A DNA stretch of 62,146 nucleotides, counting the filler, from Dugesia japonica (lineage: Eukaryota): the NCBI GenBank assembly GCA_001938525.1. It is 6 parts of 6 records of this genome, joined end to end, with 100 filler letters (N's around TTAATTAATTAA, not from the genome) between each part and the next. Parts side by side here need not be neighbours in the genome. Positions count along the whole stretch, not along the records: positions 20,208 to 28,853 come from MQRL01477328.1; 5 more parts are not named here. One strand, 5' to 3'. This document shows, piece after piece, positions 1 through 62,146 of the stretch. Below the pieces are notes generated by a model. It searched no databases, had not been told where the DNA came from, and worked only from the letters and a program-made list of their open reading frames with translations. Position 1 is the stretch's first letter; every line of letters starts with the position of its first letter. The translations under genes and the position numbers were made by a program.

Positions 1-12696: not shown

Positions 12697-15600
12697 GATG
12701 ATGATAATCGATAAGGTTATTAAAAAATGGAGTTACTAGAGTAATTTTCATTGAGTAGCGGCAATACCAAAGAAATAATAGTAGTAGTCGTCAGAAACAT
12801 AATTGTAGGATAGGATCATAGAGTAAAAATTTGTGATAGTAATAATGGTGGTAATGATATTAAAATACTAGATCCTGAGCAATGCTACTTAAAAGATAGT
12901 AGTCCAAGCGGCTGCACTAATTGGGAGTCTGTTGCTAGAATGTTTTTTGTGATTAGTCATATGAGTGATGATGAAAATAAAACACACTTACGGAAATCGA
13001 TACAAAAAATCTCTACTAACCGAAATCGTTGTTTTATTTGTGTGAAACTTTTATCCTGCTTCTAAATTCGTAATCCACTTATTTGAGGTCCACCTAATTT
13101 TTATTATTTTTATTTGGGTGTTTCACCTTAGCATAACTTAAATGAAATCACGTGTTAATCGGTCAGTAACCATACAAGGCATGTAATGGAGAAATGTCAA
13201 GTCATATGTGTTAAATGTGGAAATGTCGANNNNNNNNNNNNNNNNNNNNNNNNNNNNNNNNNNNNNNNNNNNNNNNNNNNNNNNNNNNNNNNNNNNNNNN
13301 NNNNNNNNNNNNNNNNNNNNNNNNGGAGGACGCGATTACGTAAGCTTTGGTAAAGATCATATATATTAAATACCACAAAAGTCCAATGAAACAGGCTACT
13401 CGATAGCTAAACAGGACTCCAATAATAGGCTTTCAAGACATGACGCTTCACATTATCTTGAGGCTTGCTGAGAGTTTGGTTACGATTGGTCAGAAAATTA
13501 TTAAATATGTTGTTGGTTACATATAGTAGAGTCTTTTTAATAAGGAGTGTGTTAAGAAGACATATGAAACTCAACAGCATGTTGTAGTACGTGTTTGGAG
13601 TATGTGAGCGGGAGTGCATTGAATATACTAGGGAATTGCGATGTCAGATCTATGATGATATATGATATAGATATAGTCTCACTTGAGTTTTATGCTTTGG
13701 ATAAACTACCGTTTAGTGTTGACATCATAATTGGGAATGAAATCCTTCTCAGGAACAAGATTACTATTAAATCTTCCAACGGAAAATGGCAAATAGCTGT
13801 TGGAAAAAAGTATTTGGGAATCATACCAAGTGAAGGAAAACTTATAGATACATGCGTCACAATACCAGAGAATGATCAGAACTTACTGAGTGATGACAAT
13901 GTTTTCACATCATGGTTTAAAAATGGAAGTTCACTGTGGAAAACCCTATTTGTCTAAAATAATGTCGCAATTGTCCGATGGTTTCTGGTAACTTGCAGTT
14001 AATCAACGGTGAGATATAAAGCTGAATACAAGATAAAATACTGGCTTAATGGAATTCAGAAAAACATGGAAAAGTTAGGAACATGATTTCCTTCATGAGT
14101 ATGCGACAATTCAACAGTGGTAAAACAAAGGTGCGGCCTGTACTTGATTACAGGTTCTTAAATGATCACATTGTTATTTGTACAAGTTAGTCTTTTCTTA
14201 GTTGCCAAGAAAGACTCAAAGAATGGCATACGTTTGAGTCTGTTATAGACCTCAACAAGACTTACTTTCAAAACAGAATCTACAAAGATTTCTGTACTCA
14301 CCAAGTTGTACAACTTAGAAACAGGCTATATGTTATGACTAGGCTTGGGTTGAACATTGCGCCAAAGGTTTCGGAAAATAAAATGTTCTAAGTCACAAGT
14401 TATATCGACAGCATTTTTATCACGGAAAGAGGTTATGCGATTTAATCAAGTTGTCGAGATTTTTGAAAGGTATGAATTGACATCAAAACTCATAGAGAGA
14501 TTAAGAGTTGTTGACATTATCATAGTTTTGGGTCTTAGTGCGGATAATGTCTACCGAGAAAAGGAACTGCCTCAGCATAAAAACGGCCTACTGACACTGT
14601 AAACGGTGCTTGGGATTTTTGGTGTGTGGATAAGTCACGTTCCTCTTTGCAGATCGCTAAGGGTAGCATGTTTAATGGCAAAAGAGAAAATATAATGGGA
14701 TCAAATTGCGTCTCAAAATGTTTAAAATATGATTGAGAACACTGTGGAAATTATTTCCGAATGGAGTGACCAGCAAAAGGTTGAGTAGTAACTATATGAA
14801 CTGATGCTGTTAGCATTGAACTGGATGTTATATTGTCTGTCGATAATGACATAGTAGAAGATATATCATGTCTGCTATAGGAACAATATTCAAGTCACAT
14901 CAATCTCAGTGAGTTAACGCAGCATTAAGTTGTGTGAAATTAGCAATTACGTGGGGATTCAAAATGTTTCGCATAATTGTGGATTTGTTATGGTTTTTAA
15001 TATTGCGTATCTTTTTGTTCAACTAAATTTTATATTGCTTTATTATAAATAAATAAAACTTTCTACATTCTTTATATTTCACACCGTGTAAAGAGGGTTT
15101 ATTCATTCAATTGGTTTTATCTATCTGGCCCTTTAAAGATGTCTGATAACAATGAATCAAAACCGAATGAACCAAATGTTTATTCACTGGAACATGGTTT
15201 CTTATTAAAACTTTCCAAGTGTCAAATAACTATACAAGAACTATTATATACGTTTTTGTTTTTCTACTGATAAATAAATATTTTTATCAATTGATAATTT
15301 ATTATTTATCATATTTTAATTAAAAGAAATTTACTAGATGCTAACATTGACTTGCAATTACAACAATGATAGACAGAAATTTTATATCGTTGATCTTTTT
15401 GATAATAACTTATCAAGTGATCAACTCTATGATCTTGAATTAAATTCTATTCTTTTATCATTAACCGAAATTTGGAGTCAACATATGATTTCCATTGAAG
15501 AAAAGGCACTATTGAGTACATTATGTTTTTATACAGCTGGTAAATTGATGTTTTTATAATGAAATCGAAATTATAATTTTCTTAAGATGTCCAGTTGAGT

Positions 15601-15895
15601 ACTCAAGAACGAATAAAAATGGATCAGGCTTTAACTGTAGTGTTAAAAGCATTTCGATATCCAATAAAATCAAGCTCAAAAATGATTTCTTCAAGATTTG
15701 CTACGATATTTACGTTAATACCTGAAATTAAAACCTGTTCAATGAAATGTGAGTTCCAAACTTTTCCAAATAAGAATATTTAATTTCATTTTAGTTGTGA
15801 CAATTATTTACGATTATTGTCATTCCCAAAAAATGGATTTGCCGAAAATTATTAAAGAATATGAGAAGCATCACTGCATATGTTTTTTTATATGA
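9252..15895 (+). CDS. Divergent nuclear receptor, ligand-binding domain (3' exons 9252-9392, 15338-15539, 15587-15748, 15795-15895)
   Basis: Phase-compatible GT-AG exons give LVNILPGIKQLNPNSLDCLTTSVYFDIL (helix 3-5 signature), EEKALLSTLCFYTAD (helix 8), RFATIFTLIPEIK (helix 10/11) and LPKIIKEY (AF-2-like), then TGA. The DNA-binding domain is not on this contig. Confidence 0.75.
10427..12430 (-). mobile_element. Degenerate Ty3/gypsy pol (RT-RNaseH-integrase) inside the nuclear-receptor intron
   Basis: AFSTKDGQFRFNRIPFGLATVPATFQK (RT). FILDTDLSFGAIDAVLSQ and RTDHKAL (RNase H). IIDRFSK, RFGKPTRILT, SPFGIIFG and YEGPCQI (integrase/GPY). Many frameshifts. Confidence 0.9.
12700..15000 (+). mobile_element. 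Second degenerate Ty3/gypsy element (gag-pro-RT-RNaseH) in the same intron, opposite orientation
   Basis: Cys-knuckle remnants at ~13150-13230. Protease-like ORF 13595..13957 (DIIIGNEIL). KVRPVLDYRFLNDH, IDLNKTYFQ, YVMTRLG..LNIAPK and YIDSIF (RT). TDA..SI...VEDISCL...HINLSEL (RNase H). Confidence 0.8.
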
Positions 15896-16009
15896 ATTGG
15901 TGTTATTTTAAAAATAAAAATTTTAAATTTTATTTTTTTTATTGTGAAAATTACACTTTGTTTAATTATTCCCTTTTTTAATATTTTTAAACATTGATCT
16001 GTGAATTAA

Positions 16010-16256
16010 AAAAATTAAATATTTTGAAAATTACGAAAATAATCTAAGGCGTAGATCGAAAAAGTTTCAAAAAATGTTTCTTTTAAAAATTTTCTTGAAG
16101 AAGATAAAATCGAAAATTTGGAAAAATAAAAAACGTTTTTTGAAAAAGTTTTTGTTATTTTAATAAAAATTTTAAAAAGAAACATTTTTTTGAAACTTTT
16201 TCGATCTACGCCTTAGTTTATTTTCGTATTATTGAAAATATTTAANTTTTTTATTT
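16010..16256. repeat. Fold-back inverted repeat (MITE-like)
   Basis: Arms of ~85 bp: ...tacgaaaataatctaaggcgtagatcgaaaaagtttcaaaaaatgtttc... and ...gaaacatttttttgaaactttttcgatctacgccttagtttattttcgta... Confidence 0.8.
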
Positions 16257-18466
16257 AAATTTTAATCTATAAAATTTGTAATTCTTTTTTGTTTTATTTT
16301 TTCTAGTCTAGTTTTTTAGTGAGAATTTTTCCATGGAGATTTTTCTCATTTTAGAATTTTTTTTAATTTAATTGATGGATNNNNNNNNNNNNNNNNNNNN
16401 NNNNNNNNNNNNNNNNNNNNNNNNNNNNNNGATGCAAAAATGAAGTAAAATAAATTAAAATTTTCATTAAAATGTAATTAAATAAACTGAAAGGAACAGC
16501 TATGATAAAAATTATTAATTTACCATATTTTCTCATAGATAAAGAGCATCTAGTAGATCTATCACTTCTCATGCGTCTTTGTCTTTAATCTTTCTTTTCT
16601 TACGCTTGGATAATTACCTGATATTAAACGTATGAATAATTAACCCTTTCTCCCAACCTTTTATACCTAAAATTAACATTTTTCTTTCTTCAGCTTCCTG
16701 ATTTTCTGGTCGTCTTTCCTCATGATTCTATATTTTTTTATGTTCACTTTGACTATATTAGCTATGTTTCGTACCGCATCAACTGAATCTCGCTCGTTCT
16801 CTACTTGATCTACCAATCTCAATGTTTCTATTATTATCTTCGACATTTTTCACTTACGAAGATATTTACGCGATACAGAGAAAGAGTTATTCAAATGTAT
16901 TAAAAGGAGACCGAAATATTCATGAGAGCCGAGCTTAAAACCGGCCATCAATTAATTTTAAAACAAATAATAATGTAATATATGAAAAACCAAGAACAGA
17001 AATGCCAATGTATCAGAGAATATACAACGAGAGGATGTCACAACCAGTGATTACAGAATTTAAGTAGGAAACTGATAGTTTCGATGAAACAGATTGCAAG
17101 ATGTCATTTTAACAGATGTAGGGTATTACATCTGTCTCATAAGAAGAAAGATTAGTGCAAAGTGTCACGATTTATTTATTATATATTAAATTGATCAAGA
17201 ATTTCTATATTATTTAATTGTGCTAAAAACTTTATGATTGTAAATTTGGATTTATTTCGTGATTCTGCTTTAAATACTCAAGCGCTGATTAACAATGGTA
17301 AACAAAAACACATACCCAATCACTAGAAGATTGNTGCCAAAGTGTTTTGCTGATTAGATTACTTTGTTCATTAAAATATGTGAAATATAGAAAAAGTAAA
17401 ACAATGTAATAAAAATTAAGCAAGTATATAAGTTATGAATATGAAGTAGAAAGAATTGAAAAGAGTGATATTGAGCAGTAAAAATATTGTATAGTAAACT
17501 ACATGGACAGTTGGTTGTGATGGTAATCTTATATTGTAATTAGTATTAACTGGTACTATGATAATATTTGATGAGAAGTGACGATAAATTATAATTATAA
17601 TTAAATTATAATTATTGAATATCTTTCTTCTGAGTAAGTTATATCCACAGCGTTAGAGACGGCGACACCTTATTTGAACAGAGAAGCGGAATTACCAGAT
17701 TTATTTGAATAAATATTGTAAAACATAAAATATTTGAAGCAATTGAAAAGAAAAATACGACACCTGTATTATTGAAGAAGATTTTACAGATAGATAAATG
17801 ATGGAGATCGTTGGACGCGAGTCTTGGATTAAAAACAGTAAAGTAGATAAAAAATTAAAATAAATAATAACGACCACAGAAAACGTGTTGATGGTGTATA
17901 AATAGGACGAGGAAAGAAAACGTCTGATAAAACATAAAATAAGAATAANNNNNNNNNNNNNNNNNNNNNNNNNNNNNNNNNNNNNNNNNNNNNNNNNNNN
18001 NNNNNNNNNNNNNNNNNNNNNNNNNNNNNNNNNNNNNNNNNNNNNNNNNNNNNNNNNNNNNNNNNNNNNNNNNNNNNNNNNNNNNNNNNNNNNNNNNNNN
18101 NNNNNNNNNNNNNNNNNNNNNNNNNNNNNNNNNNNNNNNNNNNNNNNNNNNNNNNNNNNNNNNAATATTGGATTTGTTAGATTGTGTAGAATAGATAATA
18201 TTGATGTTTGGATTTTGAAAAGTAATTTAATAAATACCGAATTTCTATTAAACTTTAAATCGTAATAAGCCTATTATAAATCCTTTGGTTTTTTTTATGA
18301 ATCACCCTGTATATTTAAATAATTTTAGTTAATTAACCATACTAAAGTGATCGAATTCTTGGAAAATTTATATTATTAATCAATGTTTTTATCTATTTCT
18401 TTATTTTTCATAGTATAGTAGTATTGATTATATTTATTAAATATTGATCTTTCTAGAATAGTTTTA

Positions 18467-18630
18467 TAATTACAATTATTGTGAGAATAATTGCTGGACA
18501 ATTAACCATTGATCGCATTTGAGATTTCATTAAAATAAAGAAAAAACTTCGATCAAAATAAAATGTATTTTTTTTACAAATACATTTTATTTTGATCGAA
18601 GCTTTTTCTTTATTTTAATGAAATTTCTAG
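18467..18630. mobile_element. Palindromic repeat family copy
   Basis: caattattgtgagaataattgctggacaattaaccattgatcg...ttcattaaaataaagaaaaaacttcgatcaaaa, followed by its inverted copy. Confidence 0.75.
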
Positions 18631-18849
18631 AATATTCGAATATTTTAACAATTTACTATTTGATATTCAAATCGGTGGTTTCGACTAATATTTAGTAGTT
18701 CTAATACAGGTCAATGGTTATCAAGTGAAAATATTTAATAATAAACAAAGTAATAAACAAATGCGATGTAAAGTATTACTGATATTAAATTACATGAATT
18801 CAATCAATTTATTTTTTCAAATAAATCTCAATAATTTTATATCTAAATT

Positions 18850-19878
18850 TTAAAATCTAATTACAAAAATCTCAGTTTTCAATGTACATAAATTCACCAA
18901 ATTTTTGATTTTATACCAGAATTCTTTATTTCCAAGATGCATAAACAAATGAACAGTGACAGCGTCTTTTGTTTTCAGTTTCTGTAGTTCTCGATGAAAT
19001 CGTAATTCAATACAACCACGAATTTTCCAATTATGTTGAAAGTTGTAATCGCATAGACTTTCAAGATGACTTTCACTGAAAGGAGAAAATAAATAGGCAT
19101 TCGCTAAAATGATTTGATTCGATTTAACTTTGTTTTTTGTTTGTATAGTCATTTTTTTAAATGATCTAAAAGTGTTTGTAAGCATAATTGGACCGGTTTG
19201 ATGGACAGCAGAACTTTGATCAGCGGTCGTTAATTTTTCGATGAGATATTTGAAAAACTCATGATCAGCTATACACGCCATTAAACTATTCATTGCTAAA
19301 TATGGTAAATTCCATAAAATTCTTGTTTGTTCTTCAATTTCTCTACTAAGAATACAAGAATGATTATTGAAAACGGTTTCAAAAGACTTTTGACATCGTG
19401 TATCAAAATCCATATAAATACCACCGAATTTTAATAAAATAAAATAACGGTTAATATCCGATATTTTCAAAGCATCGGTAAAATTCGCAAAATAACTATT
19501 GTAAATATGTAAATAATCCTGATAATTACTAATTATTAATTGATATGCTGAAAAATCACTCCAAAATACGAATCGAGCATCTTCATTAACTTCCATACAT
19601 TGTTTTACTAATGGAGAATATTGATTCGGTATGTAGGACGTACGGTAAATATAATGAATTATTTTTGGAATTTCATTTCTATATTTATTTATTTTTCCAT
19701 AAACCATTAAATCGTCGGTTGAAATAATCGAGCAAAATTTTCGGGGAAAGTTTTCTGAAAATAAAAATTTCCGTCCGAATTCCCAACAAAAATATATGAC
19801 AATGATAACTATAAATGTCCTATAAATATTAGTTTTCAATTTACTGTTCAACCACGGTTTTACATATATGTTACGCAT
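18850..19878 (-). CDS. Intronless glycosyltransferase family 32 (DXD sugar-binding; SUR1/OCH1-like), type II membrane protein
   Basis: ATG at 19878 (the ORF track starts at an upstream TTG). N-terminal TM segment (TFIVIIVIYFCW), IPKIIHYIY, SDINRYFILLKFGGIYMDFD, NSLMA...HEFF and TGPIMLT: the canonical GT32 motif series. Confidence 0.9.
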   Translation of the reverse strand: MRNIYVKPWLNSKLKTNIYRTFIVIIVIYFCWEFGRKFLFSENFPRKFCSIISTDDLMVYGKINKYRNEIPKIIHYIYRTSYIPNQYSPLVKQCMEVNEDARFVFWSDFSAYQLIISNYQDYLHIYNSYFANFTDALKISDINRYFILLKFGGIYMDFDTRCQKSFETVFNNHSCILSREIEEQTRILWNLPYLAMNSLMACIADHEFFKYLIEKLTTADQSSAVHQTGPIMLTNTFRSFKKMTIQTKNKVKSNQIILANAYLFSPFSESHLESLCDYNFQHNWKIRGCIELRFHRELQKLKTKDAVTVHLFMHLGNKEFWYKIKNLVNLCTLKTEIFVIRF

Positions 19879-20041
19879 GACAAAAAGAAATAAATTTGTA
19901 AAATACAAATTTAATAAATTTAATTTTTAAACGAATTAACAAATAAATCTTGATGTATCTCAAATTTGTATTGGCACGATGCAAGGAAATTATAAACAAA
20001 GTTTCACTGGCTGATTCAAAATTCTATCACAGCAATTCAAC

Positions 20042-20107
<66 letters not shown>

Positions 20108-21693
20108 NNNNNNNNNNNNNNNNNNNNNNNNNNNNNNNNNNNNNNNNNNNNTTAATTAATTAANNNNNNNNNNNNNNNNNNNNNNNNNNNNNNNNNNNNN
20201 NNNNNNNGAACTTTTTGTATAAACGCAAAATTAAGATTTAAATTATAACTAGGTGTTGGTAAATTTTATTTTGTTTGTTTATATTTGCTTAACATTTATA
20301 TAATTCTTAATACAGCAAATAGCTTAATAGTGAAAATTATCAGACTTCATAGAAAATGATTATGCTAAATTTGTAATAATTTAAAAGAGATTTCGTAAAT
20401 AAACAACTTTTAAGAAATTTAATGAAACGAAAGTGTAAAGATTGACTAAATGAGAAGAGTTCAATAAATGTGGTGTAAAGGAATAAATCGATGAAAATAG
20501 ATGCAATGAGCGAATATGAAAAAGTTAATAAAGAATTAAATAATAAAATAAATACATGAAAACGGTTTCAAGAGGAAGAAGCTTATAATCTATTGAACAC
20601 ATAACAACTGAGCTTTCAGTAATTAACAAGTATTAGTTGAAAGATTATATAAATAATCAACAAAATAAAATGATAATAATGTAAGTATATAGAAATGATA
20701 TTATTGAAAATCAATGCAAACATTTATATTTATTTCAGTTAAAATAATCTAATGAGCAAATTAAAATTTTAGAAAAATAATAATATTGGTCGTATTGGGT
20801 AAATTTGTTGGGCTTTCAGCTTTCTTACTCGCTTTCTATCAATCTTGTTTTCCCCATCTTTTTATCGTTCGTTTAGTTCATCATCTAGGACTTTGATGCG
20901 CAAAGTGGGGGCCGCGTTAATTTCTTTGGTCGGGTCGCGAAAAAAAATAAATTTAATCATGTTTCAATAGTTAACGTTAAACAAACCAGAGTGGTCATAG
21001 AACATCCCACTGACTGAGGAATCAATAAAATATGATAGAAATTGAATTGAATTATCTTTTGTAAATATTTGTCATTAATTTTTATTAATAACCAGTAATA
21101 ATCATTCATTGTAAATTATTTTTTTTATTTTGGATAAATGGGTAGGTAAATGAAAAAAACTATCTATTGTCTTTACTACTCGTATTTTTATAAATAATTT
21201 TTTAAAATAAATTATTATTGATTTAAAAAAAGCTTCTTTTTAAAATTAATGTAAATAAATAATTAGTAAGCCATTTTAAATATATGTGAGAGTTCGTGTG
21301 AATCCTAATCCAGTTTCATGTTTTATAAAAGCATAGAGTATTTCTGATAATAATTAATACTTAATAATATAATAATAATAATAATGTTGGGTTTTTAGGA
21401 TTTGATGTTTTAGAATTCTATCGTTGAACTTATCGCTCTCGCTTTTAATAATTAATAATTAGTTTACACGTCTAGGGGCATACCTAAAAACCACAAGCAT
21501 TTATGTCACCTCTGTGACATGCCCCTTTCTTTCCACGGGTTCAGCGCGACTTTGTGGTATCGCGTCTTACTCATAAAATCTGTGAACCCGGTCTGTACTA
21601 ATCTAACATGCTCAGTAAAAATAAATCTAATGGATGCAACCAAATAAGTAGTACTATGGCACAAAAATCATTCCAATCCACACTCATTAACAT

Positions 21694-22040
21694 TTATTTT
21701 TTACAGGTGTACTTTGTTAACTCGGCATCCAAATCGTTTGTCGACTCCGTGATTGTGCTTGTTTCCTCTGGGGATCGATAGTGGAGCCACAACGTTCGCA
21801 GAGATACAAACATGGAGCTTTCTCTATCCGCGTACGTCTTGATGGCGTCGGCAATCAATCGGTTAGCGTGCTGAAGGGACAGTTCCTTCTCCTTGATTTG
21901 ATTCTACTTGGCCGCCGACTTCTGTACTTGTCCTTTCAGCCGCAAAATTTCATTTTTTAATCCCCTCCGCTCCTCCTTTCATCTCTGCTGGGTGGCTACG
22001 ACATCTTTCTTCTCCATGCGATCATCCGTAGACTTATTCA
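21694..22040 (-). pseudogene. Cassette exon: coiled-coil small protein, family A (split start A|TG; two premature stops)
   Basis: tttatcatttatag|TG AAT AAG TCT... gives (M)NKSTDDRMEKKDVVATQQR*KEERRGLKNEILRLKG...IADAIKTYADRESS...YTCKK*. The stop overlaps AATAAA. Confidence 0.65.
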
Positions 22041-22098
22041 CTATAAATGATAAAAATTAATATCATGAGTCGAAAATTGGATTATAATAGATTTAACT

Positions 22099-22168
22099 GA
22101 GATAAGATTATTTTAACCAACGAGATAAGATTATTTTCAACCAACGAGATAAGATTATTTAACCAAGT
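22099..22168. repeat. 3 x ~23-bp tandem repeat containing AGATAAG (GATA-type motif)
   Basis: gagataagattattttaaccaac, three near-identical copies. Confidence 0.8.
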
Positions 22169-22398
22169 TGGAAAATTAATAGAACGCGAGATAGACGCTC
22201 CGTACTGGCATTTTACATTGACACATTTATCCGCAAACAAAAATTTTTCTTTTAAAATTTCCGTAAACTTATTATTACCTCTACCGACAAAAGGAACGAA
22301 ATAAAAGCAAATTTTTTAACTACAGATGTGACATACAAATCACTCAAATTTAATAATTATTAAAATCACTAGATAGCAAAACGTTTCACACTCAACAT

Positions 22399-22816
22399 TT
22401 ATTGATCATTCTCCATCATCGACTCAACTTTTACAATGCGGAGCTGCTGAGGAATTGCCTGCTCGGCGACACTCTCAGATTTCAGCTCCAGNACCTGATC
22501 CTCCAGATATCCCAACTGAATCCGACTTTCCACTTGATGCCTTATGAATTGAGCCATACTCTCCTGAATTAAGTCCATTCCTCGACGGAGCCGCTCATTT
22601 TCCTGCTGACAGATCTGGAGAGTGGTCTGGGTATCGGCCAGTTGTTGCTTCACATTCCGAAATTTGGACACTAGTTACCCACCTTTTTGGAGCATCGTAT
22701 TTACTTCGTTGTTTTTCTAACAACTCCATCGTATTCCTCCAGGGAACCCAGAAAGTTCCCTCCTCTCAATCATTTGTGAGCACCAGCGGTATGTGAGGTT
22801 TGTAATACTCCGTCAT
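22399..22816 (-). pseudogene. Cassette exon: coiled-coil small protein, family A-like (one stop, one frameshift)
   Basis: ttattttatcacag|AAATATG gives MTEYYKPHIPLVLTND*EEG...KYDA. The frame then shifts into ORF 22399..22671 (...QENERLRRGMDLIQESMAQFIR...). The stop overlaps AATAAA. Confidence 0.6.
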
Positions 22817-24768
22817 ATTTCTGTGATAAAATAAGTAATAAAATTAAAAGATTTTAACAGCATTGTGAAGTGTAATTCCATGTAATAAAATTTGCATAAA
22901 ACAAAACGTCTCTTCGGCCTGTGGCCTATTAGTTCTGATTCCCCCGCCTCTATAGTACGAACCAGAGAAGATGTCCACCAAAGCAGCCATCTTTCCTAGT
23001 TCCTACTACTTCGAAGCTCTAACAAGAACTCCTTATCAGCTTGTTTTTTAAGAAATCCATAATCAAGTTGAAAAATTTATCATTAATCATGATCAATCTA
23101 TTATGGCTTGCTAATCAAATTTATTAAATAAAAAAAAATTTTAAGACATAACCCTATTCCATTTTAAAACTTAATATTTTTCGTAAAGTATAAAATTATA
23201 ATACAACCATTTTCAGAAAATTCCTAACTAAAATTATAGAATGGATTTAATAAACAAAATGAAAAGCTAAATCATTCATTTCTGAAACTTAATATTAAAG
23301 CATAAAATTATACAAATAAAAAAAATTTATTTTGTATTAGAAAATTCATAACTAAAATTATTGAATTACTTTACCGAATAAAATGAACATGAACATAAGG
23401 AAGCAACAATTTAATCAATTAAACCCCGATCATAAGCCTTATTAATCGAGCTCCTAACGTCAAACCATGTCCCACTCAAGAGGATCATACACTCTTGGAT
23501 GGTAAAAAAATTTGCTCTTGTATATCTGGGTTTTCCATAACTCAACTCATTCGCACTACTTAGCGACTTCTGCTGCAACTCATTCTTTTCAGTCAGATAA
23601 TATTGTTTTACTGTAACTTGCTCTCACTGATTTCATCACTTTTCCCGTCGGATTAATTCATTATATCTCCATCATAGAATCGTCTTCTCATTTTCAGGCA
23701 GTCTCATAAATTTGCTACAATTCCTTATCCATTCACATCTATTTCAATAATGATTACACAGTGGAATTTCGTTCTCGAACTTTGTGAATCTTCTCAACAT
23801 ATCAAATTTATTTCAATATGGTTAACATATTATCATTACGGTTTGCCAGTGTATCAAGCCGATTTCAGCTGGGTAGCACATTCTCAAAATCATCTAAATT
23901 TCTGGTTTCTATATATATTTAACTACTTAGGAGCACGATTGGATTTGTCGATGAGCATTCGAATCATAAGACAACATATATGAAAATGGTAATTTTAATC
24001 TCAATGAAATAAACAAAATTTACTTTCAATAATCGGCTGTTCTCTTTGATTGAAACAATTAAAATTCGAAAATTTAATGCACAATATCAGGGATTTGATT
24101 GAATAAAACAAAATTTCTTTTTTATGTCACTTGCTAGTAAAATTTTAATGAACAGTAAATCTAAATCTTTACTCGGTGCAAACAAGTTTTATTTCTTGCT
24201 TGCACCCTAACTTGTAACAGTTTATTAGCTCGCCAATCAGTTTCAAGTTGGACCCAATCCGAGTATATGATTGGTGTGGTTGGTGTGCTTCCCTCCTTAT
24301 GATTTTATGAAATTTTTGGTGCACACTAGTTTTTTGCACTAGAATTTATTTTGCAGTCACCTCGTATGACCTCTGGTAGTGACTGAGGAGAAGTCCTTGT
24401 CTAGCAGGAAATTATTCAGCTTATCTGCTGATGATTTTTGGTTTATTTTTCGTCAACTAGACAAGGACAGATGTCTGGACCAGCCATAATTATAATAATA
24501 ATTAATATCAAATGGATAATATTGTTGGGGTTCCACCTGAGTTGGAAAAGTGACTGGGGAAAAACAGCCCTCAGGGAAACCCTTTCAAGAATTTACCCTA
24601 CCGTCCTTATGGTAGGTTTTCAGTTTATTGCGGTTGACCTTACTCTTGATGGAAGGTGCTCACCAATAAACCTTTACTTTGGGTTCTATCTATTTTCCCT
24701 AATATTATTTTGTGAGAATTAAAACTCTTTAGTATTCTAATCAAAATATTTATTTAATAATAACATAA

Positions 24769-25151
24769 TTATAATAAATCCAAAGCTTCCGGATCTAGCC
24801 ATTGGTCGGGGGAAGTGGTGACGAAATTAAAAGCAGCAATGTCATCGTCGTCATCCCACTGGGTCGTATTTGGGTTTCCCAGTTGACGGGACAGATCGGA
24901 TATATACTGCTTGAGGAAGTCTATCTTACGCTGTAAGAGAAGTTTATTTTCCGCTTCCAACGCTTTAGTTTGGATTGCTAAATCGGATTGCTTTTTTATG
25001 ACAAGATCGAGTTTTTTAATTAGTCGATCGCGTTGGTCTAAGTGTTTGAGCAAAGCCTTATCAGCTTTTTTCTTCAAATGTCGTTCAACGAGGAGACGGT
25101 GTAAGAGGCGGTGACAACGCCTTAAACTAGTGGGGAATTGAATTCTAGGCA
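24769..25151 (-). CDS. Cassette exon: 127-aa basic coiled-coil protein with acidic tail (split start A|TG)
   Basis: ttcttatcatttcag|TG CCT AGA ATT. The ORF has no in-frame ATG at all. TAA is followed by AATAAA about 15 nt downstream. Confidence 0.7.
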
Positions 25152-25272
25152 CTGAAATGATAAGAATATTAGATGAGCATATGTTAAAAATAAGTCATTC
25201 GCTTATTAGTGAAAATCAACAAAACAAAATAATCAAGTAATGAATAGAATAGATTTTCATATTTTTACAAAA

Positions 25273-25640
25273 TTATGGATGAAGATTGTTTTTAGTTTGA
25301 GTACCCTTATTGCTCATAAGGGGTTCAAGATAGGACTTGTCCTTTAATAACAGAATGTCTTTCACCAGTTTATTTTCTCGGTCATGGCTGGACCGGATAA
25401 TCTCCGCGAATGATTCAATTTGAGCTTTCCAGGCTCGTTCTTGCTCTTGTACAAGACGCATTTCCTCACGAATGTGGGTACATTTAGTCTTGTACCTTTT
25501 TACTTTTGCATTCGCGATTGCTACATCGGCCTCCCAACGCCTTTTAGCTAAACGATATAAATTCCAAGACATTTCTATGTCTTCACTGTCTTCGCGGATT
25601 TTCTTAGTTGGGGCGGGTGGACGATTTAATGAGGAATGCA
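25273..25640 (-). CDS. Cassette exon: 122-aa coiled-coil protein, family A (split start A|TG)
   Basis: cctttattttcatgtag|TG CAT TCC TCA. Intact ORF with NLS-like PTKKIR and a heptad-rich core. Confidence 0.7.
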
Positions 25641-25786
25641 CTACATGAAAATAAAGGATAATTAATTCTTATTAAACTTTTAGACGAATATTTTATTAAG
25701 GTCCCAAAGAATTTATTATAATGAATTAAACTACGACAACACAAATTGAATGTCAAATTCACAAAGAGAAAACAACAATGAAATGA

Positions 25787-26191
25787 CTATAAGTCCTCCC
25801 TAGAAATATTTTCATCATTTCTGTAATTAAGAGCATTCCGCCCACTCCATAAGTTATTTTGTATAAAAGACGACAGCTGAGAGTAAGGGGGTAGCTGTGT
25901 CGTAGTGAGGCCGACTACTGTTGGGCTTTCTGACCAAACCCATTCAATACGCGGTGTGGAGGCAGACTCTAATGTGGGTGGTTGGCTTAAGCGATCTCTC
26001 CTTGGACCACGCCAATGATAGTAGGCGGCTCTCTCAGTCTCGTCCCAGTGACGATGATATTCGGCTTGCTCTGGTGACACGTTGGAGCGATCCACCAGTA
26101 CTCCCGCGTCTTGATTATATGGATTTTTAAACTTCTTAAAAGTTGTTAATCCAGATTGGGTATCTAAAGTTACGTCCCAAACATATTCCAT
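25787..26191 (-). CDS. Cassette exon: 134-aa unknown protein
   Basis: cattcatcttttatag|ACCATGG: acceptor immediately followed by an optimal Kozak ATG. Intact ORF; AATAAA about 70 nt after the stop. Confidence 0.7.
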   Translation of the reverse strand: MEYVWDVTLDTQSGLTTFKKFKNPYNQDAGVLVDRSNVSPEQAEYHRHWDETERAAYYHWRGPRRDRLSQPPTLESASTPRIEWVWSESPTVVGLTTTQLPPYSQLSSFIQNNLWSGRNALNYRNDENISREDL

Positions 26192-26348
26192 GGTCTATAA
26201 AAGATGAATGACACATCAAAATTAGGATGCATTTAATTACAATTAAGAATTGTGAATATACGATTAAATCAATTCAACCTAAAGAAAAATTGTTTTATTT
26301 GATAATGCACACAACCAAAAAGGAATATTCAAACGTCAAAAATGTCGT

Positions 26349-26534
26349 TCATTCATCCTCATCAAGATCGACTCGAGGTGTAAGAGGGAACATCTCGACG
26401 AAACACTGGAGATCCGTCTCGTCGGGATGTTCCACCTGACCCTTGGATAGATAATGTGCGATTAGCTGCTTAAGTCTGGCGGACCGCCGTTGGTGCTTGA
26501 TCCATCGGAGTATATGACGTAATTTGGCCGGCAT
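26349..26534 (-). CDS. Cassette exon: 61-aa basic-then-acidic peptide
   Basis: gttctccatttcag|TTAATG gives MPAKLRHILRWIKHQRRSARLKQLIAHYLSKG...DLDEDE*. AATAAA about 50 nt downstream. Confidence 0.6.
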   Translation of the reverse strand: MPAKLRHILRWIKHQRRSARLKQLIAHYLSKGQVEHPDETDLQCFVEMFPLTPRVDLDEDE

Positions 26535-26581
26535 TAACTGAAATGGAGAACATGATAACATTTTTTAGATTTTATATCCGT

Positions 26582-27277
26582 CTACAGCGGAATAGTAATA
26601 TTAATAACTGAAGATGAAATTGGAGTGAAGGGATAAAAGCTAGTGAATTGATCATATGACCGATGGGGATAACTTTCAATGCAACACGGGAATTCCTTAT
26701 CTGGCAGTAATAAAGATGATAATTACATGACTAGAAGTATACTCCATAGGACAACAATAATAAACTCATTGATCAAATTATTATTTAACATTAAGGGGGT
26801 TCTTACTAATAGTACTGTCCCCATTGTCGGCAGATTAGACGTATCAACTTTGACCTTGCGATGATTTTAAAGCTTGTCATATGTTCTATCGGCAATGATA
26901 GAGGCCAGAACCCTATCGATACTATTGTTCATAATAATAAGAATAGTACCAGTAATAATATTATTAATACTCCAGTTATTAATGATAAAGATAATCATCA
27001 TAGTCGGATACATTTAATGAGAACAAAATGGGTAATGCTAAATGGATGAATTTGAGTAATAATAAGAGCAATAAAAGCACTACTGATGATATCACTATCA
27101 ATACGGCCATAAAATTAATCGTAATAATAATGTCGACAATAAAAAAAACAAAGAAAAACCGTCTTCCTAACATCGAGCCCTTAAATGTTGAAAATTTGCT
27201 CACCAACTGGAACGATGATTTAACTCTATTCCGATGTACATTTCTCAGATAGTTTACACGGAATTGGAAATATTTAA
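26582..27277 (-). pseudogene. Cassette exon: decayed multi-hydrophobic (membrane-protein-like) region
   Basis: Acceptor aagttttctctcag at 27278. Several long hydrophobic runs in shifting frames (FFFVFFIVDIIITINFMAVLIVISSVVLLLLLLL; LITGVLIILLLVLFLLL; FIIVVLWSILLV). Confidence 0.35.
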
Positions 27278-28291
27278 CTGAGAGAAAACTTATTTAATTT
27301 ATTGTAATAATTAACTAAATATTAAACAACGATACTCTTGTCGTTCAAAAATTTCAGGGTTAACGATTCCATGCCAATTTGAAAATGTATGGTATACACA
27401 TCACTCTTGGAGACGCTCAAAGCCATCCTATCTTATGACTCATCGTTTATCAGATTTGCTCTTCATGCCTCTTATTATGCCTGTGTGTTATGCATTCACA
27501 TCAATCGACGCTAATCTGGTGTTCGATCAACTCTATAATTTTATTAATAGCTAATGATTGTAGTAACTCACTTATTCTTCATCGTGATATTTACTCACAT
27601 TCGATGGAATTTAAATAATCATTACTATGCTACTGGGTAAACAACTGGATAATTTGAAAACACAACGAGTGCAGTGGAAAGATTAGATTTCTCATACTTC
27701 TCTCATGTGGAATTTTGCAGATTTCAAGTACTTATTTGTATTCAATAAATTTTATCGAACTTTTATGAGTTGTAATTTTCTATTTTAATAATAGCATAAT
27801 TTCGATGTTTTTAAGCTCAGTATTAAGCTTATATATATATATATTTTTTCTTTCTTTCTTTATGTCGATATTTTTAGGTTACGATCGTAGATTGCATTAT
27901 TAATTATTAGTGGACATGGATTCGACATCTAGCTTAATTCTAATAAAACTAATTCTTAATTTAACATAAGGTAATCGTAACTGGAATCATTTTCGCAATA
28001 TGATCTTCCAGTTATTAGCCCGAGTAATTTTATATTAATGTGGATAGGCCTAATTTACATTTATTGAAATTACTTTTATAATCTCGTTATTTTATTGTTA
28101 AATAATACAATTATTTTTATCAACATAATCTATTGTAAATAATTTATTTTATTATTGTAAATCATAATTACATATATTTTATTATAAATCAGTTCACTTT
28201 ATTATGAAAAGCATAGTTAAATTCATCGAAATGATTTATTATAATTCTTTTTTGACAACAAGTTAACATTAAAATTAGAAATAATAATTAC

Positions 28292-28640
28292 TTATATGTA
28301 ATTCTGAAAAGAGAATTTTCAAAAGTTCTGCAACGGAAAATCTAGATTGTTGATAGATGGTTCGTAAATCTTCGACTCGCTCGGAAATTGACTTAATTTG
28401 GAAGATTAATGAAGTTTCCTTTCCTTGAACGGTGGTTTTGCTGAATTAAATAATTAACTAGGTAGAAATATTTGGTTTTAACTGACTCCTTGATGCAATA
28501 ATATTCGTGAATAGTGAGTGTGCACTTCTCGTTTTTCTAAAACTTTGGTTATTATAACGTTGGCTGAATTTAGTGGTTATAACTGTTGATTAAGGTTTGT
28601 TGCGTTTCGCAATTCAATAAAATACAAAATTTTGTGTCTG
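28292..28640 (-). other. Putative non-coding leader exon (AUG-free) ending at donor ATAA|gtaatt
   Basis: No ATG on the minus strand between the predicted TSS (~28640) and 28292. The first GTAA downstream of the TSS is at 28291, and the exon's last base is A. Confidence 0.6.
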
Positions 28641-28795
28641 ATTGACTTGAAAATTGGAGATCCTTTTATAGAATTTTCTGGACACCCCTACTATGTTCCG
28701 ATTTGTTGGTATTTTTGGACCAGCTCTTTTTCAATTTTATTGGTGCTAGCACCAATTTTCTAAAATTTTCTGTAAGTTTCGTTGCCATGATTGGC
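28636..28795 (-). promoter_or_regulatory. Pol II core promoter: TATAAAAGG (28670-28662), Inr-like TCAGAC ~30 nt downstream, CCAAT boxes at ~28741 and ~28792
   Basis: Canonical motifs at canonical spacing, oriented toward the ORF array. Confidence 0.65.
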
Positions 28796-29408
28796 AATTA
28801 TTTTTAGAGCAGCACCTGACATCGGTGTCTTTGTTTTATTTTTATTTTCTGGCNNNNNNNNNNNNNNNNNNNNNNNNNNNNNNNNNNNNNNNNNNNNTTA
28901 ATTAATTAANNNNNNNNNNNNNNNNNNNNNNNNNNNNNNNNNNNNNNNNNNNNAATATTTTCCTATAAAATGCATATGAATAATTAATAGTTTAATAATT
29001 GAGAATTTAATAAAACACAAAAATACCTATGAAAATTAATAAAAAACAATAAAGAACATAGACGAAATAAAATTACTAAATGTTTATTTCAATGAAATGT
29101 TTATGGATTTTTCTTCGATTTTATTGTTGTTCTTATCGATATTTAAGAAATTATTTTTTAGAAGTCTTCCAATACTTAACCGATATCCACAGGACGTAAT
29201 TCCTCTTGGATTAATAATGCAGGCACATCATTTCGACGGTTCAGTGCTTGCGACTTAATAGTCTCAGTAAAAATTCTGACTTAAACATCAGTAGAACATA
29301 CAATATACAAATTCTGCTAATCCTATATATCCTGTTGCAAGACATACTAAAATAAGACATATAGAAGTGATTGTTAATTTCAATCGATGACCCATTACCT
29401 TTTCAAAA

Positions 29409-29510
29409 GTCAATTCCTGAAGAAGACAAAGTCAAAATATAGAATTATTTTCAAAATCCAAAAAAAAATTTTGATCGAAGCTTTTATTTTAAATGAATTC
29501 TGAAAATAAA
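29409..29510 (+). ncRNA. Minimal type I hammerhead-like core (G12 mutated) in a palindromic-family repeat copy
   Basis: AATTC-CTGAAGA-A-GAC-AAA-GTC-aAAA-TATA-GAATT. Confidence 0.55.
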
Positions 29511-29905
29511 AAAGGTAATAACTTTAATCCTATTATTAAAAATAAATTATTTATAGATTTTTGATATACATTAAAATTGTTTTAATTTGACAAGTTCATT
29601 TATTATTTTGACAACTAAATAAACCCCTGTAATGAAGAAATTTAGAAGTTCATATCCTGTATAGAAAAAACCTGAAGTTGTTCAATGAAATAGTTGAAGA
29701 ATCAAGTATAACAGATAATAGTGAAGAATTTGATGGATTCGAATAAATTTTAAAATTCGATTTAATTATTATCATGAAATATAGTATTTAGTGACCTATT
29801 TTTTTTAAAAATCAATCAACGTTTTTCTTTAGATAAGCTACAGATGCTAATTTTTATAAAACATTCTATTTTTATTTAGATAGTTCGAGGTTTATACACG
29901 CGATA

Positions 29906-30359
29906 TAGGACCGTCTTAAGAAATTCGGCGCCCGTGGACTACTAGAAACCATGCGCTCCTTTATTTTTGTCGTATAATCTTTATTCAGGTACGCATCAGT
30001 AACCTGTTCCTATCTTTTAGTAGGATTAATAAAATAATATAAATTACGTTTAGATAAAAAAATACACTCGGGCTGCGAGTATACATGGGTAATCTGTTTA
30101 CATTTAAGTCGTCTATCGAAGTTTATGGTATCATAAATTATTGTAATATCGTTTGTCATTCCAGCACATTTGAATATAAAAATCANNNNNNNNNNNNNNN
30201 NNNNNNNNNNNNNNNNNNNNNNNNNNNNNNNNNNNNNNNNNNNNNNNNNNNNNNNNNNNNNNNNNNNNNNNNNNNNNNNNNNNNNNNNNNNNNNNNNNCC
30301 CCAAAAGGTGGGCACCCTGGGGCTATAGCCCATTTAGTCATGTGGTTAGGGCGGCTCTG
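29906..30359. mobile_element. hAT-type non-autonomous element
   Basis: Termini TAGGACCGTCTTAA / TTAGGGCGGCTCTG. 8-bp flanks acgcgata / gcgcgata (7/8 match). Confidence 0.65.
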
Positions 30360-30627
30360 GCGCGATAATAAGGTAATATTGATTTATTAATAATTAAATT
30401 AGTTTTTAATCAGTTGAAATAACAAATTTGTTTTAGAAAATTTCAACATGTTTTTCTAAATTTTTCAACAAAATTAAAATGAAAAAAAAGTAAAATAATA
30501 AAAATATCGATTGAATTTAATTAATGTCATTTATTATTATTAAAATTGCAAATAATATTGACATCTGAATTGGTCAAAATTTGCAAACAAAACTAATATT
30601 TGCAGATTCAACAATAAATTAATTTAC

Positions 30628-33600
30628 CAGAAATTTATCGAGATTTTTCTCTTCAAATTTATTAACACTATTGTCGATTGTATTTTTCAGAGCTCTTTCT
30701 CCAGTATCGCCATTTTTACCGTAAATCGTAAGAAATACATTAGCATCCGTACCAGAACCATACTCATTTCCAGTTTTAATATCCACCGCGTAATTCACCT
30801 CTAAAGATATATTACAAAAAAACTTAAATAAAGAATCTTAGCAACCTTTGAGATCGGATAATGGACGGCCATTTTCATCGGTAGGCAATAATTCTCTTAC
30901 TATCAACCCATCGTCTTCATCAATAGCGAACCACCGTTTACAAATAAACCAATACCTTTGAATATTATCTTCTTCTTCTTCGGAAATTTGAGATAATGAT
31001 CTGTTGAAGAAATAATGAAAAAATTATTATATTAATTAATTATTGAAAATTAGCAGTCAGTAATCATTAACAATATTAATCATTAATATTATAGATCTTT
31101 AACATTATTGATTTCATTAAAATAAAGAAAAAGCTTCGATCAAAATAAATAAAATCAAAAAATGTTGATTGAAGCTTTTTCTTTATTTTAATGAAATCTC
31201 AAATGCAATCAATGGTTAAGTCCAACAATTATTCTCACAATAATTGTAATTATAATACATTAACATTACATAACATTGTTGGTCATCAATATTATTGATT
31301 ATCAATATTATTGATTATCCATATTATTGATTATCAATATTATTAAATATCAATATTATTGATTATCAATATTATTAATTATCAATATTATTGATTATTA
31401 ACCTTATTGGAAATAAATGTTATTGATTATTAACATTATTGGACATAAATATTATTAATTATCAATATTATTGATTATCAATATTATTGATTATTAACAT
31501 TATTGATTATCAATATTATTGATTATTAACATTATTAATTAACAATATTATTGATCAAAATGTTGTTTTTTTAATATTTTTTATAATCTCTTAGTTGTTA
31601 GTATATCAACTTTTCGACTTCAGTCTTCTTCAGAATTAATTTAATTTAATTTCTTTAATTTTACTGGTCATCAATATTATCGCTTATTAATATTATTGGT
31701 CATCAATGTTATTAATAATTAATAATTAAAAACCTTTTTAAATAAAAAAAAATTTATAGTAAATTTTAAAAATAAATTCAAAGCAACTAAATCTGTAATC
31801 CAGTGCGTTAATACTTTCAACTTAACTCTAATGTTCACGATACAAATAATAGAAAATTTTCTAAAATTTATTAAAATGAAAGTTTTAAAAATTATTAAAT
31901 ATTTAATGGAATTTAATCAATATTCTCTCTAGAATGTTGCATGGTTTTTAAAATAATTGAAATTAGAAAGGATAAATAGTAAAAATGTAGAATAAAAATC
32001 TAGTTATATTTATGAATAAAAATATCAGTAGCGTAACTAGGTGTGGTTAACAAGGCATTAAATTAAGGAAGCGTAAAATAGACTATGTTATCAATTTTAT
32101 TTCACGAAAATTTCCATTTTTGAGAAATTATTGATATTTTCTTTCAAGGCTTGTCATTTTTTTAAAATTAAATTTCATTATGTAAAAAAGATTGCAAAAA
32201 TTGATATAAAAAATGTTAAGAAACAGTGAGAAGAAGCGAAATATTCTTTATTAACTGTTTTACGTTGTTCCAAAAATTCATGATGCATCAAACATCGATA
32301 ATCAATAAATAAATAAAATAATCGATATATCAAAATTACAAACATTACATCGAAATTAATAACAAATGTAACAAAAAGTTGGACAAAAATACGAGAAAAA
32401 ATTTTTTCGATTGTGACCGTTTAGGTTAAGTAGTATTAATTTAGATTTTTATCTATTTGATTAATAATTAAATTATTGATTAAACAGATTAGTAATTAGT
32501 GAATTTTTAATAATGAAAAAGTATGTTATCAAAATAACTATTGGACGTAACCATTGATCGTTTTTGTGATTTCATTAAGATAAAAGCTTTGAAATTAATA
32601 TATTTTTTTTGATATTTCGAATTTTCGACTTTGTTTTCGTCACGAATTGACAACGTCGAACATTCAAAATAATATTAAAAACCAAAATAGTTTGATCGAA
32701 GCTTTAATTTTAATGATAAAAAATATTTACTGATAAAACCACAAGAAAAAATAATTGAAACCTGTTAGAAATTGCAGGTTTTAATGATAAAGTATCATCA
32801 TCATCTAAAGAATCTAAACTGGATTCAGAAGAATAAGCGTTCGACCTTTTCACTAAATATCATTAAAGTTCAATTAATTATTTATTTATTTATTTATATG
32901 AAACCGATTACATTTATTTTTAGGTTTCGGTTTTGGAGATTCCGGTGAAGCCATTCTTTCTATAAGAACTTTTTCTAAGTACCATCCTGCCCCTGGTTTC
33001 TTGCCATCATGTCCAATTCTTATTTTCTGAATGACTCCAACATCTTTAGCGTTAATCTGAAAAACGTGAGTTGCAAAACATTTGGTGGACTATTTTATTT
33101 TTTACTTTAAATACATCTTCATTATTTCTTTCAAATGTATTTGATTTATTTTTCAATCGAACTTCATCTGTTTTTTTGTCTTTACCGTATATTTGAATGA
33201 AAACTTTAGAATTAGTTCCCGCGTGCATCAAATCACCAGTAAATACAGTGATTTGATAGGGGATAGCTAAAAAATCAAAACGACAATATTGTTTACAAAT
33301 AAATGAAAATAACTTTGTTCGATCTTTTCGATTGTCGACGGATCTAAATTGTATTCCAGATTTTTACTATCTAACCATTTATTTAACAAGAAAATATATT
33401 TTAGACCAAGTTTAGGAACAATAACGCAAACACGGTCAACAAACCACGCTGAGCCAGCAAGTTTATCATCATGTGAAAGTCTGATTCTTTTGATCTAAAT
33501 CGATTTGATAATGAAAAATAGAAAATTAATTCACTAAAACAAACTTCACCAATATCTTCAGCTTCGATTTTAAATAAATCGGTGTTACCGAATTCGAATT

Positions 33601-36600
33601 TATTTTTATTTGTTGTTGATGTTTTTAACTGAACATTTCCTGTGTCACCAGTACCACCGAATATTCGAATGAATACGTTGGCATCGGTTCCTGCTCCGGA
33701 AACTTTCCCTGTTTTAACTTCGACTTCATAGGTGACTTCTATTTAGTTTATACAATTTAATTTTTCATCAAATAATCTACAATATTCACTTCCTAATAGT
33801 GCTGTACCGGTCAATTCTCGCACTGTGAGTCCATCTCCTTCAGAACTGTCAAACCAGCTTAAACATTACAATTATTAAAATAATCATGGGATTAGTTAAT
33901 ATTTTTAATTACTGCCAATAAACTTTAATTGTGAGCAGGATCTATAATTAAGCCAAGAGGTGGTATGTGGTGATTAGACAGGATAATTTGAATAAAGTTT
34001 TGTTTTGTTGGGTGTGCATTTAAATCGCAAGTAACATAACAGAAAAATATAATTGTTAATAAATATAAAATATCCCATCATCCAAATGCAGCAGACAAAA
34101 TATAAATAAATAATAATAAATGGAAAACACAATCTGATCACTGCCAATATTTTGTTTTCGGATTAGTTATCCATCTGACATTTTTACTTTTTTCCAATTA
34201 TCATTCTGTATTTAACTTTGAAATATTTTTTTCCTTTTTATTTGTCAGCATTATCAAACACACGTTGTAATATGCAACACAGCAACAAGAATAAATCCAT
34301 TTTGAGAATCGAGTTATTGTATACATATTGTCTTTTACATCTTACAACTTAAACACTAAATTTCATATTAGAGTAATTATATTACACAACTGATTACAAA
34401 ACTCGATTAAATTATTGATTATTTAACCCCTTACTGCATAATTTACCATATATGGCACAAACATATTATTTGTAAAATAGACAGGAAAATCAACAAAATA
34501 CTTACAGTTTTTGTTATAATCACTTTCTATAGGATATATACATCATAAATCTATTTTTTGGCCATTCATGCAAGAAATTTAGTTTTTTAGGCTAAATTAC
34601 TTTTCGAGAAGAATATAGTATTTGTGTCACATATGACCAACCATGCGGTAAGGAGTTAATTAATGTGGTAAACGCGCAACATTATTTTACAATATCAGAG
34701 GTTGGTAAAGTGTGGTTCAAGAGCCACATGTGACCCTTTTAGCGGCTTCTTATTCAATCTGGTAAAATTAACACATTAAAGGCCGGAATTCAACCACGAA
34801 GTTCATTTGAAAAATATCGATGTTCCAATCTTTTACAGTCTTTGGAAGATTACTGTAGGAATTTAAGCTTAATCGTAATGTTATAGTTAGGACACATAAA
34901 AAATAATCTGCTGAGTAAAATAATAATACTATAACAATTTACAATTGTCATGGTTTTAATGCGATATAAAAATGCGTACTAAAAATGGACGTTGGTCGTT
35001 GATTGGTTAAGTATAACCTTATATTATTTATCTTAAATTTTTTATATTATTCATATGATTAATTGGATTCCGAATCTTCAAAGAATATATTTTGGTAGTT
35101 TTCGGTTATAAAATAGACAATAATCAAGCAAATGTAAGAAAAGAAGTTGGAAATTTCCAATGAAAAACGTTGACGCAAAATTTGGAATGAATAGAAACTT
35201 AAAGAGAATTCTAGAAATAAACTAAAAAAATAACATATCAACTGTTAACAAGTGAAAAATAGGTGTTAATTTTAATACTTTCTCAAAAAATCGTAAACAT
35301 TTTCAATTAATTTTATTCTGTAAATTCTAAACCAATAAAAATTGTTTTAAATTACTCTATTCGAAATGGGTTACTATATTAGGAAATAATTCTTGTATGT
35401 TGACTTATTTAAATTTGATTAGATAATTTTTGGTAAATCACTTTTTAACTTTTGTAATAATTTTTGTTTTTTATATTAATAACGCGTTGCTGTGGCTCAG
35501 TTTGGTTGAATGAAACAGAAAAGAAAAGAGAATGAACACAGTTCTAATATATTTAATTTTACAATACTTATGGATATTCAAGACTTTTTTGATGTTTCAT
35601 TATTTGTTTAGATATAAAGATTGCTTGGTTTGCTGAATCTAAAACACGCAACATACAATTGTACATGTGAGAAGCAATCCGTAAAAATTTTAAGGTTATC
35701 GTAGAAATATTTTCAGATTTTTTCGATTTTAAACAAACGGAAATTTTCATTTTTATTTAAATAGATTATCAATATAAATAATATCTTTTTTACAAAAATT
35801 TAAAAATTTTAACTACTGATCTGTGAAAATAACTGAATAAATTCCTGAAGAAGGCATAGCCGAAATATTGAAAAAAATGAAAAAAAGAATAACAACAATT
35901 CTGATCTTTTGCTTTTAAAACATTTTATTATAAATAAAATTGTTTATTCAGTTATAAATAATATCCGTTGTTTGTTTGTTTGTAGGAAAATAACGCTTCA
36001 GTTAAACAAGATAATAAAAAAAACAGTAATTCGATTTCAATTATTTATTCAATTTAAACTGACCGTTATTTTTATAAGACATATATAATAATAAAGTTTT
36101 GGATCAGTGAGCTTTGAAGATCCTAATGATGTAATTTATTTTCCTGTCGAATTCTCTCACACTTTATGTTCATTAGGAATGCCGCAACTTAAGAACCTCA
36201 ATCCAAAGAAACAATTGTTTAATGGAACATGACTTATCATAAAAAGTCTGCACCGAAATACGGTCAGCTCTATGTAGTATCATCTCGGTCAAGAAAGTAT
36301 GATGACATAAGAGATGTCATCAGTAATATCTTAAACCAAGATTAAATTGGAGAGGATTCACGAACGATTACGAAAATTATTGTTATTTAAGAATTATTGA
36401 ATTAAATCAATTTTTTAGTTAAATAAGTATACTTTTAGATATATATTATAAACTGATATAAAATACGTGTAATTATTGAAAAATTTATTTGAATTATTGA
36501 ATATTTATTATAAATAAATAAATAAAAATAATTTATAAAGTTTAATATTCTTTTTTTTAATATATTAATCTTCTTCTCCATCCAAGTTGACGGGTTACAC

Positions 36601-37313
36601 CTTATTGTGTAATATAAATAATAATTATTAATTTACCAAACAATAATTTTAACAATACTATTCATAGAAAAAATTCCATCAGAAATTCTGTTTGTGTGTT
36701 ATTAATAATGAGTTTCAAATTAATTTTAAACAATTTTTAGTATTTATAAATCCCGGTTATTTGACAGAAGTAGTAAATTAAAAACACGAGTTACAATGAG
36801 TATTGATCTGAGAAAGATATTTCTAAACAAGTTTCTCAATTTTAGTTGCCCGAAAGCATTTTTTTACCAAGTTTCTCAGTGTCCAAATGTTTAGCCACTC
36901 ATATCGTGTAAGGTATTAGAATTTTTAAAATCTCTCATTGTCATAACAACTTACCAATTACATCTAAATGTCACCGAGTTCTTTGGGTCCTGTTCCTCCC
37001 AGACAATAACTTTGTCGACAAACCAACCTGACCCCGCCAATTTGCTATCATGGCCTAGTTTAATTTTGTTTATTTTTCCTAACTGCACAGCTTCCAATAC
37101 AAAATCATCCATCTAAAAATATTTTTATTCTTTGTTAATGTTTAAAACAAAATCTTACTTGTCCTTTTTCAAATTTATTCATATTTGTCGATGATTCCTT
37201 TAAAAATCGATCCCCAGTGTCTCCTTTATCACCAAATATATTTATGAAAACATTCGCATCAGTCCCTGCCATTGGTTTATTTCCGGTGAATACCTGGACC
37301 TTGTAATTGCATA
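30628..37313 (-). CDS. LOXHD1: Lipoxygenase homology domain-containing protein 1, partial (about four PLAT repeats, multi-exon)
   Basis: Repeated PLAT motifs YxVxVxTG...[18 protein letters not shown], NKFExG, IxLxHD...WFVDKV and WF...DGLxVREL across short GT-AG introns (e.g. exons 37313-37159, 37112-36955, from 33857, and 30801-30628). One repeat carries a basic/acidic low-complexity insertion, as known for LOXHD1. Confidence 0.9.
31100..31256. mobile_element. Palindromic repeat family copy (intronic)
   Basis: ttcattaaaataaagaaaaagcttcgatcaaaa...ttgattgaagctttttctttattttaatgaaatctc...caatggttaagtccaacaattattctcacaataattg. Confidence 0.75.
31285..31556. repeat. 16-bp quasi-palindromic minisatellite (atcaatattattgatt)n
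   Basis: Many tandem, slightly diverged units. Confidence 0.85.
34427..34655. mobile_element. piggyBac-type MITE
   Basis: TTAA on both sides. TIRs CCCCTTACTGCAT / ATGCGGTAAGGAG. Subterminal inverted catatatggcacaaa / tttgtgtcacatatg. Confidence 0.75.
35841..35873 (+). ncRNA. Minimal type I hammerhead ribozyme motif (Penelope-type)
   Basis: TTC-CTGAAGA-A-GGC-ATA-GCC-GAAA-TATT-GAA: intact core, short stem II, palindromic stem III, 3-bp stem I. Confidence 0.6.
36100..36400 (+). mobile_element. Helitron PIF1-like helicase remnant (internally deleted)
   Basis: [15 protein letters not shown] / [25 protein letters not shown], compared with the Helitron pattern YPxEFLNSLxxxGLP..LRNLNP..GLCNGTRL. 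Confidence 0.7.
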
Positions 37314-38262
37314 CTGAAGTTAAAGAAAAATTTTAATTTAAGAAATCTACCAAGAAAATTCAAACATTATTAAAGCCACTTAACAAATTATAAAAAGATT
37401 TAATGATAAAGTTTGTTTGTCTTGAGATGGAAATATCAAGAGTTTATAAACCATTTAGCAATTACAATTATTGCGAGAATANNNNNNNNNNNNNNNNNNN
37501 NNNNNNNNNNNNNNNNNNNNNNNNNTTAATTAATTAANNNNNNNNNNNNNNNNNNNNNNNNNNNNNNNNNNNNNNNNNNNNTTATGATTATGATTATTTT
37601 TAGATTATTAATTAATTAATTTATTTTATCAAGATAAATAAAGTTCTTACTTGTTTTTATTTGTCAAAATTTATTTGAAATCTTACTTGAGGTTGATTCA
37701 GTGTAAAACAAATTCAAAGAATAAATAATTCTGTTATTAAGGAAGTAATTATCAAGAATCAATTCATGTTGTCAGTATTTGATAGTAATTAAATAATTAT
37801 TATTTTACAATAATAATCTGAAATTATTGAAATGATTCATAAATAATAATTAATTATTTTATCACAAAATATTAAACAAAATAAAAATTTTTTATCTATC
37901 TGGCTTAAATTGAACTTATATATTTATATCTTAAGTCACCACTGTATAATTGATCTTATATTTTTTTAAATAAGAGCGAATAGAATAGATAATAATTTTT
38001 CAAAATATTTTATTCCTTTGAAATATTCAAGATATTTGAAAATATTGACCAAGAAGGTATATAAATGGTATATGAAATGGTACAAATCATTTATAAAAAA
38101 GTTCTGTTAGATTTGTAATAAAATAAAAACATCAGGGCATTATATTACTTTACTTAGTATCAATAATTCTCTGTAAAAACTTACAAATGTTACTCTCGAA
38201 GATAAAAATATACAGGCGTCATTTTCAATAAAAGAACCTTAAGCTATTAAACAAATATGCGT

Positions 38263-40126
38263 CAGTAGAGGGATAGTAGCGCACATAGCCAGCACACATT
38301 CAGTGAGCCCCCCCGCCGTGAGGTAATGAAATTTAATCCTAATGCATTTAGTTGGGAAGTTTAAAAAATGACATCATATTAGGTAATATTATGAAATGGG
38401 ATTAAGTGGCTATGGATTTTCCCTGTGTATTTAGTTGGGAAAATATTTTGCAAACAAATTACGTAATAAGATTTTTGTAAAAAAAATAGATTTTTACGTA
38501 AAAGGATTAAGTGGCTATGGATTTTCCTATGGTTTTAGTTGGGAAAATTTTTTAGACTTATTAAGCGGTAATATTTTTTAGGCTTTTTAGTTGGGAATTT
38601 ATTCGGTGAGGTCAAATGAGGTTATTTTTTTATTGGATTTAGGTGGTTTTTGTCCAAAATTTCTTTGGTGAAGTCAAATAAGGTCTATTTTTGCTTGGTT
38701 CAGGTGAATTTGGTCGATAATTTCCTCGGTATTGGTCAGTTTGGGCCAGGTTGGTCGGTTTTAGGTAATTTTTGGGCGATTTGGTTGAATATTTCCTCAG
38801 GATTGGTCAATTTGGGTAATTTTTTATTGGTTTTATGAGGTTTTTGTCCTACATTTCCTCGGTGAGGTCGAAATAGGTTAAATTTTAGTTGGTTTACATA
38901 AATTTGGTCCCATATTCCCTAGAGATGGTTCAGTTTGGGTAATTTTTGGGTGAATTGGTCAAATCTTTTCCTCGGGATTGTTAATTTTTCGGTGATTTAG
39001 GTAAAATTGGTTGAAAATTTCTCGGTGAGGTCGAATCTGAAAAAACTTGGTTAATTATTTGCTCCCAAGGGTAATTTTTAGTTAAATTCGGTCAATTATT
39101 TTCTAGGGTTTCGTCAATTTGGCTCAGTTTTGGAGAATTTGGTCAACTATTTCCTCAAGAATGGTCAATTTGGGTAATTTTTGGTGTTTTGGAAAATTAT
39201 TTCCTCGGGAATGGTTAATAATAAAAAATTTTGTCAATTATTTACTCGATTTAGGCAATATTGGTTGAAATTTTTCTCAGGATTGGTAATTTTTGGATGA
39301 TTTAGTTAAAATTGGTTAAAAATTTCCTAAAATTTGGTTAACTTGGGTAATTTTTGGGTGAATTGGTCGAATTTTTCTTCGGTAATGGACAGTTTGGGCA
39401 AACTTGGTCGAGTTTAGGTAATTTATGGATAATTTGGTCGAATGTTTCCTCGGAAATGGTAATTTGGATCAGTTTTGGACAATTTGGTCAATTATTTACA
39501 CGGTTGGGTTAATTTTGGTCAATTATTTACTATGTATAGACAAACTTGGTTAATTATTTGCTCACAAGGGTAATTTGTGGTAGATTTGGATGAATTTTTC
39601 CTAAAAATAGTCAATTTGGTTCAGTTTTGAACAGTTTGGTCAATTATTCACTTGATTTAGGAAATATTGGTTAATTTTTGGAAGATTTAATCTATTATTT
39701 ACTTGGTTTAGGTAATATAGGTCAATTTTATTCATGGTTTGGGTAATGTTGGTCAATCATTTCTCTCTAATAATAAACTTGTTTAATTATTTGCTCGCAA
39801 AGGTTATTTTTAGGTAAATTATTTCAGTTCAATTATTTTAGGTCAATTATTTACTTGCTAATGGTCAATTTGGGTAATTTCTGGGCGATTTGGCCAATTA
39901 TTTTCTCATAGTACTCAGATTTCGGTTGACAGTGCTCAAATTTCGGTTGACAGTGCTCAGATTTAGGTTGATAGTGCTCAGACTTTAGATGGTTATGGTC
40001 AATTACTTATTCACAAGAGTAATTTTTCGATGATTTGGGGTAATAATTTTCTTGGTAAGGGTGATTTGGTCAATTGTTTCATTTAAATTAGTTAATCTAA
40101 TTTAATAAAAATACAAGTCGCTACTG
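38263..40126. repeat. G/T-skewed degenerate tandem repeat (ttggtcaattatttcctcgg-like units) with an internal 21-bp array at ~39911-39985; possibly a non-autonomous DNA transposon
   Basis: Dozens of diverged units. Imperfect termini CAGTAGAG / CGCTACTG. No convincing TSD. Confidence 0.6.
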
Positions 40127-41939
40127 GGTATATTAAAAATTAGTTGACTTCATTAATAAATTTTATGTTTTAGAAAGAATTTTAATTTCGATTGAAAATT
40201 TCATAGACAAGGGTCAGAAGTTCTGATCGATTTCTGTTGGGAAGAATTTATGATTGTTACTGTAATTAAAATTTATACATAAAATAAATAAATTAAAATT
40301 TACAGGTTTGCAAAATAAAAATAATTAAACAAAATTTACAAATAAAAATGAAATTTGTAGAGTAAAATAATTGTCAGATCACAATAAAATTAAATGTTCA
40401 AAAATAAATAATATTCATTCAAAGATCAGATTAATAATAATAAATAATATTCAGTCCAAAATCAGATTGATAATAATAATCAAAATAATCATATTGGATT
40501 GTTGAATGATTAAGCTTCTTGGATATTGATCGAATATCGAATATTGATTGATTTGANNNNNNNNNNNNNNNNNNNNNNNNNNNNNNNNNNNNNNNNNNNN
40601 NNNNNNNNNNNNNNNNNNNNNNNNNNNNNTATATGTTAGCTTAAAGTTGGTTTGTATTTTCCTCAACAAATTGAATGAAGTAGGAAGACGACGGAATGGA
40701 AACAAAGTGGAAGTATATCCATATAAGAGTAAACATGAAATGAGAAATAATGTTATTATAATTGTGGAAATATGACCGATATTATATAAAGAAATGAGAG
40801 AATAAATTTATCTGGATAGAAAGCTCGAATAGATATTTAGTGGATGTAAAAGTAAGCTTAAAGAAAGATGATTTTGGTTTAAAATAAAATAACGAAACTG
40901 TACTAAATCAATGAAGTGCATTATGGGTTTCGGAAAGTCAACACCGAGAGAACATCTAGGATAAGTACTACCAAGACCTTGCATGTCAAGAGAAAAACAT
41001 TGATAAAGTAAAGTAGTGGAGACCAAGTTGTCATGTGTAAGGGTCTGATCAACTCAGACACACAAGCCTGACCAGCTTAACTGTCTACAGAATACATGTA
41101 ATGACAGGATAACTTGACAGGATACATGTAATAAATCAATGGGTGCAATCAATGTTATGAAGATTTTCAAGTAAATTCGATATTAACTGCAGTAGTTCTT
41201 CGAGACAAAAAGGAAATTGATTAGGAAGAATAATTAAAAGAAATACGTTTACGATGATCAAATAGTTAGATTTCCAAAATACCGGAGTAATTATCCGAAA
41301 TGGCCGAGAGAAGTGTTTAAGGAAATAATGGGATTAATTTCAGGCAGTTTTGGAGAGATTCTTCAAGATGAAAATGAGTAAGTAAAAAAATGAGGTATTA
41401 GAGGGAATACCATAGCAATTCTTCAAGATGAATAAGCACATATTGGACATAAATTTTATAAAATACTGGAACACTCAGAAGTCCTAAATGGAAAAGGAAA
41501 TTAGATAAAGAAGAAATGATGAAGAGAAAATTTGTTGGGAACATAATGAAAATGAAATGGGATTTAAAAAGTAATGAAAAATAATATATTTTTTAATGAT
41601 AAAAAAAATAATATGATAAATAATATGAAATAAGTTGATATGACATTGGTATATGAAAATGACGATGAGAAATTATGTTTGAATAGATAAAAGTAGAAAG
41701 GTGTTTTACGAAAAGAATGAAAAAGAAATGAGTAAAATGAAATTTGTATGAGATAATGATGAAAGAAAAATTGTTTCAAAGAGATGGAAATTAATTTTCA
41801 AGCAAACTAAGATTATGCAACTACAGCTGTTGTTAACGATAATAATAAATTTCTTTAAATGGGATTCGTTAAAAAAAATGTTATCTAGATATTTCGTTCA
41901 GGTAAAAACTTGAATTGTAAAATATAACAAAATAAAACA

Positions 41940-43790
41940 ATCATACCATGAGAAGTGGAGTTTTATGGAATAATATTTGACTGCAGTTCAGAAAAGCTAC
42001 ATGCCTTTCTAATGGAATACGAAATGCCTACAGCGGTATGCAGATAAAATAAAGAAGCCAAAGCAAGATATTTAATATTTTACTTGTTGGGCAATGCGCG
42101 AGATGTCCACTGGAAAACCTTCAAATCAAGAATAACAGTCCACTTAAATGGAACGATTTAAAAAAGATTCTAAAGGAATATTTTCGAAATGAAATAATGA
42201 CAGGCGAAAAAGTTATGAAATTTGCAGACAGACGATAACTAGAAGGGGAATAATTTTACATGTATTTTCTAGAAAAAAGGATTTGGACGATTTGCCTTTG
42301 ATAATGAACTAGCAGATGAAAGAATAATAGAAATTCTTCATTAAAAGAATCCAAGACCCAGAAGTTCAAAAGATGGTGAGATTGAAAGAACCATCCTCCT
42401 AAAAAAAGAGGCTCTGGAGATCGCTAACTAAAAAAAATATATATTTAAAAAGAAGAAGTTAGATAACTCATCAGCGGAAACCATAAGTACAGAAAAATGT
42501 GAACTTNGAAAGAAAAGAGTTCAAACGGCCAAAATTCAAAGATTGTCATATTGCAGAAAACAATGAAAAGGCAGACAAAGTAGAAATAGAAGAAAAGAAT
42601 TACAATAATGAGATTACTAGCAAAACAAACATCAAGAATCAATGTCAGTGCTACATGAACCTGGCTCATGTCACTGTCAATTGTGGAAGTAATTATAGAC
42701 AAAATCACAAATAAGTTAGAGGATAACAGCCAATTAGAAGTGATTCTAGCAAGAGGAAACGGAAAGCTAGATGTAGAATCTGTCATAGGATAACGCATGT
42801 TACTGGCAAATGTAGAATAGTATACTCGTATTGTGATAATTGCAATGGAAAAGAACATTCACCGGAAAAGTACTTAAATCGAGACAATAACGGTTATAAG
42901 ANNNNNNNGAATCAAAGAGATGGTTTGGAGGTAAAACGAAGGATACGGTGTCAACATTGCCAACGGAAAACGATTTTTTGCAGTCAATGCTAATTATTTT
43001 GTGACTAATGTCAAGCAAGAGGTCATACGCGAGAAGCTATTAGAGAAGAGTTATTCATGTTGACAAAAAGAGATAGCAATGTCGATATGTTACGAACCTA
43101 TTCAAAGGAATCAAAGCAAAATGACGTAAAGGTACAGAAAGGAATCAGAGCATGGGTGGTGTGAAAGAGCTGAAAAGAATAGGAGGAAGTATAAATAGCA
43201 GTATGATGAAAGAAGTTTCAGAGAAAATTGTGACAAGGAAAGAAAAATTAAAAAGATCTAATTGAAGAAACTTTCATAAGTATCATCGACAAAAGTGAAG
43301 CTGTGGGTACGAGAAGTATAGAAAAGCAATCGTGAAATCCATCTATGGAGGAAAACAATGAGGGAATCCGGAAAAGAAGTCGTAGCCATATTAGTACGAA
43401 GTACTATCAGAAGCCAGAAGAACGTTATAGATAACTAAAGTCAGATGATACTGCAAAATAGAGGGAGTGACGGCGAAAATGATGTGGAAGAAGGTTCTGA
43501 AAGACAATGTCTATACAGTAAACCGTATAATAAACGATAAGATAGCCAGTATGCTTCGAGATCGAGGAAGCAAAGTTAATGCTGATGGAACAAGTTTTCA
43601 AAGGCAAATTGAATGGAATAACCATGGAATGACTGAGAAGTAAACTTATCAGGTCAAGATTAACGATCAAAATTGTGAAGGCTGACAAATAAAGATGGCA
43701 TTAAAAGACACAGGAGCAAATATATCCTTGATTAGTCACAATAGGGATATTAAGGAATGATGGAAGAAGGACAAACAATGCCGAATAAAA
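41940..43790 (+). mobile_element. Heavily decayed gag-protease of an LTR retrotransposon
   Basis: ARYLIFYLLGNARD and WNDLKKILKEYF (gag-like). ALKDTGANISLIS (protease) at ~43698. Confidence 0.6.
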
Positions 43791-43973
43791 CATGCTAATC
43801 GTATGATAAAACAACGGATTTTATTTTCAATGATGCTGTAATTTGTAGCTCTTAAGACTTGATTTTACCATATTTATCTTTGCATTCATCATTTTATAAT
43901 AAATATTTTACAATCCCATAAAAAAAATCAATCAAACTATGATTCAATTTGAAATTTTAAACTTGCTCTATAT

Positions 43974-44249
43974 CAGGGATGGGCAATTGTTTTGGCTTGA
44001 ATGCTACATTGTAGATTCAGAGACAAGTGAAAGGCCGCACATAAAAAATGATACGTATTGAATTAACTTTACATTTTGCAAAATTTTATATTATAACATG
44101 AAACTAACAACGAAGAAGCCATACTCATATTTAGGTGTGTTTGTCATAGTGAAATGTTTTGAATGTCTTCGACCGCGTCAAGGTAAAAAAGTTTTGTTTA
44201 GATAAGGTTTATTTAAATGTCTAGGCGGACCACTATTTGCCCACCCGTG
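43974..44249. mobile_element. hAT (Charlie-like) MITE
   Basis: Termini CAGGGATGGGCAA / TTGCCCACCCGTG. Flanks ctctatat / ttctatgt. Confidence 0.7.
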
Positions 44250-46060
44250 TTCTATGTAAAAGAAATATAAATTATCCAAATAAAAATTTTTAATTAAATT
44301 TTTATTGTTTAAATTATTAACTATTAATTAACTACGTATTGTTACTATGTCTATTATAATGTGAATAAACTGTGTCAGCCTAATTAATACATTTCATTGC
44401 ATCACACCAAAATTAACTTGCTTTTTTGACACTCGCATAAATTTAAATAGTGTTTTATTTTTTGTCAATATGTCTTCTGATGTTGCGAAATGAATTTCTG
44501 TATATACTAAAATTTATTGATTTTTAGTAGAACTAATAGAAATGACAGCAAAATTAAAATATAACATTAAATGATTTGAAATTATTTCAGGAAAAATTTC
44601 AAAGTTAAAATATCACCAAAACATTGCAGTATCTGAGATCACCAAGTTCAACTATTCCTCAATAATTTCACTTGCATTTACTATGGAAGAAATATCTTGA
44701 AAAAAGTTTCTAATCTAGTAAGTATAAAGTTTCAGAATTAATTTCTTCTAATTTAGAAACTTACTTTATCTAGTTGCTTTAAAGTGTCAACAAATTTCGT
44801 ATTTTTTATTTTGTTTCCCAAAAACTTCTGAGAAATTATGTACAAATTATTTGTCGCCCTATAAATGATAATAATAATGAAAAATTATATAAATTATGTA
44901 AAAATTCAAATAAAAAATTAATACATTCTAATCGTTGAGCTACAATTCAAATAAAGCACAAAATTAAAAGAAGAAAGACAAGAAGAATAAAATGAAGTAT
45001 AAACAAACACAGCAAAAAATTCAAATAAACAATAATGAGAGACAATCAATATGTTCAACGCTGATTAAACTAATTATCTAACTCAAATTATAACAACACA
45101 GGAAACAGCTGATTGGTAGTGTGCATTGAGTTCTTTATTAAGATTTAAAATGACATATATTTAATGGAATAGAAAAGGGGTATCCACTAATGTTTATATA
45201 AAATCTGCTTTGCTCAGTAAAAAAGTTATTTTAAATAAATATTATAACTATAATCTTTTCAAGCTGTACATAATGTTTTACACAACAGTTTTTAATAATG
45301 TTGTACAAACGTAATGAGTAACATAATTTCTAAGTATCAATGACCTTTGTTATTATATTGCACGGCTTCACAATTATGTAAAATATTAATTATAAATAAT
45401 AATTAAAAATTGTTTGCACAAACTTAATTTCAGGGAAAAGATAAATTTCAACATTTTTTCCAATAAAAATTTAATCAAATTTTTTCATTTATTATTCAGA
45501 AAGCTTCAGTTAATCCAGATAAAGCACATATTCAAATTAAATAAATTCTTATTAGGTTGTGTGACTCACATGTTAATTAACTGTTTATCACCAGTGTTTT
45601 GGATTTTACTTAAATTAACCAAAGTTTATTGTATTTGATTATTTCTGGTATTACTACCATCTGTTATTTATCAGTTTTTTTAAGGACATCTGTTCATATT
45701 GTTGGAATTGGAAATTGAAAGGGAATGTAAAGCAACCATTATATTTTGCTGGCGATCGACCAAAAGTCCTTACGCGATCGACGTTATTGACAAACCTGGA
45801 ATAGAATATAACCATTCATACAATAATCAGAAAATGGAGTCACAATTAAATGACAGGATTTTAAGAAGTTTTAAAAACTTGATAATCGAACTTAAGAATA
45901 TTAAGACTTGCAATAAAGCAGCAGGAATTTTCGTGTAAATGAACGATTTTGAGATTATGAATAATAAATTTATTTAATTTCACTCAGCAAAGACTATTAT
46001 AAATTGGGGATAAAAAATAAGGAAATATTTTAATAATAATCTGAAAACTACCAAATAAAC

Positions 46061-46206
46061 CAGTGTCGGGCAACCTTTTTCAGACCACGGCGCATTAAGC
46101 CAAAAGTTTTTTATTCTTTTTGACTTTATTTCTGTGAATACTAAAATTCAATGCTCGCAAAGATAAGAGCTACTAAATTGCAACAACAATCGGTTGCCCG
46201 ACACTG
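46061..46206. mobile_element. hAT MITE
   Basis: Perfect 15-bp TIR CAGTGTCGGGCAACC / GGTTGCCCGACACTG. Flanks aaataaac / aaataatt. Confidence 0.8.
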
Positions 46207-46344
46207 AAATAATTCGATATAATATTTATTAATATAAAATATATAAAATTTATTTAATTTTCCAATAGAAGAATAATTATGCATTAAAAAGGCAAAAAAT
46301 AAAAAAGAAAAAAAGCGGGAAAATATTGAAAAATAGATATTTAC

Positions 46345-46623
46345 ATTTTAATTTTTCCGTATATCAAGGCTTTTTGTGCCTCACTACTAATCAATGCATT
46401 CCATTCAGCTGCCTTTTCCAAAGTTATTGATTGAAGACGGTCAAGTTCAAATTGTAATTGACCCTGTCTATTATTATATTGTATGATTTGACCATTTTTA
46501 TTCTGAAACATTTTATATAAATATATTTTGACAAAATGGTGACAATACCTCTTTCAACTGCATTAAACTTTGTTTTTCTTCATTGAGAAGCATTTGATTA
46601 TTTCTATCTCTTTCTAACAGATC
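46345..46623 (-). CDS. CCDC42/CFAP73-family ciliary coiled-coil protein, two internal exons (46623-46549, 46502-46345)
   Basis: DLLERDRNNQMLLNEEKQSLMQLKE|NKNGQIIQYNNRQGQLQFELDRLQSITLEKAAEWNALISSEAQKALIYGKIKM matches the family's EILxxNNxLAxLQxxLD...WxxIxxxAAxKxLxLGxIKM pattern. Other exons were not located. Confidence 0.7.
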
Positions 46624-47399
46624 CTTGTAAATATCATTATGTAAAATTACAAATAAATATGCATAATTTCAATAAATTCAAATTTTTCTAAGAATGTCCA
46701 CAAAAAATCAATTTTTTACCCCTCCCTCCGCCTTATCACGTTATGCTCCTTTTCATTTGCCCCTCCCTGGGGACAGCCATTATTTTCAGAAGAAATTTAG
46801 AACATCAAATTTAATGGTTTGCAAATTTGTTTGTACAAAATAATAATAAGAGAACTGATAAAATAGTATTAAAATAACAATGGTCTTGTGTATTACTTAA
46901 ATCTCTAACAGAAAATATTACTAAAATATTAAAAAGGAATTTATAGTATATAAATTTTCTTGCAAATATAAATGGCAAAGTAAATAATCTTCTGAAATCT
47001 TATCTCGATTTTAATAAAAGTGTAAATTGTAACTGAGTGGATATCTGTTAAGCACTTATTCCCCATCCCTATTGTCCCCATAAGTCCCTTTTGTAGTATT
47101 ATGTAATGATTATATGATCACAAACAGCAGTTCATAAATTTTATATATTAGTTTAGTTTTTTCATATAATTTAGTACGTAATCAGCTAATCCGTGTTACG
47201 TAATACAAACAATATTAAGTAAAGATTTCAATTTTTCATCGTTACGTCTCACATTGCGTAATCGATCGGGAATTTATTTTTTTAATTAAATAAAATAAAA
47301 TTAATGACATTTTCTTTAAATTTTTCAAAATTTTTAAAAATTATTCCAATTTTCACGGAATTCGGTTAAACAACCCAAATTTTTAAAAATTTTCAATAA

Positions 47400-49610
47400 T
47401 ATTTATGCTTAGATTTAAACGAAATAATGACGAATACCTTAAAGAGATTTTTGAAACATTAGAATAACATGACAATTATTTCTTAGAAAATGAAATTTTG
47501 ATGTTTAAAAATTCTGAAACGTCTGAAAAACAAGTTGTTGTTCCTCATAGGTATCGAAGAAAAATTCTTTAATTAGCTCATGATATATATGCCACAGGTT
47601 ATCTAGGAGTAAATTAAACTCGAAAAACAATTGAAAAGTTCTTCAATGGGGCAAGAATGGCAAAGTATATTAAATAATGGTGAAAAGGTTGCTACCAATG
47701 CCAAAAAGCTAACAGAAACCTAGCTGTTAACAGAGCTCCTCTTGTTACAACACCGACTATTGGTGACCCATTTTTCAGAGTTGGAATCGATATGATTGGA
47801 TTATTAAATCTATCAAACAAGAAAAACAGGTTTATAATCGTTATAATTGATCATGCAATTAGATATCCAGAAGCTATACTAGTTCCAAATATGCGGACAG
47901 AAACAGTGGCTAGAGAAATTTCTCATTATTTCTGTTAGATAGGTATATCAACTGAGATTCTTACTGATCAGGGAACAAACTTTTTAAGCTCAATAATGAT
48001 ACAATTATATAATTTTCTTGCCAACACAAAAGAACTTCCCCATATCACCCTCAGACTAAAGGCAATGCTAAGGCAATTATTAGTGGATAACGTGGTAAAG
48101 ATTGTGATGAATTTTTGCCATATTTATGCTATGCGTATCGATCCTCAATCTATGAAAATTTGGGATTTAGTCCTTTTGAAGTATTGTTTGGCCGTGATAT
48201 TCAAGGCCCTTTATTGTTAACTTATAGAAAGATGTTGGGTAAAGAGGAAGTTGAATCAAACAGCTGCGAATTTATGTTAAACTTAAAAGATAAATTAATT
48301 CAAGTTAAAGAAATAAAGTTACAACAAGAAAACTTTAAAAAATCAAAAAAAGAAGAAATGGTATGATAAAAATAAAGAGATAGACAATTTGTTACAGGCG
48401 ATGAAGTTTTAGTTTTATTACCGACATCTGCTAATAAAATTATGTCAGGGTGGCAGGGTCCCTATAAAATTGGAGATGTTAACTATAAAGCTGACACAGG
48501 ACGAACAAAGAAAAGATATAGAACATTTCATGTTAATCTTCTGAGCCCATGAATAAATCAGCAAGAAATAATCGTGCAATCAGCTCTCGAATCTGAATCC
48601 ACAATAATAGATTGGAATACTGTCCAAATCAATGAAGAACTGTCAGATGAATTATTTCAAACGTGTAAAAAACTGGTATAACTTTACCAAGACGTTTTTT
48701 TGTCGAAGCCAGGATTACCAAGGTCAATGGAATTCAACATTCAATTAACTGATAATAAACCAATAGCCCTCAAGCCTTATGTAATGGCATATTCGCTCCG
48801 AGATACTATAAAGAATGAAATCGCGATGTTATTTAAGGAAGATATAATTGAAGAATCATCAAGTAAGTCCTACCTTATTTGTTCCAAAAAAATGGAACAC
48901 TAAGATTAGTACAGGATTATCGGCAAATTGATGAAAAAGCACTTTCTGACTGTTATCCGATGCCAGAGATAAAGAAAATTATCAATTCGTTAGGAAATTC
49001 AAAATATATTAGTACAATTGATCTAACGAAGGGATATTATCAGGTGCCAATCAAATTCCAGGACAGATCTAAAAGTGCATTTATTAGCCCTCTTGGTTTT
49101 TTTCAGTTTAAAAGAATGTCATTTGGATTTAAAAATTCCCCAGCAANTTATCAANGAATGATGGATAGTCTACTTAAAAATATTCTTAATATTGCTGCTT
49201 TTTTAGATGATATTATAGTCTATTCACATACGAACCAAGAGCATATTGAAACTTTGGAAAAAGTACTAAAATTATTATTAGCAACCGGTCTTACAGTTAA
49301 TCCTATAAAGAGTAAGCTTATGATGTTTAAAGCCGAGTTTCTAGGTAAGATGATCGGGAATGGAGAGGTTTCCCCAACGACAGACAAAGTTACAATAATA
49401 TAAGACCACCCCGCTCTAAATCAAAGAAATATGATCGACAGTCTATGGAAATGCTGAATTATTATAGGGCTCATATCAATAATTTAGGTCTCATTGCTTC
49501 ACCATTAACAGATCTCCTAAACAAGAAGATCTCTGACAAAGTAAAGCGGAATTCAGAATGTGAAGAAAGCTTCAAAAAATAAAGAGATGCTGACGACAGC
49601 GCTTATATTG
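47400..49610 (+). mobile_element. Gmr1-like Ty3/gypsy pol relic (integrase upstream of RT)
   Basis: LAHD...GYLG...CYQCQK, PFFRVGIDMIG, EILTDQGTNFLS, YHPQT, GFSPFEVLFGR and WQGPYKI (47570-48540). These are followed collinearly by RT: LRLVQDYR, IDLTKGYYQV, MSFGFKNSP, FLDDIIVYS, LNYYRAHI. Confidence 0.85.
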
Positions 49611-50624
49611 AAAACTGTTCAGTTCAGTAAATTACATTTTTTATAATAGAAAATGAAGTTTGAATAAATATTAAATAATTATAATTTTAAAATTATAAGC
49701 GTTGAAGAATTTTCAAGAAATATAGGAATAACAAGTAAAGCAATATGAAAATATTTAAATTATTAGACAGAAAAATTAAAAGAAAACGAGCGATAGATAT
49801 AAGATATAAAGTAATTGTGTATTCAACGTTCCTCAAACCAATTTAACGAAACAACAAATTAANAAACCAAAACTAGAAGTAAAAATAAACTTCGAGATGA
49901 ATTTAAACCAAATTCAAAATCATTCAAACCATTTAATATAATCCTGAAAAAACAAAGAAACATGAGTTATTTCTAAAGGAATTAAATGAAACATTGAAAA
50001 AAGAAACCATATCATGAACAAACTAAATCTCATAAAAAAACAAGTTGTAACAAATGCCTAAATGGTTTGGTGTCATTTAATCAAGCAACATTTAATCATG
50101 CGATACTTAATCATGTGGACATTTAATCACGTGAAATTTAAACATTTGACAGTCAATCTTCGATATTTAATCACTCGACAGTTTATCATATAACACTTAA
50201 TCACCGATAAATAAAATAGAATAAAATAAGCATCAAGGTGCATTATCAATTTATTAATTAATAATTGTGATTAATTTGTGACACTGAAATTAAATCGCAG
50301 ATATTTAACTGAGTGAAATTAAATCCTGTGTATTAATATTGAATATACAATATTTAATTAGCTAAAAAAATATTCATTAACGTATTTAAAGGGTTAAAAT
50401 GACTGATATTAAAATTTGTTTTAGCACTACTACAAAGAGGAAAGTGTATGTTTTGCATAAGCAATATGAATTTATGAAGTATTGGCAGTATTCAAATGGT
50501 AATATTTAATGGCGTTGTAAACGTTATCAGATCTGCCAATGTCAAGCCCATTTAACAACAGAAAATGATAAAATCGTGGGTAATTGTGATCCCCAGCATA
50601 ATCATGGTGGTAATAAGAATACTA

Positions 50625-51340
50625 TTATGGTTATCAATACAAAATATAGGAGAAATGCTTGAAACTTTGAATGGATCAAAATATTTTACAACGATAGATT
50701 TTGGTAATGCATATTACCAGGTAGAATTAGAGAAAAGTTCAAAAAAGAAAATGGCATTTTCTACAAAATTTGGCCCATTTTGCTTAAACAGAATGCCATT
50801 TGGAATAGCTGCAGCATCAGCAACATTTCAAAAATTAATGACAAAAGTTTTAGAACCCTTAAATTGGAAGGAAGCAATTGTTTATCTTGATGATATACTG
50901 ATATTTTCTAAAACTGAGAAAGAGCATACAAAAAAANNNNNNNNNNNNNNNNNNNNNNNNNNNNNNNNNNNNNNNNNNNNNNNNNNNNNNNNNNNNNNNN
51001 NNNNNNNNNNNNNNNNNNNNNNNNNNNNNNNNNNNNNNNNNNNNNNNNNNNNNNNNNNNNNNNNNNNNNNNNNNNNNNNNNNNNNNNNNNNNNNNNNNNN
51101 NNNNNNTTTGAAAAAACTTCGTGGATTTTTATGGCTTACAAATTATTACAGAAAATTTATTAAAGATTATTCAAAACACTCGAGGATATTAGAAAGTTTA
51201 TGTGAAAACAATAAAAATAGATTAATTTGATCAGAACAATGTAAACAAAGTTTTGAGGCTTTTAAACTAGATTTAATGAAGGCTCCTGTACTTATTTATC
51301 CAAAGAATTCATACTAGATACAAATGCTAGCTTTGATACT
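50625..51340 (+). mobile_element. Ty3/gypsy RT / start of RNase H fragment
   Basis: FTTIDFGNAYYQV, RMPFGIAAASATFQ, VYLDDILIFS, LRGFLWLTNYYRKFIKDYS, FILDTNAS. Confidence 0.9.
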
Positions 51341-51509
51341 GTAAGTAGTTTCCTCAGAACCTTTTATTTTGTTATTCGTTTCCATAAAAATGAACACTTG
51401 AGTTGTAAANNNNNNNNNNNNNNNNNNNNNNNNNNNNNNNNNNNNNNNNNNNNTTAATTAATTAANNNNNNNNNNNNNNNNNNNNNNNNNNNNNNNNNNN
51501 NNNNNNNNN

Positions 51510-51750
51510 AATATATTAATTCATTAAAAAAAGCTTCGATCAAAGATTTTTTTTGTTTTTGATAATAATTCTAATTTTCGACTTTGTCTTCATAAGTAAT
51601 TGACTCAATTCTTGATGAAGACAGTCAATAATTAGAACTATTATCAAAAAACAAAAAAAATTTGATCGAAGCCTTTTTTTAATGAATTCTGAAAAACGAT
51701 CAATGGTTACATCCAACAATTATTGTCGCAATAATTGCAATTGTAAAACT
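51510..51750. mobile_element. Palindromic repeat family copy with two head-to-head decayed hammerhead cores
   Basis: Minus core at ~51567-51604 (AATTA-CTTATGA-AGAC-AAA-GTC-GAAA-ATTA-GAATT) abuts a plus core at ~51605-51640. Confidence 0.7.
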
Positions 51751-52577
51751 AATACTTACTTCATCCAATAAAAAAAGTGGATTTAATAAATTTAATTTTA
51801 ATTTAGATAAATTGTTTTATTTCTAATTGGGATTTGTTTTAATTAACTATTTTGTTTAAATCTCGATTTGTTAACCAGATTACTGCTTCAAGAGAAGCTG
51901 TTGTCAGTGTTACTCGAAAATGATTAATAATAACATTTGATCTCGTATATATTTGAAAAATACAAATTTTCTTGGGTTTTTAATTTCTTTAAAATCCACA
52001 TTTTTTATGGGAGGGAGTATGGTAACATAATTTAAATAATAATACATATATTTACACAACTTAAACTTATTACATACGAATATAATGGACATAATTTAAA
52101 TTTAATTTTTATTACATCTTTGAATATATCCTAGTTTTTAGATATTTAAATGGGGAAACATTAAAATTGTCTCGCGAGCACCCCGTTACCGACCCCTGGT
52201 GTATACTCTTAATCACAAATATATTTTGATTTATATATTTATACTTTCTATAGTTATCTATTAAACTGATCAAAATAAATTAAATCCTCTATTTAGCAAA
52301 ACAAATGTAATAAAAAGAGCACCTCGAAAAAACTAAATACTTTTGCATTTCTTTGTGCCTAATTACAAAACAATAATTACACTCAATAATTTACTTTTCA
52401 TACCTACCATAAAAGATTCTTTGCAATGATTCTGTAACATGAATTCACCAGTATTTAATTTATCCCTTTTCAAATACATACAATAACAATACAATAAAAA
52501 TTTGTAATTACGCAAATTTGAGTAAAACCGATAACCAATGTTCTTTAAAACAATTATTTAATTTTAACTTATTTTAG

Positions 52578-55500
52578 AGAACGAAATTAAAGTTTTCATA
52601 TTTCCAAATGTATCGAAAATTTATTTCATAAATCACAGTTTCACTGTTTCTTGTCAAATCTATCCATCTGAATTAATCGATAAAAATCTAATAACTAATA
52701 TAGAATTTATAGTTCCATTCATGGAAACAGAATATTTAAGCCCCACAGTTATACACATAGATAAATTTCCTTTTCCTTATCCAGCATTATGTGCAGTGTG
52801 TGTGCATACATTATTTGAAACTGTGGATAAATGCTTCATACCATATGGTGAGTTTAGATGATAAATTTAGTTTTACATTAAATATAATTATGAATGATAA
52901 TGATATAATAATAATAATGATAATTGTTAGAAACTTCTTATATTTGTAAATCAAGAATTTCAGAATTCATTATAAAAAAGTTAATTATAAAAAATTATCT
53001 TCCCCAAAAAATCAAATTCATTAGAAAAATCATGTAAAAATCAATATAATACAATTAAAGGCTATTAAAATTTACAATGCTAATTAAAGAATTCAATATT
53101 AAAATTTAATTTTATATTAATATTTAAACAACGACATAATATAAATTTGCAAACGAAACTTAATAAAATCCACTATTGAAACTTATTCCAAAATACAATT
53201 ATTACAATGAATAACAAAAAAAAATTTGTAAGTCATCTAAGTTTTAATGAAAATATAAAGTGGAAAAAAGTAACTCACTAAAATATCAAACTTTATTGAA
53301 TAATTATTGTTTTAATGTACAGTCAAATTTCGATTAGAAATCACTCTCACGAAAAACATTGATTGACCATGAAGAGTCAAATATCAAAGGCTATAAAATT
53401 TAGTAAGAATAACATTAATGATTTGTGCAAATAGTTCAGGAAGCCATAAACTCAAATTAGAAGTAATTGGAAAATCGACAAGATCTCGATCATTAAAAAA
53501 AGTTCTTAACTTACCTGTAGAATACAAATCACATAAGAATACATGGATGAACACAGAAATGTTTTTAGAATAGNATGAAGGAATATTTATATCAGAGGTT
53601 AAAAAACTTCAAAATAATATTGATAAATTCGATAAAGATTTACTTGTTCTCGATAACGCACCTTCGCACTCTATGGATTCAGATACATTAGAGCGAGAAT
53701 CTGGAAATTTTCAAGTTTATTTTCTTCTAACGCACGTCACATTTATATTACAACCTATGGATCAAGGTGTTATCGCATCTTTGAAGAAAATACATAAGAA
53801 GCAACTATTAGAAAAACTGTTATTAACTGATGAAGAAAATGATGTTGATATTGTAGATTTTATATAGTCTCTTGATTTACATCAATGCTGTTTAACGATA
53901 TATAAGGTATGAAAATCACTTAATCGTAGTTTATTAATAAAGTCTCGGAATTCACTTGTAATCAATAATATTGGTAATAATGATACAGTTCTTATACCAC
54001 AAGCGGAAAACGATACTACTACAGAAATAAAAGGAGTATATGATTCTTATAGAACAATATTCGATGATTTTAATTTAATTTACAAAAATTTACAAAAGCA
54101 TGGATTTTAATTGTGTTACAAGATCCTAGTCGTGTCATTTTAAACGACGATGAAATTGCTGCATTAGGATTAAATTCTCAAGAATGCAATGAAAATGATT
54201 TAAGTTTGTTAAAATATGTAATTGGGAGGCTATAAAGGCTTTAGAAATATTTATTAACTGGTTATTAGACCAAAGAAATACGACAGTTTTGATTATTATT
54301 GCTTAAAAACTACTGGAAGAGGCTTGCAACAAGAGAAATCAAAGTTTCAAACAATCAAATATTACCAATTTAAATTAGATATTATCCTTAATTTTTTCTT
54401 TTATTTTGACATGTTAGTAGTCCGGATAGTCGAAGTTTTACTATATATCATATTTTAAATGAGAAATGAGTAACAAATCCAATACATTTTTAATAGTTTT
54501 CGAAAAATAATATTAAACCTGCTATATACAATGTAAGTCAGAAGAAATAAAATCAATGATCACTGAGTTCGATCCCCAAACGTATATAGTTTTTTGGTCC
54601 ACATTCAGAGTAGATTTGAATCGCAAGTTGGACTCATTTTAACCAAATTATAAAAAGTTCAGTAATCAAAGAATATTTATAGAAAAAAAAGTTATAAAAC
54701 TTTATACAATTGATTTATAACCTTTTCTTATTAATGAAAAATAAATGATTGATGTGTGACCAATGTAATTTCAGTATTGTTAAACAATTTTCATTTTTTA
54801 GTTTTAAGAGTGTGTAAAATATCTTAAAAACGTTTTATGTTTTGATGCATGTTTGGTTTTTTTTCTATATTCGTATTGTGAGTTAATGTGTATTTAATTG
54901 GATGGAATAACAAACTATTTCTGAGCTTTTGGGTACTTATAATTTAGGTTTCAATTCTAGTTTTATCAAGGATAATGCACTAAAATTGAAATTTAAAAAT
55001 AATACACGTTAACTAATGTAATTAAATAAACGACCTGCTCGTCAGTTGAGTCAGTTCTTTAAGAAAAGCTAAATTTTTAAGGGTGGAAAATCTGCTCCTT
55101 TTTTTAAACACAGAAATTTAACCAAATTTACAATAAAAATAAAATATTTTGTAATAGAATAGAATGGTGTTATGCAGTATTTTCAAAATTATTCGGTGTG
55201 TATAAAAAATATAAAAACTACGTTTTACAAGAAATAAGTTTGTATGTTTGATTGATAAAATAGAATACTGCTACATAAAAATTAAAATAAAGTAATTTTT
55301 AAAATAAAATAATACTATATAATAAGACAAATGATAAGTGTCAAAATAAATAACAAAAATAAATAATTAGCGACAACAAATAATTATCAGAGTAAAATAA
55401 TTGTAAAAAATAGATCACAAATATGGTAAAGATATAATTGACTTTAACTAACTGTTGGATTGGTTGAGGATTTTAATATTATTATTGCGGTGTGGGTAGT

Positions 55501-58500
55501 TGTATTTTAGGTTTATGGTTGGTGTGGGTGTAATTTTATTTTAATTCTTTTTATTGCGAGTGATAGAAGCTTCAGATTGATTGTGATTCCAGACGCTCTC
55601 CTATTCCCCATATTCATCAAGAAATCAACACGCTGTTTATCTTTTATAAATTTTTATTCACAATCGTAAAGTGTTAATTTTTGATAATCCCTTTAATCAT
55701 GACGGATGAAGCCTTTTTCGTTTAGAGATTTTTTGTGCATCATTGGTACACCAACTGGAAATTTTTTGCTGTGCTCTCATTGATTGTCATAACATTGGAA
55801 TCAACTTGTCCATGAGTTTACATGAACTTTTGATGTAATTGGTATTAAATATTCATACCACCCTGTGTAATAAACACTTGGACCTATTTGAGACTCATTA
55901 CATTTTATTTCCGTTCATTCATTGTAATAACATCTGAATCAATTCAGCCTTCATCTCATCAACTGTAATAACAGTTGCGTCAACATTTGTCTTCTCAAAC
56001 AATTGCCTTCACATATTTCATTTCATTAACTGTACAAGGAATGATATTGACTTGTCCTTGGCATTGGAAGTTTTCATTAAATTGATTGAAATAGCCACCT
56101 CAACTAATGCACCTTCTCATTGAATTACCTAAAAATGTTTTTANTTATAANTGCTTTAGTAACAACACATCATTGAATAGCATGAATTCGTTACAGTTTA
56201 TCGATTTCAATATTGACATCTCATCGCATAACATGAAATATTTTCTGTTTACTAACTGTGATAGCAACATTATCTCCTTAAATTGCATGAGACATTTTTG
56301 GTTTAATAATTAAGATAATAACATCATCTCATTAAATTGCACAAAATATTTTCAATTTATTAACTACGATAGTCATATTATTTCATNNNNNNNNNNNNNN
56401 NNNNNNNNNNNNNNNNNNNNNNNNNNNNNNNNNNNNNNNNNNNNNNNNNNNNNNNNNNNNNNNNNNNNNNNNNNNNNNNGTAATATCATCTCATTAAATT
56501 GCACAAAATATTTTCGGTTTATTAACTGCGATAGTAATATCATATCATTAAATTGTGCTAAAATAATGTCTTTAATTTACCGAGATCAGGAAGCCAAATT
56601 TTAACATTAAAAAAATGTTTTTAACTTACCAAAACAAAATGGCAGATAAAATGGTGACTCCCTTGTTGACTAAAATTAAACGATTTATGATTTGGTTGGG
56701 AAAATCTGCCTGATGAAATTTTTTATGAATTTTTCTCTGCCATCTGCTGCTTTATACTTTCGCACATTTGCTCGATAAATTTTCTCTGTTGGTAATCGGT
56801 ATTAAAAATGCCGATTTTCCTATCTTGTGATTTGGTGTAGAATTATTATCGATATGATTAGAATAGAATAGAAATGTGTAATGATCACATTGTTGTTGCA
56901 ATTTGTTTAGTAATAATGGTATCAATGTAAAACGTAATTTTGTTTTTCTTCTTAGATTTTCAATCTCCTTTTCTCCAATTTTCCCGGGGTATTTATACTC
57001 TTAAGAGTAATTTATGTTTTTATTTGGTGGAATAAATTTAAAATTAATTCAATTGTTGATAAATTATTTTTATTTATTGCATTTCATTTTTATTATTCCC
57101 AAATCTGTTGATTTAATTATTAATTCGTTTAATAATTTGATTATTATTTTTATTGTTCGTAAATCATTTGTATTAATTGAAATTGATTTATTGTAATATC
57201 TATTATTTATTTATTATCGATTTTCTTTTTATATAATTCGTTAATATATTTTGAAATTTATATCAAGTTCGTATTTCGTGTTTGTTGAATATTATACTAC
57301 AATTTTCTGATTATTTTATCTCTACTACTTTTTCAATTGTTATTTTTGATGGGTTCTGTCTTAACATTATTATTATTATTATTATCATTATTATTATTAT
57401 TATTAATATTATTATTATTACTAATATCATTATTATCATTATTATTATTATTATGACATTTTAAATTTCAAGATTTTATATTTATTTATTTAAAAATTGA
57501 CGTTTTTTTCTTTTAAGGTTATAATATGAATATAACTATTGAACCGACTTTCACAAAAATATTTTTACCAAATAGAAACATGACTGTATACTGTAATGTT
57601 CAACCAATAGAAGTTATAACAAGACGTTTTATTACAGATATCAATTTTAATTTTTGTAATTCGTCATATTCAGCAATGTTTGAAAGAAAGTATATTATCG
57701 ATGGGGCTACCAGTGGAATCATTTGTTTTCGTTGTGGAAGTCTTGTAATATCAAATGTTTCTCGTTGTTATGAAAGATTTGGTAATTTTNNNNNNNNNNN
57801 NNNNNNNNNNNNNNNNNNNNNNNNNNNNNNNNNNNNNNNNNNNNNNNNNNNNNNNNNNNNNNNNNNNNNNNNNNNNNNNNNNNNNNNNNNNNNNNNNNNN
57901 NNNNNNNNNNNNNNNNNNNNNNNNNNNNNNTAATTTTAAATATTATAAGTATTCGTAGTTTTCGATTTAAATATTAATATTCATGTATAAAATATTTTAG
58001 ATGAGAAAATTACACTTTATATTTCTCCTACTGACACAAATGTTTACCTACCCAATGTATCTGAATACATAACGTGCCTCTCAAAACCTGATATTATTTT
58101 AAGTTTAATTAGTGATATTGCCTTTTTAAATTATAATTTATCATTTCGTAAAATATCAAAATCAGTTATCCTCATCGATGGAACCAATCGCGGTAGAATA
58201 GACCTAAAGTGTGGAAGTTCCCTTTTGGACAGCGTATCAAAATCTTACGATTACTATCGTTAATTATGTAGTTTTCATTCTAATTAATTATTGTTTAATA
58301 GAAAATCCAATTTCTTTGACTATTAATCCAAATTATACAGAAATATATACTTCTCAATTCATCTTTTTGGTAACTTGTGATTCTTTACCGCCTGAAGTAA
58401 TAACTAAAAATATCATATCAAATATCTCATTTCTTTATATTAATTCAACTTTCCCTCTGATTACATCAAGATCTATAAATATAGGCGGTCGAGATGATGG

Positions 58501-61500
58501 CAGAATTTGTTTGGGTTGTGGTCATAGAATTCTTACCAGTGTTGAAAAATGTTTTACATATTTTAGTGAGTTATATTTTTAAAATTTTCATAATTTTAGA
58601 TAAATACCTTTGAATTATAAAGTATATAATACAATTTTAAATATATATTAATTAAAATAACAATTAATAATGAAAAAATCTTTTGTTGGTGCAGTAAATT
58701 TGTTGCTTAAATACCTCGAAATTTTCTTTGACCCAAAAACGGAATTTGAATTTAGTATCGTCAAGATATTTCATAATTGAGTGTTTTAATGACTTAGCTT
58801 TTTTTCATAATGGTAATTTTTTATAAATAATACAATAAATTAGATTTTAATAAGAAATTCATATAATATATAAGAAAACCAAAGTAAAATAAAACTCGTG
58901 TCGCAGAAAAGGTAATTATTTAAAATATTTTTAAAAATGTATGAAATACTAGATCTAGATGATCTTTAAAATGGTTATCTTATAACAGAGAAAAATCAGA
59001 ACTATATATGATTCCAGTCTACAATTATAGTAACAGAAATTCATTTATAATTCTTGGTAATTCATAATGTTTGAAAAGGTAATTTTTAATAACCATTTTA
59101 ATAACAATGAATTTATTTATCATGAAATAATATAACTGTCAATTTTTTATTACTATATTTCACAGAATTTGTATTAAACTGTGAAGATAAAATATTCGTT
59201 TTAAATATTGAATGTATTAAAATTTCTACAATTATTGTGAAAATAATTGTTGGACTTCACCATTGATAGTATTTGAGATTGCATTAAATTAAAAGTTTAT
59301 ATCAAAATACTGTTTTTCTTTTATATTTATTTTTTTAATTTTTAGTTCTTGATATTATTTTAAATGTTGACCATGTCTTTGAAAAAGTCAATTCCTGTTG
59401 AAGACAACATCGAAATATAGAATTATTATAAAAAACCAAAAAAATAAATTTTGATCGAAGCTATTTTTTAATGAATTCTGAAAAACGATCAATGGTTACG
59501 TCCAACAATTATTCTCACAATAATTGCAATTGTAAATTATAACAGTCTGTTTAGATATTTGAAATTTTATTTAGTATAAATTATTTTCGACAAGAGTATT
59601 TTTTAATTATTTATTTGTATTTAATTATTATACTTATTATTGATAGAATAATTATTGGACTTAACTATTGATTGCATTTTTAAAGTTTAATTCTTTTTTG
59701 TAATTTTTCTTCAATAATTTAATTTTAAAACATTAAAACAACATTTTTATTTACACTTTTTAATTTATTGAAACGTTAATTATTCTACTGATTTTATTTT
59801 AGATGAAAAAATAAATATCGAAGTCTTACCAATCGATATCGATGTATTTCTACCAAACGTTAAAATGGATATTACATGTGAAGTAACACCTAAAAAGGTA
59901 ATAGAAAGAAAGTTTTTGACAAATATTAATTTACACTTCGATGATAAAAATAATATGGTCACGAAAATTTCAGATCGTCATGCTGTGATTTTCGGTAACA
60001 AAAATGTCGCAATTTGCTTTATTTGCGAACATCCTCTGCTCTATTTGGATAAACGATGCTATGATTACTATGGTAAGATGTTTTGGAGTTCAAATAAATA
60101 AATTAATTAATATTTTTTAAATTAAAAATCTTTCTCTCATATTATCGATTTTTTAGAGCCTTCAAAAAATGGGAAATCCGACGCAATAAATTGATTTGTT
60201 ATCTCGTTTAATCAATCTTTAAATAAGTATAAGTAATGATTTGATTGTAAAATCCAGTTTCAAAATCTTTTATTCAAAAATTAATATTTGAAAAATGTTT
60301 AAATTTTAAATCTAAAAATTTAAAACCAAATATTTTATTTATTTTTATATTTTTTAATGTAATTTTCAAATTATTTATTCTATTTACATATAACTAAATT
60401 TTAAATTGAAATTTGTGCCCAAGTTTTAAGATAAGGTCCGTGCGCACTGAATTGCTTAATTAGCAATCGTGCAAGAAGCACTGAACCACCTAATTTGGTT
60501 ATCGATTAAATTTTTGTTAAGTAATTTAGGTTAAATATTTAAATTTAAATTTTAAATTTAAATAAATTATTTGTGGGACAATTCGAATCAACCATTGGAT
60601 GAGTTATGCTTGCATGTGTTCTTTATTTAAATGAATACAGTTTATAATTTTGTTTTAATCAACAAAATTATTATTTTGTTGAAAACCCAGAAATTATTTT
60701 GAATTTGTTTAATTACAATATTTTTGGTGAGTAATTTAATTTATTTGTTTTGTTTTAATATATTATTACTGTTTACTTGATAGTGCAATGTTAAAATTAG
60801 TTTTTTTAAGTTTAAGTTACATTTAAAGTTTATAAATTTTAAGTTTGAAAATATTTCAAGTTGTGTTTTATTTGGTTTATTTGATGTATTCAGTTCATTA
60901 GGTATACCTAGTTTATTGAGTGTGTTGAGTTTATTGATTATATCGGGTTTATTGAGTACATTGACTACATTGGTAAGATTAAATTGATCAAGCGAAATAT
61001 CAATTGAATGATGACGTGGATGTATTACTAAGCGACTAATAATTACCAATCAGGTTTTTCATCGGTAGACTTTAAACTCAAACCTTAGTGAATATTTTAA
61101 TGAAATTAGCGCGTATTACTTATAAGTTTATGTATTTTTGTACGACGTTTGTATAATTCGCAATATTTAGTTGTATTTTTTATTCTTGCTTGAAATTGTT
61201 ATATTATTTAGCTGATACTATTTTATTGAAATCTGGTTTTATTTTTATGAAAGTAACGTATTTTGTAAAAAATTGTTGTTTTAGTAAACGTATTAAAATA
61301 TGTGTGTAATTGTATAATGTAAGTGTATTTTAATGAAGTTAACACAATACCTAATGAAATTGTAGTATGATTTATTGATGTTTCTAAAAATAGTTGCAAT
61401 TATTTTGATGTTATTGGTGTAGATTGATAAGATTTGAATTTCTTTTAACTTATTGATATTTGTATACAAATTTATGATCTTAGTACATTTGTCTTAATGA

Positions 61501-62123
61501 AATTTTCATAACTGTTGATAAATTTCATTAAATTATATGCTTCGATCAAAATGTTGTTTCGTTTCTTTTTATTTCGTTTTTTGAATTTTCTCGGATTATG
61601 TTTGTTTCGATTTTCTGATTATATTTTGCATGATTTGGCTACATTTTTCATTAATAAAAAGTAATTAAATTATTTCGTTTGTTTTTTGTTTGATTTCATT
61701 AAATTTTATATCCGAGGATAAATATTTGGATATAATTTTATTTATTTTTTATTTTATATCAACTTGAAAATATATACATACGTCATACATACATGAGTTC
61801 CTTAAATTATATTTCAATGAATAAAATTTATAATTATTTTATAAAATAAAAGTTTTAATTTCTAGGTAAAAGTATTGAACTTACAATTTATCCAAATAAC
61901 ACTTTGATTTTTCCTTATAACTATCAAATTAATGTATCATGCAATGTTGATCCTAACGAAGTATTATATCTGATTCGAGATATCTCTTTTACAAATTATA
62001 ATGCTTCCTCTATTAAAATTAACCAACGAGTTATTAAAATATTTGGAAATGATTCTAAAACCATTTGTTTCGAATGTGGCAGTAAAATTATTAAAAATGT
62101 TTCACGTTGTTACGAACCATATG
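52578..62123 (+). CDS. Cell-surface/secreted protein made of tandem ~86-90-aa Cys-patterned Ig-like repeats, partial; exons 52578-52847, 57518-57781, 58001-58258, 58302-58565, 59803-60072, 61866-62123
   Basis: Six open, symmetric phase-1 GT-AG exons (258-270 nt). Shared pattern: I-x-(I/L)-x-I-x-P...C-x3-P...I-x-(D/N)-I-x-F...I-x-G...CxxC-x11-C. Many N-x-S/T sites. Confidence 0.8.
53320..54444 (+). mobile_element. pogo/Tigger (CENP-B-like DDE) transposon, internally deleted
   Basis: CANSSGSHKLKLEVIGKS, LPVEYKSHKNTWMNT, LLVLDNAPSH, LQPMDQGVIASLK. Termini CAGTCAAATTTCGATTA / TAGTCGAAGTTTTACTA with TA flanks. Confidence 0.85.
56170..56560. repeat. ~54-bp tandem repeat (atagtaatatcatctcattaaattgcacaaaatattttcggtttattaactgcg-like)
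   Basis: At least five diverged units on both sides of a gap. Confidence 0.7.
59227..59540. mobile_element. Most complete copy of the palindromic hammerhead-associated repeat
   Basis: Inverted arms (acaattattgtgaaaataattgttggacttcaccattgat ... atcaatggttacgtccaacaattattctcacaataattg) enclose AATTC-CTGTTGA-AGAC-AAC-ATC-GAAA-TATA-GAATT at ~59390. Confidence 0.75.
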
Positions 62124-62146
62124 GTAATTTTCATAAATAAATAACT

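What the first reader, a model, noticed from the sequence alone, without database searches (positions are those of the whole stretch)
21694..28795. Shared AUG-free leader plus tandem terminal exons, with start codons assembled by splicing (A|TG)
Seen on the minus strand: two CCAAT boxes and TATAAAAGG (28670), then ~350 nt with no ATG at all (my rough expectation from base composition is about five). The first GTAA donor is CATATAA|gtaatt at 28292/28291. Downstream lie GC-richer ORF islands, each opened by a pyrimidine tract plus AG and closed by its own stop, usually with AATAAA at or near it. Three start ag|TG in frame with the long ORF: 25640 (TG CAT TCC), 25151 (TG CCT AGA; this 127-aa ORF has no internal Met) and 22040 (TG AAT AAG). 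Joining the leader's last A creates ...ATA ATG, with A at -3. The other three carry an ATG 3-4 nt after the acceptor: 26537 (TTAATG), 26194 (ACCATGG) and 22820 (AAATATG). Inference: one promoter and one donor express six to ten small proteins by alternative acceptor and poly(A) choice, and the split codon makes translation depend on correct splicing. The logic recalls the adenovirus major-late unit and complex-retrovirus accessory genes. I know no description of it for a flatworm-like genome or element.
Basis: partly seen in the sequence, partly recalled or inferred. Interest (0 to 1): 0.93.

Follow-up and report, generated by a model that had tools for sequence, protein, structure and literature searches.

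The report
Tandem small genes lacking complete ATGs
A row of small protein-coding exons, several of which carry only the TG of their start codon directly after a splice acceptor (a feature also seen in a distant relative), so the ATG is probably completed by splicing, most likely from one ATG-free leader exon upstream; no RNA data were available to show this.

Summary
The anatomy is real. On the minus strand, a CCAAT/TATAAAAGG region is followed by a 519-nt ATG-free stretch. This stretch is richer in G+C and ends 22 nt past a ...ATATAA|GTAATT donor (28292). Downstream lie four intact GC-rich ORF islands of 62, 134, 122 and 127 codons. Each opens at a strong acceptor and has no plausible internal donor. 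Two further islands have interrupted reading frames.

Islands C and D start ag|TG in frame, and D has no Met codon at all.

The only relative found is a 512-nt metagenome contig, diverged to synonymous saturation. It keeps tttag|TGCATTCC for island C. Where the window has ACC ATG GAA for island B, it has ttcag|TG GAA, with an in-frame stop 12 nt upstream. So the TG is a start-codon remnant, and an A must come from an upstream exon.

A cis leader ending in A is the best candidate (about 0.5). No transcript evidence exists, and the organism is unidentified. Rivals are an operon resolved by a spliced leader and a phase-1 coding exon.

"Six to ten proteins" is overstated.

This would be a new variant of the shared-first-exon loci (unc-60, the cholinergic locus), not a new category.

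The parts
28739..28798 (-). Two CCAAT motifs (28794-28790 and 28743-28739) upstream of the TATA motif.
   Evidence: CCAAT occurs 12 times on this strand, so the motifs are weak evidence on their own.
28662..28670 (-). TATAAAAGG, the candidate TATA box.
   Evidence: TATAAA occurs 9 times and TATAAAAG twice on this strand of the piece.
28292..28640 (-). Predicted non-coding leader exon. The start is inferred about 30 nt after the TATA motif. The exon is ATG-free, has GC 0.32, and its last base is A.
   Evidence: The exon boundaries are inferred, not shown.
28269..28788 (-). ATG-free run of 519 nt.
28284..28294 (-). Proposed donor ATATAA|GTAATT, with the exon ending at 28292.
   Evidence: It is the only A|GTA site in the ATG-free stretch. 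It is weak by the generic consensus, with A at -1 and T at +5, and scored below 2.
26349..26537 (-). Island A. Acceptor ccatttcag|TTA ATG, 62 codons including its own ATG, stop TGA.
   Evidence: No relative was found. It holds one weak phase-1 GTC donor-like site.
25787..26194 (-). Island B. Acceptor cttttatag|ACC ATG G, 134 codons with its own ATG, stop TAG.
   Evidence: The homologue P0002/L001 is 51% identical over residues 1-77, with pN 0.34 and pS 0.79.
25273..25640 (-). Island C. Acceptor ttttcatgtag|TG CAT TCC, 121 codons after the TG, stop TAA. The first in-frame ATG is 23 codons further in.
   Evidence: The same ag|TGCATTCC start is present in L001.
24769..25151 (-). Island D. Acceptor atcatttcag|TG CCT AGA, 126 codons after the TG, no ATG codon, stop TAA.
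   Evidence: The structure model shows one long helix over residues 7-90, mean pLDDT 82.
22399..22820 (-). Island E, interrupted. The acceptor is followed by AAATATG, but the open pieces lie in more than one frame (at least one frame change). It also holds one N.
21694..22040 (-). Island F, interrupted. Acceptor atttatag|TG, one frame of 115 codons with 2 in-frame stops and no frame change.
23977..24487 (-). Second ATG-free run of 510 nt, between islands D and E. Its role is unknown.
   Evidence: A first-order Markov model expects 9.5 ATG. Two runs of at least 510 nt have P about 0.0005 in local shuffles.

Best explanation
The locus is one transcription unit of tandem terminal coding exons served by a shared leader.

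Transcription starts about 30 nt after TATAAAAGG (28670). The first exon, to 28292, is non-coding, contains no AUG and ends in A. Its donor is joined alternatively to the acceptor of one of several downstream single-exon coding islands, and each island ends with its own stop and 3' end.

- For islands C and D (and once F), the exon begins with UG. The junction therefore creates AUA AUG, with A at -3, which is the first and only usable start codon.
- For islands A and B, the exon carries its own AUG 3 nt after the acceptor.

The products are small proteins without known relatives. C and D are predicted coiled coils. B has a small conserved N-terminal domain.

What is shown:
- The anatomy.
- That the islands are coding: ORF statistics, and purifying selection on B.
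- That TG directly after the acceptor is conserved and stands where an ATG stands in the other species.

What is inferred:
- That the missing base is A.
- That it comes from this cis leader.
- That one promoter serves all islands.
For: 1. Split start.
- C and D open ag|TG in frame. D has no ATG in 141 stop-to-stop codons.
- In L001 the B homologue opens ttcag|TG GAA, where the window has ACC ATG GAA. It has an in-frame TAA 12 nt upstream and its first in-frame ATG at codon 38. The C homologue opens tttag|TGCATTCC.
- The two species are diverged to synonymous saturation (pS 0.79, pN 0.34).

2. Leader.
- The ATG-free run is 519 nt. ATG counts are 0 in the 369 nt before the donor and 10 and 8 in the two 369-nt blocks after it. 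GC drops from 0.33 to 0.18 at about 28300.
- The only A|GTA donor in that stretch is at 28292.

3. Terminal exons.
- No donor candidate lies inside B, C or D.
- The acceptors are among the best 13 of 474 AG sites.
- In-frame stops lie 3-46 nt upstream of each acceptor.

4. Precedent.
- unc-60 and the cholinergic locus share one first exon between separate downstream exon sets (PMC3469465).
- A natural split start codon is known in VAMP1 (bioRxiv 10.64898/2026.06.30.735536).
Against: - No transcript, junction read or cDNA could be reached, and no second copy of the leader exists for comparison. L001 has only 75 nt upstream of B.
- The donor is weak by the generic consensus, with A at -1 and T at +5 (below the threshold).
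- With dinucleotide composition taken into account, the ATG-free leader is only moderately unlikely (expected 4.2 ATG).
- Short spacers (122-155 nt), AATAAA before the next acceptor, and start codons within -1 to +4 nt of the acceptor are also the textbook look of an operon resolved by trans-splicing.
- A TATAAAA lies about 40 nt upstream of island A's acceptor.
- A second, unexplained ATG-free run lies downstream of D.
Confidence: 0.5

Rival explanations
1. The locus is a polycistronic unit (operon). Islands A-D are separate cistrons on one precursor. Each upstream cistron is cleaved and polyadenylated, and each downstream one receives a trans-spliced leader (SL) at its acceptor. The SL's last base completes the start codon.
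For: - The cistrons lie on the same strand, with spacers of 155, 147 and 122 nt, and 104 nt in L001.
- AATAAA lies 50-90 nt after the stops of A and B, and directly after the stop of B in L001.
- The start codon lies within -1 to +4 nt of every acceptor.
- Candidate flatworm operons are defined by same-strand gaps of at most 300 bp and are resolved by SL trans-splicing (PMC12582326).
Against: - All reported flatworm SLs end in AUG (PMC12582326, PMC9851317). AUG|UG puts that AUG out of frame, giving 5 codons in C and 10 in D (skip-0 frames).
- From my own memory, not checked here, the well-known SLs of other phyla end in G. That would give GUG, a poor start codon, whereas the orthologous position of B is a true ATG.
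- No SL is known to me that ends in A.
- No AATAAA follows island C.
- No SL RNA gene matched in the Rfam scan of the piece.
Confidence: 0.2
2. The ag|TG exons are phase-1 coding exons that follow a coding upstream exon. For example, the first 32 codons of island A could be joined through the AAGG|GTCAGG site at 26440, so that the split codon is GTG (Val) and not a start codon.
For: The only donor-like site inside any island lies in A and is in phase 1, which matches the phase of C and D.
Against: - The site has C at +3, which is rare in donors.
- Nothing in this model explains why TG follows the acceptor in four different cistrons (C, D, F, and B of L001). The chance is about (1/16)^4 if the split codon were free.
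- Nothing explains why that TG aligns with the TG of a genuine initiator ATG in the other species.
- Window B cannot be joined in phase 1, because that frame closes after 18 codons.
Confidence: 0.08
3. The islands are independent small genes or decaying pseudogenes. They would be transcribed from their own spacers and translated from GUG or internal AUG codons, or not translated at all. The ag|TG pattern would then be chance.
For: - E and F are interrupted.
- No annotated relatives were found in about 15 billion proteins.
- The spacers are AT-rich.
Against: - B is under purifying selection.
- The B-then-C order and the ag|TG of C are conserved across saturated divergence.
- Three ORFs of at least 131 codons never arose in 1000 shuffles.
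- D has no AUG at all.
- The genomic GTG of D has U at -3, a poor context for initiation.
Confidence: 0.07

Closest known systems
C. elegans unc-60 locus (UNC-60A / UNC-60B)
   Same: One common first exon is joined alternatively to separate series of downstream exons. Each series has its own 3' end, and the upstream series lies in the intron of the downstream one (PMC3469465). From my own knowledge, the shared exon contributes only the initiator codon.
   Different: - unc-60 has two products, each with several exons, and they are paralogues.
- Here there are at least four single-exon products without mutual similarity.
- Here the shared exon would give only the A of the codon.
- Nothing is shown at the RNA level here.
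Cholinergic gene locus (VAChT / ChAT)
   Same: A shared non-coding first exon serves two different proteins, and one gene lies within the first intron of the other (PMC3469465).
   Different: It has two genes with complete ATGs of their own. It has no split start codon.
Adenovirus major late transcription unit and the accessory mRNAs of complex retroviruses
   Same: One promoter and one leader donor are used with many alternative acceptors, and in the adenovirus unit with several poly(A) sites.
   Different: - Those are viral genomes, and their ORFs carry their own AUGs.
- No tool result here suggests viral origin.
Flatworm spliced leader whose 3'-terminal AUG serves as initiator (Cheng et al. 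2006, as cited in PMC9851317 and PMC12582326)
   Same: The start codon is not encoded with the ORF. It arrives with a leader through splicing, so translation depends on splicing.
   Different: - There the whole AUG comes from a trans-spliced SL.
- Here the exon keeps UG, and a complete AUG in front of it would be out of frame.
SL2-type operons of nematodes and candidate operons of flatworms
   Same: Cistrons lie on the same strand, spacers are about 100-150 nt, a poly(A) signal lies upstream of the next acceptor, and the start codon lies next to the acceptor.
   Different: The downstream cistrons lack a complete start codon. No SL evidence was found.
Single genes with an intron inside the start codon (for example vertebrate VAMP1, AT|G)
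   Same: The start codon is split between exon 1 and exon 2 (bioRxiv 10.64898/2026.06.30.735536).
   Different: That case is one gene with one acceptor. Here several unrelated cistrons would share the donor base.

Membership tests
Shared-first-exon, alternative-terminal-exon locus (unc-60 type) | A single upstream exon with a functional donor. | tested here: inconclusive
   An ATG-free segment, richer in G+C, ends at A|GTAATT. The donor is weak by the generic consensus. No RNA data were available.
Shared-first-exon, alternative-terminal-exon locus (unc-60 type) | Two or more downstream coding units, each with its own acceptor, stop and 3' end. | tested here: met
   Islands A-D have strong acceptors, no internal donors and their own stops. 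AATAAA follows A, B and D.
Shared-first-exon, alternative-terminal-exon locus (unc-60 type) | mRNAs that join the common exon to each unit. | not testable with these tools
   The window's proteins are absent from the assembly collection, so no transcript contigs could be reached.
Operon resolved by spliced-leader trans-splicing | Cistrons on the same strand separated by short spacers (at most 300 bp). | tested here: met
   Spacers are 155, 147 and 122 nt, and 104 nt in L001.
Operon resolved by spliced-leader trans-splicing | An SL is added at the acceptor of downstream cistrons. | not testable with these tools
   No RNA reads were available. No SL RNA family matched in the piece.
Flatworm SL-AUG initiator genes | The ORF is in frame with a complete AUG placed directly before the first exon base. 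| tested here: not met
   The frame that starts at the first exon base closes after 4 codons in C and 9 codons in D. The long ORF needs only one added base.
Split start codon | The genomic ORF lacks an ATG and begins with TG, or G, directly after an acceptor. | tested here: met
   This holds for C and D in the window and for B and C in L001.
Split start codon | The upstream exon ends with the missing base or bases. | tested here: inconclusive
   The best leader donor ends in A, but its use is not shown.
Virus or virus-like element | Recognisable viral proteins, or repeats that bound an element. | tested here: not met
   No Pfam match reached its curated cut-off. No PDB sequence hit was found. 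No long terminal or inverted repeats bound the unit.

The most novel reading that the evidence does not exclude
A whole set of unrelated small genes lack a genomic start codon and depend on one dedicated leader to donate the A of AUG. The leader could be cis-spliced, or an undescribed spliced leader that ends in A. Splicing would then act as an obligatory licence for translation. The arrangement has been kept between species that have diverged to synonymous saturation, and individual genes switch over evolutionary time between an own ATG and a split one.
Probability: 0.4. Interest if true: 0.75.

Novelty: new variant of a known kind. Interest (0 to 1): 0.6.

Why it matters
If the leader model holds, this is a cellular locus in which several unrelated proteins share one promoter, one donor and even one nucleotide of their start codon.

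- Unspliced or mis-spliced RNA could not be translated into C or D.
- The choice of acceptor alone would decide which protein is made.
- Gene finders that require a genomic ATG would miss such genes. That may be why none of these proteins is in the public collections.

It also gives a concrete test for RNA data: junction reads from one donor to four or more acceptors.

Tried and rejected
Searches that found nothing useful:
- Pfam on eight ORFs gave only sub-threshold coiled-coil noise.
- The search for homologous proteins with B, D and P0002 returned only P0002 itself.
- An exact look-up of seven window ORFs found none in the collection. References translate the GTG-led ORFs with V, so the Met-initial forms of C and D could not be looked up without typing them. 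That step was left out.
- In the representative search with B, three of the four hits were long repeat proteins. One of them (P0004) was read and is a repeat protein that matches a short Ser/Thr/Pro-rich stretch. All three were rejected as chance.
- Two scans of JGI metagenomes, one with protein patterns and one with a degenerate KNPYNxDAG pattern, gave motif-only hits. tblastn found no relatives among them.
- PDB sequence searches with B, C and D found nothing.
- The Rfam scan gave only a sub-threshold miRNA-like palindrome.
- There are no tRNA genes.

Analyses that led nowhere:
- The islands show no paralogy with each other.
- E and F do not align at the DNA level.
- The two ATG-free runs share no similarity.
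- The structure model of B was too poor to search with (pLDDT 45). D is a single helix, so a fold search would be meaningless.
- The bacterial promoter and terminator scan is irrelevant here.

Models rejected:
- A conventional multi-exon gene made of the islands, because B-D have no donors and each has its own stop.
- An SL AUG in frame with the ORF.


Full report
**1. The observation**

- CCAAT lies at 28794 and 28743, and TATAAAAGG at 28670.
- There is no ATG from 28788 to 28269, a run of 519 nt.
- Mononucleotide shuffles expect 5.4 ATG in the 389 nt before the donor (P about 0.002). A first-order Markov model expects 4.2 in the run, so with dinucleotide composition the depletion is moderate (P about 0.015).
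- The boundary is sharp. There are 0 ATG in the 369 nt before 28292, then 10 and 8 in the next two 369-nt blocks. GC falls from 0.33 to 0.18 at the same place.
- Among all GT sites preceded by A in that stretch, only ATATAA|GTAATT (28292/28291) begins GTA. It is weak by a generic donor matrix, with A at -1 and T at +5.

**2. The islands**

- Island GC is 0.41-0.50, against 0.21-0.31 in the spacers.
- Of 474 AG dinucleotides on this strand, 13 pass a strict filter: at least 70% pyrimidine at -22..-4, no AG in the last 15 nt, and a pyrimidine at -3. Four of those 13 are island acceptors (26537, 25640, 25151, 22820). Acceptors 26194 and 22040 are at the 91st percentile.
- The nearest in-frame stop lies 3-46 nt upstream of each acceptor. 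No donor candidate lies inside B, C or D.
- Three stop-to-stop ORFs of 131-141 codons on one strand never arose in 1000 shuffles that keep composition in 150-nt blocks.

The intact islands are:

| Island | Coordinates | Opening | Length |
|---|---|---|---|
| A | 26537-26349 | TTA ATG | 62 codons |
| B | 26194-25787 | ACC ATG G | 134 codons |
| C | 25640-25273 | ag\|TG CAT TCC | 121 codons after the TG |
| D | 25151-24769 | ag\|TG CCT AGA | 126 codons after the TG, no ATG codon |

Two downstream islands are interrupted.
- F (22040-21694) is one frame of 115 codons from ag|TG, with 2 in-frame stops.
- E (22820-22399) has its open pieces in more than one frame, and it contains an N.
- The ag|TG-like site in front of E's 90-codon ORF has no pyrimidine tract and is probably chance.

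The ORF after 27277 is hydrophobic and low-complexity, and it does not fit the model.

AATAAA occurs 3.7 times per kb on this strand. Its presence after A, B and D, and overlapping the stops of E and F, is therefore weak evidence. None follows C.

**3. What the proteins are**

- No Pfam family reaches its cut-off.
- No PDB sequence relative was found.
- The islands show no similarity to each other.
- D is modelled as one long helix (residues 7-90, mean pLDDT 82) with an acidic, disordered tail. C, E and F also give only weak coiled-coil-type matches.
- The model of B is poor (pLDDT 45), with a small strand-plus-helix N-terminal part.

Function is unknown beyond 'small, probably intracellular coiled-coil proteins'.

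**4. The one relative, and why it matters**

A full scan of 1.84 billion representative proteins with B gave a single true hit, P0002. It is 94 aa, 51% identical over B residues 1-77, with E = 1.7e-15. It lies on a 512-nt metagenome contig, L001 (ENA ERZ27272684).

Over 76 aligned codons, the differences by codon position are 33/23/42. pN is 0.34 and pS is 0.79, which is saturated. B is therefore under purifying selection and the two species are far apart. The spacers do not align.

In L001:
- The B homologue opens tttttcag|TG GAA AAT, where the window has ACC ATG GAA TAT.
- An in-frame TAA lies 12 nt upstream, and the first in-frame ATG is at codon 38. Residues 1-37 are nevertheless the best-conserved part.
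- After the stop comes AATAAA, and 104 nt after the stop comes cattttag|TGCATTCC. This encodes (M)HSTTRYPTAPTKK, against the window's (M)HSSLNRPPAPTKK.

The gene order B then C, the acceptor, and the exon-initial TG of C are all conserved. B switches between an own ATG and a split one. In total, four different cistrons (C, D, F, and B of L001) have TG directly after the acceptor. If the split codon were arbitrary, the chance would be about (1/16)^4.

I conclude that the TG is a start-codon remnant and that the missing base is most simply A.

**5. Who gives the A**

This is consistent, but not shown.

*(b) Spliced leader in an operon.* The spacing (122-155 nt), the poly(A) signals and the acceptor-adjacent start codons look like an operon.
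- All reported flatworm SLs end in AUG (PMC12582326; PMC9851317). An AUG placed before UG is out of frame, and that frame closes after 4 codons (C) and 9 codons (D).
- Leaders ending in G would give GUG.
- An SL ending in A is unknown to me, but it cannot be excluded because the organism is unidentified.

*(c) A coding upstream exon in phase 1.* The only donor-like site in an island is a GTC site in A, in phase 1. This would make the codon GTG (Val). It explains neither the recurrent TG nor its alignment with an initiator ATG.

*(d) Independent genes or pseudogenes.* This is contradicted by the conservation and by D having no AUG.

I rate (a) at 0.5, (b) at 0.2, (c) at 0.08 and (d) at 0.07. 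The more general claim, that the start codon is assembled by splicing, I rate at about 0.75.

**6. Comparison with known systems**

- The closest cellular precedents are unc-60 and the cholinergic locus. In both, one first exon is joined to separate downstream exon sets (PMC3469465).
- Single genes with an intron in the start codon are also known, such as VAMP1 with AT|G (bioRxiv 10.64898/2026.06.30.735536).
- Reporters have been engineered with a split ATG to make translation depend on splicing (PMC3668367).
- The flatworm SL-AUG is the trans-splicing counterpart. Its defining frame relation was tested here and is not met.
- The adenovirus and retrovirus analogies concern logic only. No tool suggested viral origin, and no viral sequence was fetched or compared.

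This would be a new variant of a known kind. At least four unrelated single-exon cistrons would share one donor, and for some of them one nucleotide of the AUG.

**7. Limits**

- The organism was not identified. The window's proteins are absent from the public protein and assembly collections.
- Only one short relative exists, and two JGI metagenome scans found nothing.
- No RNA evidence could be reached.

Noticed in passing
window 23977-24487 (minus strand): A second ATG-free run of 510 nt lies between islands D and E. A first-order Markov model expects 9.5 ATG, so it is more depleted than the leader. It has no similarity to the leader. It holds A|GTAAA donor-like sites at 24172 and 24023, but no TATAAA lies upstream. 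It could be a second leader or a repeat. This is unresolved.
   Followed up: partly
window 28284-28331 (minus strand): Two acceptor-like sites (ccgttgcag| at 28331 and ctcttttcag| at 28303) lie just upstream of the proposed donor. That leaves only 12 nt (AATTACATATAA) between the strong acceptor and the donor. This 12 nt and the donor form a small palindrome (AATTAC...GTAATT). It could be a micro-exon, a trans-splice acceptor or chance.
   Followed up: partly
window 26570-26576 (minus strand): TATAAAA lies about 40 nt upstream of island A's acceptor. It is one of only nine TATAAA on this strand. Island A might have its own promoter.
   Followed up: no
window 26979-27293 (minus strand): A 104-codon open frame holds a very hydrophobic Leu/Ile/Val-rich stretch that looks like a signal peptide or membrane span. 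It lies in the proposed first intron. A GTGAGC donor-like site lies at 27203. It was not placed in any model.
   Followed up: no
window 22111-22158: A 24-nt unit is repeated in tandem (96% identical) in the spacer between islands E and F.
   Followed up: no
window 22385-22405 and 21680-21700 (minus strand): The stops of islands E and F both sit in AATAAATGTT..GAGTGTG. The poly(A) signal therefore overlaps the stop codon in both. Otherwise the two islands do not align.
   Followed up: partly
window 26385-26435: A weak, sub-threshold match to a miRNA family on both strands (25 bits against a gathering score of 90) lies inside island A's ORF. It reflects a local palindrome and is probably chance.
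   Followed up: no
window 27571 and 27598 (minus strand): The two best consensus donors of the upstream region (GTGAGT) lie in the proposed first intron. One is preceded by ATG AAG AAT AA. Further small exons between the leader and island A cannot be excluded.
   Followed up: no
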